A stretch of DNA of 61,106 nt from a virus (IMGVR_UViG_3300037483_001204:1-61106); one strand, 5' to 3'; positions 1 to 61,106 are shown, numbered from the stretch's first letter. The notes: generated by a model from the sequence alone, not told the origin. Made by a program: numbers and translations.

Positions 1-122
1 GCTCGATCGCGGCGAGTCGGCTCTCGACGACCGCGAGGCAATCCTCCGGTCTCCGGTGCTCGACGGGCTCGGCCTCGACGGGTCCGACCCGAACGAAGCC
101 CCCGCACCTCCGGCAGTAGAGG

Positions 123-323
123 CTATCGACTCGCATCGCGGGCCTCCCGGGACATTTCGATCTCTAGGTCGAGGAGGCCCCCGGCGGTCGTGAGGACCGA
201 GAACCGCGTCGCGTCGAGCTCGTTCACGTAGTCCTTCCGCCCCTCGGCGAGGCCCACGTTCGCCTCCTCGCGGAGATTCTCCGCGAGGTCGAGGAGCCTC
301 CAGATCCGCTCGGTCCTGGTCAT
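123..323 (-). CDS. hypothetical early protein
   Basis: 66-aa ORF, ATGA-coupled to the upstream ORF; no recognisable motif. Confidence 0.6.
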   Translation of the reverse strand: MTRTERIWRLLDLAENLREEANVGLAEGRKDYVNELDATRFSVLTTAGGLLDLEIEMSREARDASR

Positions 324-484
324 TCCGCCGCCTCCCGCCCCGCCGAGGGGCCGTATAGGTAGAGCCGGGCGCCGGGCCCGACCTCGTCCGGGACGACCTC
401 GACCCGGGAGACGTCCGGGCGCCGCTCCAGCGCCCGGATCATCCGCTCCGGCTCGGTCAGGTACGTCACCTCGATCAGCCTCAT
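320..484 (-). CDS. hypothetical early protein (MRLIEVTY...)
   Basis: Start re-called at ATG 484, which overlaps the stop of the upstream gene and follows GGAGG-like RBS. Confidence 0.55.
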   Translation of the reverse strand: MRLIEVTYLTEPERMIRALERRPDVSRVEVVPDEVGPGARLYLYGPSAGREAAE

Positions 485-744
485 CGTGCCACCGCCTTCT
501 TCGTCCGCTCGTAGCTCATGAAGGTGTTCGTCGTCGGGCCCATCATCGCCCGCTCCCACCCCGAGACGAGGCCGCGGCGAACGAGGTCCTCGACCTCCTC
601 GCGGACCTCGTCTTCGTCGAGGTCGAAGCCGAGGCGGGAGAGGTCGGCCCACAGCCCCTCGATCGTCGCCCCGTTCTTCCCCCAACCCGTCTCGCCCTCG
701 ATCAGCTCCAGCAGGTGGACTTGGCTCTCGGTCATCTTCTTCAT
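481..744 (-). CDS. hypothetical protein, possible winged-helix
   Basis: Start at ATG 744 behind the repeated leader GGAGAAGAGAAG; 'VREEVEDLVRRGLV' is wHTH-like. Confidence 0.5.
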   Translation of the reverse strand: MKKMTESQVHLLELIEGETGWGKNGATIEGLWADLSRLGFDLDEDEVREEVEDLVRRGLVSGWERAMMGPTTNTFMSYERTKKAVAR

Positions 745-770
745 CTTCTCTTCTCCGTCTTCAGGGGTCA

Positions 771-1007
771 TCATCGTTGCCTCGCAACGGTGCCGTCCGG
801 GCGGTACCACACCTCGCGCGGCTGGAGGTCGTCCTTGCGGTCCCAGAAGCGGTACTCCACGGTCACACCGTCCGGGTAATAGCGCTCCACGCCCGGCAGA
901 CAGCCGGAACGGTCCCACGGGCGCTCCCAGCAGCGCCGCATCGGGTTCCCGCCGGGCCACCGATCCGTGACCAGTCCCTCGTCGCGGAACCGGGGGTCGT
1001 TTCGCAT
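771..1007 (-). CDS. hypothetical early protein
   Basis: First gene after promoter cassette copy 1; same leader/RBS as other cassettes. Confidence 0.6.
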   Translation of the reverse strand: MRNDPRFRDEGLVTDRWPGGNPMRRCWERPWDRSGCLPGVERYYPDGVTVEYRFWDRKDDLQPREVWYRPDGTVARQR

Positions 1008-1090
1008 CTTCTCTTCTCCGTCTCAGGGGTCGTTCCGTCCTTCCCTCTCTTCATCGTCCGGTCGGGGCCGGACCTTTACTGGAATCGACG
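1005..1090 (-). promoter_or_regulatory. early promoter/leader cassette copy 1 (sigma28-like TAAA-N16-GACGATGA)
   Basis: -35 at 1075-1078, -10 at 1051-1058, then conserved leader GGAACGACCCCTGAGACGGAGAAGAGAAGATG. Confidence 0.7.
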
Positions 1091-1140
1091 ATCCACCCCG
1101 GAAGAATCGACCCAGCTCGGCCCGGCCCCCTCGGGGGCCC

Positions 1141-1374
1141 CTACCTTCGGAGGAGTCTCCCCCCGTCCTCGAACCACCGCTCCCAGCTCTGCCATCGCTG
1201 GCCCAGGAGGTACTCGTGCCCGTAGACGAGGCTCCGTACGAGGATCCGGCGGAGCCCGGAGTCCCGGTCGAGCCCGAGCCTCACGACCTCGGCGACCTCC
1301 TCCCCCCTCGCGTTGAGGACTCGGTCTCCGGGCTGCGGCCGGTTCGCCGGCCAGTTCTTGCGGTCGATGATCAC
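1141..1374 (-). CDS. hypothetical early protein
   Basis: GTG at 1374 with GGAGG upstream; protein-like sequence VIIDRKNWP... Confidence 0.5.
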   Translation of the reverse strand: MIIDRKNWPANRPQPGDRVLNARGEEVAEVVRLGLDRDSGLRRILVRSLVYGHEYLLGQRWQSWERWFEDGGRLLRR

Positions 1375-1511
1375 GTCCTCGACCTCCTTCGCCACAGGGG
1401 TCTGTGGGTCGTGTCGGTGGCCCCGGGCGCCTCGCCCCGGGACCCGCCCTCCCCCGATCGGGTCTACGCTCGCGACCGAGGTCGCGCCGGGAGGGCCCCG
1501 CCCCGTCCTTC

Positions 1512-1706
1512 CTACAGCGGGGGAAGCTCCTCCCCGTACTCGTCGTAGACCCGGACGATCCACAGCCCCCGGTCGTTGCCCTCCAGCTTCTCGGCGACGT
1601 AGGTCCAGCTCTCGTCGGCCTCGTTCGAGAGGCGGGCTACCTCGATCGCCTTCGCCTCGGGGAGCAGCGAGATCCGGGAGTCCTTGTCGATCCGCGGTCC
1701 GAGCAT
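1512..1706 (-). CDS. hypothetical early protein
   Basis: First gene after cassette copy 2. Confidence 0.6.
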   Translation of the reverse strand: MLGPRIDKDSRISLLPEAKAIEVARLSNEADESWTYVAEKLEGNDRGLWIVRVYDEYGEELPPL

Positions 1707-1790
1707 CTTCTCTTCTCCGTCTCAGGGGTCGTTCCGTCCTACCTTCTTCTCATCGTCCTCCCGGGCCCAGACCTTTAGGGGAATCGACGA
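1704..1790 (-). promoter_or_regulatory. early promoter/leader cassette copy 2
   Basis: TAAA (1774-1777)-N16-GACGATGA (1750-1757) plus conserved leader. Confidence 0.7.
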
Positions 1791-2010
1791 GCCTCGGCCA
1801 GCCCGCCCGGCACCACTCCCGAACGACCTCGGCCGACTCCCGCTCGGGGAGCCCCCGGGTCCGCCCGTCGGGGCGCACCACCCTCCCCCGCCCCGTCGAG
1901 TCGACCATCACGACCTCCTCCCCGGACTCCCGGGCGATCCGTCGCGCGTTCGCGTCGGGGCCGTGGGGGCCCGAGAGCCCCCACTCCCGCCTCGTCGCGA
2001 TCCGCCTCAC
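1750..2010 (-). CDS. hypothetical early protein
   Basis: GTG at 2010 overlaps the stop of 2007-2192; the 3' end runs into cassette copy 2. Confidence 0.4.
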   Translation of the reverse strand: MRRIATRREWGLSGPHGPDANARRIARESGEEVVMVDSTGRGRVVRPDGRTRGLPERESAEVVREWCRAGWPRLVDSPKGLGPGGR

Positions 2011-2192
2011 GGGAAGACCCGCCGGAGGCCCCCGAAGACCGTCCAGGAGGCCGCCAGGGAGTCCCCGAACCAGACCGAGAACTCGAAGCCCAGCGCGCGT
2101 CCGCGAGCGATCGCCTCGTCCAGCGTACGGAAGGTCTCGCCCTCGGCGGAGCACCCACCGTTAGGGAAGTTCGGGAAGTGGAGCTGGAACAT
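2007..2192 (-). CDS. hypothetical early protein
   Basis: First gene after cassette copy 3; GAGGAGG RBS. Confidence 0.6.
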   Translation of the reverse strand: MFQLHFPNFPNGGCSAEGETFRTLDEAIARGRALGFEFSVWFGDSLAASWTVFGGLRRVFP

Positions 2193-2204
2193 CGGAGGCC
2201 TCCT

Positions 2205-2292
2205 CGGCTCAGGGGTCGTTTCCGTCCTACCCTCTCTTCATCGTCCGGCCCCTCCCGGACCTTTAGGGAAATCGACGGGTCTCGGTCGATTC
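2205..2292 (-). promoter_or_regulatory. early promoter/leader cassette copy 3
   Basis: TAAA (2262-2265)-N16-GACGATGA (2238-2245); upstream AATCGAC-N8-GTCGATT palindrome. Confidence 0.7.
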
Positions 2293-2456
2293 TCCCGGAG
2301 ACACGCGAGCACCCTCTCGTAGAACCCCGCGGTCTCCTCCCTCCTCGCCGCGTCGTACCGGTTCGAGGCGACCTCGTCGGCCCGGGCCCCGTAGACCCGG
2401 ACGAGCCCGAGGGCGACGCCCTCGGGGGTCTTCTTCGCGCGGGCCCGGCGCCTCAC
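2238..2456 (-). CDS. hypothetical early protein
   Basis: GTGA-coupled to the upstream gene. Confidence 0.45.
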   Translation of the reverse strand: MRRRARAKKTPEGVALGLVRVYGARADEVASNRYDAARREETAGFYERVLACLRENRPRPVDFPKGPGGAGR

Positions 2457-2806
2457 GACCGGTCTCCCGGGAGGTACTCCTCGCAGCGGTCCATCACCCG
2501 GATCGGACCCCCGCAGACCCCCACGAAGCGGGCGTCGGAGGACACGACGTAGTTCCCCCCGAAGACCCCCCGGATCATCCCCCGCCTCTCCGGGTCGACG
2601 TCGTCCGAGACCGGGAACGCCCTGTGGACCGTCGTCCCCCCGAGCCGGAGCGACTCCAGCCGAAGCTCCGGCGTCCCCTCGTCCGGAGCGAACAGCTCGG
2701 GGAGGCCCGGGCCGGTCAGGACGAACGTGGCGTGGCGGGAGGAGGCCCCGCCGTTCGTGCAGTCCCCGAGGGCGAATCGGAGCACGTGGACGAGGATCCC
2801 CTTCAC
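2453..2806 (-). CDS. conserved phage hypothetical protein
   Basis: Motifs DCTNGGASS and FGGNYVVSSDARF resemble a recurring small phage protein family; GTG 2806 with GGAGG RBS. Confidence 0.6.
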   Translation of the reverse strand: MKGILVHVLRFALGDCTNGGASSRHATFVLTGPGLPELFAPDEGTPELRLESLRLGGTTVHRAFPVSDDVDPERRGMIRGVFGGNYVVSSDARFVGVCGGPIRVMDRCEEYLPGDRS

Positions 2807-2919
2807 TACGCCACCTCCTTCCGGTCGAGGGCCTCGGAGACGCTCGCCGCCCACTCCGCCACGATCAGGTCGAGGACCATCTTCGCGATCTCGCCGAGGA
2901 TCCGCAGGTTCCGCTTCAT
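2806..2919 (-). CDS. small hypothetical protein (MKRNLRILGEIAKMVLDLIV...)
   Basis: Read by hand; ATG 2919 follows a variant of the repeated leader GGAGAAGAGAG; below the ORF-track cutoff. Confidence 0.45.
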   Translation of the reverse strand: MKRNLRILGEIAKMVLDLIVAEWAASVSEALDRKEVA

Positions 2920-3046
2920 CTCTCTTCTCCGTTCAGCAGGGGTCGGACCCCCCGGACTAGAGCGAAAAGCGGGCCGTTCGGGTCTACTCGACTCCTCTAG
3001 CCGCCTCTAGCTCCTCCTAGACTCGGGCTGGAGCCCCCGGATCGCC

Positions 3047-3142
3047 CGATCGGGCGAAACGCGAGACCCCCGAGCCTAACTCCTCTCCCCCCAACCACTT
3101 CCCCCGATTCGCGAAACGCGACGCGATCGGGCGAAACGCGAG
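3047..3142. repeat. three direct repeats with core GCGAAACGCGA in a probably non-coding gap
   Basis: CGATCGGGCGAAACGCGAG exact at 3047-3065 and 3124-3142; imperfect copy at 3105-3121. Confidence 0.8.
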
Positions 3143-3226
3143 GCGGGGCCGGGGTCGGGGAGGGGGTCTCGACCCGACCTTCTCCGGGGGGCTGTCCCGG
3201 TCCCCCCGGCGGTCCCCGCCCCGCTC

Positions 3227-3988
3227 CTACTTGTAGCCGAGCGCCTCCTCGACCCGGATCCGCGCGCGCCTCGCGCTCCAGACCCAGCTGCAGTGCTGAC
3301 CCCACGCCGGGTCCTCCCGGTCCCGCAGAACCCGGGCGAGGGCCTCGAACGCCTCACGGGTCCCGGCGAGGATCGCCTCGTGCCTCGTCCGCCGGAGCAA
3401 CACGAGGTCGCCCTCCGGCCGGACGTCCTCGATCGAGAGGCCCCCGTCGAGCCCCACGACGTCGAGGACCTTCGCACTCACTCGGATCTCCAATCCTCCC
3501 CCTCCTCCCCTCCCCCGTCTCGGGGTTCGGAACTCGGCCCGGGCTCTTACGGCCCGGACCGTCCTCACCCACTTCCGCGCGAGCCGGGTGTCGTCGATCG
3601 ACTCGGCCCGGTTGTTGTCGGCGACGTCCCCGGCGTGGACGACGACCCAGTGCCCCGTGACTTGAACGAGGAGCGGCACCCCGTAGTCCTCCCCGCGCGC
3701 GGCGAGGAACCGCCCGAGCGTCGGGTGGGAGGCCCGGAAGCCGTAGTCGTCGAGGCGCCGGTGCTCGACGACGTAGCCGAGCCGACCGAGCGCCCGGGAT
3801 AGGTCCTGCGCGGAGGTCCCGACGATCGGCCGGACCCGGCCCCAGGGGGACCTCGCCCGGTAGTGGGAGGAGGTCTCCCGGATCGCCTCCTCGGCCTCCT
3901 CGTACGAGCAGCCGGTCAGGATCGTAAGGGCCCCCGGCCCGCACCACGTCCTCCCCTCCCGCTGCTTCCTCCGGAGCCCGTAGATCAC
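3227..3988 (-). CDS. papain-like (C39-type) cysteine peptidase domain protein
   Basis: TWCGPGAL (Cys) ... GHWVVV ... D arrangement; start re-called at GTG 3988. Confidence 0.55.
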   Translation of the reverse strand: MIYGLRRKQREGRTWCGPGALTILTGCSYEEAEEAIRETSSHYRARSPWGRVRPIVGTSAQDLSRALGRLGYVVEHRRLDDYGFRASHPTLGRFLAARGEDYGVPLLVQVTGHWVVVHAGDVADNNRAESIDDTRLARKWVRTVRAVRARAEFRTPRRGRGGGGGLEIRVSAKVLDVVGLDGGLSIEDVRPEGDLVLLRRTRHEAILAGTREAFEALARVLRDREDPAWGQHCSWVWSARRARIRVEEALGYK

Positions 3989-3998
3989 CGCCCCCACC

Positions 3999-4447
<449 letters not shown>

Positions 4448-4448
<1 letters not shown>

Positions 4449-4732
4449 CACCCCCTCCTCTCCTCGTCGAGGTCGAGAAGGTAGCGGAGGGCCTGGAGCG
4501 TGCCGAGCAGCGCAGCCCCCCGGGACCCCTCCTCGGGCGCCCCGAGGAGCACGGCCCGGGAGACCCCGAGGGCGAGGGCGATCCGGTCGAGCGCCGAGAG
4601 GGAGGGCGTCCGCTTCCCCGCCTCGATCTGCGAGATGTACGCGGGCCGTACGCTCGCGAGCTGCGCGAGTTCCGTCTGCGTGACCCCCTGGGCCGTCCGG
4701 AGCAGCCGGACGTTCTCCCCGAGGCCCGTCAC
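4448..4732 (-). CDS. Xre/Cro-CI family HTH transcriptional regulator
   Basis: LGENVRLLRTAQGVTQTELAQLASVRPAYISQIEAGKRTPSL is a canonical HTH_3; GTG 4732 with GGGAGG RBS. Confidence 0.9.
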
Positions 4733-4917
4733 GACCGGAACCTCCCGCCCACGCTCGCGAACTCCGCCGAGGCGCGGGCCTCGGCCTCTCGTCGGTCCAG
4801 CTCCTCCGCCCATCGCCGGAACTGTCCGGGGGTCGCGATCCCCCGCCGGACGTTCGCCGCGAGCTTCATGAACTCCAGCCTCGTCGGCCGGTCCGTCTTC
4901 GTCGTCGTCTCGCGCAT
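4729..4917 (-). CDS. hypothetical early protein
   Basis: ATG 4917 with GGAGG RBS; GTGA-coupled to the HTH gene. Confidence 0.5.
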   Translation of the reverse strand: MRETTTKTDRPTRLEFMKLAANVRRGIATPGQFRRWAEELDRREAEARASAEFASVGGRFRS

Positions 4918-4922
4918 CTCAC

Positions 4923-5153
4923 CTACCTCCATCCCAGCGCCCTCGCGCCGCTTCCGGGGAGGTAGCCCTCCGGGCCTCCCGCCCCGATCCAAACCACCAC
5001 GACCTCCTCCGCCTCCTCCCCCTCCTGGTAGACGGAGGCCGCCTCGACCCCTCCGACTCCCGTCTCCAGTGGATAGGGGGGTTGAAACGCGAGGCGAACC
5101 TCCTCCCCTCCGTCGAAGTCCTCCAGCCTCTCGATCAACTCGCGGACCGTCAC
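4923..5153 (-). CDS. conserved small phage protein (MTVRELIERLEDFD...VRLAFQP)
   Basis: Recurring phage N-terminal pattern; GTGA overlap. Confidence 0.65.
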   Translation of the reverse strand: MTVRELIERLEDFDGGEEVRLAFQPPYPLETGVGGVEAASVYQEGEEAEEVVVVWIGAGGPEGYLPGSGARALGWR

Positions 5154-5422
5154 GCCGCACCCTCCTTCCCCGCCTCGTAGACGCTCATCCCCAGGGAGGT
5201 TACCCAGCAGCACGCATCCCGGGGCTTGTCGACGTCGTCCGACCCGGCGAGGCCCTTCTTAATCAGGGAGCCGAGGACCGCCGCGTCGGAGAGGTTGTCC
5301 AGCACATCGTCGCGCCAGACCGGGTTGTCGATCGGGTCGTTGCCGTTGTGAAAGTCGCTCTCGACGATCGCCGCGAGGAGGTTCGCTTCCTTCTCGGTCA
5401 CGTTCGGGAGGTTCGTCTTCAT
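5150..5422 (-). CDS. hypothetical early protein
   Basis: First gene after cassette copy 4. Confidence 0.65.
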   Translation of the reverse strand: MKTNLPNVTEKEANLLAAIVESDFHNGNDPIDNPVWRDDVLDNLSDAAVLGSLIKKGLAGSDDVDKPRDACCWVTSLGMSVYEAGKEGAA

Positions 5423-5520
5423 CTTCTCTTCTCCGTCTCAGGGGTCGTTTCCGCCCTACCCTCTCTGTATCGTCCGACCGGGCCCGGACCTTTAGGGGGA
5501 ATCGACGGGCCCGGTCGATT
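5420..5520 (-). promoter_or_regulatory. early promoter/leader cassette copy 4
   Basis: TAAA (5491-5494)-N16-GACGATAC (5467-5474); palindrome AATCGAC-N7-GTCGATT at 5500-5520. Confidence 0.7.
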
Positions 5521-5523
5521 TCT

Positions 5524-5991
5524 CTAACCGAGGTCGTAGCGGTCGGCCGCGTCGTCCCGATCCGCCTCGTCTGCCCAGACCTCCGCGTACCGCTCGGGGT
5601 CGGTCCGGCGCAGCACGTCGCGCCGGTGCTCCGCCGCGGCGACCGCCTTCCGGAGGCCCTCCGCGTCGTCCTCCGCGAGCGTCGACCAATCCAGGTACTC
5701 TGGGCCCCAGACCTTCACCCGGATCTCCCCGACCCGGTCCGGGAAGTCCGCGAGGGTGACGGAGACCTCGCCCGGGACCCCGCGGTCCGCGAAGGAGATC
5801 CCCGCCGCGAGAGCCCGGGGCGAGCGCCCCTCGATCGAGACGTGGGTCCCCTTCACGAACTCCCCGCTCGCGTCGACGGCCATCGAGCCCGTCCCCGTAA
5901 AGGTCATCCCGTTCGCCGGATGATCCTTCAGCTCCTTCGCGCCCTTCGGGAGACCCATGTCGTAGAAGTAGACTCGCAGTGAGCTTCCCAT
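5524..5991 (-). CDS. hypothetical early protein
   Basis: 155-aa ORF after cassette copy 5. Confidence 0.65.
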   Translation of the reverse strand: MGSSLRVYFYDMGLPKGAKELKDHPANGMTFTGTGSMAVDASGEFVKGTHVSIEGRSPRALAAGISFADRGVPGEVSVTLADFPDRVGEIRVKVWGPEYLDWSTLAEDDAEGLRKAVAAAEHRRDVLRRTDPERYAEVWADEADRDDAADRYDLG

Positions 5992-6065
5992 GATCTTCTC
6001 CTTCGTCTCCAGGGGTCGTTCTCGATCGGGGCCCCTCCGGCTCGTTCGGCTCGGATCCTGTGCCC

Positions 6066-6131
6066 CTTACCCTCTCTGTATCGTCCGACCGGGCCCGGAC
6101 CTTTAGGGGGAATCGACGGGCCCGGTCGATT
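6066..6131 (-). promoter_or_regulatory. early promoter cassette copy 5
   Basis: TAAA (6102-6105)-N16-GACGATAC (6078-6085); palindrome at 6111-6131; near-identical to copy 4. Confidence 0.7.
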
Positions 6132-6151
6132 TAGCCCTCGTTTTCTCTCGC

Positions 6152-8560
6152 CTAGTAGAACGGGAGCCCGCGCGGGTCCCCCGCCCCGTCGTCCGCGGTC
6201 TCCGTCAACTCCGGCCACTCGTCGGGCTTGATTAGGTGGATATCCCACCACCCCCGGCAGGCCGAGAGCGGCGGGAAGATGTAGGCCGCCGGGTTAGTGA
6301 TCCGGCGCTCCCGCCCCCGGGCGTCCGGGATCGCGACCGTCGTGTTCATGACCTGCCGTCGACGGGGGAAGTCCGACGGGAGGACCTTCTTTAAGAACAT
6401 GCCCAGCGTCGTAGCGTTCGCCCTCCGGGAGCCCCAGCTCCGCCCGAGGGCCTCGACGAAGTCGATCACCAACTCCTCGACGAGGACCTCCCGCTCCCAC
6501 CGCTCGTGTTGGGGGAAGACCCGGCCCTCCCGGAGCTTCGTAAACCACCACTCCTGCTCCGGGGAGAGGGAGAGGAGCTTCTGCTCCCGGAGGGCGTCCG
6601 TCCGCGGGACCTCCCGGACGCTAAACTTCGAGAGGTCGTGGTGGAGGAGGGCGTAGAGGAGGGACTCGTTCCCTCCCCGCTGCTCCATATCCCTCTTCAG
6701 TCCGGCGAAGTATTTAGACTGGTTCTGGCGGGCGATCCCGACCTCCAGCACGAAGAACCGGCGCTCGTTCACCCCCGCCGGGACGACGTGGGGGTCGTTC
6801 GACGCCATGATTAGGTGGACGCAGTTCGGGACCTGGATCACGTCGACGAACTTCGCCTCGACCGGGATCGTGTCCTCCGTGACGAGCATCTTCAACACGC
6901 TCGCGTGCTTCCGGTCCCCCGCGAAGAAGGCCTCGTCACCGAAGACGACGACCGCGTCCCGGAGGTGGGCGTTGAACGACCCGACGAGGTGCTTCGAGTC
7001 GGAGACCGCGAAGTAGTGGTGGCCGAAGAGGCGCCCGAAGCAGGCCGCGAAGAAGCTCTTCCCGGTGCCCTGGTCCCCGCGGAGGACGACCGCGGAGTGA
7101 CCCTGCTCCCCGGGCCGCTGGACGGCTCGGGCCATCCACCCGAGGAGGTACTCGTAGTGCTCATCGACGCCCGAGCAGACGTTCTCCCGGACGTGGGAGA
7201 GGAAGCCCTCGTGGGCGTCCCCCGGGACCGCCTCGCAGCTAAAGCCCCGCCAGAGGTTGTAGCTCCGAGGGTCCTCGACCCCGGGGGCGAAGATGATCCG
7301 GTCGTAGTTCCGGCGGGCCGCGTTCTTCAGCCACCAGTCCCCCGCTCGCGCCGTCTTCGTCTCCCCGGTCGACGGGTCTTCCCACGTTACCTTCTCGTGG
7401 CAGTACCGGTTCCGGAAGTCCCCGAACGACTGAAACGAGTAGGTCGGCCGCTTCAGGATCGGGTCGAAGTCCTCGGAAATGACCCGGCACCGCCCCCCAA
7501 TATCACCGACGACCGCGTGGCGCCCGTTGTACTCCGCGAGCTTCGGGTGGATCGCGTTCTCCTTCGCGCGCGCGATCTGGGCGAGGGCGTAGTCGTGGGG
7601 GCGGTGCTGGTCGAGGACGTGGGAGGAGATCCGGAACGTAGGGTCGGTCAGGATCGAGTAGATCACCTCGTCCTCGACCTTCCGCCGGACCAGCTCGCAC
7701 GTCACCGCCCACTGGGCCTCGCTCCGGGACCCCCACCGCTCCGGCTGGTCCGGGTCGCAACCCTGCGCGATCCAGACCTTAAGGTGGTCGGGGAGGTCCC
7801 CTGGGATCTCGTGGACCGTCGAGTAGCGGGGCGTGTTCCCAGAGACCGCGAGGCGAGCGACCTCCGGGAGGGGACCGGAGAGCTGGACCGCCGGGGCCTT
7901 CAGGAAGTCCTCGATGATCGAATAGACTCGGTCGTCGTGGAACTCGACGACGGAGGCGAGCCGGGGCTTCCGCCCGAGCTTCTCCTTCCGCTTCGTCGGG
8001 AGGTTCACCGTCCCCGGGAGGCGCATGATCCGGTCGACGTTATGGCACTTATCCCCGCCGAGGGCGACCTCGATCGCAAGGTTGTAGAGCTTCGCGTCCT
8101 CCGCCGCCTCGACCGACCCGTCGATAGGGACGGGCTCCCGAAGGCGCCAGTAGGCCTGGAGACCGCCCCCGGAGTCGACGATCACCGACGGCCCCGGGAT
8201 CCGCCCGGGGGGCTCCGCGAGGAGCCTCCGGATCCGGCGCCGCTCCGCCGCGAAGTCCTTCCCGGCGCGGGGGTCGACGTCGACGTGGAGCCAGTCGAGG
8301 GAGGCGATGTCCGAGCGCGACGTCTTCTTCCGGACGGCCCGGAGGACGGAGTTCACCTGGAAGTAGACGTTGTGGGCTCGGTTCTTATCCTCGACCCAGA
8401 GCCTAAGCCCGTCGACCTCCTCCTCCGTGAACGTCTCGGTGAGGATTACCTTCTGCCCGAGGTCGATCGCCGTGAGGACCCAGGGGCCCCCCGGTCTCCA
8501 GCGGGTGAGGAACTCGGCGGCCTCCTCCGCCCGGGTCTCCGGCCGCCTAGCTCGCGCCAC
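6152..8560 (-). CDS. DNA primase-helicase (RepB-like AEP primase plus SF3/D5-like P-loop)
   Basis: HVDVD, SGGGLQAYW and RIMRLPGTVN primase motifs; Walker A GDQGTGKS, Walker B VVFGDE, IMASN, ERRF. Confidence 0.9.
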   Translation of the reverse strand: MARARRPETRAEEAAEFLTRWRPGGPWVLTAIDLGQKVILTETFTEEEVDGLRLWVEDKNRAHNVYFQVNSVLRAVRKKTSRSDIASLDWLHVDVDPRAGKDFAAERRRIRRLLAEPPGRIPGPSVIVDSGGGLQAYWRLREPVPIDGSVEAAEDAKLYNLAIEVALGGDKCHNVDRIMRLPGTVNLPTKRKEKLGRKPRLASVVEFHDDRVYSIIEDFLKAPAVQLSGPLPEVARLAVSGNTPRYSTVHEIPGDLPDHLKVWIAQGCDPDQPERWGSRSEAQWAVTCELVRRKVEDEVIYSILTDPTFRISSHVLDQHRPHDYALAQIARAKENAIHPKLAEYNGRHAVVGDIGGRCRVISEDFDPILKRPTYSFQSFGDFRNRYCHEKVTWEDPSTGETKTARAGDWWLKNAARRNYDRIIFAPGVEDPRSYNLWRGFSCEAVPGDAHEGFLSHVRENVCSGVDEHYEYLLGWMARAVQRPGEQGHSAVVLRGDQGTGKSFFAACFGRLFGHHYFAVSDSKHLVGSFNAHLRDAVVVFGDEAFFAGDRKHASVLKMLVTEDTIPVEAKFVDVIQVPNCVHLIMASNDPHVVPAGVNERRFFVLEVGIARQNQSKYFAGLKRDMEQRGGNESLLYALLHHDLSKFSVREVPRTDALREQKLLSLSPEQEWWFTKLREGRVFPQHERWEREVLVEELVIDFVEALGRSWGSRRANATTLGMFLKKVLPSDFPRRRQVMNTTVAIPDARGRERRITNPAAYIFPPLSACRGWWDIHLIKPDEWPELTETADDGAGDPRGLPFY

Positions 8561-8969
8561 GGTACACCTCCCGGAGGAACTCCTCCCGAAACGACTCCCC
8601 GCTCGGGCGCCGGGACCAGACCCTCCCGGGGCTCGCTTGGACGAGAACCCAGGCGGGGACCCGCCCGAGGTACTCCGCCGCCCAGAGCGCCGGGAGCATG
8701 ATCCAGCTCCTCCCGAGCCGAAGGACGACCGCGAGCCGCCAGCCCCTCGCGTGCATCCCGACGAGCGTCGACCGCTGCTCGGGAGAGAAGTGGCGGACCC
8801 GGACGACCGTCTCCGCCCGCTTCGGAACCGCCGCCTCCTTAAGCTCGACCGCCCCCCGGGTACAGAAGACGTCCGGCGTCCCCTTCGAGAGGAGGTTCTC
8901 GATCGCGAGCGCCCCCCACTCCCTTAGCGCCGTCTGCGTAACCCACTGCCGCATCGTACTCTCGCTCAA
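8547..8969 (-). CDS. PD-(D/E)xK nuclease (VRR-NUC/resolvase-like)
   Basis: GTPDVFCTRGAVELK motif; TTG 8969 overlaps the polymerase stop. Confidence 0.75.
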   Translation of the reverse strand: MSESTMRQWVTQTALREWGALAIENLLSKGTPDVFCTRGAVELKEAAVPKRAETVVRVRHFSPEQRSTLVGMHARGWRLAVVLRLGRSWIMLPALWAAEYLGRVPAWVLVQASPGRVWSRRPSGESFREEFLREVYRGAS

Positions 8970-10978
8970 GCCACCCTCCTCCCCCGGCACCCCGGACAGA
9001 CCTTCTTCACGAGTTCTCGCCCGCACTCTAGGCAGATCCCCCTCACCGCCCCCCAACTCGTCGGGGAGACCTCGACGTCGACCTTCACCGGGACCTCTAG
9101 CTGGACGACGTCCCGCATGATCTCGCCCCAGCGCCTCGCCTCCCTCCAGTCCGCTACGCTCCCGACGTTCTCGTCGTGCTCGGTAAGCTGGACGAAGGCA
9201 CCCTCCGCGTCGAGCGCGACGAGGGAGGCCTTCGTCTGGTCCGCGGCGGAGCCCTGGACGACCCCGTTCGTCCCCTTATGGAGCCAGTCGTACGTCCCGT
9301 CCGCCTTCAGCGGGAAGTTGATCCGCCGCCCGAGGATCGTCCGGACGTAGCCCCGGGCCTTAATCACGTCCTGGATCCGCCACGAGAGGGGACGGACCCA
9401 CGGGACCCGGGCGTGAAACTGGTCGATGATCGCCTGCCCCTCGTCTCCGGCCCCGAGGTACTCGTGGCCGCTCTTCGTCCGGCGCATCTTCGTCGGGAGG
9501 TCCATATAGTGGACGCAGAGCTTCGCCCCGCCCATCCCGTAGACCGAGCCAAGGAAGACGTCCTTCGCGCGCCGCCGCTCTAGACCCGTAACCCGCGCCA
9601 TGAAGGAGTGGAAGTCGAGGTCGGGGTTCCGGTGGTACTCGTCCCGCGCCTCCCGCGCTCCGGGGAGGGGGCGCCCGCTCCGGTCCCGGGAGAGGTAGGC
9701 GTAGTGGACCGCGAGCCGGGGCTCCTGCTGGGAGTAGTCGGGGGCGGCCATGATCGACCCCTCCTCGGGGAGGTAGAGCGTCCGGAGCTTCTCCTTCAGC
9801 TCCGGGTAGCGGTCCCCGTACTGCTGCTGGAGGTTCACGTGCTCCATCGACGTCCGCCCGCTCCGGGCTCCCTTTAGCTTCCCGGTCTCCTCGTCCTCCC
9901 GCTTGAGCTGGTTGATCGTCGGGTGGAGCCGACCGTTCACGAGGTGGTCCCGGATCGACCGGACGAACGTCGTCCGCATCTTGTTCATCTGCCGGGCCCG
10001 GAGGAGCGCGCGGGGGACCGGCCCCGGGCTCCGCTCCAGTAGCCCCGAGGTTACGCTGGGCTTCCTCGTCTTCGGGGTGAGGCGCGGCGAGATCCCGACC
10101 GAGCGGAGGGCCGCCGCGCAGGCCTCCGCCTTCCAGGCGTCGTCGACCTCGAAGGGAACCGCCGCCCCGGCTCGGATCGTCGCCGCGGCCCTCCGCTCCT
10201 CCCCCAGGGCCCACTCCGCGACTCGGTCGAGGCCGTCTAAGTCGACCCGGACTCCCCTCCTCGTCATCTTCACGAGGACCGGGAGGACCCGGCTCTCCAG
10301 GTCGTAGATCCCCCAGAGGTCCCCCTCCTCGATCCTCCGCTCCATTCTCCGGAGGAGGACGAGGGGGAGGCGGGCGTCCTGCTCCGCGTAGTCCCCGACG
10401 AGGTTCGCCGGCAGCATCCAGAGGTCCCTCCTCCGGTCGACCCCGAGGACCTCCGCCGCCCGGTCGAGCAGAGCGTACTCCTTCCCCGGGATCCCCTCCC
10501 GCCGCGCGACCGCGTCGAGGGCGTAGGAGGGATAGAGTTCGTAGAGAAGCGGCGCCGCGATCTGCGTGTCCCGGAACCACGCCGCGCGCCGATAGACGAC
10601 GCCGTTCTGGGCTAACCAGTCGAGGTCGTACGAGAGGTTGTGCCCGACGATCGTCCCCTCGAACGTCGCCGCCTGCTCGCGGAGGTAGGCCCAGGTCCTC
10701 TCGGGGTCGAGGTTCCCGCCGCCCTCGTGCGCGACCGGGAGGTAGGCCGAGGGTCCGTCCTCGATCGCGAACGAGACCCCGACGACGTACGACCCCGCCC
10801 GCCGCACCCCGGGGCCGAGGTTACGACTCCCCCGTCGATCCCCGAGGTCGGGGTCTCGCGTCTCGACGTCGACTGCGACCCGGCTCGCGTCTCTCCAAGA
10901 CGGAAGCTCGGCGAGGCTCGGGGCGGTCCAGTCCGACTCGATCGGAAACGGGATCGGGCGCTGCGTCGGGGGGGACAT
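8966..10978 (-). CDS. polA: family A DNA polymerase with 3'-5' exonuclease
   Basis: Exo motifs DVET, HNLSYD, YAEQD; polymerase motif A DYSQQEPR, motif B RAKDVFLGSVYG, motif C HDE. Confidence 0.95.
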   Translation of the reverse strand: MSPPTQRPIPFPIESDWTAPSLAELPSWRDASRVAVDVETRDPDLGDRRGSRNLGPGVRRAGSYVVGVSFAIEDGPSAYLPVAHEGGGNLDPERTWAYLREQAATFEGTIVGHNLSYDLDWLAQNGVVYRRAAWFRDTQIAAPLLYELYPSYALDAVARREGIPGKEYALLDRAAEVLGVDRRRDLWMLPANLVGDYAEQDARLPLVLLRRMERRIEEGDLWGIYDLESRVLPVLVKMTRRGVRVDLDGLDRVAEWALGEERRAAATIRAGAAVPFEVDDAWKAEACAAALRSVGISPRLTPKTRKPSVTSGLLERSPGPVPRALLRARQMNKMRTTFVRSIRDHLVNGRLHPTINQLKREDEETGKLKGARSGRTSMEHVNLQQQYGDRYPELKEKLRTLYLPEEGSIMAAPDYSQQEPRLAVHYAYLSRDRSGRPLPGAREARDEYHRNPDLDFHSFMARVTGLERRRAKDVFLGSVYGMGGAKLCVHYMDLPTKMRRTKSGHEYLGAGDEGQAIIDQFHARVPWVRPLSWRIQDVIKARGYVRTILGRRINFPLKADGTYDWLHKGTNGVVQGSAADQTKASLVALDAEGAFVQLTEHDENVGSVADWREARRWGEIMRDVVQLEVPVKVDVEVSPTSWGAVRGICLECGRELVKKVCPGCRGRRVA

Positions 10979-10981
10979 ACC

Positions 10982-11368
10982 CTACCCACCCTCGCCGCCG
11001 TTGAGCCCGACCTCCTCCATGGCCCTCCGCCACTCTGCTACCTCGGGGAGGCGGAGGAGTCGGGACATCTCATTTCGAGCCCGCGCCGCCTTTTCGGTGG
11101 AACTGATCCGTCCGAGGGAGGCCGCCTCCGCGCAAGAGAGGAGCCGGGCGATCGAGACGAGCCCCCGGATAGTCGGGGTCGGGAACTTCGCGGGCGGGAT
11201 CCGGCTCTCCGAGACGAAGTCGAAGACCGACCGGACGACCGGCTCCGCGGAGCAATCGCAGCTCACGACGGATCTCGGGGGACCGACCACCGTCGAGGCG
11301 TCGTCCGGAACCGCGTAGACGGGCGCCCCGCACTTCGGGCAACTCCCCACGACGTAGTAGTAGCTCAC
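10982..11368 (-). CDS. hypothetical protein with Zn-ribbon-like Cys pairs
   Basis: CPKCG ... CDC. Confidence 0.55.
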   Translation of the reverse strand: MSYYYVVGSCPKCGAPVYAVPDDASTVVGPPRSVVSCDCSAEPVVRSVFDFVSESRIPPAKFPTPTIRGLVSIARLLSCAEAASLGRISSTEKAARARNEMSRLLRLPEVAEWRRAMEEVGLNGGEGG

Positions 11369-11371
11369 GGC

Positions 11372-11854
11372 CTAGTCCTCCTCGGGCTCGGGCGTCGCCC
11401 AGCCCTCCTCGATCGCGACCGCCTCGACGAGCGCGAGGTAGCGGCGAAGGTCCCGGACGTCCCTCAGCAGCGGCTCCGGGCGTAGGTCGTCCGCGAGCGC
11501 CGCGAAGAGGTCCCCCGTCGGGCGGAGGAGGTCCCGGAGGAGGGAGGATAGCTCCCTCGGGTCCGAGATGAAGGCCGGAGCCTCCTTGATAAGACCTACC
11601 CGCTCGGCCTCTCTAAGAACGTCCTCCGCCCGCGCCCGCGCCCCGGGGACGGGGGCGAGCGCCGTCCGGATCCGGTCCCACTTCCTCCGGAGGTTCTCGT
11701 AGGGCGCCGCGCGCCACGAGCCCCCGTAGCCTCGGTCCCGGAGGAGCGTCCTCCGGACGTCCTCCGCCGCGATCGACTCCAGGTGGCGGAGGTACTCCAG
11801 CCCGCTTCCCCCGACGCTAGACGGGTCTCCCTCCACCTCGTACGGGCGGCTCAT
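11372..11854 (-). CDS. nucleotide-modification-associated domain 1 (Nmad1/DUF1599-like)
   Basis: RDRGYGGSW...NLRRKWDRI...RDLRRYLALVEA pattern; ATG 11854 overlaps the HD gene stop. Confidence 0.6.
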   Translation of the reverse strand: MSRPYEVEGDPSSVGGSGLEYLRHLESIAAEDVRRTLLRDRGYGGSWRAAPYENLRRKWDRIRTALAPVPGARARAEDVLREAERVGLIKEAPAFISDPRELSSLLRDLLRPTGDLFAALADDLRPEPLLRDVRDLRRYLALVEAVAIEEGWATPEPEED

Positions 11855-12426
11855 CGGACGACCTCGTCGAGGAAGGACGGCCGCCGGTTCTCCCACTCGT
11901 CCCAGAACTTCCGGACGGGCTCCGGGATCTCGTCCCCCCGGCTCTCCAGCCACCCCTCCAGCCGCTCTATCACGGGGTCGACGTGGTCGTTCCCGAGCCG
12001 CTTCTGCTCGCAGCACCAGAGCCATAGTTCGAGCTTATCGAGGGCGTAGAGCCAGTAGACCTCCTCCTCCGAGAGATCGGAGAGGATCCGACCGATCCCG
12101 AGCCCGTGACGAACGGCCGACTCGATCTTCCCCAGCTCCTCGTCGAACCGACTCCCCGGGAGCCAGGACACCGTAACCGGGACGTCCCCGGTGAACGCCT
12201 CGTGGACGTCGTGGTAGTGGACCGCCCGGACGAGCCTCGCCGGAGGCTCGGAGGGCCACAGCGCGTAGAGGAGCGTCAGCACCCCGTGGGTATGGGCCGC
12301 GACGGAGTACGACCCGACGTGTCGGATCGCGTGGCACCGTTCGACGGCGCCCCCCGCGCGGAGGTCGGTTACTCGCTGGACGAGGTCGCTCACGACGACG
12401 CCGTCCGGTCTCTTCGCTGCTCCCAT
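11851..12426 (-). CDS. HD-domain 5'-deoxynucleotidase (YfbR-like)
   Basis: R..H....YSVAAH...HDVHEAFTGDVP...DKLE; real start ATG 12426 with AGGAG RBS. Confidence 0.85.
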   Translation of the reverse strand: MGAAKRPDGVVVSDLVQRVTDLRAGGAVERCHAIRHVGSYSVAAHTHGVLTLLYALWPSEPPARLVRAVHYHDVHEAFTGDVPVTVSWLPGSRFDEELGKIESAVRHGLGIGRILSDLSEEEVYWLYALDKLELWLWCCEQKRLGNDHVDPVIERLEGWLESRGDEIPEPVRKFWDEWENRRPSFLDEVVR

Positions 12427-13499
12427 CGACTCCTCCTTCGGTCTAGCCAGTCTCTCCCCGCCACGCGCCAGTCGTCCGCGTGGCACCTCTCGATCTCTTC
12501 GAGCGCCCCGTCGTAGTCCCGGAGCCGGTGCGCCCGGTGCGCCCGGATCATCGGGAGCGCGACGTGGACGAGGAAGGGCGAGGCGAGCGCCGCGGAGACT
12601 CCCCCGGAGTCCCGTCGCGCGTTCTCTCCGCTCCACTCGACCCACCTTAGGAACTGCCGAAGTTGAGCGTCCCACTCGTCCGGGTCCTCCCCCGTCTCGA
12701 TCAGCGGGGGGCTCGGCCGGAGACCGCTCGCGTACGGGTCCGCGATCGGTCGGTGGTCGAGGACGGCCCGCGCCTCGTCCGCGAGGGGTTCGAGGGGCTG
12801 GATGGTCGCGAGGTAGCCGTGCCAGTTGTTCGAGAACTGGACGAGGCGACCGACCGGGCACCCGACCCGCGCCGCTAGGTACTCCTGGAGGAGGGAGAAG
12901 TGGACCGCGTTCGCCCCGTACGCCCCCCAGACGACGTCGTTCGAGCGACACGAGACCGTGAGGTCGAGCCGCCCGTCGTCGTCCCGGGAGAAGTAGGCGT
13001 GGGTGTTACACGGGACGTCGAGGCTCCCCGAGCCGAGGTCGCGCTCCGGGTCCCACATCGCGACGACGCACCGTCGGTCGTCCGGGTTACTCCGGAGACG
13101 CTCCGCGATGTGGGGGAGCTGATCCGAGTACCCCGGGCCCGCGTAAGACGGGTCGCGCCACGGGAATCCCCGCCAGCGCCTCCCGTAGGCCCCGTGGAAG
13201 TGGACGCCGTCGTCGGAGAACGTCTCCATCCGCTTCACAAAATCGCGGACGAAGGCGACGTCGTCCCTTCCCGCGAGCATCCAGAGCGCCTCGAAGAGGT
13301 GGAAGAAGGGGTTAGCGTCCCGCTCCCGCCAGAAGAGGACCCGCTCGCGGGGGCGCTCGTACTCGGTCACGACGGGGCCCGGGGCGACGAGGACCGGGCC
13401 GTTCCGCGAGCCCCGGGCCCGCCCGTGCTCGAAGAGGTAGTCGAGGGCGACCGGAAGAGCGCAGTGTACGTTCCGGGCCCGGATAACGTGGACGCTCAC
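12390..13499 (-). CDS. thymidylate synthase-family enzyme, likely dUMP hydroxymethylase
   Basis: Catalytic PCN, RSND, GAN (Asn implies dUMP specificity), NNWHGY; lies in a cluster with 5-hmdU modification genes; GTG 13499. Confidence 0.85.
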   Translation of the reverse strand: MSVHVIRARNVHCALPVALDYLFEHGRARGSRNGPVLVAPGPVVTEYERPRERVLFWRERDANPFFHLFEALWMLAGRDDVAFVRDFVKRMETFSDDGVHFHGAYGRRWRGFPWRDPSYAGPGYSDQLPHIAERLRSNPDDRRCVVAMWDPERDLGSGSLDVPCNTHAYFSRDDDGRLDLTVSCRSNDVVWGAYGANAVHFSLLQEYLAARVGCPVGRLVQFSNNWHGYLATIQPLEPLADEARAVLDHRPIADPYASGLRPSPPLIETGEDPDEWDAQLRQFLRWVEWSGENARRDSGGVSAALASPFLVHVALPMIRAHRAHRLRDYDGALEEIERCHADDWRVAGRDWLDRRRSRWEQRRDRTASS

Positions 13500-13672
13500 C
13501 GCTTCCTCCACTCGTCGAACGCCCGAACGACCTCGGACTCTAGTACGATCTCGTTGGTCACCGCGACTCCGTTCTCCGTCGTCAGCACGAAGCAGCCCGG
13601 GTACGGGTAGGGACTCTCCTCGACGTAGACCCCGTCCCCGAGGTAGGTCTTCTCCCTCGCTCCTTCCTTCAA
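13496..13672 (-). CDS. small conserved phage protein (YLGDGVYV...)
   Basis: TTG 13672 overlaps the UDG-like gene stop. Confidence 0.55.
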   Translation of the reverse strand: MKEGAREKTYLGDGVYVEESPYPYPGCFVLTTENGVAVTNEIVLESEVVRAFDEWRKR

Positions 13673-13697
13673 GTCGTGGCTCCTTCCTTCAAGTCGT
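13659..13697. repeat. 19-nt tandem duplication GCTCCTTCCTTCAAGTCGT
   Basis: Copies at 13659-13677 and 13679-13697. Confidence 0.9.
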
Positions 13698-14184
13698 TGA
13701 AGAGGTCCCGTACCGCGGCTCGGTTCGGCTCCTCGTTCCACCATCGGTTCCGTCCGGACGGGTGCGGGACGACGATCGCCCGCCAGCTACCGTCCGCCGT
13801 GAGGACCTCCCCCCACTCTAGGAACCCCACCGGCCTCCGCCAGGCGAACGACCGCTGGACGTTCCGGCCGAGGAGGACGAGGCCCGAGTGCCGGTCCCGC
13901 TGGAGTGCCCCGAGGATCGAGAGCGCCCCGAGGCGGGCCCGTCGGAGCGGGAACCCCCCGCCGGGCGGGATCGGCTCCCGGACGACGTTCGTCCGGTCGA
14001 GTCGACGGAGGTACTCCCTCGGGGTCCAGCCCGCTAACCGGCAGAGCCTCCCCCCGCTCCTACAGTCCCCCATCGGGTTCAGCCAGACCCTCGGCCGATC
14101 GGCGCAGTCCGGCGTCGGGGCCTCCCCCACGAGGAGGTAGACCGGCCCCCGGCCCGGGGCCCGGAACGTGATCGCCCCGCGCAC
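13669..14184 (-). CDS. uracil-DNA glycosylase superfamily protein
   Basis: Motif A LLVGEAP, central N, VLLG, motif B PHPSGRNRWWN. Confidence 0.75.
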   Translation of the reverse strand: MRGAITFRAPGRGPVYLLVGEAPTPDCADRPRVWLNPMGDCRSGGRLCRLAGWTPREYLRRLDRTNVVREPIPPGGGFPLRRARLGALSILGALQRDRHSGLVLLGRNVQRSFAWRRPVGFLEWGEVLTADGSWRAIVVPHPSGRNRWWNEEPNRAAVRDLFNDLKEGATT

Positions 14185-14185
14185 C

Positions 14186-14467
14186 CTAGTTGCGCCTCTT
14201 CGGGTCGAACCCCGGCGGGGGCTTCGCGAGGCCGAGGGCCTCCCCGGCCCGGCTCTGGAAGTGGGCGACGACCTCGTTCGTCCGCTTCTCGATCCCCGCG
14301 ATCACCGCGGATAGGTCGCTCATCGAGACCCTCTCCGGAATTAGGCAGTGGAACTCGATCGAGTCCCCCCGCTTCGTAAAGACGAAGGCGATCTCCGCTC
14401 CCCGCACCGCGTCGAGCGCCCCCCGCTTCGCGTCGTCCGCGTTGAGGTGCTCCTTCCGCTCTCCCAT
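14186..14467 (-). CDS. hypothetical protein
   Basis: 93-aa ORF packed within the operon. Confidence 0.55.
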   Translation of the reverse strand: MGERKEHLNADDAKRGALDAVRGAEIAFVFTKRGDSIEFHCLIPERVSMSDLSAVIAGIEKRTNEVVAHFQSRAGEALGLAKPPPGFDPKRRN

Positions 14468-14471
14468 TTCT

Positions 14472-14654
14472 CTAGCCCGCCTTTCCCTCTCGGATTTGGC
14501 CTAGCATCAACTTTAGGTCGGGGTGCCCGAGAACGACCCGACCCCCGACCCTCGCCTCGTAGCTAATCGAGACGAGCGCGGTGATCTGGTACGTTCGGCC
14601 GTCCGGTCCCCGGAACTCCATCACCGGGACTCTCGCCTCGTCGCCCCCGCTCAT
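14472..14654 (-). CDS. hypothetical protein
   Basis: 60-aa ORF, ATGA-coupled. Confidence 0.5.
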   Translation of the reverse strand: MSGGDEARVPVMEFRGPDGRTYQITALVSISYEARVGGRVVLGHPDLKLMLGQIREGKAG

Positions 14655-15529
14655 CCCCGGAACAGCGCCCGCGGGCGCCCCTCGCCGAGCCGGACCCGCT
14701 CGTACTTATCGAACTCGCACAGCGAGTGCTCTACGTCCCGCATCTCTAGTCTCGGCCACGCCCCCGGCCACCCCTCGTCGAGCCCCCCGAGGATCTCGCG
14801 CATCATCCCGGCCGCGTCCGCTGGGCGAAGGGGATGGGAGAGACGCTGCCCGAGGAGTCGGTTCAACCCCCGGAGGGCCCCCGGACCCGCGTTGGCCCAG
14901 GAGAGGACGTCGGGGGCGCCCCGGAGGTAGCGCGTCCAGCGGAGGTCGGTCACGACCTCGTACGCCATGAACGGCCCCCACCCGACGTACCTCGGCTCCT
15001 GGAAGAGGTCCCAGACCTGGTGGAGGGAGAGCCCGATAGAGAGGGACAGACCCCAGAAGGTCCGATCCTCCCAGAGCCTCCCGAGGATGATCTCCGCGAT
15101 GTACCGGTGCTTCGACCACGAGTACCACTCCTTCGAGCGGTCGCTCTCCGCCCGGATCACGTAGGCTCCGGTGTAGACCTTCTCGCCGCGCGCCGCGCGG
15201 GCCGCGAGGACCTCCGTGAACCGCTTCGCGCTCCAAAAGTCCTTCTCCGGCCAGGCCCCTCTCGTCTCAATCAACTCCGCGAGGGTCTCCGGCCAGTTCA
15301 CGTAGCGGGCGATCGCGAGCATGAACCAGAGGTGCTCGGAGTTCGCGAACGGCTCCCGGACGTTCTCTCGGATCCAGACCGTCACCCGGTCCAGCTCCCG
15401 GTAGACGTTCGTGAAGCGATAGGTCCGGAGGATCTCGTCCTCCGTCCAGGGCCCCGGCTCCCCCGCCGCGCGGGCGAGGTAGATCCGGTGGCGCTCGGTC
15501 ATGAACGCGAGGAGGCGGGAGAGGTCCAC
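14651..15529 (-). CDS. 5-hmdU DNA kinase helical domain (aGPT-Pplase1 family)
   Basis: ERHRIY...GEPGPWTEDEILRTYRFTNVYRELDRVT, YTGAY, GWGPFMAYEVVTDL, GPGALRGL, EHSLCEFDKY. Confidence 0.85.
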   Translation of the reverse strand: MDLSRLLAFMTERHRIYLARAAGEPGPWTEDEILRTYRFTNVYRELDRVTVWIRENVREPFANSEHLWFMLAIARYVNWPETLAELIETRGAWPEKDFWSAKRFTEVLAARAARGEKVYTGAYVIRAESDRSKEWYSWSKHRYIAEIILGRLWEDRTFWGLSLSIGLSLHQVWDLFQEPRYVGWGPFMAYEVVTDLRWTRYLRGAPDVLSWANAGPGALRGLNRLLGQRLSHPLRPADAAGMMREILGGLDEGWPGAWPRLEMRDVEHSLCEFDKYERVRLGEGRPRALFRG

Positions 15530-16108
15530 TTACTCCGCCCTCTCCGCCGGCAGCCGGAGGAGTTCCCGGACCCGCTCGTAGGTCTCCTCCCGGCCGAGCT
15601 TCTCCGTCGCGACCTTCGCCGCGCGGAGCTTCGCGACCGCCGTCCGCGTCGTCTTCAGCTTCGCCCGGACGTTCTCGACGTTGACGGGCTTCTTCGGGGG
15701 CCGCTTCGACCGCCGCCTCCGGTCCTCGATCCCCGCGAGGCACGTCGCGAGGTCGACGTCCATCTCGATCACCCGAAGGTCCCCCCGCCTCGCGAGCCGA
15801 AGCGTCCGCGTCGTCTCGTAGTAGAGGAGGGTTACACCCTCGAAGAGGACGTCGAAGCCCTCCGCGTCGAGCCACTCGACGAGCCCGAAGAGCTTGTCGA
15901 GCTTCGGGATCGTGTCGCACCCCCCGCACTCGGTCTCGTAGTGGCCGACGACCGCGAACCGGGTCTCGTCCCTCCGCTCGCAGAGGTAGTAGAGGGGTCG
16001 CTTCCGACCCTCGACGTGGACCGGGCAGGTGTCCTCCGCGAGGGCCATGACCCTCCGGACGACGGTGCTCTTCCCGGCGCCGAAGGCCCCTCGGACATTA
16101 ATCATCAC
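15530..16108 (-). CDS. P-loop kinase (5-hmdU kinase-associated family)
   Basis: INVRGAFGAGKST Walker A, GHYETECGGCDTI, VLFEG; GTG 16108 with AGGAGG RBS. Confidence 0.8.
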   Translation of the reverse strand: MMINVRGAFGAGKSTVVRRVMALAEDTCPVHVEGRKRPLYYLCERRDETRFAVVGHYETECGGCDTIPKLDKLFGLVEWLDAEGFDVLFEGVTLLYYETTRTLRLARRGDLRVIEMDVDLATCLAGIEDRRRRSKRPPKKPVNVENVRAKLKTTRTAVAKLRAAKVATEKLGREETYERVRELLRLPAERAE

Positions 16109-17469
16109 TCGTTCGTCCTCCTCTCGTTCCCGTAGCGTTTTGCGAAACCCCTCGACGCACCCACCAACTGCTCGACGATCTCCCGCCACTCTCTTGAAGC
16201 CTCCCGCTTACTACCTGGATCGAGAATCCGATCCTGCGGCTGCTCCCCGTAGGACGCGAGGAGACGAACCCGATCTCGCTCCGCCCCGAACTCCTCAACG
16301 AGCCGCTCACAATGCGTCGGATTCATCGCAAGGATGACGTCCGCAGCCCGAACAAGATCCTTCGTCAACCCCGTCGGCCGCCGCTTCGAGATCTCGGAGC
16401 CGTACCTCCCGATGCTCCTCCGCATCTTCGCTCCGACATGCCGCAGTGGTCGAAACCCCCCGGACCGGACATCGAGATCCGGCCGGAACTGCGCGATTAC
16501 CGCCGAGGCCGCTGGACTCCGATAGGCGTTCCCAAGACAAACGACGAGAACGACGGGCCGACGCGGCGGAACCTCCCCAATCCTCTCCCAGATCCCCCGC
16601 CGCGCCTTCTCGACACCGACATGGTGGCGAGACGTCGCCCGGTAGGTCATCTCCATTCCATGATCGTAGGGACAGAACCGGGGGAACGAGGCGTCAAGGA
16701 ACTCGGGCTGCCCCGAGAGGTCCTCGACGGTCTCTCCTGTCATGAGTGCCGCGCGAAGGTACGCTCGCGCCCAACGAGCCGCGGCGATAACTTCCTTGGG
16801 GTCGAGCGTCCCAGGAAAGTGTCGGAACTCGATCGTGTCGGTCTGAAGAAGCTGCCGGAGATTAACGGCAGACCGAGGCCGCGCATGCCAAAGAGTCTTC
16901 CCCGCCCGCGACCGCGGAACCTCCGCAGCGAAGAACTCCTCGACCGTCGTCGCGGCGAGCTGAGCCTCGGAGTATCGGGGGAGTGGGAGCTGATGATGAG
17001 AGACCTGCCTCCGGCGGAACCTCGTCACCGCCCCGCGGTAGTCCTCGTCCCGGACGTAGCTGTCCCGAAGAGGCTCCGGAATCGGATCGACGAAGTCAAG
17101 CGCCGAGGGAAGCTGCCGGACGTTGTAGGAGAGAAGCCGCTTCAGCGCGTCGAGATCCTCCCGAAGGCCAGGGACCCGAACGTGGACATGGAGGTTCGAG
17201 CGGTAGTTGACGCTGGCCTTCGGCTGAAGGAGAAGGAACTCCCGGAGAAGCCCCCCTTGGGCCTCGGGAGTCGAGGTCGGAGGCGTCCGAACCTCGCCGC
17301 CGTAAGGGTAGATCTGCCCAGGGGGGTCGACGGCAATCCCGTTCGAGTTGACGACCGTCCAGTCCCCACCCCAGTCGAACCCTTCCGGGACGCCGTTCCG
17401 CGTGTCCCAATCGGCGAACTCGTGCTCGACCCCGTAGGTCCAGCTGGCCTCGTTCAGGTTCGCGGTCAC
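16105..17469 (-). CDS. fusion: COOH-NH2 amidoligase plus LMW protein-tyrosine-phosphatase/ArsC-fold domain
   Basis: N-terminal TYGVEHE, GGEVRTPP, LHVHV, AVN, TIEFRHFPGTLD; C-terminal VVCLGNAYRSPAA (CX5R), ADVILAM, ILDP; GTG 17469 overlaps the rSAM stop and has a GGAGG RBS. Confidence 0.8.
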   Translation of the reverse strand: MTANLNEASWTYGVEHEFADWDTRNGVPEGFDWGGDWTVVNSNGIAVDPPGQIYPYGGEVRTPPTSTPEAQGGLLREFLLLQPKASVNYRSNLHVHVRVPGLREDLDALKRLLSYNVRQLPSALDFVDPIPEPLRDSYVRDEDYRGAVTRFRRRQVSHHQLPLPRYSEAQLAATTVEEFFAAEVPRSRAGKTLWHARPRSAVNLRQLLQTDTIEFRHFPGTLDPKEVIAAARWARAYLRAALMTGETVEDLSGQPEFLDASFPRFCPYDHGMEMTYRATSRHHVGVEKARRGIWERIGEVPPRRPVVLVVCLGNAYRSPAASAVIAQFRPDLDVRSGGFRPLRHVGAKMRRSIGRYGSEISKRRPTGLTKDLVRAADVILAMNPTHCERLVEEFGAERDRVRLLASYGEQPQDRILDPGSKREASREWREIVEQLVGASRGFAKRYGNERRTNE

Positions 17470-18842
17470 TTCTTCGCCTCCCACTCCCGAAGATCCTTGA
17501 CGGGGAAGACGTTGTAGTCCGCGGGGCGGAGCGCCGGGGCCCGGCCGAGCCGGACGTCCCCGCACGGGACCTCGTCCTCCCCCCGCTCGTCCCCGCACGT
17601 AAGGCAGCCGCTCGGGGGACAGACCTCCAGCGGTCGGAACGGCTCGTCGGCCGAGTCCCGGACGTGCATCGGGACTCGGTGGCCGTGGCACTGGTCCGCG
17701 GTGAGGTAGCGCGCGCCCATCGACACGCCCGTCTTCGAGACGACGTTCCCCTCCGCGTCGCGCTCGTACTCGTACTCGTAGCACAGCCCCATCGTGACCC
17801 CCGCCCTCTTCGTCTCGACGAGGAACCGGTCGAGCGCGGCCCTCCGGTACTCCTCCGCGATCGTCCGGACCCCCCCGATGTTCTGGACGAAGAGTCCCTC
17901 GAAGAGGTACGCCCGATCGCTCCCGAACCGCCTCCGCATCTGGCGGATCATCCCGGCTGCGCTCGGGTAGACGATCTCGACGAACTTGAAGATCAGGTGG
18001 TCCGCGCCCGCCTCCGCGAGGAGGTGGATTAGCTCGACGACCTCGTCGTTCGACGTAATTCCCGCGACGATCGGGTTTACCTGAATCGAGACGTAGATCC
18101 CCCGCCTCTGCATCTCCCGGATCTGCTCGAACATCTCGTCGAGCGGGACCGCCCTCGGGGAGAGCCGCTGCCAGTCCTCCGCGCTGGGCGTATTGATCGA
18201 GAACTGCTGGTAAGAGAAGGGGTTACGAGCGAGGAGATCGTAGGCCCAGCCCGGGACCCGTCGCCGAGTGAGGAAGTAGATCGGAAGCCCGACCTCGGTC
18301 GCGGCCTCCGCGGTCGCCCGCGTGTTCCCGTAGACGTCCTCCAGTTCGAGGAACGGGTCGATGAACGAGGACATATAGACCGCCGCCCCGAGCCGCATCC
18401 GCCGGAGCTGGCGCCGGACCTTCTCCCCGTACCGCGGGTCGACGGTCGCGAGGCCCTGGCCCCGGTAGCCCCGGACCCCGTTGTTGATGTAGCAGAAGCC
18501 GCACCCTACCGCGCAGAAGCCCCCGTACGGCTGGGTCAGGATCGAGTCCGTGTAGCACGGCCTCGGCCTCCGGTTAGGAGCCTCGTGCTTCGGCTTGTAC
18601 CACCCTCGGAGCGGGATCGACTGGTCGACGAGGACGTGCGGGATCGGATCGAGCCAGACCTTCATCTCCCTCGTGTTCTCGTCCGTCGCCCCCCGGACCA
18701 TCGCCACGTCCCGGTACGTGTAGCGGAGCCCCGTCTCCTCGTCGACGACCGGTTCGATCTTGTTCAGATGGGGCTCGTTCTCCATATGAAACCCGAACGG
18801 GTCGATGTCCTCGACGCTCGGTACCATCGGTCCCTCGGTCAT
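17466..18842 (-). CDS. radical SAM enzyme (candidate glycinyl-thymidine isomerase)
   Basis: CAVGCGFC (CxxxCxxC) plus C-terminal Cys cluster CPPSGCLTC; position matches M6-type clusters. Confidence 0.85.
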   Translation of the reverse strand: MTEGPMVPSVEDIDPFGFHMENEPHLNKIEPVVDEETGLRYTYRDVAMVRGATDENTREMKVWLDPIPHVLVDQSIPLRGWYKPKHEAPNRRPRPCYTDSILTQPYGGFCAVGCGFCYINNGVRGYRGQGLATVDPRYGEKVRRQLRRMRLGAAVYMSSFIDPFLELEDVYGNTRATAEAATEVGLPIYFLTRRRVPGWAYDLLARNPFSYQQFSINTPSAEDWQRLSPRAVPLDEMFEQIREMQRRGIYVSIQVNPIVAGITSNDEVVELIHLLAEAGADHLIFKFVEIVYPSAAGMIRQMRRRFGSDRAYLFEGLFVQNIGGVRTIAEEYRRAALDRFLVETKRAGVTMGLCYEYEYERDAEGNVVSKTGVSMGARYLTADQCHGHRVPMHVRDSADEPFRPLEVCPPSGCLTCGDERGEDEVPCGDVRLGRAPALRPADYNVFPVKDLREWEAKK

Positions 18843-18875
18843 GATGCCCTCCTTAAAGGTTTCTCGTCATCGGGC

Positions 18876-19733
18876 CTAGTCTCCGATGTTCCAGAACACG
18901 AGGGGCTTCATGAGGCTCTCCCGGGAGGCGGTCCGGGAGAGCCACCGCCACGCCTTCGCGTCGTAATAGGGGTTGCAGGGGAACGGGACCTCGACGTCGA
19001 CCGCGTCCGAGTAGCCGTAGCCCTCGTCGACGAGGAGGATCTGGCCGGGGTCGAGGTCGGCCTCGCTCGACCGGAGAACGTACTCCCGCGCCGCCTCGAT
19101 CGAGCGAGAGTAGCCGAGGTGGAGTACGACGTCCCACGGCCCTCTCCGAAAGACCCCCGACGTCGAGAGCCCCCGGAGGACCCCGGCCGCGACCGTCCCC
19201 GAGGAGATCGAGACGACGAGCGTCCCCGAGTCCGGGAGGAACGGGGCCGTCCGGCTCGCCTCCGCCGCGTTCTCGGTCACGCTCTCCGGGATCTTCAGCG
19301 CGTTCGGCATCAAGTACGAGTCCGGGTAGGTCGAGACGAGGTGCTTCCGGGCCGCGTGGAAGAGGATCGCCGAGCGCCCCGCCCGAAGCGAGTGCGTCGC
19401 CGATCCGAGGGCCGCCGCGCGGATCTGCGGCTCCCGGACGAGGCCCTCCGGCGGGTCGCTCTTGTACCGAGGCCAGTACGTGACGCACCGCTTCCCGAGC
19501 GCCCGACAGGCCCGAGCGACCGCCCACCCGGCCTTCGAGTGGCGCGTGTCGAGGACCCCGATCGTCCCCTCCGGGCGAGCCGCGACGTGCGCGACCACCC
19601 CCCGCATCTTCGAGAACGGGGGCCCCGACGGACAGCAGAGGTCCTCGCGCTTCACGAGGACGACGTCCTCGCCGAGAGGGTGCATTTCGACGGGCGTCCC
19701 CTCGACGACCAGGCTAGAAGTTGAACGGCTCAA
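18876..19733 (-). CDS. PLP-dependent fold-type II enzyme (candidate DNA-amino acid decarboxylase)
   Basis: TPVE...VLVKREDL...SKMRG, SISSGT, YYDAKAW, LVFWNIG. Confidence 0.8.
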
Positions 19734-20085
19734 TCTCGTCCTCCTCGACGATGAAGCGCCCGGTAGTCGGGCACCGCTTGTCGTAGCTCCGACCCTTCGA
19801 GTGGCGGTCGGCCGCGTTCTCCGCGAGCGTCCCCGGCATAAGGTGCCACGGGTTCACGCAGAGCCGGTTATCGCAGGAGTGGAGAACCTCCCGCCCGTCG
19901 ACGTCGACTCCCCCGAGGATCAGTACCGCCCGGTGGGCCTTCTCCGCGTGCCCTTCGAGCCAAAACTTCCCGTACCCGTACCGGTCGACTCCCCCCGTCC
20001 ACTCCCAGCACTCCGCGGGGCGCCGCTCCTCCGAGACCTTCTCCCAGAAGCGGATCCAGTCGCCCCGCCGCCTACTCCGGGGCAC
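19714..20085 (-). CDS. HNH homing endonuclease
   Basis: CWEWTG..DRYGYG...AHR...[21 protein letters not shown]...KGR. Confidence 0.9.
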
Positions 20086-20935
20086 TCCGGAGCGCCCCTA
20101 GGAACTCCTGCGCTGCGATGGACGACCCCGCCCACGGCTCTATCTTCTCCCGGATCTCCCGGAGGTCCGCGTAGAGCGGGTAGTGGCCGGACCGGTGGCT
20201 CTTCCACTTACAGAGGACCGTCTCGATCTCCTGGACCCCGCACGGTCGGCCCGGGATCCCCGGGGCCTCGTACCCTCCGACGACGGGCTCTAGCGCCCGG
20301 ACGACCATAGCGAGGGTCGTCGCCGACGACTCCGTCCTCGTCCAGCTCCACGAGTCCGCGACCTCGATCGCCCCCCTCGCCGGGGAGTCGAAGAAGGCGA
20401 GGTGGGGCGCTGCGAACTCGACCGAGACCCCGACGACCCGCTCTAGCATATCGGCGACCTTGAACGCGATCCACGCCCCGAACCCGTAGTGGCTTCGGAC
20501 GGCCCGGACGACTGCGTCGTAGGACGGAGCCGCCTCCGCGATCCGGTAGACCATCGCCTCCGGCTCCGCTCCGTACCGCTCCCGGAGCCCCTCGATCGCG
20601 ACCGTCGCGATCCGCGCGCGGAAGTGCCGGCGCTCCCGCCCCCTGGGCCACCGGGCGAGGCCCGCGACGGGGGGCTCCGTTCGATTCTCCGCGGCCTCCC
20701 GTAGGATAGCCCAGAAGTCCTCCCCCCCTCTAGCACTCGCGAGACTCGCGAACCCGCAGTCGTAGAAGCCCCAGTAGGCGACGAGCCAGCGGGCGATCTG
20801 CGACGTCCCCCAGCTCGGCTCCTCGTCCCCCCGCAGCCGGACGAGCGCGTCGTAGATCGGGTCGAGGTCGCCTGCCTCGATCGTCCGCCGAGCGAACTCC
20901 TCGACCGGGAGCCTCGGGTAGTCGCGCCCGCTCAC
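20072..20935 (-). CDS. amino acid:DNA transferase (aGPT-Pplase2 family)
   Basis: [58 protein letters not shown]. Confidence 0.85.
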
Positions 20936-21369
20936 GGCTGCACCAGCCGGATCACGCCCGTCTCCGGGTCCTCGCGGAGGCCGTACCCGATCTTTCGGAC
21001 CTCCCGGATCCGCTGGAGGGCACCCCGCTCCGACGTGCCCAGCTCCCTCGCCGCCCCCGCGAGCGTCGTCCCCTCCCCGAGCATCAGCACTATCCGCTCC
21101 ATCACTCCTCCCCTTCGAGGCTCGGCTCGGAGAGCGCGGGAGGGCTGGTACGAGACGAGGCCGCGGGGCCTCCCCGACGTCGACCAGACCCTCCCCCTCC
21201 AGCTCTCCAGCGCCCTAGCGCAGCGCCCGAGCGCGACCCTCCGGCTCGGGAAGGTCCGCTCCTTCCCGGTAAGCTCCCCGTACAGCGTCGAGAGCTGGAA
21301 GAGGGTGAGGCGTTCGAGGTCCTCGGCCGCGTCTACCGCCGCCCCCCAGCTGGTCTTAAACGTCCTCAC
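20932..21369 (-). CDS. hypothetical protein, possible C-terminal HTH
   Basis: TLAGAARELGTSERG...RKIGY; GTGA-coupled to the transferase gene. Confidence 0.55.
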   Translation of the reverse strand: MRTFKTSWGAAVDAAEDLERLTLFQLSTLYGELTGKERTFPSRRVALGRCARALESWRGRVWSTSGRPRGLVSYQPSRALRAEPRRGGVMERIVLMLGEGTTLAGAARELGTSERGALQRIREVRKIGYGLREDPETGVIRLVQP

Positions 21370-21387
21370 CGCTCTCCCCTCCTCGTT

Positions 21388-22248
21388 CTAGTAGGGCGTG
21401 TCGTCGGACCCCGACTCCGGCGTGGCCTCGCGCACCTCGGTCGAGAAGTCCGGCCGAACGAGCCCCGCCTCGACCTGGTGCTCCATGTCCTTCCCCGCGA
21501 GGAGGAGCGGGTGCCAGGTCTTCGAGTCCGCGATGTTCTCGGGCATCGGGAGAGAGGCGTCCTCCCACGTCTCCCCGAGCGCGGGCTTCAGCACCGGGAC
21601 CCACCACGTGTACTTCCCGTCCTTCTCGATCTTCGAGGAGAGCCGGACCCGGTTCGCGAAGAGCGGCGGGAGACCCGGCCGCGTCCGCCAGCCCGTGTTC
21701 GCCTTCCGGTAGTGCTTGATCCAGGTGGACTTGAAGGCGAGCACCGCGAACTCCTTCGGGGCGGTGTGGTCGACGGCCCCGAGGACGAGGCAGTAGACGT
21801 AGAACGTCTCCTCCAGGTCGTTCTCCCCGTGTTGAAGCTCGTTGAACTTCCGGCCCCGCTCCGCCGCGTCGGCCTTCGCGTCCGCGACGACGTCGGAGGT
21901 GGGGGAGTGGACCCCGGCGAACCCGCCCCGATCCGGCCGCCACTCGACGTAGGCCTTCTCGGTGAAGACGGGGACCACGACGACGTCCGAGCCGTAGACC
22001 TCGCCGGTTACCGTGTTGTACCACATTCCGTCCTTCGCGGCCTCGTTGTCGGCGAGCGCGGGGGGGTTCCCCTGGACGATCGTGAGGAACGGGAGGGTGA
22101 TGTCGTCCCGGGACTGGTTCTGGAACCCGGCCCCGGCGAGGGAGCCCCAACTCTTCGGGGAGTCGACCGCCGCGCTCGCGCGCGGGACGACCGCCCCGCT
22201 CTTCGCCTTCGCCGCGGCCTTCGCCGCGGCCTTCGTCGTCTGAGCCAT
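21388..22248 (-). CDS. putative single-stranded DNA-binding protein
   Basis: LPFLTIVQ..P, YVEW.P..GG.. pattern; acidic C-terminal tail SDDTPY; located in the replication operon. Confidence 0.55.
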   Translation of the reverse strand: MAQTTKAAAKAAAKAKSGAVVPRASAAVDSPKSWGSLAGAGFQNQSRDDITLPFLTIVQGNPPALADNEAAKDGMWYNTVTGEVYGSDVVVVPVFTEKAYVEWRPDRGGFAGVHSPTSDVVADAKADAAERGRKFNELQHGENDLEETFYVYCLVLGAVDHTAPKEFAVLAFKSTWIKHYRKANTGWRTRPGLPPLFANRVRLSSKIEKDGKYTWWVPVLKPALGETWEDASLPMPENIADSKTWHPLLLAGKDMEHQVEAGLVRPDFSTEVREATPESGSDDTPY

Positions 22249-22251
22249 GCC

Positions 22252-22827
22252 CTAGCCTTTCGTCAGTGGTTTCAGCTTCGTGTGTCGGCGGAGGTGCGCC
22301 CCGAAGAGGTCGGGGGGGACGCTATCGGCCCCCATCGTCGCGATCCGGTCGCGAAGGAGAGCGTCCCGCCGGGAGGAGTGGATGTAGAGCATATCGGCGA
22401 GGTCCTCCACCCCCGCGCTCCGGAGCGCCTCGACGGCTCTCGCCGGGCCCTCGTCGTCGTCGACCGGGAACTTCGCCGAGACGGTGTGCTCGACGGCCCC
22501 CCCGAGGTCGTGCTCGATGAACCACCGGGCGCCCTCCTGCGCCCGCGCCTTCGGGAGGGAGAAGTGCCAGTTGTCGACTAGCTCGACCGCGTAGCCCGCC
22601 ACCCCCGGGTGCCCGACCATCTCCAGCTCCTCTAGGAGGTCCGGGAGGTCGACCTTCGAGACCCGGTCGAGTTGCGTTTGCGCCTCCTTTAGCTGGCGCT
22701 CCGCGTCGCGGACGAGGGCCTCCGCCGCGGCCTGTCGCCGGACGAGGGCCGCGAGTTGCTTCAGCCGGTCCTCGGGGAGGGGGGTCCGAAAGACCTCCCA
22801 GGCGTTCGTGGGCTTCTCCGTCTTCAT
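22252..22827 (-). CDS. conserved phage replication-module hypothetical protein (coiled coil)
   Basis: Coiled-coil N-terminus followed by DLPDLLEE. Confidence 0.65.
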   Translation of the reverse strand: MKTEKPTNAWEVFRTPLPEDRLKQLAALVRRQAAAEALVRDAERQLKEAQTQLDRVSKVDLPDLLEELEMVGHPGVAGYAVELVDNWHFSLPKARAQEGARWFIEHDLGGAVEHTVSAKFPVDDDEGPARAVEALRSAGVEDLADMLYIHSSRRDALLRDRIATMGADSVPPDLFGAHLRRHTKLKPLTKG

Positions 22828-23075
22828 CTCGCACCCCCCTCCCGGATCTGATTGAACTGGTCGAGAGTCCTCACGACCGCGGTCCGGAGGTCTCGGATAA
22901 CGGTACCCTCCGCAGGTGTAGGTTTGAGCAGGTCTACGAGCCTCCGGAGGTCCGCCACCCGGGCGGTAATCGAGACCCGAAGGCGAACGTCGTCGGGTCT
23001 CTCGAAGGTGAGCGCGACCAGGGGCGGAGCCGCCTCGACGGCGGTCTCGGTGTTAACAGCAGGCGGTAAGTCCAT
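22824..23075 (-). CDS. hypothetical protein
   Basis: ATGA-coupled ORF. Confidence 0.5.
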   Translation of the reverse strand: MDLPPAVNTETAVEAAPPLVALTFERPDDVRLRVSITARVADLRRLVDLLKPTPAEGTVIRDLRTAVVRTLDQFNQIREGGAR

Positions 23076-23079
23076 TGAA

Positions 23080-23448
23080 CTAGCTCCTCTCGATCTCTCG
23101 GATGCGCTTCTCGATAGCGGCGACGACGCTCGGGAGAGGGCGCCGCCCCTCGGTTCGGACGAGCTGATCGTGGGTCGCGAGGGCCCGGACGAGGGGCTCG
23201 CGTCGGGTCTCGCCCAGGATCAGGTTGACGATCCCGCGGGCCCGGGCCTCGACCGAGAAGCCCGAGAACCGCGGGTCGACCGACGCGGGGCCGGACCGGC
23301 TCCGGGAGTTCGGAGCCCGGCGGGCGGCACCCGACAGGTCCCAAAAGATCCGGTACCCGGCCCCCGCGAAGGTATTCGACGTCGACCCGCCGACGCCCGC
23401 CCCCCATCCCGCTCCCGAGAACGACCCCCATCCCGTCACGTCAGCCAC
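23080..23448 (-). CDS. hypothetical protein
   Basis: Fills the gap after the helicase. Confidence 0.45.
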   Translation of the reverse strand: MADVTGWGSFSGAGWGAGVGGSTSNTFAGAGYRIFWDLSGAARRAPNSRSRSGPASVDPRFSGFSVEARARGIVNLILGETRREPLVRALATHDQLVRTEGRRPLPSVVAAIEKRIREIERS

Positions 23449-24893
23449 TCCCGGAGGCGATCCCCCGTGATCGCCGAGGCGATCGTCCGCTTCGCGCGGA
23501 GGACCTCGACGATGCGCTCGTCGATCGTGTCCTCCGCGACGAGGTCGATGTAGTGAACGGGGTGGCGCTGCCCGATCCGGTGGGCCCGGTCCTCGGACTG
23601 GAGGCGCTCGGTCAGCTTAAACGAGTTCGAGTAGTAGACGACGGTCTGGGCCGCGTGGAGGGTTAGCCCCTCCCCTCCCGCCGCAGGGTTCGCGACGAAG
23701 AACTGGGCCCGGCCCGACTGGAACTCGGCGACGGCCCGCGCGCGCCCGTCCGTATCGACCGCTCCGTCGTAGCGCACGACGCCCCCGAGACTCCGCTCCT
23801 CCTCGATCATCTCGACGATCTGGTCGACGTCCCGCCGGAAGCGGGCCCAGACGATCGTCGGGTGCGAGGTGTCGAGCGCGATCTCCCGAAGGAGGGCGAG
23901 GCGGGCGTTCGGGTCGATCGTGACCGAGGTCTCCCCGTCGTCGAGCGGGAGGTACCCGCAGACGATCTGCTGGAGCCGGAGGAGCCGCTTAATCGCGAGC
24001 GGGGCGGTCGCGACCTCGTCCTCGCCCTCGATCTCGACGAGGAACTCGTCCCGCATCCGGTCGTAGACCTCGCGCTGCTCCCGCGGGAGGGCGAACCGGT
24101 GGGTCGAGTAGAGCTTCTCGGGGAGGTCGAGGACCTCGTCCTTCGTCACCCGCGACGAGACCGGCGCGAGGATCTCCCGGAGGCGGTCGAGGTGCCGGTA
24201 CTCGACGAGTTCCCGGTACTCCCGCTGCGTCCGGCCGTTGTAGCCGGTCTTAAAGACCCCGAAGTACCCCTGGAAGGCCGCGAACCGACCCCAGCCCCTC
24301 CCCCGCCAGAAGTCCGGGTCGAGGAACTGGAGGGGGGAGTAGACGTCGAAGGGTCCGTTGGCGATGGGGGTCCCGGTGAGGATCCGGCGGTAGTTCGCGT
24401 ACCGAGCGGACGCGAGGATCGTCTTCGTCCGCTTCGCGGAGGGAGACTTGATCCGGGCTGACTCGTCGAGGACGTAGAGGGCGCGCCGCTGCGTTAGGAA
24501 CCGCTTCGACCACGTCTTCCCCCGCTCCGTCACGAAGCCCTCGTAGCTCATCGCGAGGACCGCGAGGCCCGGGAACCCGAGGAGGTCGCTGAGGTCGGCC
24601 TGTAGACCCTTCGTCCCCGCGCGGGAGGCGTCGTAGCGGACGAGCGCGACCTCCTCGACGTCGGGGGAGAGGTGCGCGAGGACCTCCGTGTCGGTCCAGT
24701 TACGATGGACCCCGTTCGGAGCGACGACGAGGAGCCCGTCGATCTCCTCCTCCAGGTAGAGGAGCGCCGCCGTATCGACGATCAGCTTAGACTTTCCGGT
24801 GCCCTGCTCCCAGAATATCGCCCTTACGGGGTCGCGGGCGTGTTCCTCGAACTCCCGGAGCTGGTGGGAGAATGGCTTCGTCCGAAAGCGCAC
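23436..24893 (-). CDS. SNF2-family (SF2) helicase
   Basis: EQGTGKS, VLDES, LTGTP, GGEGLTL, QSEDRAHRIGQ. Confidence 0.95.
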   Translation of the reverse strand: MRFRTKPFSHQLREFEEHARDPVRAIFWEQGTGKSKLIVDTAALLYLEEEIDGLLVVAPNGVHRNWTDTEVLAHLSPDVEEVALVRYDASRAGTKGLQADLSDLLGFPGLAVLAMSYEGFVTERGKTWSKRFLTQRRALYVLDESARIKSPSAKRTKTILASARYANYRRILTGTPIANGPFDVYSPLQFLDPDFWRGRGWGRFAAFQGYFGVFKTGYNGRTQREYRELVEYRHLDRLREILAPVSSRVTKDEVLDLPEKLYSTHRFALPREQREVYDRMRDEFLVEIEGEDEVATAPLAIKRLLRLQQIVCGYLPLDDGETSVTIDPNARLALLREIALDTSHPTIVWARFRRDVDQIVEMIEEERSLGGVVRYDGAVDTDGRARAVAEFQSGRAQFFVANPAAGGEGLTLHAAQTVVYYSNSFKLTERLQSEDRAHRIGQRHPVHYIDLVAEDTIDERIVEVLRAKRTIASAITGDRLREWLT

Positions 24894-24938
24894 GGGGAGG
24901 GCCTCGGGTTAGAGAACTTTTCGTCCGTCGGGGGTCCG

Positions 24939-24969
24939 AGTATACCCGACCCCGCCGCCGATCGTCTAG
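24939..24969 (-). promoter_or_regulatory. sigma70-like promoter CTAGAC-N19-TATACT for the replication/modification operon
   Basis: Intergenic; identical box architecture at 53809-53839. Confidence 0.6.
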
Positions 24970-24990
24970 CCCGAGGCCCCACCTTGGGGT

Positions 24991-25230
24991 TTATTTCTTG
25001 AAGGGGAGCCCTCGGAGGGCCCGTACGAACTCGGTGAGCGGCGGGAGCAGCTTCCCCGCCGTGAAGGAGAGACCGACGAAGCCGACGACCGTCCCGACGA
25101 GCGTCGCCCGAATCCCCGGCGGGAGGAGGTCCCAGGCCTCTAGGATCCGGGCCCCCGCCTCGGTTCGGGAGATCGCGTCGAGGACGGACTGGACCGAGGC
25201 CCCCACCCCGCCCCCTCCGCCGAGGATCAA
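24991..25230 (-). CDS. small membrane protein
   Basis: Hydrophobic segment TLVGTVVGFVGLSF; TTGA-coupled. Confidence 0.45.
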   Translation of the reverse strand: MILGGGGGVGASVQSVLDAISRTEAGARILEAWDLLPPGIRATLVGTVVGFVGLSFTAGKLLPPLTEFVRALRGLPFKK

Positions 25231-25508
25231 GGTACGATCCCCCTGACCTTAGACTGCAGCCCGATCCACAGCAGCCCCGCCGCTGCGGCGAGGAGGAGCC
25301 CGACGATCGTGAAGAGCCCGTGCCGACGGGCCACGTCCGTCGCTCCGCGGAGGTCCCGGAGAAAGGCGAGGTCCCTCCGCATCGCCTGGGGCTCCCCGAC
25401 GTCGAACCCGAGCCGGTCGAGCGCCTCGGGGACCGCATCCGCGATCGTGTCCCGGATAAGCTCCCGGATCTCCGCCTTCGATAGGATCCGGCTCTCCCCC
25501 TCCGTCAT
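25227..25508 (-). CDS. small membrane protein, holin-like candidate
   Basis: LGFDV..P..MRRDLAFLR followed by one C-terminal TM helix; at the end of the tail module. Confidence 0.5.
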   Translation of the reverse strand: MTEGESRILSKAEIRELIRDTIADAVPEALDRLGFDVGEPQAMRRDLAFLRDLRGATDVARRHGLFTIVGLLLAAAAGLLWIGLQSKVRGIVP

Positions 25509-25526
25509 CGCCCCCTCCTCCTCCCC

Positions 25527-28500
25527 CTAGACCCGGAGCACCCCGAAGCCCTCGGAGACCGACCCGGTCTGCTGGGCTATGAGAATAGTCGTGTGTCCCG
25601 TCCCGGGACCCGTCTGCGTGTGCCGGAAGTTGATCGTGTCCCCGGCGGTAACCCCCGCCAGCGTCCCGGTCGTCCCGCTCGTCGCGATGACCGTGGAGTA
25701 GCCTCCCCCGGCCGTAGCGTTCTCCGCCTCGACGACCCCGGACGAGAGGACGCTCGACCCGATCGTGAAGACGTAGGTGTCCGAGGCGTCCGCGACGAAG
25801 GTCGCGACGTCGCTGTCGTCGAGGACCCCGTGCTCGTCGAGCCCCGAGAGGTCCGAGGAGTCGACGCTCCCCTCCCAGGTATCGTGGAGGAGGTCGTTGA
25901 TCGTGATGTCGGACCCGCCCTCCGGGTCCTCGACCGTGTGCTCTAGGATCGTCTCGACCCTAAGCTCCGACGGGACGACCCCGCCGTTCGCCGCGAGGAT
26001 CTCCGTGCGACTCACGAGGATCGGGAAGGGCGACGTCGGGACCGCGTCGACCATCGCCGTCGTAAGGAGGAGGGTCGGGCTCGTCGACGGGTCCTTCGTG
26101 ACCCGGACCTGGATGTTCGTGTCGTAGGGGTCGCCCGAGGCGAGCCCCACGGAGAGCGCGAGGACCTGGTCGTAGACGTCCCGGTCCCGAAGAGTCGCCG
26201 AGACGTTCACCCCAACCTCGTCTAGCCCAGAGCCCCCCGTCGGGTCGTCGAGCGAGACCGTCCCGGACGGGTAGACGGAGCCGTTCAGGCTAAGGGCCGT
26301 CGTCGGGTACGGTGCCCGGCCCCGGTCCGCGAGCGTAAGGGCGACGGTGTTCGCCGACCCCTCGGCGAGGGTCCCGTACGTCGAGGCGGGGCGGAGCTGG
26401 ACGTGAACGTTGTGCGTCCGAGGGTAGACCCGCTCGCCGGGGGTCGCCCGGAGGACGAAGACCTTCGCGCCGGAGGAGTGGGCCGAGGGGACGGTGTCGA
26501 GGAAGCCCCGGTACACCGTCTTCAGCAGGACGTACGTCGTGTTGTCCTCGACCTCCGTGACCGCGAGGATCTCGTCGTCGATGAGGACGAGGTTGTAGAG
26601 GCTCCGCCCCAGCTCCGGCGTCGTCGCGAGCGTCACGTCGAAGAACGAGAGGAACTCCTCGACCGTGCTGTCCCCGGGGTCGACCCGGATATCCTCGGAG
26701 GGCGTAGCCGTCGGGTTCGACGTCCCCTGCGAGAGGGCCGAGTTCAGCTGGCCGATCGCGGTCGTCTCGGCCTCGACGTCGACCGAGTAGGATCCGGAGG
26801 GAGTCGTCGCGGAGTGGCGGGTGTAGACCGGAAACGAGGAGGCTCCGTCGTCCTGGTCCCGACACCCGACGAGGAGCCGGTCGAGGCTCTCCGGCGCCTC
26901 GGAGCGGACCGCGAGGGCCCTCGGAAGCTCCATGACGATGTCCTCGTCCGTCGGGATCGCCCCCGGGACCACGACCGGCGTCTCCCACCCCGTGTCCGGC
27001 GGATCGTCGACCGCCGCGGCCTCGTAGCCGAAGACGTCCTCGACCACGTCGAGCCGGATCTCGGCCTTGTCGACCTCCCCGAGACGGACCTCCGTGACCC
27101 GAAGCGGGAGGTCGGTCACCGTCGTCCCGTCCGGAAAGACCCAGGAGAATCGGCAGGCGTCCCCCCTCCTCCAGTCCCAGGCCGTCCGGTCGACGATGAG
27201 CGACCCGATCCGGAGGGGTCGGTTCACCGCCCGGAGGTCCCGGTGCGCGATGTCCGAGGCCTGCGCGGCGACCCGGACGCCCGGGTACCGGCGCTCGACC
27301 GTCTCGAAGCGCCCCTGGAGGTTGTAGTTCGCGAGGTCCGGCGCGTTCGTCGAGGTCGCCTTCCAGTTGCGGGCCGTCTCGTCGTAGACCTCGAACCGAA
27401 CGACGCACTGGTTCTTCACGTCCTCGAAGAGGGGCTTCCGCCACTCCTCTACCCGGAGGACGTTCGTCTCGTCGAGGAGGGGGAGGCTCGGGATCGAGTA
27501 GCCCCCGCGGATCAGCGTAGCCTCCCAGCGGGACGTAGCCGGGTTATAGTCGACGACCCCGTCGATCTGCCTCTCTAGCGCCCGCCAGGCCTCCTCTAGG
27601 TTCGTCTCCGAGTCGATCTTCCCGTTGTAGCCGTTCCCCTCGCCTAGGAGGGTCGTCCCCGCCGCGACGAAGCTCGCGACGTCGATCGAGGCCGACGGGT
27701 CCCCGACCCCGATCTCCCCGTCCGTGATCCACTCGTAGAAGACCTCCATGGGGTTCGCCCCGATGGGCCCGTTAGCCGTGGAGGGGACCTTATGGCCGGT
27801 GGAGGGAATCGAGAGGTTATTCGGCCACCGGGCGACCTCGAAGCTCCACGGCTTCGGCTGCGGGGAGGTCCCGTAGAAGCCGTACCGGTAGAACCGGCTC
27901 CGGCTCGCCGTCCGGCGCCAAATACCGATCTCGTGGTCGACTCCGTTGATGTCCGTGTACGGCTCCGTCTCCCCGTTCGGGGGGAGGCCCCGCTTCCCGG
28001 CGCTCGGTCCTCGCCAGACGACGTAGGCGTTCCCCCGGTAGGCGGGGGTGGAGTCGGTTCCGCCCTGCTGCGTAAGGAGGTAGGCGTCGACGGCCTGGTT
28101 CCGAGCCCCGCCGTAGAAGTCGAGGTACCCGACGACCCCCCCGCCCTCTCCCGGGCCGCAGCCCCCGAAGAGGAACGGCTCGAAGACCTCGACCGTCGTC
28201 TTCGAGGCCCCCGAGCTTACGGCCCCCGCGTCCCAGGCGATCTGGTCCCCGACCCAGAACTTCCGAAGCTCGTCGACCTCCCCCCGGCACAGCGCCATCT
28301 GCATTCCGACCGCGTACATTTGGTTCACGCGAACGTCCGCGGCGAGGGCCTTGTGCTCCCACACCTCGTCGAGTCGGAGGTCCCCCCACCAAACGACGTT
28401 CGGGGACGAGAGCTTCACCGTCCCCGCGACCCAGGGGACCTTCCGGTCCTCCGTCGCCGTCGGGAAGTTAAGCTCGTCCACCCCCGGAGGCCTTACCTCC

Positions 28501-28568
28501 TCGGTCCTCGGGCGCGTCGCTCGCGAGACGAGGAGGGACCCCACGAAGAGGGCGAACTGCGCCCACAT
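25527..28568 (-). CDS. tail tip/central fibre (GTA/YuA-type, J-like)
   Basis: FPTATEDRKVPWVAGT..L..PNVVWWGD, PAYRG, ANP..., RGFLDT; 1013 aa. Confidence 0.85.
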   Translation of the reverse strand: MWAQFALFVGSLLVSRATRPRTEEVRPPGVDELNFPTATEDRKVPWVAGTVKLSSPNVVWWGDLRLDEVWEHKALAADVRVNQMYAVGMQMALCRGEVDELRKFWVGDQIAWDAGAVSSGASKTTVEVFEPFLFGGCGPGEGGGVVGYLDFYGGARNQAVDAYLLTQQGGTDSTPAYRGNAYVVWRGPSAGKRGLPPNGETEPYTDINGVDHEIGIWRRTASRSRFYRYGFYGTSPQPKPWSFEVARWPNNLSIPSTGHKVPSTANGPIGANPMEVFYEWITDGEIGVGDPSASIDVASFVAAGTTLLGEGNGYNGKIDSETNLEEAWRALERQIDGVVDYNPATSRWEATLIRGGYSIPSLPLLDETNVLRVEEWRKPLFEDVKNQCVVRFEVYDETARNWKATSTNAPDLANYNLQGRFETVERRYPGVRVAAQASDIAHRDLRAVNRPLRIGSLIVDRTAWDWRRGDACRFSWVFPDGTTVTDLPLRVTEVRLGEVDKAEIRLDVVEDVFGYEAAAVDDPPDTGWETPVVVPGAIPTDEDIVMELPRALAVRSEAPESLDRLLVGCRDQDDGASSFPVYTRHSATTPSGSYSVDVEAETTAIGQLNSALSQGTSNPTATPSEDIRVDPGDSTVEEFLSFFDVTLATTPELGRSLYNLVLIDDEILAVTEVEDNTTYVLLKTVYRGFLDTVPSAHSSGAKVFVLRATPGERVYPRTHNVHVQLRPASTYGTLAEGSANTVALTLADRGRAPYPTTALSLNGSVYPSGTVSLDDPTGGSGLDEVGVNVSATLRDRDVYDQVLALSVGLASGDPYDTNIQVRVTKDPSTSPTLLLTTAMVDAVPTSPFPILVSRTEILAANGGVVPSELRVETILEHTVEDPEGGSDITINDLLHDTWEGSVDSSDLSGLDEHGVLDDSDVATFVADASDTYVFTIGSSVLSSGVVEAENATAGGGYSTVIATSGTTGTLAGVTAGDTINFRHTQTGPGTGHTTILIAQQTGSVSEGFGVLRV

Positions 28569-29389
28569 CAGCGCACCCCCGTCTCGAAGGGGTTCTTCGG
28601 GGAGATATGCGGCCAGTTTCCGTAGTTTAGGACGTGGCCCTGAATCCGCTTACAGTCCGCGAGGGTCCGCCGGCAGCCCGTCGTGACCTCGACGGACTCC
28701 CCCGTCGGGTTCACGTCGAACGGGAACATCAGCGTGAGCGAGTCCGTCGCCGCGTGGAGGCGAACCGTCCGGCGTTCCCCGGTCGAGACGACGACGACCT
28801 CCCCCGGCTGCGCCCAGCCGACTCCCTTCAAGGCGTCCAGGCCCGTGACGACGACGATGTCCCCGGAGACCGAGGCGATCGTCCCCGTGAAGAGGTTCGC
28901 TCCGGTCCGGGAGGCCTGGCAGTTCAGGTCGAATAGTTGATTCTCGCACTGCGCCGAGTAGCTCGCCTTCGGGATACGCCGGAGGAACCGGCCCTCGTAC
29001 GGGAGACAGACGAACTTCGCCGCGAGACCCCGGTTCAGCAGGACGAGGTTCCGGACCATCCCGGAGAAGACGAACTTCGGATCGTTGAGGTCGCTCCGGT
29101 GGACCTTCTGGATCAGGACGAGGACCCGGCTCGTGGGGTTCTTCGAGTGAATCTCCCCGACGAGTTCGTGGCGCGCGAGCATCAGGACGTCGAGGGTCTT
29201 CGTCCGGGCCTCCGTCGAGGAGGCGGGCTCCGAGTGGGCGATCTGCCAGTTGTCGAAGACGAAGCCCCCCGCCGTGAGGTCGCTCTCCGTCGAGTTGAAG
29301 CGGTAGACGTCCGATCCGATCGTGAACGTGTAGAGGTGGGCGGGGCGCCCCCCCTGCTGGCTCTCCTCGTACGTCGCAAACCCGCTCAC
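28568..29389 (-). CDS. baseplate hub protein (DUF2163/BR0599-like)
   Basis: YSAQC...LFD..C ... GC.RT..DC......NYG.WP.I...NPF. Confidence 0.8.
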   Translation of the reverse strand: MSGFATYEESQQGGRPAHLYTFTIGSDVYRFNSTESDLTAGGFVFDNWQIAHSEPASSTEARTKTLDVLMLARHELVGEIHSKNPTSRVLVLIQKVHRSDLNDPKFVFSGMVRNLVLLNRGLAAKFVCLPYEGRFLRRIPKASYSAQCENQLFDLNCQASRTGANLFTGTIASVSGDIVVVTGLDALKGVGWAQPGEVVVVSTGERRTVRLHAATDSLTLMFPFDVNPTGESVEVTTGCRRTLADCKRIQGHVLNYGNWPHISPKNPFETGVR

Positions 29390-31104
29390 TCGACCACCGT
29401 CCTAACCGGGGCCGGGATCGTCGCCCGGCCCGGGATCCCGTGCTGAATCTCAATCCGGTTCGACCCGAGCCGGACCTCCTCCAGGAACTCGACCCGGGCG
29501 ATATCCTCCACCGCGACGTTCTCGCCCCAGTTCGAGTCTACCGTAAGTTGCTCGATCGTCGAAGAGACGACCGACGAGTTCGTCACCCGCCGGACGATCG
29601 TCGTCCCGTCGCTCTTCACGACCCGGATCCAGTCTGCGGGGTGCCTCTGGGCCACGTAGTCCGTGTACCCCGTGTTCGCGACGTCCATCGTCGCCGCTCC
29701 GCTCGCGAGGTCGTCGACCGGCGTGAGGTCCTCGTCGAACGTCGGGAGGTAGAAGGTCCCCTGCTCCCCGCGGAGAGCGTAGAGGAGGCCCCGTACCCGA
29801 CGGGTCTCCGCGGGACTCTTTGTGACCCACCGCTTCCAGGACGACCGGAACGAAAACGCCTGGGAGGAGGCCTGGTAGACCCGGCCGAGGCCGTTGTCGA
29901 TCACGGTCACGAGACGGTCGAAGCTCTCCGGAACCGAGCCCCGGACGAAGTTGTAGTCGTCGACGAGGGGCCGCCCGTCGACCGTCGACCACCAGTTCGT
30001 AAGGGCGAGGTCGGCCTCGTTGTCGGCCACGACGAACGAGAGGGAGTAGTCCGCGAGCCCCCGGTTCCGGCGCCACGAGTTCTCGACGAGGTTCGCCGTT
30101 CGCAGCGGCATCACCCGCGTCCCCACGGCCCAGGAGCCGACGAGGCCCGAGTTGATCTGGAGCGAGGTCGGCCGAACCTCGTCGACCAGCACCGTCTCGT
30201 ACGTCGTCTCGCTCGTCCAGAGGATCGCCGAGCCCCCCGCGCGGAAGTCCGAGTTGATCGTCTCCTCGACGAGGAGAGCCGTGTCGCTCGGAGCTGCAGC
30301 GACCCGGAGCCGGACGCTCTCCGTCGGGACCATCAGCCCCCAAGCGAGGGTCTGCCGGTCGAAGAGGAGCCGGTCGAGCCGCTGCTTCTCGGTCCCGATA
30401 GCCCGAAGGACCCGGAGGTGGAAGAACTGCCGGGGGAAGTCCCGGTAGGCGATCCGCTGCTCCGAGCCGTCCTCGTGTTCAAGGACCTCCGTGTGCCACT
30501 CTAGGAACTCCCGGATCCCGTGCTCGGGCATGAAGGGGAAGACGAGGACCCGCGTGAAGGAGATCGCCTGACGAAGCTCGGGCTGCCCCGTGAAGGTATA
30601 GTCCAGCGTCGAGTCCACCGTCCCCGGCCCCTCTAGCGTGATCCGATACGTGTAGAGGTCCCCGTGGAGGGGGGCGAACGTGTCCGGGAGCGACAGCGAG
30701 AGAAGCTCCGTGCCCGTCCCGGGGTTGTTCTGGAACCCGGTCCACGAGCGCGAGGCGTAGCGGTCCGCGTTGAAGAGGTCGACCTCGACGTCCGTCGTCG
30801 AGAGGAGGTTCCCGAGCGCGATCTTCCGGGGAAGGACGTGGAACTTCTCCCACCAATCGTCCCCGATCGCTCCGAGGACGACCCCGGGGGAGGCCTCGGA
30901 GACCGGAGTAGCCGCGACGGCCGTCGACGGTCCCGAGATACCGTCCCCGAGGGCGAGGACGAGCCCCCCCGGCTCCCAGCCCCCGCTCGCGACCCACTGG
31001 TCATCGTTCGCCGCGTAGGCGTTCGCGGACGTTCCCTGGAGGAGGAGGGGAGAGGTGATCTGGGCGGTGAGGTCCCCGTAGAGGACGCCCGGGTGCGCGG
31101 CCAT
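29386..31104 (-). CDS. distal tail/virion structural protein
   Basis: E.LEW.TEV....DGSEQRIA.R..PRQ; G....FYLPT; position in the tail module. Confidence 0.75.
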   Translation of the reverse strand: MAAHPGVLYGDLTAQITSPLLLQGTSANAYAANDDQWVASGGWEPGGLVLALGDGISGPSTAVAATPVSEASPGVVLGAIGDDWWEKFHVLPRKIALGNLLSTTDVEVDLFNADRYASRSWTGFQNNPGTGTELLSLSLPDTFAPLHGDLYTYRITLEGPGTVDSTLDYTFTGQPELRQAISFTRVLVFPFMPEHGIREFLEWHTEVLEHEDGSEQRIAYRDFPRQFFHLRVLRAIGTEKQRLDRLLFDRQTLAWGLMVPTESVRLRVAAAPSDTALLVEETINSDFRAGGSAILWTSETTYETVLVDEVRPTSLQINSGLVGSWAVGTRVMPLRTANLVENSWRRNRGLADYSLSFVVADNEADLALTNWWSTVDGRPLVDDYNFVRGSVPESFDRLVTVIDNGLGRVYQASSQAFSFRSSWKRWVTKSPAETRRVRGLLYALRGEQGTFYLPTFDEDLTPVDDLASGAATMDVANTGYTDYVAQRHPADWIRVVKSDGTTIVRRVTNSSVVSSTIEQLTVDSNWGENVAVEDIARVEFLEEVRLGSNRIEIQHGIPGRATIPAPVRTVVE

Positions 31105-31108
31105 CGGT

Positions 31109-32089
31109 CTACGTCTTCCGGTAGGCGATGCCCATATTCCAGCTCTCCTCGGAGTCTGACGTGAGGTACTGCTTCCGAGCCGCCGGGAAGATCATCCAGT
31201 CCTCGCTCCCGACCGTGATAACGTCTCCGGCCTGGAAGTTCTTCATGTTTAGGAGCCGGACGTCGGGCTGGACCCCGAGGTGGAACCACCGGGGCGTCCC
31301 CGGCGTCGTGTTCCGATAGAAGACGTGGTTCGGGACCATCGGGACGATCCCCGTGAGGTTCGACGGGGCGAAGGCCGCGAAGGTCGAGAGGTACGGCCCC
31401 GTCCTAGTCCCCCCGAACAGCGAGACCCGGCCGTTCGCCGCCGAGTCCGTCCCGGGCGAGGCGATGTTCCCGCAGACCCCCCACTTACACCCCGAGGGAG
31501 CGTCCTGGAGGCCCTCGACGTGGATCGTCGCCGCCCGCGAGGCATTCGACGCCGACGAGTCGAGGAGGATCGAGTGGGCCCCGAGGGGGGTGTCGATCGA
31601 GGAGGTCCCCTGGTCCCAGTAGCCTCCGTAGGCGTACTCCCCTCCCGTCCAGTCCGCCCCGCCCTTCACTAGCTCCCCGAACCCGAAGTGCCGGTAGAGC
31701 CCGGAGGCGTACTCGACGACGCAGTGGATATACCGCTCGGCGGAGGCGTCGATGTGGAAGAAGTGGTACGTCCGGGTGCCCGAGTCCCCGATCCCGTTCA
31801 CCCGCCGGTCGTTCGACGTGAGGCCCCCGTTACCGGAGTCGTCGGTGTTCCCCCCGGGCGCCGCGGAGGCGTACCCGAGGTGCTGGTGGATCCCGATGTC
31901 CGAGCCGTTCCACTCGAAGTCGACCCCGATCGTCCCCCCCGTCACGGACCCCGTGATCGAGAGGCTCATCTCGTCGTTCACCGTGTCGAGGTCGTCCTCG
32001 GCCCAAGGCGTCGAGAGGGCCTGGGCGTAGGCGGAGAGGGACGACATGAGGGAGTCCTGCGTCGTCCACGTAGAGGAGGAGTAGGCCAC
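31109..32089 (-). CDS. virion structural (tail) protein
   Basis: MAY..., YRHFGFG; follows the tape measure as in YuA-like phages. Confidence 0.7.
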   Translation of the reverse strand: MAYSSSTWTTQDSLMSSLSAYAQALSTPWAEDDLDTVNDEMSLSITGSVTGGTIGVDFEWNGSDIGIHQHLGYASAAPGGNTDDSGNGGLTSNDRRVNGIGDSGTRTYHFFHIDASAERYIHCVVEYASGLYRHFGFGELVKGGADWTGGEYAYGGYWDQGTSSIDTPLGAHSILLDSSASNASRAATIHVEGLQDAPSGCKWGVCGNIASPGTDSAANGRVSLFGGTRTGPYLSTFAAFAPSNLTGIVPMVPNHVFYRNTTPGTPRWFHLGVQPDVRLLNMKNFQAGDVITVGSEDWMIFPAARKQYLTSDSEESWNMGIAYRKT

Positions 32090-32093
32090 GCTC

Positions 32094-33182
32094 TCACGCC
32101 TCCTTCAGCGCGAAGTAGTTCCACTCGCCCGTCTTCGAGCCCCCGGGGAAGACGTGGTACGTGTCCCCCCCGACCGTGATCGTATCCTCGGCGGAGAGCC
32201 CCCCGTCCGTTTGCCCAGCCGACGCCGAGACCCAGAATACCCCGTCCAGCTCCCCCGCGAGGAGCGACTCGTTCGCGTCCGGCTTCACGACGACCGTCGC
32301 CGGGAAGAGCTTCACGAGGTCTCCGCCCGAGTCGTCCGTCTTATAGAGCTTCGCGGTCTGGGCCCCGGGGACGTTCTGCTGCGGGATCACCTCGTCGAAG
32401 TCGAACGTGTTATTGAACCACCGGTCGGCCTCGTCCGGGAGGGTCGTGGTGTTGATAATCGGGCGCCCCGCGGGCCAGCAGACGTCGGTGTGGATAGCCG
32501 TCCGGGTAGACCCCGCGACGTTCAGCGAGGCGTTCTGGATCGGGCGCCAGGAGCCCCCCGGGAGGCGAAGCATCATCGGCCCGTTCGCCGCGCCGGAGGC
32601 CGTAATTCTCTGGGGGTCGACGATCGAGGAGATCCCGTAGTGAGTCTGCCCCGCGGCGAAGTCGAACTGGCTCATCGAGCCCGCGACGAGGAGCGGATAG
32701 TTATACTCCCCGGAGGTCGCGTACGGGTTGATCCAGCCGAGGTAGAAGGAGTAGTAGGCCGTCCCGATCTTCAGCACCCCGTAGATCCTCCGGCTCGTCG
32801 CGCTCGCCCACCAGGTGATCGTCCCGGACGACCCCGGGAGGTAGCACCCGTACTGGAGGGCCGCCGAGGCCCCGTCGAAGCGCCCCGGGGAGATCCCCGG
32901 CTGCTCGTCCCACGCCCCCCCCGAGTCGTAGCCGGTGAGGCCCGCGAGTTCGAGGTTGTAGACGTCGGCCGAGGAGTCGTAGAAGGTCCGGATCCCCACG
33001 TAGATCGCGTCGGAGCCCCCGCCGCTCCCGTGTGCGATCCAGTCGTCGTTGTTCGCGTCGATCACTCCCGTCGCGTACCGGTCCCGGGTCCAGCCGTTCG
33101 CCTCCGCGAGCGTAAGGAGATCCGAGAGAAAGTCCTGCCAGTCCGTCGACGTCGTCCCCGAGGTCCCTCCCGTCCACGCCAT
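32094..33182 (-). CDS. virion structural (tail) protein
   Basis: YSFYLG.I.PYAT..EY.YPL.VAG, GELDGVFW...EDTI. Confidence 0.7.
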   Translation of the reverse strand: MAWTGGTSGTTSTDWQDFLSDLLTLAEANGWTRDRYATGVIDANNDDWIAHGSGGGSDAIYVGIRTFYDSSADVYNLELAGLTGYDSGGAWDEQPGISPGRFDGASAALQYGCYLPGSSGTITWWASATSRRIYGVLKIGTAYYSFYLGWINPYATSGEYNYPLLVAGSMSQFDFAAGQTHYGISSIVDPQRITASGAANGPMMLRLPGGSWRPIQNASLNVAGSTRTAIHTDVCWPAGRPIINTTTLPDEADRWFNNTFDFDEVIPQQNVPGAQTAKLYKTDDSGGDLVKLFPATVVVKPDANESLLAGELDGVFWVSASAGQTDGGLSAEDTITVGGDTYHVFPGGSKTGEWNYFALKEA

Positions 33183-33189
33183 AGCCGCC

Positions 33190-35196
33190 CTACCCCTCCA
33201 TCGAGAGGATCCCCCGGGCCGTCCGGGAGTTCCGCGAGAGAAGGTTCAAGAAGGCCTCGTCGTTGTCGCCCGAGTCGATCTCCCGGCGGGCCTCGCGGGG
33301 GTCCGTGAGGTTCACGACCTTCAGCGAGACGCGACCGCCCCCGAAGGCTTGGTCGTTCGGGACCACGGTGCCGGCGGTGTTCGGCCGGAATAGCTCCGGG
33401 CCGTTCTCCCCGACGATCGCCGTCTGCCCCGCGCGGAGGGGGCCGCCCCCCTGCCTCGTGACGGGCGCCCCCGGGAGCGAGACCGGGAGGCCGAGCCGCG
33501 AGAGCCCCTTCAGGAGGTAGAGCTGGAGGATCATGTCGGCGATCTGCTGCGTAACCCGCGAAATCCCAGCGCCGAGGTCCTGGAAGAGTTCCGTGAGGCC
33601 CCGGCCCGAGACGACCGCGTTCGTGAACTCGCTCGCGAGGACTCCGACCGACCCGACAGCGAGGTTGTCGACGATCTTCGCCGCCGACCCCACCTCCTCC
33701 TCTAGCTGGACGATCGCCCCCCCGAGGCGGGTATACTCCTCCGTCTGGTTCCGCAGCTCCTCGTTCTGGCGGATCAGCGTCTCGATCCGCTCCTGCTCTC
33801 CGGGGAGAAGCTCGATACCGGCCGCCCGGAGGCCGTCGATCGTCTCGAAGAGCCGGGACTGGACCGCGGCCTCCCCGCTCGTGAGGCCGAGGAGGTACCG
33901 CTCCCGGTCCAGCTGGACGTTTACCTCCGCGAGCGCCGCGGCCTGCTGCGCGTAGACGTTCCCGACGCCCCCGGGAGCCGCCTCGACCCCGAAGTCGACC
34001 TGGCCCGCGACGGGATCGCCCCCGCCCGCGAACCCGCTCCCGCCCCCGACCAGCTCGTTTAGGAGATCCGACCGAGTGGACTTAAACTTCGCGAGCGCCT
34101 CGATAACCTGGTCGAGGAACTCGCTCTGGGTCGTCTTCTGGATCACCCGCTCGACCGCGGCCTCGCCTCCGCCGAGGGACTTCACGAGCCCGACCCGGAA
34201 CGCCGTCCCGAGATCCTCCCCCTCCCGGAGGGCCTGGTAGCTCGGGCCGACCCCCGTGCGGAGGTACTCGAACGGCTGGAGGTACCCCGGGATCTTATTG
34301 GGGTCCTGACGGCTCTCCCGGACCGCCGCCTTCGCGTCCTTCTGCGAGTTCTTCAGCTGGAGGAAGGCGTCGATCGCCGTCGCCGTCGAGAGGACTAGCT
34401 CGTCGAGGGACTCCGCGATCGTCAGGATGAACTTCGCGAGCGACTGCGAGGCCTGCGTACCCCGGTCAAAGACCCCGAAGAGCTGGAGAAAGTTGTTCCG
34501 GAGGACCGTCGTGGCCTGCGAGACCGTCGGGATCGTCTTCGCGAACTTCTCGTCGAGGGAGTCGCCCGCCTCCTCGAAGGCCTCGATGATGTCCCGAGAC
34601 GTGATCAGCCCCTGCTCTCCGAGCTTCCGGAGCCCCGCGCGGTCCGTCTCGAAGTGGTCCGCGAGGACGTCCGCGACCGCCGGAAGCTGCTCCAGTACGG
34701 ACCGAAGCTCGTCGCCCCGGAGGGTGCCGGACGCGAGGCCCTGCGCGAACTGGATGAGACCGGCCTGGGCCTCCGTCCCGGACGCTCCGGAGATCACGAT
34801 GGCCTGCGAGACGGACTTCGTGAGGTCGAGGACCTGCTGGTGCGTGACGTTTAGGTTCTTCCCGGCGAGCGCGACCCGGTTGTAGAGTTCCGCGGTCGCC
34901 TCGTACGACTGCCGGGTCTCGTTCGCGGTCCGGAAGAGGGCCCCGTTCACCGCCTCCAGCTGCTCCGTCGACGTCGTGACGATCCGGAGCCGGTTCTGGA
35001 CGTTCTGGAGGGTGTCCGCGTACCGGATAAGCTGGGCGACCCCGAGGGAGAGCCCGGCGAAGGCGAAGGCCGCCCCGATCGAGCGCCGGACCCGATCCGC
35101 CGCGACGTCGACCGTCTTCAGCGCCCGCTTCGTCCGCCTCGTCCCGCGGACCGCGTGGGACGGGTCGATCCGGACGTTGATATTGAAGTCAGGCAC
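33190..35196 (-). CDS. tape measure protein
   Basis: QFAQGLASGTLRGDELRSVLEQ tape-measure motif; C-terminal IVGENGPELFRP. Confidence 0.9.
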   Translation of the reverse strand: MPDFNINVRIDPSHAVRGTRRTKRALKTVDVAADRVRRSIGAAFAFAGLSLGVAQLIRYADTLQNVQNRLRIVTTSTEQLEAVNGALFRTANETRQSYEATAELYNRVALAGKNLNVTHQQVLDLTKSVSQAIVISGASGTEAQAGLIQFAQGLASGTLRGDELRSVLEQLPAVADVLADHFETDRAGLRKLGEQGLITSRDIIEAFEEAGDSLDEKFAKTIPTVSQATTVLRNNFLQLFGVFDRGTQASQSLAKFILTIAESLDELVLSTATAIDAFLQLKNSQKDAKAAVRESRQDPNKIPGYLQPFEYLRTGVGPSYQALREGEDLGTAFRVGLVKSLGGGEAAVERVIQKTTQSEFLDQVIEALAKFKSTRSDLLNELVGGGSGFAGGGDPVAGQVDFGVEAAPGGVGNVYAQQAAALAEVNVQLDRERYLLGLTSGEAAVQSRLFETIDGLRAAGIELLPGEQERIETLIRQNEELRNQTEEYTRLGGAIVQLEEEVGSAAKIVDNLAVGSVGVLASEFTNAVVSGRGLTELFQDLGAGISRVTQQIADMILQLYLLKGLSRLGLPVSLPGAPVTRQGGGPLRAGQTAIVGENGPELFRPNTAGTVVPNDQAFGGGRVSLKVVNLTDPREARREIDSGDNDEAFLNLLSRNSRTARGILSMEG

Positions 35197-35530
35197 CGCC
35201 CCGCTCCCCTCTAAGCCACTCCTGATAGACCTCTTCGAGGCCCCTCATGATTAGCTCGAACGCCCGAACGTTATCCCCGCGGAGCCCCCTCCGTCTAGCG
35301 TACCGTCGAGGCTCGTCGTAGGGAATCTCTCCGACCCCTCCGAACCCGACCGGCCTCTTCGTCCCCAGGTCCCAGAAGCCCTCCAAATAGACCTCGTCGA
35401 AGGGTCCTATATCGGGCGCCCCCTCCCTAGCCCAGTCGGGGAGCGGGCGCCCCTTCGCGACGGCGGCCTCTATCGACCAGTGGGCCTTCGCCCACTCTAG
35501 CTCGAATATCAGCCGCCGGGCGAGTTTCCC
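35189..35530 (-). CDS. tail assembly chaperone T segment (expressed by -1 frameshift)
   Basis: The -1 frame is open from the slippery site (GKLARRLIFELEW...YLEGFWDLGTKRPVGFG.G.IPY) to the tape-measure start. Confidence 0.75.
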   Translation of the reverse strand, partial: GKLARRLIFELEWAKAHWSIEAAVAKGRPLPDWAREGAPDIGPFDEVYLEGFWDLGTKRPVGFGGVGEIPYDEPRRYARRRGLRGDNVRAFELIMRGLEEVYQEWLRGERGGA

Positions 35531-35997
35531 ACCTGGTCCTCGACGTCGACCGCCCCCGCGAAGTTGAAGGGGTTCTGGCAGAAGGCCCGGAGGTCGTCGA
35601 AGACCCAGTCCGGGAGCGCCTCGATGAATCCGACCGCGGCCTCCGCCGAGAACGGGACGTCGACGAGGTGGACCTTACCCGTCCCCTCGTCGACGACCCT
35701 CGCGGTAACGCCCCGCTCCCACCCCCGAACGATGTGGTGCGGGTAGAGCTTCCGGTCGTCGTCCCGGTCCGCCTTCACCATCGCCGGGGTCACCTTCCGG
35801 CGAGCGCGAGAGGCCTGGTTAGCCCGCTGACGGGAGAGGACCGCGTTGAAGTACGTCCGATTCGACTCCAGCGCCGGGCCGACGATGAGGCGCGGCGCCG
35901 GGTCGAGCTGGTCCATCACGTAGACGGCCGTCGCGGACGTCGCGACCTCCGCCGAGACGAGGTGCGAGAAGTCGTGCTGCTTCGGGGAGTCCGACAT
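35509..35997 (-). CDS. tail assembly chaperone G
   Basis: Between the major tail and tape-measure genes; ends QVGNSPGG* over G_GGA_AAC. Confidence 0.8.
   Translation of the reverse strand: MSDSPKQHDFSHLVSAEVATSATAVYVMDQLDPAPRLIVGPALESNRTYFNAVLSRQRANQASRARRKVTPAMVKADRDDDRKLYPHHIVRGWERGVTARVVDEGTGKVHLVDVPFSAEAAVGFIEALPDWVFDDLRAFCQNPFNFAGAVDVEDQVGNSPGG
35524..35530 (-). other. -1 ribosomal frameshift heptamer GGGAAAC
   Basis: X_XXY_YYZ in the correct frame. Confidence 0.8.
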
Positions 35998-36016
35998 CTC
36001 TGTGCTGCTCCTTTCC

Positions 36017-37867
36017 TTACGAGGTGGGGAGGTACGGGAAGAGCGAGACCCCGATGCTCGTCCCGAGGACGGGGTCCTCGAACGAGTCGAACTTCACCTG
36101 GATCCGGACCGACTCGTTCACCGGGAACTCCTTACCCCCTCCGTCCAGGGTACCCGAGGGGAGATCGACGTGGATAGCCCCGTTCTCGTTCCGGAGCGTA
36201 AAGTCGAGCTGGACCGTGGTGTTGTTCCGGATCCGAGCCGGGACCACCGGGTCCGAGAAGAGGAGCGTCGCGTCGAGCGAGACCTCCAGGTTCCCGTAGT
36301 TCATGTACTTCGGGCCGAGGTTATCGAGGACCTTCTCCCCCTCGACGTTGTTCAGGAGCGTGAGCGTAGCCTCCTTGAAGTCGGTCGTGAGGCCCGTCTC
36401 GTCGACGTCCTGGACCCGAAGCCGCATGAAGTCCGCGGCGGTGTTGAAGGCCGCCCGCTTCTTCGGGCTCGCCGCCGCCGAGGCCCCCGCGCGGCGAGTC
36501 GTCGTCGGAACGGCCGTGTCCATCCCCTTGAACCCGACCGTAAGCTCCGCCTTCGACGCGAGCGGGAGGGCGAACTGGAGGGCGTCGCAGTAGTTCCCCG
36601 TCGGGTACTCGTACGCCGTCGCGCCGCCCGCCCCGAGGTTCGGGAACGAACCCTCGAAGACGAAGCTCTGCTCCAGGAAGTCCGCGTCGTCCACAGCGAC
36701 GTTCCGGACGAAGCGTCCGTAGAGGATGTCGATGGACTTCCCGGTCCCCGCGTCGAGGACGAGGGTCGAGTTCGCCCGGTCGAGGACGAGGGTGTCGTTC
36801 GTCGTCGACGTCGTCTCCATCGCCACGACCCGAACGACCCCGAAGTTGGCCGCGGCGGTGAACCGGTTCGCGGTCTCGGGGCCCCCGAGGTGGATCGACT
36901 GCCCGACCTGGATCTCCGTGTCGGTCGCGAAGTTCAGCGAGGCCGAGAGGAGCTTTCCGTCGGCCGTAATCGAGAGGTCCCCGGAGTCCCCCCGGAAGCC
37001 GCACTTCTCGATCACGAAGGTGGCCGGGAGCGTCTCCGCCACGAGCGTCGTCGTGACCGGGATGTCGGTCGCGGAGGGCGTCCCGTTCACGACGTGGAAG
37101 CCGTTGTTAGCGGAGTTCACCGCGTTCTGCGTGTAGATCAGGTCCGCCGGAGACGCCGAGAGCGTAACCCCGATGTCGGCGACGGTGAAGGAGTCCGTGT
37201 CGCAGGCCGAGGCCGTGAAGACCGGAGCCCCCCCGAGGGAGGCGAAGCAGAAGCCCTCGATCCAGTCCTCGAAGGAGGACATCGTAAGGTCCACCGGGAT
37301 CTCGACGCCCGAGTCGAGATCGGTCGTGGCACCCTTCTGGCGCTGCCGGTTCTTCGAGATCGGGTTGCGGGGAGTCTTCGAGATGGTCGAGCCCCACTGG
37401 TTGATGTCGTTCGACTCGACCTCGTACCAGGAGATATCCGCCCCGTCCTCCAGCGTCGCCGCGCCCCACGAGCCGTTCGTCAGCGTCTCCGTCGTCGCGA
37501 TCGAGTTCCCCGCGGTCCCCCCGGAGAGGGCCGTCACGACGAGCGTCGTCGCGCCCGCGACCGCGGAGACCTGCGTGTTCGCGGTCATCGCCACCGCGTA
37601 CGCCGTCCCCGGTCCCGCCCCGAGGTTGATCGCCGCCGCGAGGTTCGAGATCGAGTCCGCGGTCGAGGCCCCGATAGCGACGTGACCGTCCGTGTTCGAG
37701 AGGCTCGTGTCGAAGGTGTAGGTCTTCGAGCCGATCACGACGGTCTCGGTATCGAGGGGCTGCCCGGTAAACGTGAGCGTCCCCGTCGCCGCCGCCCCCT
37801 CCGAGATCCCCGGGGAGGTCTCTCGGGCGTAGATCACACCGATATTGTTGGTTAGAACCCGTCCCAT
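36017..37867 (-). CDS. major tail (tube) protein
   Basis: RNPISKNRQRQKG.TTDLDS, GGKEFPVNESV; 616 aa with an N-terminal insertion. Confidence 0.85.
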   Translation of the reverse strand: MGRVLTNNIGVIYARETSPGISEGAAATGTLTFTGQPLDTETVVIGSKTYTFDTSLSNTDGHVAIGASTADSISNLAAAINLGAGPGTAYAVAMTANTQVSAVAGATTLVVTALSGGTAGNSIATTETLTNGSWGAATLEDGADISWYEVESNDINQWGSTISKTPRNPISKNRQRQKGATTDLDSGVEIPVDLTMSSFEDWIEGFCFASLGGAPVFTASACDTDSFTVADIGVTLSASPADLIYTQNAVNSANNGFHVVNGTPSATDIPVTTTLVAETLPATFVIEKCGFRGDSGDLSITADGKLLSASLNFATDTEIQVGQSIHLGGPETANRFTAAANFGVVRVVAMETTSTTNDTLVLDRANSTLVLDAGTGKSIDILYGRFVRNVAVDDADFLEQSFVFEGSFPNLGAGGATAYEYPTGNYCDALQFALPLASKAELTVGFKGMDTAVPTTTRRAGASAAASPKKRAAFNTAADFMRLRVQDVDETGLTTDFKEATLTLLNNVEGEKVLDNLGPKYMNYGNLEVSLDATLLFSDPVVPARIRNNTTVQLDFTLRNENGAIHVDLPSGTLDGGGKEFPVNESVRIQVKFDSFEDPVLGTSIGVSLFPYLPTS

Positions 37868-37879
37868 GGCGCCCTCCCC

Positions 37880-38281
37880 CTACCTTACCTCAGAGTAGTC
37901 GAAGTAGGCCGAAGCCCGCACTCCGTATCGCCCGTCCCCGTCCGGCCCCGTCTCGCGGACCGGGACCTCCCCGTAGAAGCGCAGCCCGTCGAACGACACC
38001 CCCTCGAAGAGGGCGCGAAACGCCCGAGCGTCCTCGTCGACCCAGGCCGTCCCCGTGTTCTCGTCGTTGAAGAACTCGGCCTCGACCCTAGCCTCTCGAA
38101 CGTACCGCCGATTCCCCGGTGCGCCCAGGGTCTCGGGCGCCGAGTCGAGGTTCCGGACCTTAAACCGAGCCCACCGGCCCGCGGGCGGATCGAACGCCTC
38201 GTTGTCGAGGGTAAAGACCCCCGTCCAGTTATCGACGATCCGCTTCGTACAACTCTCGCGCGCCTCGTTCTCGGTAGGCAC
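37880..38281 (-). CDS. tail terminator protein
   Basis: DNEAFDPP..RWAR..VR; directly upstream of the tube gene. Confidence 0.7.
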   Translation of the reverse strand: MPTENEARESCTKRIVDNWTGVFTLDNEAFDPPAGRWARFKVRNLDSAPETLGAPGNRRYVREARVEAEFFNDENTGTAWVDEDARAFRALFEGVSFDGLRFYGEVPVRETGPDGDGRYGVRASAYFDYSEVR

Positions 38282-38284
38282 CGC

Positions 38285-38668
38285 CTAGCTCCCCGTGTCG
38301 AGGGCCTGGACCCCCCGCCGGATCGCGTCCTCGACGAACGGATACCGAGCGTCGACGATAGGACCGTAGGGGACGTTGTTCGTGATGTAGACCGATCCCT
38401 GCTCCAGCGACGAGTACCCCCCCGCGGCGAGGCGGGCCTGGCCCGCGGCCTGCTGAGCCCCGGAGACTCTCTCCGGGACCCCGTCGAGTCCGACGTAGGG
38501 GACCCCGATATTCGGGACGAAGTTAGCCCGGAGCCAGCCCGTATCGACCCTACAGTCCTCGATCAGGGCGTGGGTTATCTCCAGCGTTAACAGCGTTACG
38601 ACGTGCGCCGCCGCTCGATCGAGGCCGAGGACGATCCCCCGGATCTGGCGATCTCCGTCCGCCGACAT
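38285..38668 (-). CDS. neck/tail completion protein (HK97 gp10-like)
   Basis: VDTGWLRAN...YITNNVPY. Confidence 0.75.
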   Translation of the reverse strand: MSADGDRQIRGIVLGLDRAAAHVVTLLTLEITHALIEDCRVDTGWLRANFVPNIGVPYVGLDGVPERVSGAQQAAGQARLAAGGYSSLEQGSVYITNNVPYGPIVDARYPFVEDAIRRGVQALDTGS

Positions 38669-38672
38669 CGCG

Positions 38673-39191
38673 CTACCCCCTCGCCTCGTCCTCGTCCCCT
38701 GCCTCTTCCTCCGGCGGAGAAGTCTCTCCCGGCTCGGACGCGAGGCTCGTCTGCTCGTCGAAGCAGGCCGCCGTCTCCTCCGCCTTCACGAGACCCTGGA
38801 CCTTCGTCTTCTCGCCCGTCGGACTCGTCACCTCGTACCAGCCCCCGCCGAGGGAGGCCACCCGAGGGTTCCGCTTCCGGATGGACCCGTCCGCGGGAGC
38901 GTCGGGCTGCGGGACGACCTTCAGGATCCCCCTCGACGGAAGCTCCCAGTCCCGAAGCTCGATGTACTCCGCCTCCCAGAGGCGCCGGAGCTTCGCCGCG
39001 CCGACGAGGGAGGCCTTATCGACCGGGTCCCCCGGACTCGCGAAGATTGGCTTCCGCTTCCCCTTCGGCCCGTCCGTGTGGGAGACCTGGAGGCGTCGCC
39101 GCCAGACGAACTCCGCGCTAGGGTCGAACCGCTGCCGGCGGTCCCGGAACTTCGTGATGGGCCGAGAGACCGGCCCGAGCGTAGTCGTCAT
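38673..39191 (-). CDS. hypothetical protein downstream of the capsid gene
   Basis: ATG 39191 with AGGAG RBS. Confidence 0.6.
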   Translation of the reverse strand: MTTTLGPVSRPITKFRDRRQRFDPSAEFVWRRRLQVSHTDGPKGKRKPIFASPGDPVDKASLVGAAKLRRLWEAEYIELRDWELPSRGILKVVPQPDAPADGSIRKRNPRVASLGGGWYEVTSPTGEKTKVQGLVKAEETAACFDEQTSLASEPGETSPPEEEAGDEDEARG

Positions 39192-39275
39192 GGAGACTCC
39201 TCTTCCCTTCGCCCGCGGGAGGCGGCGAAGCCCCCGTCGAGGGGCCCCGCCTTCCCGCACGCACCGGTTCCCGTC

Positions 39276-40247
39276 CTACGTGAGGACGTCGTTGAGGAAG
39301 TAACCGAGATCAGCCGCGATCAGCTTCTGGGCGAAGGCCTGCTCGATCTCGACCCGATCGGACGCCTCCGGCTCCGTCCGGAACCGCTTGATCCGGATCC
39401 CGTTCGGCGAGGCCCCCAGGTAGCCCGTCCAGGAGAACGTGTAGCCCCCCGTCGGGGTCATGAGGCCCGGGTTCGGAGCCGCGTAGACCACGAGACAACC
39501 GTCCGAGCCCCCGATGAACGAGTGGGAGGCCGTGGCCCCCTTATTCGCGGTGTTCTTGATCGCGTCCATCACGAGGACCTCGTCGACCTCGAAGATCGCC
39601 GCCAGCTGCTCCCGGTTCGTCTTCGCCGGGCCGGAGGTCTGGCCCCGGTCGAGGCGACCGATGATGTCGGCGTGATCGACGAGGACGTCGAAGACGTTCC
39701 GCGTCACGACGACCTTGTTCGGCATGAAGCCGGTCGACTGGAGGACCGTCCGCTTCGCCGTCCGGACGTTCCCGATCGGATCCGAGCCCGAGGCCGCGTC
39801 CCACTTCGTCCCCGGCGCCGAGTCGGTCGTCCACTTCGACGTCGTGAAGAAGTTCGAGACCCAGCTCGCCTCGCGCCGGATCAGCGCCTTGTGCGTGAGG
39901 AACTCCGTCGTCTCCCGATCCGGCGCGAGCGGGGAGTCGACGTTGGCCCGGATCTGGTCCGGGATATTCTTGTGGAGCGCCCACACGTCGCAGAAGTACG
40001 TCGGGGTGGAGTCGATCTCGTACGTCCCCCCCGCGCTCTCCGCGCCCGGCGCCCGCTTCTGCATGTCGTCCCGGTTGAACTCCCCGCGGTCGATCGTGAA
40101 GTACCGGTCGGACTGCTTCGTGACGGGGACGTTCGGAAAGACCCGATCCGCCACGAAGTTACTCGCGCTCTGGAGGAACGCGATAGAGATGTTCGTAAGG
40201 GGGCGATTGACGTGGACGTCGCCCCGGGTCGGCTGCACGAACGGCAT
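39276..40247 (-). CDS. major capsid protein
   Basis: HVNRPLTNISIAF.Q....F.ADRVFP.VPV.KQSD; HK97-fold phage capsid E-like. Confidence 0.9.
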   Translation of the reverse strand: MPFVQPTRGDVHVNRPLTNISIAFLQSASNFVADRVFPNVPVTKQSDRYFTIDRGEFNRDDMQKRAPGAESAGGTYEIDSTPTYFCDVWALHKNIPDQIRANVDSPLAPDRETTEFLTHKALIRREASWVSNFFTTSKWTTDSAPGTKWDAASGSDPIGNVRTAKRTVLQSTGFMPNKVVVTRNVFDVLVDHADIIGRLDRGQTSGPAKTNREQLAAIFEVDEVLVMDAIKNTANKGATASHSFIGGSDGCLVVYAAPNPGLMTPTGGYTFSWTGYLGASPNGIRIKRFRTEPEASDRVEIEQAFAQKLIAADLGYFLNDVLT

Positions 40248-40355
40248 GGCTCCTTCTCCTCCCTCTTCCCCACCCGGCGCCCCTAGAAGGCCCGGCGTCT
40301 CGGTGGACCGACCCTCCCCGTGAGGGTCGGTCCGTTCACCTTCCCCGGCGGTCTC

Positions 40356-40751
40356 CTACGAGCCCGCGTCGATATCGCAGAGGTAGAACTGCATCGGAAC
40401 GACGTCGTCGTCCACGCCCCCCGTGAGGAGGACGCCCCAGGCCCGATCGCCCGCGGTCGACCCGTGCGCGATCGCCTTACCCGCCGCGGACGTCGCGACG
40501 ACCGCCCCCTGCGAGAGCGTCGCGCCGAGCTTGATCATGGCGATTCCGCCGTCCGGAACGACCAGCGGGAAGGCGTTCCCGGCGGTCGAGACCGCCTCGC
40601 CGATGATTCCCGCGACGAGACCCTGAGCGGTGAGGTTCGTCCCCCCGCTCGTGATCTGGCCCGAGGACCACGCCCCGAAGTGGTACTGGAGGCTGGACAG
40701 ATCGACCGCGGCCTGGGCGGTGATCGACCGGCACGAAACGTAGTACGACAT
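40356..40751 (-). CDS. capsid decoration/cement protein (DUF2190-like)
   Basis: Small Gly/Ala-rich beta protein immediately upstream of the capsid gene. Confidence 0.7.
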   Translation of the reverse strand: MSYYVSCRSITAQAAVDLSSLQYHFGAWSSGQITSGGTNLTAQGLVAGIIGEAVSTAGNAFPLVVPDGGIAMIKLGATLSQGAVVATSAAGKAIAHGSTAGDRAWGVLLTGGVDDDVVPMQFYLCDIDAGS

Positions 40752-40817
40752 GACTCTCTTCCTCCTCTCGGGCCGGGATCCCCCGACCTCCCCTTCGTCT
40801 CTCCGCCCCCCGGCGAA

Positions 40818-42095
40818 CTACCGGGCCGGGCCCAGATCCTCGGAGAGGCGGTTCCCCTCCGGCGTGTCGAGCACCCGCGAGTACGCCTGCTCGTAGGAGA
40901 GGTCGGGGTGCTTCTCCTGGTAGGACTTCGCGAGCTTCTCCAGCCCCGCCTCTGCCGTCGTCTCCTCCGGCGTCGTCCTCGTCCCGAGGGACTTGAAGAC
41001 CCGCGCCTGCGCGAGGTCCCCGGCCTTCACGGCCGCGAGCGCCGCGTCCCGCGCGGCCTCGTCCGGGATCGCGTCGATGGCCTTCAGGAGGGCCGCCCGC
41101 TGCTCCGTCGTCCCCGGGAGATGGCCCAACACCTCGTCGGCCCGCTTGTGGAGTTCGACCAGGACCGCGTCGTCGGTCATCTTCGCGATCCTCCGGTCCT
41201 GGTCGTCGAGGCGCCGCGCCTGCGCCGCGAGGCGCGGGTCGTCGACCTTCCGGAAGACCGTCCCGTCCGCGGACTTGTAGACGACCTCCTCGCCGTCGAC
41301 CCCGTCGCGCGCCGCCTTCATCGCCGCACTCCGGTCCTCCGCGCTCTTCGCGAGGAAGCCCGGGCGGTCCTCGACCTTCAGCGACGAGTAGAACGTCCTC
41401 TCCAGCTTCTGCTCGGTCGTCAACTTCTCCGTCGTCTCCGGCATGGGATCTCCCTCCGTGTTGCCGGCCTCTTCCACAGCCCCCTTCGCGAGGGGGGCCC
41501 CTCCACCGTCCTGCCCCTCGCCCGCGGCCTTCGAGAGCGTCGCGAGATCGTGCGTGTGCCCGTTCGCCTCCCCGATCACCAGTCGCCCGTCGGTCGAGAG
41601 GACCCACGGGTGGGAGTGGCCGTGCTCGTCGCCCTCGCTCATCTTCGAGTGGGACGTCGTCCCGGACGTCGCCGGGCCGTCTCCTCGTTCGAGGTAGACG
41701 AGGTGCGCGTGCCCCTCGACCGAGGTCGTAAGGGCCACCATCTTCTCGACCCCGTCCTCCGGGTCGAGCCGCTTCGAGAGGACGCCCCCCTCGAAGGTCT
41801 TCGCGACGTACTGCCGGTTCGCGGCCGCCGCGCGCTGCTTCTCGTCGGGGAACTCCGATCGAGCCCCCGCGTCCGCCATGAAGCGGGCCACGAAGTCCTT
41901 CCGAGCCTCCCCCTTCTTCGGGCCCATCAGCTTCTTCCCGACGGGCTCCTCGTCGTCCGCCCGCTTCATGAGCCGGACGTAGGCGGGCTCCTGGGCCCCG
42001 CGGGGGACGGCGCTGATGGCGGCGATCCGGAGCTTCCGGAGGCGGTGCCTCTTCCTCCCCTCCGCGCTCTTCTTCAGTCCCTCGACCCAGCTCAC
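40818..42095 (-). CDS. scaffolding protein
   Basis: Helical C-terminus (YEQAYSRVL); His-rich segment; N-terminal ISAVPRGAQEPA. Confidence 0.65.
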   Translation of the reverse strand: MSWVEGLKKSAEGRKRHRLRKLRIAAISAVPRGAQEPAYVRLMKRADDEEPVGKKLMGPKKGEARKDFVARFMADAGARSEFPDEKQRAAAANRQYVAKTFEGGVLSKRLDPEDGVEKMVALTTSVEGHAHLVYLERGDGPATSGTTSHSKMSEGDEHGHSHPWVLSTDGRLVIGEANGHTHDLATLSKAAGEGQDGGGAPLAKGAVEEAGNTEGDPMPETTEKLTTEQKLERTFYSSLKVEDRPGFLAKSAEDRSAAMKAARDGVDGEEVVYKSADGTVFRKVDDPRLAAQARRLDDQDRRIAKMTDDAVLVELHKRADEVLGHLPGTTEQRAALLKAIDAIPDEAARDAALAAVKAGDLAQARVFKSLGTRTTPEETTAEAGLEKLAKSYQEKHPDLSYEQAYSRVLDTPEGNRLSEDLGPAR

Positions 42096-42715
42096 GACGC
42101 TACCTCCTCCCGGATCGCTCCGCCCCCGATCGAGAACCCCGTGTACTCCCCGGACTGGAACTTCCGGAGGACCTCGGGGTCGCTCGGGCGCATCGCGATC
42201 ATGAGCCCGTTCACGGGGGTCTCGATATCGAAGGCCTTCGCGACCTCCGCCGTGAGCGGGAACGCGAAGACCACGGAGCCCTTGTCCTTGTAGTCGTGCT
42301 TCTCGTCCGCGAGTCGGGAGTTCTCCATGAAGTCGACCCCCGCCCTCAGGATCTCGTCGTCGGAGGCGTGGTCCCCCTGGAGGTCGTAGTAGTCCTCGCC
42401 GCCGATCTTTGAGACGATCGCGTAGCCCATCACGAGCCCGAGCCTCTCGTCGACCTTCCGGACCGGCACGTAGCTCGCGACGCTCTCCGTCCCCGCCTCC
42501 TCCTTCAGGACCGTCCCCTTCGGAGCGGGTCCGAGAACCTTCTCGGTCTCGGCCTTCGCCTCCTCGACGGAGAGGCCCGCGTCACGGTAGTTCTGGTAGA
42601 GCTTGATCCAGGGACTCCCCGCCCTCGCCTTCTCGACCTCCACGAGCCTCGCCTCCTCTCGCCGTCGCGCGCGACGGCTCTGCCTCTTTCGCCGGAGTCG
42701 CTCCCGCCGCGACAC
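42092..42715 (-). CDS. XkdF-like prohead serine protease
   Basis: LGLVMGYA, DLQGD, H, GEYTGFSIGG. Confidence 0.8.
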   Translation of the reverse strand: MSRRERLRRKRQSRRARRREEARLVEVEKARAGSPWIKLYQNYRDAGLSVEEAKAETEKVLGPAPKGTVLKEEAGTESVASYVPVRKVDERLGLVMGYAIVSKIGGEDYYDLQGDHASDDEILRAGVDFMENSRLADEKHDYKDKGSVVFAFPLTAEVAKAFDIETPVNGLMIAMRPSDPEVLRKFQSGEYTGFSIGGGAIREEVAS

Positions 42716-42722
42716 CTATCCC

Positions 42723-43181
42723 CTACCAGCCGCGCCCGCCGCGGGTGAGGTCGTACTCCTCGAAGATCGAGACCCGGAGCGCGGAGCCCTGGATATCGTC
42801 GAGGAGGAGCCGGTAGTAGGGCCAACTCCGGTAGGTGTCCGGGACGTCGAGCGTATCCGCCGCGGCGGAGTCGACCGTGTCCGTAAAGGCCGTGAACCAC
42901 AGCGTATCCGCCGCCGGAATCGAGTGGGGACAGAACTGGATCGTCACCTTGCACGAGTCCGTCGCCCCGACCGCGAGCCGGAGGCCCCCGTCGACGTTCG
43001 TCGGGAGCTGCTTTACGAAGACCTCCTGGGTCGTCCCGAGGGAGTCCGGATTCGCCGACCCCCCGATCGAGGTCGCGCTTCGGTCGAGCTTCAGGTGGTT
43101 CACCGTCTGGGCCCCGACGACCCCGACGAGAAGAACGAAGAGCGCGAGCGCCCCCCCGAGACTCATCAGTTTCCGCTCCAT
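42723..43181 (-). CDS. secreted/membrane-anchored hypothetical protein
   Basis: ATG 43181 coupled to the upstream stop; MERKLMSLGGALALFVLLVGVVGA-Q looks like a signal peptide. Confidence 0.55.
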   Translation of the reverse strand: MERKLMSLGGALALFVLLVGVVGAQTVNHLKLDRSATSIGGSANPDSLGTTQEVFVKQLPTNVDGGLRLAVGATDSCKVTIQFCPHSIPAADTLWFTAFTDTVDSAAADTLDVPDTYRSWPYYRLLLDDIQGSALRVSIFEEYDLTRGGRGW

Positions 43182-44212
43182 CACGCAGCCCTCCTTAGGC
43201 GTCGTCTTCGCACCCGGACACTTACCGCACACCGACACTTAACCGTCTCGGACCCCGACGCCTCCTCGTCCCCCGGCCACCGGATAAGGTTCCCGTTACC
43301 CGAGAGGAACGGCTCGTCGTCCGCCCGCTCCTGCCCCGCGAGGTACGAGTGGGAGGACCGGACCCGCTCGTCGTGAGCCGTGTGCCAGGTCCGGACCACC
43401 TCGCGCTCGTTTAGGATCCCCGAGTCGTACGCCTGCCGGAACATCTCCGCGTTTCCCTCGTGAACCGAGCGGAGCGCCTCTGACCGCGCGATCGTCTCCG
43501 CCCGGTAGGCGAGGTACCGCTCTCGATACCGCCCCACCATACGCTCGACCTGCTCCGGAGGCAACGCCGTTTTCGTCTTGATCGCCCGCCGGAGGGTCCC
43601 GTCGAAGCGGCGGTCCCTCAACTGGCGAGAGAGCGCGGCGGAGCTTCGCTGCTCTAGGAGGCGCCGGTAGTTCGCGACCGCCGCGTTCTGGCGCTGGGTC
43701 AATCCGATCGAGTCCCGGAACTCCCGCGCCATGACCCTCGGGTTTACCCCCCGGCGAGCCCCGTCGACGAGCGCCTCTCGGACGGAGGACCGGGCCTCGT
43801 CCGTGAACTCCCGGATGAAGCGGAGGCGCGCCGCGCGCATCTTATCGACCGCGCGCGGGTTGATCGCGTCGAAGTCGACGACGACCCCGAGCCCCTCGCC
43901 CAGGAAGCGGGCCACGTCCTCCCCCGCGCGGACGAAGTGGAGCGCGGGCCGGTTCGAGAGGCGGGTCACGACCCGCTCCGAGACGTAGTAGGCGAGGGCG
44001 TCCTCGATCCGGCCCTCCCCGATCGCGGTGACGACCTCCGGCGGGGGCTCCTCCCGGAGCGTCTCTCGGTACCAAGTCAAGAAGAAGCGGAGGAGGTCGC
44101 CCTCGGCGAGGGCGAGGACCCTCCGCATGCGGTCGACCGCGTACCAGATCGACTCCGGCCCCTCGGTCGCCTTCTCGATCCGCTCCTCGACCGCCTCGCG
44201 CGCCGTCCTCAT
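43181..44212 (-). CDS. minor head protein (SPP1 gp7/Mu gpF-like)
   Basis: RAETIARSE, W.TA.DERVR.SH, PGD...E.VKCRC; start ATG 44212. Confidence 0.85.
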   Translation of the reverse strand: MRTAREAVEERIEKATEGPESIWYAVDRMRRVLALAEGDLLRFFLTWYRETLREEPPPEVVTAIGEGRIEDALAYYVSERVVTRLSNRPALHFVRAGEDVARFLGEGLGVVVDFDAINPRAVDKMRAARLRFIREFTDEARSSVREALVDGARRGVNPRVMAREFRDSIGLTQRQNAAVANYRRLLEQRSSAALSRQLRDRRFDGTLRRAIKTKTALPPEQVERMVGRYRERYLAYRAETIARSEALRSVHEGNAEMFRQAYDSGILNEREVVRTWHTAHDERVRSSHSYLAGQERADDEPFLSGNGNLIRWPGDEEASGSETVKCRCAVSVRVRRRRLRRAA

Positions 44213-44580
44213 CCCACCTCGCACTCCCATAGGGCGTCGGCCGGGTCCGTCCGGACTCGGTTTACGATATACGTCGCTCCCTCGAAGACGACCTTGTCGT
44301 TCGGTCGGGGCTCGACCCCCGAGGGGAGCGAGGCCCCGAGGATCGCGACGACCGAGACGAGGTCCGAGGTCGTCGAGCCCGGGTCCTTCCTCCGCCGGGA
44401 GGTCTTGAACCCCCGGCAAGAGTAGGTCGTCGACGACGGGTTCGTCCCCGCGGTAAGGGCCCCGGTCGTCCGCGTCCCGGGCGTGACCCGCACCAGGCTC
44501 ATCGCCACCACGTTCCCCGCGGAGCGGATCCCGTCGTAGACCTCCCGAGCGATGTCGATGCCGAAGAGCTTGCGACCCAC
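44209..44580 (-). CDS. head closure/head-tail joining protein
   Basis: P.PNDKV......Y.V..V..DPA.A.W; position. Confidence 0.65.
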   Translation of the reverse strand: MGRKLFGIDIAREVYDGIRSAGNVVAMSLVRVTPGTRTTGALTAGTNPSSTTYSCRGFKTSRRRKDPGSTTSDLVSVVAILGASLPSGVEPRPNDKVVFEGATYIVNRVRTDPADALWECEVG

Positions 44581-45149
44581 TACGGTAGCCCCTCCCCGGT
44601 GAATCCGTAGGCGCCGGAGGAGAAGCTCGACTCGACCCCCGCCCCCGTCACGACGATCCCGAGGTCCCCGGCCGCCGAGTCGAGGAACTCCCCGACGAGT
44701 TCGTCCACGACCGCCCCGAACCGACTCGCCGTAAGCCGAGTCGGCTGGAAGAACTCGACCCGCGCCGAACCCGCCCCGACCGCCCGGACGTTCGAGCCGG
44801 AGTTGACGGCCTCCTGGGCGGTGGGGTCGGCCCGGAGGATCTCCGCCAGCTCGTACGTCCCCCAGACGATCCCGTCCGGGACCGCCGAGGACGATACCGC
44901 GTTACCCTCCCGATCGACCACCCCCGTCCTCGGCCAGTCGAGGAACTGCGTGGGAGACGTCTTCGTCCCCTGCCAATTCTGCCGGTCCATCATCCTCGTC
45001 GCCGTGACGAGGGCCTTAGCCTGGTCCTCGGGGTCCGCGTCGATCCAGTCGCCTCCGTGGAGGGCCGCGTTGAAATACTCCGAGGCCGAACCGGCGCCCG
45101 TGAGCGACCCGTAGACCTCGTAGCTCGTCCCGCCGATCGTAACGCTCAC
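44580..45149 (-). CDS. head-tail connector (DnaT-like family)
   Basis: ALVTATR.MD...WQG.K....Q.LDWPR, ELA. Confidence 0.8.
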   Translation of the reverse strand: MSVTIGGTSYEVYGSLTGAGSASEYFNAALHGGDWIDADPEDQAKALVTATRMMDRQNWQGTKTSPTQFLDWPRTGVVDREGNAVSSSAVPDGIVWGTYELAEILRADPTAQEAVNSGSNVRAVGAGSARVEFFQPTRLTASRFGAVVDELVGEFLDSAAGDLGIVVTGAGVESSFSSGAYGFTGEGLP

Positions 45150-45169
45150 AGCTCTCCCCCCTCTCCCTC

Positions 45170-45529
45170 TTACGTGGTCTTGGACTTGTCCTGGACGAAC
45201 CGGATGTAGCCCTCCCCGACCGTAAGGAGATCCCCCGCAGCGTCCTTCTCCTGGACGTCGATGTAGATTCTGCCCAGGAGGTCGACGTCCGCGTCCCCCG
45301 GGGAGAACGTGAACGTCCCGTCAGCATTGCCGGAGGCCGTGAGCTGAAACACCTTCGTGGTATTGTCCGGGGGCGCCGGGGACGGGTCCCCCGTCATCGT
45401 ATAGGTGTAGCCGCTCAAGTCGAGCGCCACGCCGTTCACCTTCCGAAGAAACCGGTACGGCTTCGTATCCCCGCGGGTCCTCCGGAACGCTAGAAGGACG
45501 GGGTCGTAGACGGTGATGTTCTCAGCCAC
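45170..45529 (-). CDS. virion-associated hypothetical protein (BppU-like)
   Basis: RGDT...DLSGYT...G.F.F. Confidence 0.55.
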   Translation of the reverse strand: MAENITVYDPVLLAFRRTRGDTKPYRFLRKVNGVALDLSGYTYTMTGDPSPAPPDNTTKVFQLTASGNADGTFTFSPGDADVDLLGRIYIDVQEKDAAGDLLTVGEGYIRFVQDKSKTT

Positions 45530-45530
45530 G

Positions 45531-45710
45531 TCAGCCTCCCTCGTCGAGGACGATCTGGTCGTCCACCATGTCGATCTCGATAAGGTCGTCGAGGAGGTCG
45601 ACCTCGATCGCCTCGTCCAACAGCTCCAGCTCGATCTCGTAGGCCACGACGGTCGTCGCGGCCCCCGCGGCCCCGATTCCGATACCGAACCCCCCGGAGA
45701 CTATGCTCAC
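45531..45710 (-). CDS. small acidic protein
   Basis: GTG 45710 overlaps the upstream stop; (E/D)-hydrophobic alternating tail EIELELLDEAIEVDLLDDLIEID. Confidence 0.5.
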   Translation of the reverse strand: MSIVSGGFGIGIGAAGAATTVVAYEIELELLDEAIEVDLLDDLIEIDMVDDQIVLDEGG

Positions 45711-47581
45711 GTCAGCCTCGTCACCGAGACGACCGGGGCCGTCCCGTTGTACAGCACCGTCTGCGCCACGTCGGAGTACGCGAGGCCCGTGAACTCCGCA
45801 ACTCCAGCGTCGTCGTAGACCGTCACGCTCCCGTCGCTCGCGTCGAGGTCCACCCGGTTGGTCCAGCGGTGGACGACCCGGAGGAGCCCCGGGTCCGCGG
45901 CGATCGCCGAGGCGAGGTCGGCCGTGGAGACGTCGTTGAGCCCGTCGAGGACGGCCTTCGCCGCGGCGATGTCGGCCGCGAGGCTCGCGCCGGTCGGTGT
46001 ACCGATCTTCGGCTGGATGTCCGCGGTGTCCGTGAGGACGTCCGCGAGGCTCTCGGCCGTCGAGCCCGCGGTCCCGGAGTGGTCCGCGATCGCCTCCTCC
46101 CACACCGCGTCCGCGATCGCCGCGGCCGTCGGGGCGGAGCCCCCTGCGTTGTCGGAGATGGCCTCCTGGGAGTCGGTCGTCTCGTCGTACGTCCCCGACC
46201 CGGCGCCCGTCGCGCGGACCTCCGTTCGGGCCGTCGCGTCCCCGACCTGCTTCCCGGCGAGGAGGCCAAGCCACTCCGCGAGCGAGGTGATGCCCGAGAA
46301 GAGGGTCGAGGTGACCCGGCCGAGGAGCGTGGTGACGCCGGTCTGGACCCCGGCGATGTCTGCGGAGACGCTCGCACCGGCGGGAGTGCCGATCTTCGCT
46401 TGGAGGTCCTGCGTGTCGGTCTCGATCGCGTCGGCCGTCGTCTGACTCGCCCGGGAGGACACGGTTGCGTCCACGTTCGCTCCGGGGAAGGGAGTCGAGT
46501 CCGAGAGGATCGCGTCCCGGACGTCATTAGCGGTGTGCGTTGAGAAGCCCGTCGCCGTCGTCCAACCGCCCGCTCCGTGGCTCCCGGTGAGAGTCGTGTC
46601 GACGTCCGCGGCCGAGTGAGAGGACCGGGACGAGACCGCCGCGTCCAGGTTCCCCGCTACCGTCGGCTGGATAGCCGCGGTGTCCACGAGGATCTCCCCG
46701 ACGGAGACGTTGTCCGCCGGGCGGAGCGACAGAACATAGGCCCCGTTCGCACTCGCCGGAGTGAACGGGAGCGCCGAGTCGAGGGTGAAGGTCCCGCCCG
46801 CGCTAACGTAGGACAGGACCCTCCGGGCTGCGGCGCCGGAGGAGTGCCGAACGACGAGGAGGTCCCCGTCGTAGAAGCCGTCCGCCTTCGTCGAGGTGGT
46901 GTTGACGACCGTCGGGGTACTCCCGGACCCGGACACGGACAACGACTCCAGCACGACCCCTCGCTCCAGCGCGTTCGTATCCGCCCAGATCCCCCCGACG
47001 AGGTTCCCGAACGTACCCGCGGCGGTGTGTCCCGAGGTCGCCTCGTCCCACGTCTGGTCTACGATCTCGTCGACCGCGTCCGCCGCGAGGGCGCTCGCGG
47101 TGATCGCATTGGCCTGAATAGCCCCGACGTCGGAGTCCATACGCCCACCTACCAGAGCCGCCGGGAGCCGACTCTGGATGTCCTGCGTGTCGGCCTCGAC
47201 GTCGTCGAGGAGGTTCTGGTTCGCCCCCGTCGTCCCGGCCGTCGCGTGGGACGCGAGGCTCTCGTCCCATACCTCCTCCGCCGCGGTGCTCGCAGCTACG
47301 TCGAACGACCACACGCGCTCGTAAGGGATGGTCGACTCGACGACCTTTAGCCGCCACTTCCCCGCCGCGTCGGGAGTGAAGGACACTGTGTAGAGGCCGA
47401 CCCCTCCGCCTCCCAAAGAGACCTCCGACACGGTAGGCGTCGAGAACGACGCCCCCGCCTCGTCGTAGACGACCGCGGTGGGAGTGAGCCCCGTCTGCAG
47501 CTCCCCGGCCTTCGTGACATCGAACTCCAGCGAGACCGCGACGCCGACCTTGCGGCCCAGCTTTACGTTGCTGTCAGCCAT
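45707..47581 (-). CDS. Ala/Thr/Asp-rich repeat virion protein
   Basis: Recurrent (V/T)W(D/E)E...H..AGT and DT.D(I/L)Q motifs. Confidence 0.7.
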   Translation of the reverse strand: MADSNVKLGRKVGVAVSLEFDVTKAGELQTGLTPTAVVYDEAGASFSTPTVSEVSLGGGGVGLYTVSFTPDAAGKWRLKVVESTIPYERVWSFDVAASTAAEEVWDESLASHATAGTTGANQNLLDDVEADTQDIQSRLPAALVGGRMDSDVGAIQANAITASALAADAVDEIVDQTWDEATSGHTAAGTFGNLVGGIWADTNALERGVVLESLSVSGSGSTPTVVNTTSTKADGFYDGDLLVVRHSSGAAARRVLSYVSAGGTFTLDSALPFTPASANGAYVLSLRPADNVSVGEILVDTAAIQPTVAGNLDAAVSSRSSHSAADVDTTLTGSHGAGGWTTATGFSTHTANDVRDAILSDSTPFPGANVDATVSSRASQTTADAIETDTQDLQAKIGTPAGASVSADIAGVQTGVTTLLGRVTSTLFSGITSLAEWLGLLAGKQVGDATARTEVRATGAGSGTYDETTDSQEAISDNAGGSAPTAAAIADAVWEEAIADHSGTAGSTAESLADVLTDTADIQPKIGTPTGASLAADIAAAKAVLDGLNDVSTADLASAIAADPGLLRVVHRWTNRVDLDASDGSVTVYDDAGVAEFTGLAYSDVAQTVLYNGTAPVVSVTRLT

Positions 47582-49457
47582 TTAGCGCCGCCTCCGAGAG
47601 GGTGTACTGGTCCTGCGTCACGAAGATCTCGCGGGGCTCCCCGGCCACCGCAGGTTCATACTCTACCCCGACCGAGGACACCTCGGGGGACCCAATATCG
47701 TCCATCCCGCTCGTCATCGCGACAGTGATCTCCAGGACGTCCTGCCCGTTCCCGGCGCAGGCCAGCGCCCGGAGGTTCGCCGTCGTGAGCGCCGTCGAGC
47801 TGCCCCACGTCGAGCCCCCGTCGGTCGAGTGGCGGAAGGTGTAGGTGACCGTTCCCCCGACGTCCATCGAGGACGTGCCGGCCGTCTCGTCCGTGAACGC
47901 GACGCCACGGAAGAAGCGCACGCCCTCGGGCGGCTGGACGAGCGGAAGGACGATCGAGCCCGAGGACTCGACGAGCCCGGCATAGACGGAGTTGGCCGTC
48001 GAGCCCGACGCGCCCACCCGGATCGCGTCGTAGTACGCATCATCGTTGGAGGCGCTCTCCCCGTCGAACGCGATCATCAGCCGCGCGATCGACCCGAGCG
48101 ACGTCGCGTCCTCCGTCCGCACGAGCACCCCATCAATCCAGTAGGTTGCATCGGACGCATGGTCGACGTGGATTGCGAAGTGGTGCCAGCCTGTCGCGAC
48201 TGCAACGCCAGAAGCGACGTTAGACCCGTCGAACGAAGTGACATACTCCGTGGTAGACACCGCCCCGACGAACCCGATCGCCGCGCGCATCGACGGAGTG
48301 GACGACGCGAGTCCGAGCGCCTGCACACGCGAGGAGGACGTCCCGCCCGGGTCGTAGAACCACCACTCCAGCCACCACTGCGGCGAAGTCCCGGGCGAGA
48401 AGAGCGGAGAGGTGCTCTGGACCCCCGTCGTCCCGTCCGCGTGGATCGAGTCGTTCCCCTCGAACACTTGGGACGCGGAGACGGTCATCTCCGTCGTCGG
48501 GCTCCAGATTCCCGTCAGCGCCTCCGAATCGTCCCAGTGCCAGTCCCCCGCGCGGGCGAGCCGGAGTTTGCCCGCCGTCTCGTCCCCGACGGGGCCCTCC
48601 GGTCCGTAGATCGGCGCAGGCGAGACCGTCGGAGCGTCACTCTCGCGCAGAGCGAGACCCTCGCACGAGCCGAACCCGAACGTGGCGGAGCCCGTCGCGT
48701 AGGTGGGATCCGCCTCCGGAGCCCAGGAGGGGGGGTCCGTACCCCCGTTGCCGAGGACGAGGTCGTTCGTGCCCGAAGTGTCCTCGACGCTCGTGCCGGA
48801 TCCCTCGTTCATCGGCCAAACCGACGACCACGACGTGTCCGCCCCCGCACCCAGAGTTAGGTCCGTGAAGGGCTCGGAATCGTCGACGTCGAAGGGGTCC
48901 GTTACGTTCCGCTCGAACATCGCCTGGAGGATCTCCATGTGAGCGCCTCGCGGTGGGGAGACCGCCGCGAACGACGAGACCTTCCCGCCGAGGTTCGACG
49001 TCCTGACTCCCCCGTAGCTCGCGATCGGCCAGCCCGCCGTCGTCGACGTCGCGACCTCAGCCCCGTCCACGAAGAGCTTCGCGGTGCTATCGGGTACCGC
49101 CGTCGTCTCCATCGCGAGCTGGATCTTGTAGACCCGACCGAGGTGGAAGGGCGCGCCTGCTCCGTCCGCCCCCGCCGCCGTGATAGTGAGCGGAACGTAT
49201 GTGGGTCCAGGGAACTGGATCACGTATCTCGCCGCGAGGTGCTGGACCCGGGAGTAGGCCGTCGTCCCTATGAAGATACCGTTGGCGCTCGACGACGCCT
49301 CATCACCCCAGACCGCGCACGCGGTCGTCGGCCACGAGAGGAACCGGACGAAGACGGTGAAGCGCTGGTTGCACGCTCCCTCGACCGGGTAGTCCATCCA
49401 GTTGAGGAGGAACCGGACGACGTCATCCTTGCCGTCGAACTTCAGATAGCTGGACAC
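47574..49457 (-). CDS. ConA/LamG-like lectin domain virion protein
   Basis: LKFDGKDD, W.MNEGSGT...DTSG, GWHHFAI...WIDG, YYDAIRV. Confidence 0.7.
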   Translation of the reverse strand: MSSYLKFDGKDDVVRFLLNWMDYPVEGACNQRFTVFVRFLSWPTTACAVWGDEASSSANGIFIGTTAYSRVQHLAARYVIQFPGPTYVPLTITAAGADGAGAPFHLGRVYKIQLAMETTAVPDSTAKLFVDGAEVATSTTAGWPIASYGGVRTSNLGGKVSSFAAVSPPRGAHMEILQAMFERNVTDPFDVDDSEPFTDLTLGAGADTSWSSVWPMNEGSGTSVEDTSGTNDLVLGNGGTDPPSWAPEADPTYATGSATFGFGSCEGLALRESDAPTVSPAPIYGPEGPVGDETAGKLRLARAGDWHWDDSEALTGIWSPTTEMTVSASQVFEGNDSIHADGTTGVQSTSPLFSPGTSPQWWLEWWFYDPGGTSSSRVQALGLASSTPSMRAAIGFVGAVSTTEYVTSFDGSNVASGVAVATGWHHFAIHVDHASDATYWIDGVLVRTEDATSLGSIARLMIAFDGESASNDDAYYDAIRVGASGSTANSVYAGLVESSGSIVLPLVQPPEGVRFFRGVAFTDETAGTSSMDVGGTVTYTFRHSTDGGSTWGSSTALTTANLRALACAGNGQDVLEITVAMTSGMDDIGSPEVSSVGVEYEPAVAGEPREIFVTQDQYTLSEAALNG

Positions 49458-49463
49458 GAAGAA

Positions 49464-49916
49464 CTACTCCCCCTCCTCCGACTCCTCCGACGCTCTCGGC
49501 TGGAATCGGAGGTCGATCTCCGCCGACTCCGCGACGGGCCCGCGATCCCCCGCCGGGACCTCGACGAGCGGGGCCGGGTAGTAGACCGGAGCGGAGACGT
49601 GGGGGATCGGTCCGGTAAGCCCCTGGTCCGAGAACACCGCGAGCCGGACGCAAGAGGCCGCGTTCTGGCGACACTCCGGGAGGGTGTACGTCTCGTCCTG
49701 CCCCGACCACGGCGCCGGGTTCGCCTCGACGGGACCCCCCTGCCCGATCCCCTCGCAGGTGGTCCACGGACCGTCCGGGTGGGAGGAGAACTGAAGCGTG
49801 GCGACGGACCCGCCCGAGTCCGGAGGGATCTGCTGCGCTACCGTCGTCGAGTACGTCGCGCCCTTCTTGTTCCGGGACCCGTCGGCCGGGTCCGTGATGA
49901 AGACGTAGAAACTCAT
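49464..49916 (-). CDS. hypothetical protein
   Basis: ATGA-coupled to the portal gene. Confidence 0.55.
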   Translation of the reverse strand: MSFYVFITDPADGSRNKKGATYSTTVAQQIPPDSGGSVATLQFSSHPDGPWTTCEGIGQGGPVEANPAPWSGQDETYTLPECRQNAASCVRLAVFSDQGLTGPIPHVSAPVYYPAPLVEVPAGDRGPVAESAEIDLRFQPRASEESEEGE

Positions 49917-51367
49917 GCTTCTTCCTCCCCTCGGGCCTCTTCCTCGCCCGTATCCGGAAGCTCCTCCTCCCCGGTCCCCGGAGTCTCCGGGGCCGTTCCC
50001 TCCCCCTCCCCGCCGAGCCCCGCGTAGAGGCTAAGGACCTCGACTTGCGGTACCCCGAGGAGGTCTCGCACCGCGTTGATCGCCGGGTCGTCGGGGAGAA
50101 GCGTCGCGCCCGACTGGGCGAGGTCCGCGAGGGCCCCGGTGATCTGCTCGACGTCCGCGAACTTCGTCGACTCCGGCTTCGCGCACGGTCGGTACTCCTC
50201 CGGCCACCCGTTCAGCGCGAAGAGCGGGCCGATGAGGTCCGCCTCCACCGTCTCCCCGAGTTCCCGGAGCGCCGAGTCGACGACGAGAGCGAACTGGTCC
50301 GTCTTGTTCCGGGAGAGCGCGAGCGACCCCTTCCCGTCCCCGCCGAGGAGGAGGAACTCCGTCCCCATGACCCGGGCGAGTTCCCGGTTCAGCCGCTCGA
50401 TCGCCGCCGCGACCGGCCCGAGCGGGCCCGCGACGTCTCCCTTCAACAGCTCCAGGTCCCACTGGCGAACCGAGGACGGTGAGGACCGCTCGTCGGTCGT
50501 CTGGTACGTCTTCGAGTCGAGGAGTAGACCGAGGTCCGGGCGCCGGACGTGCTTCTGGATGAAGGTCTCTAGGGGGCTCGTAAGCTCCGCGGCCTGCGCC
50601 GCGGTCAGCTGGTTCGTCTTCTTCAGCCGGTTAATCTCCGCCAACGGAGCCCGGGCGATCGGGATGCCCCGGAGGTCCGTCTCGAAGCCGTACGCCTCCA
50701 GAAGCTGGAACTCCTGGAGCCTCTTCGACGGCTCGGCGAGGTGGCGGAAGAGCCCGAGCCCCTCGGGGGAGTCCCGGAGGGCGTCGTCGACCGCGTACAC
50801 GAGCTTCCGGCGGGGGAGGTATAGCTCGCGCCCGTCCTGCGGCGACCGCTGGACGACGCCGTGGACCGTCCCGGAGACGTCGAGGTCCCACCGCTCGATC
50901 GTGACCTGGGGGCGGGCCTCGACGTCGAGGAACCCGATCGTCCCGTCCTTCATACGCCTCGCGGTCCACTCCTGGACGGAGAAGCCGTGGAACTTGTACA
51001 TCGAGGCGCGCCGGACGACCCGGTGATAGGGCGTCGTCATATCGTCGAGCGCCCGCGCCACGAGGTCCGAGTACCGCTCGGCCTCTCCGCGCGCCGCCCC
51101 CTCGATCTCCTCCCGAGGCTCGTACGTCCAGCCCGCCCGCGAGATCAGGTTCAGGTAGTAGCGGACCGAGGCCGCGATTACCGAGACGTTCGCGAGGAGG
51201 TCCGAGTAGGTGAGGTACTTCTGCTGCCCGACGAGGTCGGAGTTCTTCTCGTCCTCGACGAGGAAGCCCGAGTAGACGACGGCCCCCCCGACGCCCCCCG
51301 AGAGCATAGGCCCGATCGTCCGGCGGATCGTAGAGAGGACGTTGTCCACGAACTTCGGAGAGGCCAC
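49913..51367 (-). CDS. portal protein (DUF935-like)
   Basis: Follows TerL; HGFSVQEW, PEGLGLFR, GSLALS..K, L..LNG. Confidence 0.9.
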   Translation of the reverse strand: MASPKFVDNVLSTIRRTIGPMLSGGVGGAVVYSGFLVEDEKNSDLVGQQKYLTYSDLLANVSVIAASVRYYLNLISRAGWTYEPREEIEGAARGEAERYSDLVARALDDMTTPYHRVVRRASMYKFHGFSVQEWTARRMKDGTIGFLDVEARPQVTIERWDLDVSGTVHGVVQRSPQDGRELYLPRRKLVYAVDDALRDSPEGLGLFRHLAEPSKRLQEFQLLEAYGFETDLRGIPIARAPLAEINRLKKTNQLTAAQAAELTSPLETFIQKHVRRPDLGLLLDSKTYQTTDERSSPSSVRQWDLELLKGDVAGPLGPVAAAIERLNRELARVMGTEFLLLGGDGKGSLALSRNKTDQFALVVDSALRELGETVEADLIGPLFALNGWPEEYRPCAKPESTKFADVEQITGALADLAQSGATLLPDDPAINAVRDLLGVPQVEVLSLYAGLGGEGEGTAPETPGTGEEELPDTGEEEARGEEEA

Positions 51368-51371
51368 CCGT

Positions 51372-52985
51372 CTACTCCTCTCGACCGCCGACCCGCACGA
51401 CCTGCGGGGGGGCTCCGATGTCGTCTACGCCTCCTCCCGCCAGTATGACGAGGCGGGCGTAGGCCCGGGAGGTCGCGTCGATCTGGTCCTTGTACGAGCC
51501 CCGCGGGAAGGTCTCGGCCTCGTTGAGATAGGCGTCGTTCCACGGACCCCGGACGAGGACGACGTTCCCGCTCTCGACCTGCGCCGCGAACGGCCGCGCC
51601 CGATCCTCCTTCGACCCCGACTCCGTCGAGGACCATACCCGGTACCCGTGGAGGAGTCGAGCGTATACGAGCCGCTGGTGCTTCCCGGCCTGCCCGGGGT
51701 CCTGCGGGAGGTCCTGGTCCACCCCGAGACCGTCCGAGCGGGCCCGCTCCCGGATCATCTCCTCCGTCTCCGCCGGGGAGAGCTGGCCCCGGGCGACGTC
51801 CTCGACGTAGACCCGACCGTCGAGCCCGATCGAGAGCTTCGCCCCGACCGTGTAGGCCGCCTCCGGGTTCACCCCGGCGCTCGTCCCCGCAAGGTCCCAG
51901 CCCCTAACCCGACTCCGAACGTGCTCCGGCGGAGAGTCGACGAAGCCGAAGTCCCGGCGCTTAAAGAGCCCGCCGCCGCGGGGCGTCGGGCGCTGCTGGA
52001 GCTGGCCCGCGATCGCGTAGTCCCCGCCCCACGACCGAAGCGCGGGCTTCAAGTCCTCTTCGAGGTGCCTCCTAGAGAAGCGGTCCTCCCAGAGAAGCTC
52101 CCCCTCCTCCCGCCGCGGATCCTCGAACCCGATCGTCGTCGGGGGCCGGACGACCAACTTCTCGTACTCCATCGGAAGGCAGAGGTGCTCGTACCCCAGC
52201 TCCTTCTTCAGGATAAGCCCCGAGACGTCCCTCTCGTGGACCCTCTGCATGATTACGATGATCGCGGAGGAGTCCGGGTCGTTCAGTCGGGTCGGGACCG
52301 TCTCCGCGAACCACTGGAGCGCCGCCTCCCGCTTCGCCTCGCTCTCGCCCTCCTGGACGTTGTGCGGGTCGTCGATGATGAAGCGGTCCCCGCGCTCGCC
52401 GGTCGCGACGCCCCCGACGGAGGTCGCGATCTTAAAACCGTTCTGGTTCGTGTCGTACCGGAGCTTCGCGTTCTGGTCCCGGACGAGGTGGAAGCGGTCG
52501 CCCCAATACTCCCGGTAGACGTCCGACGTGAGGAGCTGCCGGCACCGCCGGTTATCTCGGATCGTGAGCTTCTCCGAGTACGAGGCCGAGACGTACCGGA
52601 GATCCGGCCGCGCCCTCGGACCCCACTCCCACGCGGGCCAGAAGACGTTCGTCGTGAGGCTCTTCATACAGCCCGGAGGGACGTTGATCAGGAGGCGCCG
52701 GATCTCCCCCGCGGAGACCGCCTCTAGGTGCTCGCAGATCGCGTCTACGACCCAGCCCCCGACGAACTCCCGGCGGGGCTCCAGCACGGTCCAGACCGCC
52801 TCGATGAACCACCGGAGACGCCGCTCGGCCTTCTCCCGCTGGATTACCCGGTCGAAGTCCGGCCGTTCGAGGAGGCGGAGGGCAGCCCGGACCCGTTCGT
52901 CGAGACCAGTGGGGTCTCCGTTTTCCGGTGGCGCCCGATGCGCTCTAGCTGTAGCAACTCGTCCTCCGTCAAGTCTTCCAGGCAC
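51372..52985 (-). CDS. terL: terminase large subunit (start uncertain)
   Basis: INVPPGCMKS Walker A, FIIDDP Walker B, IMQR, GWDLA and KDQIDA nuclease motifs. Confidence 0.95.
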   Translation of the reverse strand: MPGRLDGGRVATARAHRAPPENGDPTGLDERVRAALRLLERPDFDRVIQREKAERRLRWFIEAVWTVLEPRREFVGGWVVDAICEHLEAVSAGEIRRLLINVPPGCMKSLTTNVFWPAWEWGPRARPDLRYVSASYSEKLTIRDNRRCRQLLTSDVYREYWGDRFHLVRDQNAKLRYDTNQNGFKIATSVGGVATGERGDRFIIDDPHNVQEGESEAKREAALQWFAETVPTRLNDPDSSAIIVIMQRVHERDVSGLILKKELGYEHLCLPMEYEKLVVRPPTTIGFEDPRREEGELLWEDRFSRRHLEEDLKPALRSWGGDYAIAGQLQQRPTPRGGGLFKRRDFGFVDSPPEHVRSRVRGWDLAGTSAGVNPEAAYTVGAKLSIGLDGRVYVEDVARGQLSPAETEEMIRERARSDGLGVDQDLPQDPGQAGKHQRLVYARLLHGYRVWSSTESGSKEDRARPFAAQVESGNVVLVRGPWNDAYLNEAETFPRGSYKDQIDATSRAYARLVILAGGGVDDIGAPPQVVRVGGREE

Positions 52986-53404
52986 AGCGAGACCCCCGTA
53001 GTGACCCGGCCCCCGACGTGGACGTTAACGTTCGCGTCGAAGAGGCGGAAGTGCTTCCCGAGAAGCTCCAGGGCCTTCACCTGCTCCGGAACTCGGACGT
53101 GGGGATCGTCGAGGGGGGCGAGGGCGATCAGCCCGAGCTTCGCGAGGATCGCCGCCGGGTCGATACCCGCCCGCTCGGCCTGCTTTAGGAACTCGGACCG
53201 AAGGACCTCCCGGATCCGCTCGTTCTTGAACGGAGAGGGGGCGGAGACCCGATACCCCGCCTTCGCCATCGCCGCGCGGACGTTGAAGCCGTTCGAGAGG
53301 TACTCCCGGATGAACCTCGCCTCGTGCCAGAGGACCCCCCCGAGGGCCTCGTACTCCTCCGGAGTGCGAGGGACCCGGTGCCCGTCCGTCACAACCCTTA
53401 CCAC
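52844..53404 (-). CDS. terS: terminase small subunit
   Basis: FIREYL...N...A..KAGY, KALELLGKH..LF. Confidence 0.85.
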   Translation of the reverse strand: MVRVVTDGHRVPRTPEEYEALGGVLWHEARFIREYLSNGFNVRAAMAKAGYRVSAPSPFKNERIREVLRSEFLKQAERAGIDPAAILAKLGLIALAPLDDPHVRVPEQVKALELLGKHFRLFDANVNVHVGGRVTTGVSLCLEDLTEDELLQLERIGRHRKTETPLVSTNGSGLPSASSNGRTSTG

Positions 53405-53480
53405 GAGGACCCTCCGCGAGCGAGTAGGGGAGGAGGGGCGGGAAAAGGCCCCCGCCCCTCCGTGGGGAGAAGGACCCCTT

Positions 53481-53690
53481 CTAGCGCATCCACCAGAAGA
53501 AGTCGAAGAACGCCGCCGCGGGCGGAGGACTAAAGAGCACCGCCGCCGCCGCGAGGGCGAAGACCGCGACGAGGGCGAAGGCCCCGCGCCGCGTCGTCCG
53601 GATCCGCGCCGAGCCGCCGAACAGCGCCCGGCCGAGCACGAAGAACGGCGCGAGAATCCAGGACATGAGGCACAGCAGAAGATCGATCAT
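53481..53690 (-). CDS. small membrane protein
   Basis: ATG 53690 with GAGGAG RBS; two hydrophobic stretches. Confidence 0.5.
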   Translation of the reverse strand: MIDLLLCLMSWILAPFFVLGRALFGGSARIRTTRRGAFALVAVFALAAAAVLFSPPPAAAFFDFFWWMR

Positions 53691-53808
53691 CGTTAGAAAC
53701 CTCCTCGGTGAGAGTAGCGCCGACCGAGGTCCGGGGGCGCCCCCCCCCGCGAGACCTCTCACCACCGCCCCCTTCCGGACTCCCCCGGCCCCGGCTCGGC
53801 GCCCCGAA

Positions 53809-53839
53809 AGTATAGGCCCGCGACCGCCCCCGGGTCTAG
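53809..53839 (-). promoter_or_regulatory. sigma70-like promoter CTAGAC-N19-TATACT for the packaging/structural operon
   Basis: Same boxes and spacing as 24939-24969. Confidence 0.6.
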
Positions 53840-53879
53840 GTCCTCCCTAGAAACCCCCGTATGCCCAGCTCTAGGCGGT

Positions 53880-54180
53880 CCTCCGGACCTCTCGTAACCT
53901 ACCCTAACCTCGGTCCGCCGCTCGGAGGCCGCGTAAGTCCCTGTCCGGACGCGACCTAGCTTACCTAAGGGGACCTCACCTACCTGTTTTAAATCCGTAG
54001 AACCGCGTCCTCGACTACCTTCTCTCTTCTTCTAATTAGGTTAGGAGAGGTTATAAGAGGTATCCGATACTTATATTTCCCAACGACTTACGCAATCCCG
54101 AAAACCCCCAATTCCGACGACCTCAGGGAACCTTCCACCCCTCGACGCGCCCCGTTCTGGGCCCTCGGTACCGTTTTTTG
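53880..54180. other. AT-richer non-coding region, candidate packaging site or origin
   Basis: ACCT runs on the left, AGGT runs on the right, flanked by inverted GCGTAAGTC/GACTTACGC. Confidence 0.5.
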
Positions 54181-54200
54181 GTACCGCCCCGACGCTCCAG

Positions 54201-54240
54201 CAAAGAAGAGGGGCGCCGCCCCCTTAGAGTGCGGCGCCCC
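54201..54240 (-). terminator. intrinsic terminator
   Basis: 10-bp stem GGGGCGCCGC/GCGGCGCCCC followed by TCTTCTTT on the minus strand. Confidence 0.6.
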
Positions 54241-54280
54241 GGGGCCTCCGGTGCGCTCCCCGTTCGCCCTCGGGCCCCTC

Positions 54281-54685
54281 CTACGACTCCGCCGCGATCT
54301 CCGCCGCGGCCAGCTTCTCCTGGAGTCCGGAGAGGCCCTCGATCAGGAACGGCTGCGCGACCGCCGCGAGCCCGTCGATCATCGGCTCCATCGCTCCGCC
54401 GTTGATCAGCTCGTCGCCCTTCGCGAGGAGGAACGTCACCGCCGCGGTCGGGTCGTCCGCGAGGTCGCCGAAGAGCTTCGCGTAGGCGCCCGCCTCGGTC
54501 TGGACCCGCGCGATCAGCTGCGCGAGGTAGCTCGCGAGCGCGACCTTCAGCGCGTCCTCGATCGGTTCGAGGACGCCGCCCTCGATCTTCTCGTCGATCA
54601 CGTCGAGGAGGAGCTTCGCGGCCTTCTCCGGGTCCTTCCCGAGTGCGGCGAAGACCTCCTGCGCGTTCGTCTTGTAGTCCGCCAT
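54281..54685 (-). CDS. hypothetical helical protein
   Basis: Strong RBS; codon usage similar to the structural genes. Confidence 0.7.
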   Translation of the reverse strand: MADYKTNAQEVFAALGKDPEKAAKLLLDVIDEKIEGGVLEPIEDALKVALASYLAQLIARVQTEAGAYAKLFGDLADDPTAAVTFLLAKGDELINGGAMEPMIDGLAAVAQPFLIEGLSGLQEKLAAAEIAAES

Positions 54686-54718
54686 CTTCCCTACCCTCCC
54701 TCTCCCGGTCTTCCCGGG

Positions 54719-54750
54719 GAAAAAGACGGGGGCCCCGACGACCCCCCGTC
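54719..54750 (-). terminator. intrinsic terminator
   Basis: Stem GACGGGGG/CCCCCGTC followed by a T-run on the minus strand. Confidence 0.55.
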
Positions 54751-54755
54751 GAGAC

Positions 54756-55043
54756 TTAGAGGAGCCTCCGGAGGCGTCCCGCGAGCCACTTCAGCCCGAC
54801 CGCGGCGCTCTTCGCTCCGTTGTAGATCGTCTCCGTCGCGGTCCAGACCTGCGCCCAGTCGACGAGGTCGAGCCGGTGCTCGGGCCCGGCGAGGGCGGAG
54901 GCGAGCATCACGACCGCCGCGACCCCGCCGTTCTGGGCCGGTCCGACGATCTTGTGGTTCACTTTCGTCCGGTGCTTCGTGATCCCTCCGGCGACGAGCG
55001 AGAGCCCGACCCCGGCGAGCTTCGTTGCGGTTACGACGTCCAC
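54756..55043 (-). CDS. small membrane protein (holin candidate)
   Basis: Hydrophobic segments and a basic C-terminus. Confidence 0.5.
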   Translation of the reverse strand: MDVVTATKLAGVGLSLVAGGITKHRTKVNHKIVGPAQNGGVAAVVMLASALAGPEHRLDLVDWAQVWTATETIYNGAKSAAVGLKWLAGRLRRLL

Positions 55044-55070
55044 GTCTCCCCCTCCCTTCCCCCCGGGGGG

Positions 55071-55100
55071 AGCCTAGCCCCTACGGCCCGCGGAGTCTAG
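55071..55100 (-). promoter_or_regulatory. possible third CTAGAC-type promoter (CTAGAC-N18-TAGGCT)
   Basis: Same -35 box as the two other sites; -10 fits TAnnnT. Confidence 0.35.
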
Positions 55101-55309
55101 TTTAGCTCGAACTCCGTCTCACCGATCCGGAGGTAGGTCCACCACTCCTCCGCGTCGGGCCTCGCGTCGTCCTCGGAGAGGATCCGGTCCGGGCCCGGCG
55201 AGTCGTCGGAGCGGGGGACCTCGTAGACGTTGACGGCGTCGGGGACGAGGATCTCCCTCTCGTCGAGGGGCCCTCCGCCCCGGAACCTACATCGTATCAG
55301 GGTCGTCAC
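55097..55309 (-). CDS. hypothetical protein
   Basis: GTGA-coupled; F.GGPLD motif. Confidence 0.5.
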   Translation of the reverse strand: MTTLIRCRFRGGGPLDEREILVPDAVNVYEVPRSDDSPGPDRILSEDDARPDAEEWWTYLRIGETEFELN

Positions 55310-55740
55310 CACACGTCCTCCTCGTCTAGGGGTCTCGGGGTTCTTCGCATCGACTCGATCAGCGCGTGGATCGCGAGCCCGTCGGAGAGAGCCGCGACGC
55401 TCCGGGCTCCTCGTCTCCTCCGCCAGTCTCGATAGACTACGGGCCCGAGCGTCCAGACTTGCTGGACGTAGCCCCCGACGCATCGGACCCGGACGAGCAC
55501 CTCTCCCCCGCCGCTCTCCGGGTCCTCCCAGACTAGGGCGAGGGGGTCCTCCCCCTCGATCGCCCTCCGGCGCTCGCGGGCGTTATCGAGCGTGAGGGCC
55601 CGGAGGACCCCGAGGGCGTCCTCGTCGAGGAGCGCGAGCGGGTCCCTCCGCCGTCCGACGCACCAGCGCGCCCGCCGCGGGTCGAGCCGGAGCCGGAGGA
55701 TCGCGAGGGCGACGAGGACCCCGAGCGTCGCCGTGATCAC
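55306..55740 (-). CDS. hypothetical protein with N-terminal TM segment
   Basis: GTG 55740 coupled to the upstream stop. Confidence 0.45.
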   Translation of the reverse strand: MITATLGVLVALAILRLRLDPRRARWCVGRRRDPLALLDEDALGVLRALTLDNARERRRAIEGEDPLALVWEDPESGGGEVLVRVRCVGGYVQQVWTLGPVVYRDWRRRRGARSVAALSDGLAIHALIESMRRTPRPLDEEDVW

Positions 55741-56099
55741 GCCCCCTCCTCGTCGTCGTCGTCGATCATCGCCCAGTCGAGGACCCCGAGGAGGACCTCC
55801 GGGCTCCACCCCTCTACCTCCCGGACCGCCTCCCGCCCCCCGCCCACGGCGTCGTAGAGTTCGACGATCGCGAGGCCGTGCTCCTCTCCGCCCATCCCGA
55901 CGGCCCGGAGGAGCGACGGGAAGACGTCCCCTGCGCTCGCCCCCAGGTTCTCCTCCGCGTAGCGGAGGACGAACTCCGCGGCGGTCTTCCCGGGTCGGTA
56001 GTTCTCTCGGGCCCAGTCGCACCAGTCGGCCCCCGCCGCGAGGGAGGTCTCCCTCCGCGAGAGCCGGGCCGTCGCGGCGAGTCTCCCCCCGTCTACCAT
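55737..56099 (-). CDS. hypothetical protein
   Basis: Protein-like ORF with RBS. Confidence 0.55.
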   Translation of the reverse strand: MVDGGRLAATARLSRRETSLAAGADWCDWARENYRPGKTAAEFVLRYAEENLGASAGDVFPSLLRAVGMGGEEHGLAIVELYDAVGGGREAVREVEGWSPEVLLGVLDWAMIDDDDEEGA

Positions 56100-56151
56100 C
56101 GCGCTCTTCCTCCTCCGGCCACTAGCCGCAGCAGTCCCTCCAGTATCGTCC

Positions 56152-56376
56152 TCATCGCCCCTCCTCCCTCTCCCTCTCCCTCTCCCGGCTCCGCCACGCG
56201 ATCGAGACGATCGCCCCGAGCCTCGTCCAGTGGTACCGCGGCCTCTTCCCCTCGGGTCGGACCGACCGCCACCCCCTCCGCCCCCGCGGGAGGAGGGTGA
56301 GCTGGTAGGCCCTCCCGAGGATCCTCCCGTCGTCGTCGAGGACGTCGTAGCCCCCGAGCCGGAACTCGACCCTCAC
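56152..56376 (-). CDS. hypothetical protein
   Basis: GTGA-coupled. Confidence 0.5.
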   Translation of the reverse strand: MRVEFRLGGYDVLDDDGRILGRAYQLTLLPRGRRGWRSVRPEGKRPRYHWTRLGAIVSIAWRSREREREREEGR

Positions 56377-56768
56377 GGCCTCCCCCCCTCTCCGCCGCGC
56401 TCGACGACCTCCCGGAGGGCCTCGGTGAGCGGCCCGGCCGCGCCCTCGGAGAGGACGGAGACCGTCCCCCTCCGGCTCGCGGCGACGACGACGAACTCGC
56501 TCGCCGCCTCGATCGCCTCGATCGCCTCGACCTTCCGCCGGAGCCGGTCCCCCGCGGCCCGGACGTCCTCCTCGGTCGTCTCGGGCGGGGGGAGCCGCCG
56601 CGCGACGACGACGAGGACCCTCCCGCTCCGGGTCGGGTAGTAGAGTTGGGACTCGATCGCCTCCGGGTCTCCCCCGGCCTCCCGGACCTTCTCCGCGATC
56701 AGCTTCTCCGGGGAGTCGTACCCCCGGAGGATCCGCTCGTGGATGTTCACTCGCACGGGCTCGCTCAC
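56373..56768 (-). CDS. hypothetical protein
   Basis: GTG 56768 coupled to the upstream stop. Confidence 0.5.
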   Translation of the reverse strand: MSEPVRVNIHERILRGYDSPEKLIAEKVREAGGDPEAIESQLYYPTRSGRVLVVVARRLPPPETTEEDVRAAGDRLRRKVEAIEAIEAASEFVVVAASRRGTVSVLSEGAAGPLTEALREVVERGGEGGRP

Positions 56769-57247
56769 GACTCCACCCCCTCCCCCTCCCCCTCGACGTC
56801 CCGCAGCGCCGCCGCGAGGTCGGAGAGGGCCCGATCCTCCCCGTAGACCCCGACCGCCGCGCGGATCGAGACCACCCTCGCCGCTCGGATCAGCGCCCGG
56901 ATCGGGGCGTCCGGGACCTCGTCGACCGGGGGTAGCGGAGAGACCCTGGGCCGATCGGGCGCCCCGATCGCTCCCAGCTCCTCCGGGGAGAGGAGCCTCC
57001 CGAGGAGGGTCCAGGTTCTCTCCTGGACCGCCGCCTCCCGTCGCTCGTACTCGATCTCCCGCCGCCGCCCGTCCCACCAGCGCCACGCCGTCGAGCTGAT
57101 CGCTCCGAGGACGGCCCGGAACTCCTCCACCTCCGTCCCTCGGGCCTCCAGGAAGAGTAGGACCCGCTCGACCGCGGCCTCCGCCTCCCCGGCTCTCCTC
57201 GCCCTCGCGTCCCGCTCGTCTCCGTCGCTCACCGTCCCGTCTACCAT
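56765..57247 (-). CDS. hypothetical protein
   Basis: ATG 57247 with RBS; ends ALSDLAAALRDVE. Confidence 0.5.
   Translation of the reverse strand: MVDGTVSDGDERDARARRAGEAEAAVERVLLFLEARGTEVEEFRAVLGAISSTAWRWWDGRRREIEYERREAAVQERTWTLLGRLLSPEELGAIGAPDRPRVSPLPPVDEVPDAPIRALIRAARVVSIRAAVGVYGEDRALSDLAAALRDVEGEGEGVES
56792..56830. repeat. 39-nt exact repeat, copy 1
   Basis: Identical to 59475-59513. Confidence 0.9.
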
Positions 57248-57477
57248 CTCCCCTCCTCCGAGAGCGCCCCGAGTCGCCAGGTCACGAGCGCCCCCGCGAG
57301 CGCGACCGCTCGGATCCAGCTCGGGATCCCCGGGGCGAGGACCGCCCCGGCCGCTCCGCCGAGCGCCGCGAGCGCCGCGGCGATCGTACTCGGCCTCCAC
57401 GGCCTATTCGCCGAGGCGAGCCGGGAGGCGACGTAGAGGTCCCCCGCCCGGTCCGCCGGGATCTTCGCTCCGCTCAC
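57241..57477 (-). CDS. small membrane protein
   Basis: Two hydrophobic helices. Confidence 0.5.
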   Translation of the reverse strand: MSGAKIPADRAGDLYVASRLASANRPWRPSTIAAALAALGGAAGAVLAPGIPSWIRAVALAGALVTWRLGALSEEGRW

Positions 57478-58208
57478 TCCGACACCTCCCTCGGCGCCCT
57501 CAGCGCCACGGGGAACTTATCCTCCCCCGCCCGGACGGGCATGACCGCCGCGACGGGTTCCCCCTTCCGGGTGATCATCGCCGCGTTCGTCGCTCCCCCG
57601 ACTAGCATGCGGTCCGCCCCGGTGATCCGCCGCAGAGCCAGGAGGTACGGCGCTCCCAGGTACACGCTCCCCGCTCGGGCGAGGGGGCATAGCGGCCCCT
57701 CGTAGAGGTACGCCTCGACGATAGCAGCCGTCCGGGCGCCCCTCGTCGCTTTCCTCCAGACCCTCTCCGCGGCCGTCGCGGAGAGGCGCCCCCCGGACCA
57801 CTCCTCCAGCCTCCTCGCGTCCCCCTCCCGGAGGGACGAGCGCGGGGCTATCCAGTGTCCGTTGGTCAGGAACCCTCCCCCATCGACCCGGATCAACGAG
57901 GCCCCCCTCCACAGCCCCGATAAGACCGTCGGAGCCTCGTCCCAGCGCAACGGGACGAGGGGCTCTCCGGAGAGGAGCGCCGCCGCGACGGCCCGAGCCT
58001 CGGCGATTCGCAACGCCCCGGGGTGGAGGACCGAGACGACCTGGACGGAGCCCGCCCAGGACCTCTCCTCGACCCGGTACCGGTTCGTCCGGCGCCCCGT
58101 CTCGACGACGTACAGCACCCGCTCGTCGAGACGGGCCGTGAACTCCCGCCGACGACCGCCGACGGCCCGCGTGAAGTCGACGACGCTCTCCCGTCTCACT
58201 CTAGTCAC
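57474..58208 (-). CDS. hypothetical protein, possible sliding-clamp-like C-terminal domain
   Basis: LTNGHW ... AVMPVR; GTG 58208 coupled to the upstream stop. Confidence 0.45.
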   Translation of the reverse strand: MTRVRRESVVDFTRAVGGRRREFTARLDERVLYVVETGRRTNRYRVEERSWAGSVQVVSVLHPGALRIAEARAVAAALLSGEPLVPLRWDEAPTVLSGLWRGASLIRVDGGGFLTNGHWIAPRSSLREGDARRLEEWSGGRLSATAAERVWRKATRGARTAAIVEAYLYEGPLCPLARAGSVYLGAPYLLALRRITGADRMLVGGATNAAMITRKGEPVAAVMPVRAGEDKFPVALRAPREVSE

Positions 58209-59026
58209 TCCAGCACCCTCCCCTCGCGCGCCCTCTCCGAGGTCCAGCGCCAGCTCACGCACCAGCGCCCGTCGTACCGGCCGTCGACCTCCGCGTCGAA
58301 CTCCGCGCGCCTCTCCGGCCACCAGTTCTCCATCGTGATCCCCCGGAGCGGGAGGTTCCGGACGAGGGCCGGGTCCCCTCCCCCGAGGTTCGCGACGACC
58401 GGGATCCCGCGCCCGGCGATCTCCCGGACGAGGACGTCCCGGAACGCGAGCCAGTCCCTCGCGACCTCGTCGAGGGTTTCCCCGGACGCCTCGGCCGCCT
58501 CGCTCAGCGGTCCCGCCGGGAGCCCCCCCGAGAAGCAGTCGTCGAGGTAGACCCCGTCGAAGCCCGACAGCTCCCTCTCCGCCCATCCCGCGATCGCGGA
58601 GGCGTTCGCGTCGGTGAAGCGGTAGCCGAGCCCGAGGTCTCGGTAGACGGGCCCCTCGAAGCCGTCCGCGGCCTCTACCACCGCGCGGAGGCGTCCGTGG
58701 ACCCCCTCGTCCGCCCCCCATCTCCCGGCGAATCGAGCGTTCACGTAGCCGAGGAGGGTCGCTCCTTCTCCCGCCCACGCCCGGACGTCTTCGACCGGGA
58801 TCGACGGGTTCGTGACGAAGAGGCCGTAGTCCTCCGGCCGCATCCCCGTCCCCCCGCGGACGTCTTCGTGCTGGACTATGAAGAACGCGGGCCCGGGTCG
58901 TCCTCCCCCCGCCCCCGTTCCCGCCCCGGCGCACCCCGACCCTCCCGCGGCGATCGCCGCCGCCGCGAGGACCGCCCCTAGCGCGAGGGCGAACCGGACC
59001 CAGCGCGGGATCTTCTCGTCGCTCAA
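58205..59026 (-). CDS. lipoprotein with putative TIM-barrel glycoside hydrolase domain
   Basis: Signal peptide ending GGSGC; LLGYVN, FDGVYLDD, VVANLG, ITMENW. Confidence 0.55.
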   Translation of the reverse strand: MSDEKIPRWVRFALALGAVLAAAAIAAGGSGCAGAGTGAGGGRPGPAFFIVQHEDVRGGTGMRPEDYGLFVTNPSIPVEDVRAWAGEGATLLGYVNARFAGRWGADEGVHGRLRAVVEAADGFEGPVYRDLGLGYRFTDANASAIAGWAERELSGFDGVYLDDCFSGGLPAGPLSEAAEASGETLDEVARDWLAFRDVLVREIAGRGIPVVANLGGGDPALVRNLPLRGITMENWWPERRAEFDAEVDGRYDGRWCVSWRWTSERAREGRVLE

Positions 59027-59442
59027 CCCCGACCTCCCTTCAGTAGGTTCTCCAGCTCGTCAGCCGTGCTGTCGAGCGCGGCCGCTCGCGTGAGTCGGAC
59101 CTCCTCGCGGATGAACTCCGCCGCGTGCTCGGCCGCGTTAAGAGCTGCGCGGTAGTCCTCCTCGCTCTCCTCCGACCCGTGTCGGTACTTCCAGGGGAAC
59201 TCCAGCGGCGGCCTCATCTGCTCCGCCACGACCCGCACCACGGGCTCCTCGTCGTCGATCTCTACCGCTACCTCCGCGGGGACGACGCGGTCCGCGGCCT
59301 GCCGCAGAAGTCCCACCGCGAGTCGAACTCCCTCGCGCCAGCCGTCCTCGCTGCCCGACGACGAGGCCGACCGGAGCCGGATCGCCTCCGCGATCGCTCG
59401 CGCGGCCTCCTCGACGTTTCCGGTCAACTCTCTCCTACTCAT
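59023..59442 (-). CDS. hypothetical protein
   Basis: Coupled ORF. Confidence 0.55.
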   Translation of the reverse strand: MSRRELTGNVEEAARAIAEAIRLRSASSSGSEDGWREGVRLAVGLLRQAADRVVPAEVAVEIDDEEPVVRVVAEQMRPPLEFPWKYRHGSEESEEDYRAALNAAEHAAEFIREEVRLTRAAALDSTADELENLLKGGRG

Positions 59443-59705
59443 CCCCCACCCCCTTTCCCGACCAACCCCGCGCTCTCGACGTCCCGCAGCGCCGCCGCGA
59501 GGTCGGAGAGGGCGGGGCCTCCCTCGACTCGCCCGATCCGCTTCACCCGAAACTCCCTCTCGAAGTCGACCTCCGGGAACCGCTCGACCGCGACCTCGAT
59601 CGCCCGGACCATCCCCGGGGCGACGACGAGGCCGAGCCTCTGCCTCGCCTTTAGGAGCGGCCCGCCGCTTCCCTCGATCCTCCAGACCCAGTCCTTTCTG
59701 CTCAT
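59439..59705 (-). CDS. hypothetical protein
   Basis: ATG 59705; ends ALSDLAAALRDVE. Confidence 0.5.
   Translation of the reverse strand: MSRKDWVWRIEGSGGPLLKARQRLGLVVAPGMVRAIEVAVERFPEVDFEREFRVKRIGRVEGGPALSDLAAALRDVESAGLVGKGGGG
59475..59513. repeat. 39-nt exact repeat, copy 2
   Basis: Identical to 56792-56830. Confidence 0.9.
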
Positions 59706-59956
59706 CGTGCTCCCTCCTCCTCCCGCTCTCGGCGGGTGAACTCGCTCCGGATGAAGGAGAGGGCGTCCAGTGGGCCTCGCAGCCCCGCCCGGCGCTGCGC
59801 CTCGCTCGCGCGACGACGCCCGACGAGGCTCGCGAGTACCCACCAGAGCGTCCCCCCCTGCGCGAGGCTCGCCCCGCCCGGGAGCCACCCCGCGCTCCCG
59901 ACCTGGGCCACCCCGACGACGACGACGGCTACGAGGAGGAGCGTCAGCACCGCCAC
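59702..59956 (-). CDS. small membrane protein (start uncertain)
   Basis: VLTLLLVAVVVVGV and TLWWVLASLV hydrophobic segments. Confidence 0.4.
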   Translation of the reverse strand: MAVLTLLLVAVVVVGVAQVGSAGWLPGGASLAQGGTLWWVLASLVGRRRASEAQRRAGLRGPLDALSFIRSEFTRREREEEGAR

Positions 59957-59996
59957 TTCCGCGTCCGCCCGGGCCCCCCTCGACCCCTCCCACGTA

Positions 59997-60239
59997 TTAC
60001 GACTCAACTCGGATCCTCCTCCCGAGGGCCCCGACCCGGGCCCCGATCCGGACGAGGAGGTCGAACCACCCCGTCCTCTGCTCGTAGCGGCAGCCCCCCG
60101 CCCGGAAGTCCCGGTAGACCCGGAACCCGAGGTCGGGGTCGATTCCACCTCTCCGGAGGAGGAGCCGAACCTCGGCCTCGACGTCCTTCGCGTCGACGAA
60201 CTCCCGGTCGGAGACGAAGACGGTTCGGTAGAGCCTCAC
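59997..60239 (-). CDS. hypothetical protein
   Basis: GTGA-coupled. Confidence 0.5.
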   Translation of the reverse strand: MRLYRTVFVSDREFVDAKDVEAEVRLLLRRGGIDPDLGFRVYRDFRAGGCRYEQRTGWFDLLVRIGARVGALGRRIRVES

Positions 60240-60814
60240 GGCCAGAGCCCCCCGAGCCCCGCCCCCGTCCAGCTCTCGATGAACTCGCCGGGGAACCCCT
60301 CGCGGGGGTTCCGGTTGTAGTGGACGTCCCAGTAGACGGCGAGGGCCTCGACGTCCCCGGCCTCCGGGAGGGGGGCCGAGACCCGGCGGTAGTGGACCCG
60401 GACCATGGCCGCCGCGTACGCGAGGTTCGGCCCCATCTCCGCGGCGGGGGGGAGGAACTTCCAGAGCCGGACGAACTCGGGGCCCTGGTGGACGAGGATC
60501 TCGTGGAGGGCCTCCTCGTCTACGGTCGAGAGGGAGGCGACGACCCTCGCGATCCTCGGGCGGTAGGCGAGGTAGGTCCTCCAGTGATCCTCGTGGGTCG
60601 CGGGCTCCATCTGGCCCAGCCCGACTCCGGGGCCGCGCCTCCCGTCCCGTCGGGCGAGTTGCCGGAGGCAGGAGAGCCCCGCCCCCTCGTGGACGAGCGT
60701 CCCGAGGACGAGTTGCTCCGCGGCGACGGTGCGGGGGACGCCCGCCTCGGCCTCCAGCCGGGCCAGGACGGGACGGACGACGACGTCGAGTACGTGGTCG
60801 GATCGGAGACCCAT
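60236..60814 (-). CDS. lysozyme/transglycosylase-like protein (endolysin candidate)
   Basis: LVLGTLVHE (catalytic Glu candidate), GPGVGLGQMEPAT, NL.YAAAM.R.HY, YW..HYN. Confidence 0.65.
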   Translation of the reverse strand: MGLRSDHVLDVVVRPVLARLEAEAGVPRTVAAEQLVLGTLVHEGAGLSCLRQLARRDGRRGPGVGLGQMEPATHEDHWRTYLAYRPRIARVVASLSTVDEEALHEILVHQGPEFVRLWKFLPPAAEMGPNLAYAAAMVRVHYRRVSAPLPEAGDVEALAVYWDVHYNRNPREGFPGEFIESWTGAGLGGLWP

Positions 60815-61005
60815 TAGGACACCTCCCTCGCGACGACTACGGGGTCCAGCTCCCGGAGTCGAACGGTTACGACCTCGCCCTCGCGAGGTCCGGAGAACAC
60901 TACGGCCCTCCAGCTCCAGCTCATGAACCCCTCCCCCCGCCGACGCTCGGCGGGACCGAGGAGGGTTACTCTCTCCCCCGCGGGGGTCGCGTAGACGACG
61001 GTCAT
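60814..61005 (-). CDS. hypothetical protein
   Basis: 63-aa ORF coupled to the lysozyme-like gene. Confidence 0.45.
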   Translation of the reverse strand: MTVVYATPAGERVTLLGPAERRRGEGFMSWSWRAVVFSGPREGEVVTVRLRELDPVVVAREVS

Positions 61006-61106
61006 TGCTCGACCTCGGGCGGGTACGAGACCCCCGCGGCCCGAAAGTCCGAGAGGAACCGGCCCGCCGCGCGCGCCCCCGCGGGGCCCCCCACGAAAGC
61101 GGCGGG

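Follow-up and report, generated by a model that had tools for sequence, protein, structure and literature searches.

We found that a DNA base-modification operon of a phage encodes a genuine in-frame fusion of two proteins, a predicted ATP-dependent carboxylate-amine ligase and a predicted low-molecular-weight (LMW) cysteine phosphatase. The gene lies in a 61,106-nucleotide stretch of viral DNA (IMGVR_UViG_3300037483_001204:1-61106), referred to here as the window, where it is the one extra enzyme relative to the pathway of phage M6; the gene for the radical-SAM isomerase precedes it and that for the DNA kinase follows. It is a rare form of a widespread two-gene module whose members usually abut at their stop and start codons. 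In our best reading, the pair is an accessory cassette that tailors the product of phage clusters for base hypermodification of DNA, an explanation that, taken whole, we think has about an even chance of being right. The features of the window are listed in Table 1.

Table 1. Features of the fusion gene and its operon, in window coordinates
Feature	Coordinates	Strand	Basis
Fusion ORF, amidoligase-like plus LMW phosphatase domain, 454 aa	16105..17469	(-)	Translation, Pfam, junction-bridging contigs
N-domain, aa 1-295: predicted GS-like carboxylate-amine ligase, Amidoligase_2-like	16585..17469	(-)	AF2, Foldseek, Atlas, invariant residues
Short linker (…GEVPPRRP…), in place of the stop/start overlap of unfused pairs	16552..16584	(-)	Alignment of three fused proteins
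C-domain, aa 307-442: predicted LMW-PTP-fold cysteine phosphatase	16144..16551	(-)	Pfam, PDB sequence matches, Foldseek
P-loop CLGNAYRS, aa 311-318: Cys311 nucleophile, Arg317, Ser318	16516..16539	(-)	Translation, partner alignment
Asp417-Pro418, general-acid motif	16216..16221	(-)	Translation, partner alignment
Radical-SAM enzyme, homologue of M6 gp53 (glycinyl-thymine isomerase)	17466..18842	(-)	Pfam; 46% identity to M6
PLP enzyme, homologue of M6 gp52 (decarboxylase)	18876..19733	(-)	Pfam PALP; 58% identity to M6
HNH endonuclease between transferase and PLP genes	19714..20085	(-)	Weak Pfam HNH_3 / zf-His_Me_endon
Amino-acid:DNA transferase (ADDT / aGPT-Pplase2), homologue of M6 gp51	20072..20935	(-)	PF18724 E=1.6e-16; 42% identity to M6
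P-loop kinase, putative 5-hmdU DNA kinase, M6 gp54 slot	15530..16108	(-)	Weak PF18748; ORF cluster
5-hmdU DNA kinase helical-domain protein, M6 gp55 slot	14651..15529	(-)	PF18723 E=4.2e-54; 58% identity to M6
Thymidylate-synthase-like protein, putative dUMP hydroxymethylase	12390..13511	(-)	PF00303; 47% identity to M6 gp58 region
Family A DNA polymerase, end of the collinear block	8966..10978	(-)	PF00476; 53% identity to M6

The frame of the fusion gene is open throughout. It starts with a GTG at 17469 that shares a GTGA with the TGA stop of the radical-SAM gene upstream; a GGGAGG lies 7 nt 5' of this start, and the stop of the fusion gene (16105-16107) overlaps the start of the kinase gene, be that the GTG at 16108 or the ATG at 16105. 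The mechanical ORF extends to 17784, with the extension overlapping the radical-SAM gene, and the database gene call for the protein (P0002) has 459 aa and a start at 17484. Contigs from all four of the public runs compared, one of which may be the source sample, match the window without a single difference or gap across the in-frame junction (about 16540-16600). The window sequence has no in-frame ATG, GTG or TTG just 5' of the phosphatase P-loop, so the C-domain can be produced only as part of the fusion. Because 15 residues of the N-domain are invariant over 120 aligned proteins, the ORF did not arise as a chance open frame. An alignment of the three fused proteins reveals no conservation at their junctions. 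The gene has a GC3 of 0.72-0.79, against 0.87-0.97 in all neighbors except g217 (0.78), a contrast that agrees with later insertion of the fusion gene.

The N-domain contains all four ligase motifs on which the first-pass annotation had based its assignment: GVEHE (aa 13-17), GGEVRTPP (57-64), LHVHV (93-97) and TIEFR (212-216). In Pfam it matches Amidoligase_2 (PF12224) with E=3.3e-5 and 24.3 bits (cut-off 22), over aa 185-236 only; the match spans just 52 residues in the window protein and about 170 in the relatives P0006 and P0100. Each of the 30 Atlas feature matches of the domain is a PF12224 cluster, mostly viral. In the full-length AF2 model the C-domain was poor (pLDDT about 35-88) and the Foldseek matches were to phosphatases only, so the N-domain was modelled separately, reaching a pLDDT of 97.4. 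All matches listed for this model against the PDB are GS, GshF or YbdK structures, at marginal scores (E 9e-4 to 2e-2, TM 0.29-0.41), and the family profile produced only chance-level matches to PDB sequences. The invariant residues include G13, E15, E17, N41, G57, E59, R90, H96, R150, S157, H158, R199, T212, E214, F215, R216, H217 and T279, the acidic, His and Arg residues being counted over 111-120 homologues. E15, E17, E59, H96, R199, E214 and R216, all invariant, are a candidate metal- and ATP-binding set. The domain is thus predicted, from its sequence and its model, to be a small, divergent GS-fold ATP-dependent carboxylate-amine ligase.

The phosphatase assignment of the C-domain was likewise borne out. 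The LMWPc profile (PF01451) matches with E=3.7e-16 and 63.3 bits and is covered at 143 of its 144 positions, YwlE and Wzb are matched among PDB sequences at about 1e-8, and Foldseek returns Wzb and YwlE at about 1e-6, with ArsC structures ranking lower. The Cys, Arg and Ser of the P-loop are invariant in 52 aligned partner proteins, and the Asp-Pro motif is kept in 55 of 56 distinct partner sequences. The second Cys of the loop is replaced, by Tyr in the window and mostly by Asn in the partner family, where the loop reads CHGN[IV]NRS. Thioredoxin-coupled arsenate reductases (ArsC) with the LMW-PTP fold have a redox relay built from another two Cys that come after the loop Cys. An ArsC-like role, in which such a relay would reduce a phosphomethyl base, was ruled out for lack of a second conserved Cys; apart from the loop Cys the window domain has just C387, a position where 1 of 56 partner sequences also has Cys. 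Nor does the loop fit a YwlE-type arginine phosphatase: the Thr after G-N, which we take to be the determinant for phosphoarginine, is replaced by Ala in the window and mostly by Ile or Val in the partner family. Its sequence places the C-domain in a phage-specific subfamily of LMW-PTP-fold cysteine phosphatases, with phosphatase activity predicted.

A word-index search found no stand-alone relatives of the window's own C-domain, and as a tblastn query the domain had no match among GenBank phages; more typical partner sequences did reach phage Simon there. Among cellular proteins, LMWPc domains occur fused to ATP-dependent carboxylate-activating enzymes, namely to ATPgrasp_Ter in four proteins, and to Sua5 in one strong case and one weak one. 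Complex prediction from N-domain and C-domain alignments scored 0.00 in two runs made without controls, which counts neither way.

The surroundings of the gene had been described as a thymidine-hypermodification operon, and comparison with phage M6 agrees. The M6 genes are ordered gp51 (glycine:DNA transferase), gp52 (PLP decarboxylase), gp53 (radical-SAM isomerase), gp54 (5-hmdU DNA kinase) and gp55, with the functions given in the text of PMC8989533, and by sequence the window operon is a cluster of this M6 type, predicted to serve 5-NedU synthesis. The window kinase has no tblastn match in M6 and was assigned by position and by its ORF cluster, which holds the kinase ORF of 30 of 30 type-a loci and whose representative passes PF18748. 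The HNH gene has no counterpart at the same place in M6, and Pfam found no amidotransferase among the scanned neighbors of the window.

To place the fusion in context, we took a census of 82 phage loci seeded with ligase homologues, near-duplicate contigs included (73 distinct ligase sequences among 89 rows). BLASTP on ORFs found an LMWPc ORF in 69 of the 82 loci, in 66 cases just downstream on the same strand. A tblastn census had found the phosphatase in 46 of 82; we prefer the higher figure because every one of the 69 ORFs has the C-x-G-x-x-x-R-S/T loop. None of the 82 loci holds a fused ligase-phosphatase, and in 52 of the 69 unfused pairs the P-loop Cys codon lies 42 nt or less from the end of the ligase ORF. 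The phosphatase is absent from 13 loci, at least 3 of which are cut near a contig end; the ligase is therefore not strictly dependent on it. A scan seeded with the phosphatase gave 58 loci, 11 of them on new contigs, with the ligase adjacent in 10 of these 11 and, judged from contig names, in 57 of all 58. Locus L098, a kinase-helical-domain cluster, has a phosphatase without ligase, and its neighbors are a methyltransferase and two P-loop kinases, a context that agrees with a phospho-DNA target.

Three fused proteins were seen in all (the window's, P0003 and P0006), and in a quick tree they fall in an unresolved polytomy that does not separate the number of fusion events. Some relatives are instead fused to a DNA kinase (P0064, P0072, P0084 and P0100), and these form one clade (SH-aLRT 98). 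The fusion is rare but not a one-off, being a form of a widespread two-gene module; nor is it common outside modification clusters. A search of 185,579 species genomes for the ligase family gave five matches, all on MAG contigs with the same cluster. Short fragment records aside, phage Simon (PQ683277, oxidase-type) is the only GenBank phage with both ligase and phosphatase; otherwise neither was found in 20 oxidase-type and 70 rSAM-type GenBank phage records. The phosphatase thus tracks the ligase and not the kinase.

A base-modification marker is present in 78 of the 82 ligase loci, and 73 of them carry a flavin oxidase, a PLP enzyme, a QueF-like enzyme or a class-II amidotransferase. Upstream of the ligase stands the oxidase in 18 of 21 cases, the PLP enzyme in 5 of 6 and the class-II amidotransferase in 43 of 43. 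Usually the gene directly before the ligase is that of the enzyme exposing a primary amine. The TET-type clusters also hold conserved proteins of 366 aa and 138 aa. In phage PaMx11 the order is gp46 (transferase), gp47 (flavin lyase), gp48 (N-acetyltransferase) and gp49 (kinase), and in oxidase-type loci such as L084 the ligase-phosphatase pair occupies the slot of gp48, a homologue of which was found in none of the 82 ligase loci.

The module reaches beyond 5-hmdU chemistry: it spans two chemistries, the 5-hmdU-derived thymidine clusters and three 7-deazaguanine (QueF) loci. At two of these, L018 and L025, the pair has a QueF-like gene as neighbor in a complete genome that also has QueC, and at L018 a QueE-like radical-SAM gene follows the pair; in Vibrio phage 2.275.O the ligase is beside QueF and QueC. 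QueF chemistry likewise ends in an aminomethyl group. ADDT, HMUDK_hel and kinase relatives were not detected in the L018 and L025 genomes, where the absence calls (G001, G002) come from Pfam or single-protein searches of limited reach. Two profiles were uninformative: PF18748 matched nowhere, controls included, and TGT (PF01702) matched 0 of 5 records. N-formyl and N-methyl dPreQ1 are known bases according to the text of PMC10516641, the main text of which does not contain the word 'ligase' and has 'phosphatase' only as a reagent.

These observations suggest the following scheme. The rest of the operon should make 5-(2-aminoethyl)-dU as in M6: a dUMP hydroxymethylase would lead to 5-hmdU in DNA, which would be phosphorylated by the kinase, receive glycine, be isomerized by the radical-SAM enzyme and be decarboxylated by the PLP enzyme. 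The ligase domain would then use ATP to convert a free carboxylate into an acyl-phosphate and couple the activated acyl group to the exposed primary amine, giving an amide-capped base; the step would correspond to the N-acetylation carried out by PaMx11 gp48, with ATP in place of acetyl-CoA as the driving cosubstrate. Glutamate is the default guess for the acyl group, solely because GS-superfamily ligases mostly activate the glutamate gamma-carboxylate. The phosphatase would serve the ligase step, either stripping a phosphate from the acyl donor after ligation or hydrolyzing acyl-phosphate, the latter as the first-pass annotation had also suggested. Against a phosphorylated donor counts that, if its phosphate were an alkyl phosphate, it would be a poor substrate for the LMW phosphatase class. 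The analysis itself shows which fold and family each domain has, that catalytic residues are conserved, how gene pair and fusion relate, in which contexts they occur and that the window is collinear with M6; substrate, acyl donor, order of steps and phosphatase target are what we infer. That the ligase acts on a base-borne amine seems to us evenly balanced, and that the phosphatase is tied to the ligase step is somewhat more tentative. The earlier proposal, in which the PLP decarboxylase leaves an amine for the ligase to acylate, gains from synteny and co-occurrence, with the reaction itself still a prediction from sequence.

The same proposal had the phosphatase remove leftover 5-phosphomethyl-U, so that the ligase tailors the base and the phosphatase domain returns residual 5-phosphomethyl-dU in DNA to 5-hmdU. 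The phosphatase gene does always have the ligase on one side and kinase or transferase genes on the other, the solitary phosphatase at L098 has P-loop kinases beside it, and 5-PmdU is the common intermediate of the pathways in the account of PMC8989533. However, phages with kinase and transferase that lack the ligase also lack the phosphatase (70 M6-like and 20 PaMx11-like records), the pair occurs in the two complete QueC/QueF genomes, in which neither ADDT nor HMUDK_hel nor kinase relatives were detected, and nearly every phosphatase locus has an adjacent ligase, as read from contig names. A kinase and an eraser in one operon would also run a futile cycle unless kept apart in time or site. 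Because the phosphatase tracks the ligase, we rate an eraser of 5-PmdU as unlikely, below a role in the ligase step, and the combined reading of tailoring and clean-up as having a low probability. Alternatively, the ligase might amidate a carboxylate already on the base with ammonia or a small amine, the latter possibly phosphorylated and then trimmed by the phosphatase, which would have a task if the amine partner were phosphorylated. Its substrate would be N-alpha or C-alpha glycinyl-thymine here and 7-carboxy-7-deazaguanine in QueF-type phages. Carboxylate intermediates exist in both chemistries, as described in PMC8989533 and, for dCDG, in PMC10516641; the QueE-like gene follows the pair at L018; and the class-II glutamine amidotransferase 5' of the ligase in the TET-type loci (43 of 43 cases) is an ammonia source and agrees well with amidation. 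Yet the window and the oxidase-type and PLP-type clusters retain the enzymes that remove the carboxylate, so an amidating ligase would compete with its own pathway, and QueF-type genomes keep QueC and QueF, which move the pathway beyond the carboxylate. It also counts against amidation that PaMx11-type synteny puts the module where an enzyme that acetylates an amine would stand, and that the scanned neighbors of the window gene include no amidotransferase; we give this reading little credence.

We think it quite improbable that the module acts away from DNA, making a small amide metabolite (for example, an unusual nucleophile for the transferase) or combining a protein-directed ligase with a protein phosphatase for, say, pTyr or pArg on proteins of the host or the phage. 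In its favor, the C-domain has its best PDB relatives in two protein phosphatases, YwlE and Wzb, GS-like amidoligases include metabolite ligases and peptide-tag ligases, and transferases of the ADDT family use free amino acids or amines. But the M6 set is specific for glycine, and its transferase, isomerase and decarboxylase share 42-58% identity with those of the window, which leaves no need for a new nucleophile; the module is seldom found away from base-modification clusters (present in them at 78 of 82 loci and on 5 of 5 MAG contigs); four relatives are fused to a DNA kinase; and the Thr expected of an arginine phosphatase is absent from the window and from the family. If the preferred reading, a tailoring cassette, is taken further, the pair could be a general, portable writer of amide-capped aminoalkyl bases that acts on 5-aminomethyl-dU, 5-aminoethyl-dU and 7-aminomethyl-7-deazaguanine alike, with a phosphorylated or otherwise unusual acyl donor unmasked by the phosphatase; this wider claim we hold to be doubtful.

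Thymidine and 7-deazaguanine hypermodifications shield phage DNA from restriction and other nucleases, and the clusters that make them are a source of enzymes that derivatize DNA in place. To our knowledge, the known pathways finish in free, acetylated, formylated or methylated amines. An ATP-dependent ligase and a phosphatase placed after the amine-forming step in several pathway types would predict larger amide-linked groups on DNA, and it is probable that the DNA of the phage contains a base new to science. A phage-restricted protein family also gains a context and a testable role. If the portable-writer reading were true, the window phage and hundreds of uncultured ones would carry an undescribed class of DNA bases, and LMW phosphatase domains would recurrently partner ligases that form acyl-phosphates, GS-like here and ATP-grasp or Sua5 in cells.

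Our literature search found no paper placing a phosphatase in these base-hypermodification pathways. Lee et al. (PMC8989533) reported 'amidoligase' Pfam matches, co-associated and of unknown function, in metagenomic thymidine-hypermodification contigs; these probably represent the gene family of our N-domain, and the passages on them give no phosphatase partner, fusion, deazaguanine context or proposed reaction.

Set beside known systems, the N-domain shares with GS, glutamate-cysteine ligase and YbdK (GCS2) a fold-level similarity and conserved Glu, His and Arg. In contrast to them it is much smaller, at about 295 aa, its PDB relatives are not detectable by sequence, its family is nearly limited to phages, and its substrate is presumably DNA-borne. 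The C-domain resembles YwlE (an arginine phosphatase) and Wzb (a tyrosine phosphatase) in matching PF01451 over its full length, in its C-X5-R-S loop and in having Asp-Pro as general acid; it differs in that its gene goes together with a ligase gene inside DNA-modification clusters, and in that its second loop Cys is replaced. PaMx11 gp48, a GNAT-type N-acetyltransferase of 5-aminomethyl-dU, sits in the same slot as the pair, after an amine-forming flavin enzyme and before the kinase, and the proposed reaction type, N-acylation of a base-borne primary amine, is alike; however, gp48 is not homologous to the module and uses acetyl-CoA, whereas the module combines an ATP-dependent GS-like ligase with a phosphatase. 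In 7-deazaguanine phages, the aminomethyl group of the modified base is capped with methyl by DpdM and with formyl by DpdN, as described in the text of PMC10516641, and our module is likewise found beside QueF-like genes, but the two belong to other enzyme families. With the 5-NedU pathway of M6 the window is collinear, in the same order and at 42-58% identity, and the shared block takes in gp55, the polymerase and the gene resembling thymidylate synthase. Where the window has the fusion gene, gp53 and gp54 of M6 are direct neighbors, and the M6 pathway stops at the free amine; the window phage probably goes one step further.

Translation of the fusion gene, which joins an amidoligase-like N-domain to a low-molecular-weight (LMW) phosphatase C-domain, gives an open frame in which every motif quoted in the first-pass annotation is found. 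The coupling to both neighbours described there is also present: the gene starts with a GTG at 17469 that overlaps the upstream stop, its own stop overlaps the downstream start, and a GGGAGG is located 7 nt before the GTG. The phosphatase loop has no in-frame start codon ahead of it, which means that the C-domain can be produced only within the fusion. Contigs from all four public runs, one of which is possibly the source sample, bridge the junction with no differences and no gaps. The open frame, the Pfam domains and the bridged junction together confirm the fusion. The window record (61,106 bp, 69% G+C, CheckV completeness 96%) has its called genes on the minus strand. GC3 is 0.72-0.79 in the fusion gene versus 0.87-0.97 in its neighbours, except for g217 at 0.78; this composition fits a later insertion and suggests that the gene came recently from a phage of lower GC.

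The Pfam match of the N-domain (Amidoligase_2, PF12224) is short, covering aa 185-236, but clears its cut-off of 22 with 24.3 bits; sequence and profile searches found no relatives in the PDB. Modelled alone from an alignment of 111 sequences, the N-domain reached a pLDDT of 97.4, and all structures listed by Foldseek were glutamine synthetase (GS), the glutamate-cysteine-ligase part of GshF, or YbdK, with marginal scores (best E 9e-4, TM 0.29-0.41). An ESM Atlas feature search returned PF12224 clusters, mostly viral, for 30 of 30 matches. Because 19 columns of the alignment are invariant, including E15, E17, E59, H96, R199, E214 and R216, we take the N-domain to be a minimal and putatively active representative of the superfamily of GS-like carboxylate-amine ligases.

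The C-domain matches the LMW phosphatase family (LMWPc, PF01451) over its full length (aa 307-442, E=3.7e-16), and its closest PDB relatives are YwlE and Wzb (~1e-8 by sequence, ~1e-6 by fold). Among the phosphatases that partner the ligase elsewhere, the loop is CHGN[IV]NRS with invariant Cys, Arg and Ser, and the DP motif is kept in 55 of 56 distinct sequences. No second conserved Cys was found in these 56, which rules out an ArsC-type redox relay. In a representative library of 1.84 billion proteins, 842 match the C-domain at E<=1e-3; judged by length and match position, the only ligase fusions among the best 150 are the window's own protein and P0003, a homologue of 436 aa. Ten longer proteins from this search include four in which LMWPc is fused to ATPgrasp_Ter (P0145, P0240, P0241 and P0260) and two in which it is fused to Sua5, a threonylcarbamoyl-AMP synthase (P0138, strong; P0208, weak). 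These fused domains, related to the window's C-domain, are in cellular proteins. The phosphatase fold looks to be recurrently paired with ATP-dependent carboxylate-activating enzymes.

A word-index search returned 343 homologues, nearly all stand-alone N-domains of ~300 aa at ~50% identity. Only P0003 and P0006 (447 aa) among them also end in LMWPc. The junction sequences of the three fused proteins are unrelated, and a quick tree, which does not resolve the three, is compatible with one or several fusion origins. Four other homologues (P0064, P0072, P0084 and P0100), in which the ligase domain is fused to a C-terminal P-loop, 5-hmdU-kinase-like domain, form one clade in the quick tree (SH-aLRT 98). 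An IMG/VR scan found 117 loci with a ligase relative; the 80 that were kept and two GenBank phages (phage Simon and Vibrio phage 2.275.O) make up a set of 82. Beside the ligase, 69 of the 82 have an LMWPc-like ORF, each time a separate one and each time with the C-x-G-x-x-x-R-S/T loop. It is downstream on the same strand in 66 of the 69, and 52 have their loop Cys codon 42 nt or less from where the ligase ORF ends, with abutting or overlapping stop and start. The phosphatase is absent from 13 loci, at least three of which (L026, L039 and L061) are cut within ~800 nt of the ligase. Seeding the scan with the phosphatase family gave 58 loci, 11 of them new by contig name, and 10 of these 11 have an adjacent ligase. 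We regard the fusion as the rare single-gene version of a ligase-phosphatase tailoring cassette that is widespread in phage DNA hypermodification and so far uncharacterised.

The module (ligase and phosphatase genes) is found in several types of cluster. Type a comprises 29 loci and the window, and its order starts with an amino-acid:DNA transferase (ADDT), followed either by a flavin oxidoreductase of DAO type or by a PLP enzyme together with a radical-SAM (rSAM) enzyme, and then by the module; a P-loop kinase, a kinase helical-domain protein, a thymidylate-synthase-like (TS-like) gene and a family A polymerase follow. The kinase is present in 30/30, the transferase in 25/30, the TS-like gene in 24/30, the helical domain in 23/30 and the oxidase in 20/30. 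BLAST found none of the type-a markers in the other 53 loci, most of which are type b, and which also take in QueF-type loci and an AT-rich clade. Upstream genes in type b are a TET/JBP dioxygenase (37/53), a class-II glutamine amidotransferase (42/53) and sometimes a 366-aa unknown protein (18/53); then come ligase, phosphatase (50/53), ADDT (41/53) and AAA_33 kinase (40/53). This is the TET-type group described by Lee et al. in the available text of PMC8989533. In 18 TET-type loci, two of them in the table and 16 further, the ligase is immediately preceded, at a median gap of 8 nt, by the ~366-aa protein, which is conserved and has no Pfam match; a 138-aa conserved protein recurs in 25 loci. 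Clusters in L028 and L029 combine TET/JBP, R2K-type ATP-grasp, class-II amidotransferase, ligase, ADDT and GT4 glycosyltransferase genes and have no phosphatase, which suggests still more elaborate bases.

Coordinates of the features discussed
Feature	Sequence	Position	Strand
Ligase-phosphatase fusion gene (454 aa)	window	16105-17469	-
HNH / His-Me endonuclease gene	window	19714-20085	-
UDG-superfamily protein	window	13669-14184	-
Family A polymerase	window	8966-10978	-
~366-aa conserved protein	L108	3972-5066	
~366-aa conserved protein	L060	2649-3746	
138-aa conserved protein	L046	2328-2741	
Cluster with ligase, no phosphatase	L028	6785-13747	
Cluster with phosphatase, no ligase	L098	3733-8596	

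In type c, three loci (L018, L025 and Vibrio phage 2.275.O) lie beside a QueF-like nitrile reductase. L018 has the order QueF-like gene, 99-aa ORF, ligase, phosphatase, QueE-like rSAM gene, and for both L018 and L025 the parent record is a complete, terminally repeated genome that encodes QueC. Neither ADDT, HMUDK_hel (the 5-hmdU kinase helical domain) nor either kinase type had a match in these two genomes, in a search of limited reach; PF18748 gave no match in any sequence, the controls among them. In the AT-rich clade (L066 and L077-L079; phage contigs of 79-169 kb, with L078 at 37% G+C), the genes next to the pair encode DNA polymerase III alpha and a dCMP-deaminase-like protein. The parent records of L077 and L078, the two that were checked, have a kinase helical domain ~45 kb from the pair, and that of L077 has a weak ADDT-like match ~3 kb from the ligase. 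A base-modification marker is present in 78 of the 82 loci, and a search of 185,579 species genomes gave five matches, all MAG contigs with the same cluster. A fusion common outside modification clusters, which the first-pass annotation named as grounds for refuting its reading, is not what these counts indicate.

Across these loci the phosphatase tracks the ligase, not the kinase. Of the phosphatase-seeded loci, 57 of 58 have an adjacent ligase; the phosphatase is absent from phages like M6 (70 records) and PaMx11 (20 records), Simon excepted, and is present in QueF-type genomes without detectable kinase or transferase. This pattern argues against a conserved role in erasing 5-phosphomethyl-dU (5-PmdU), and the proofreading function first proposed for the domain is weakened by it. 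A case in favour of the eraser is L098, which has the phosphatase and no ligase, beside two P-loop kinases and a methyltransferase. The L098 cluster also holds a kinase helical domain and a GIY-YIG-like gene, and no ligase was found within the 8.6 kb of locus sequence. Because LMWPc is fused elsewhere to ATP-dependent carboxylate-activating enzymes, there is a hint that the phosphatase may serve the ligase chemistry, either taking the phosphate off a phosphorylated acyl donor or hydrolysing an acyl-phosphate; this is the weakest part of our account. The ligase occurs without it in a minority of loci, including a well-supported clade of PLP/rSAM-type loci in the quick tree, so the phosphatase would be accessory or specific to particular donors.

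Amidoligase genes in thymidine-hypermodification clusters are mentioned, without an assigned function, in the available text of PMC8989533, and we found no other paper on such genes in hypermodification, 5-hmdU or 7-deazaguanine clusters. None of the papers found speaks of a phosphatase gene in these clusters; supplements may list such genes. In a search by term, a 2026 PNAS paper on phage T-dioxygenases has amidotransferases, P-loop kinases and transferases among the neighbouring genes that it names, and no ligase or phosphatase. By the same kind of search, a 2026 diaminopropane-thymine paper has no such terms, and a Rhodococcus phage note mentions neither 'amidoligase' nor 'phosphatase'. In RefSeq, PaMx11 gp49 and M6 gp54 (L121 and L122), whose 5-hmdU DNA kinase activity was shown by experiment, bear the annotation 'terminase small subunit', and the rSAM isomerase bears 'DNA repair photolyase'.

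The window's HNH gene lies between the transferase and PLP genes, overlapping both ends, at a place where M6 has no counterpart, and probably encodes a homing endonuclease lodged in the modification operon. The UDG-superfamily protein (a weak Pfam match) is encoded near the polymerase; M6 has a homologue elsewhere in its cluster. UDG-linked polymerases of T-modified phages are reportedly the subject of a 2026 NAR paper.

The ligase gene tends to come after an enzyme whose actual or potential product is a primary amine: upstream of it are the oxidase in 18 of 21 loci, the PLP enzyme in 5 of 6, at ~30 nt or less in three, and the amidotransferase in 43 of 43. The module is found in both thymidine and 7-deazaguanine contexts, and QueF chemistry also finishes in an aminomethyl group, for which N-methyl and N-formyl caps are known (available text of PMC10516641). 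All these routes share an end-point, a primary alkylamine located in the major groove. Because of this common end, we favour ATP-dependent N-acylation of the base-borne amine, which in the window phage would be that of 5-aminoethyl-dU (5-NedU). The main rival is that the ligase amidates a base-borne carboxylate, in glycinyl-thymine or 7-carboxy-7-deazaguanine; the amidotransferase of type-b clusters speaks for this, but such a reaction would compete with the carboxylate-removing enzymes kept in the same clusters. Under N-acylation, the fusion phage is predicted to carry an undescribed amide-capped derivative of 5-aminoethyl-dU. Synteny and co-occurrence strengthen the earlier proposal that the ligase acylates the amine exposed by the PLP enzyme; the glutamate donor proposed with it, the habit of the GS-like ligase family, is a default guess that no result here indicates.

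The window block runs collinear with the 5-NedU pathway of M6, worked out by experiment, in which gp51 is a glycine:DNA transferase, gp52 a PLP decarboxylase, gp53 an rSAM glycinyl-thymine isomerase and gp54 a 5-hmdU DNA kinase (available text of PMC8989533). Identities to M6 are 42% (gp51), 58% (gp52), 46% (gp53), 58% (gp55), 47% (TS-like gene) and 53% (polymerase), and the fusion gene, placed precisely where the homologues of gp53 and gp54 meet, is the one enzyme that the window has in addition. PaMx11 has the order gp46 transferase, gp47 flavin lyase, gp48 N-acetyltransferase, gp49 kinase, and gp48 acetylates the amine exposed by gp47 (same source and text). No gp48 homologue was found in the 82 module loci, and among 20 GenBank oxidase-bearing records the ligase is absent except in phage Simon. 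In oxidase-type loci such as L084, the slot of gp48 is taken by the ligase-phosphatase pair.
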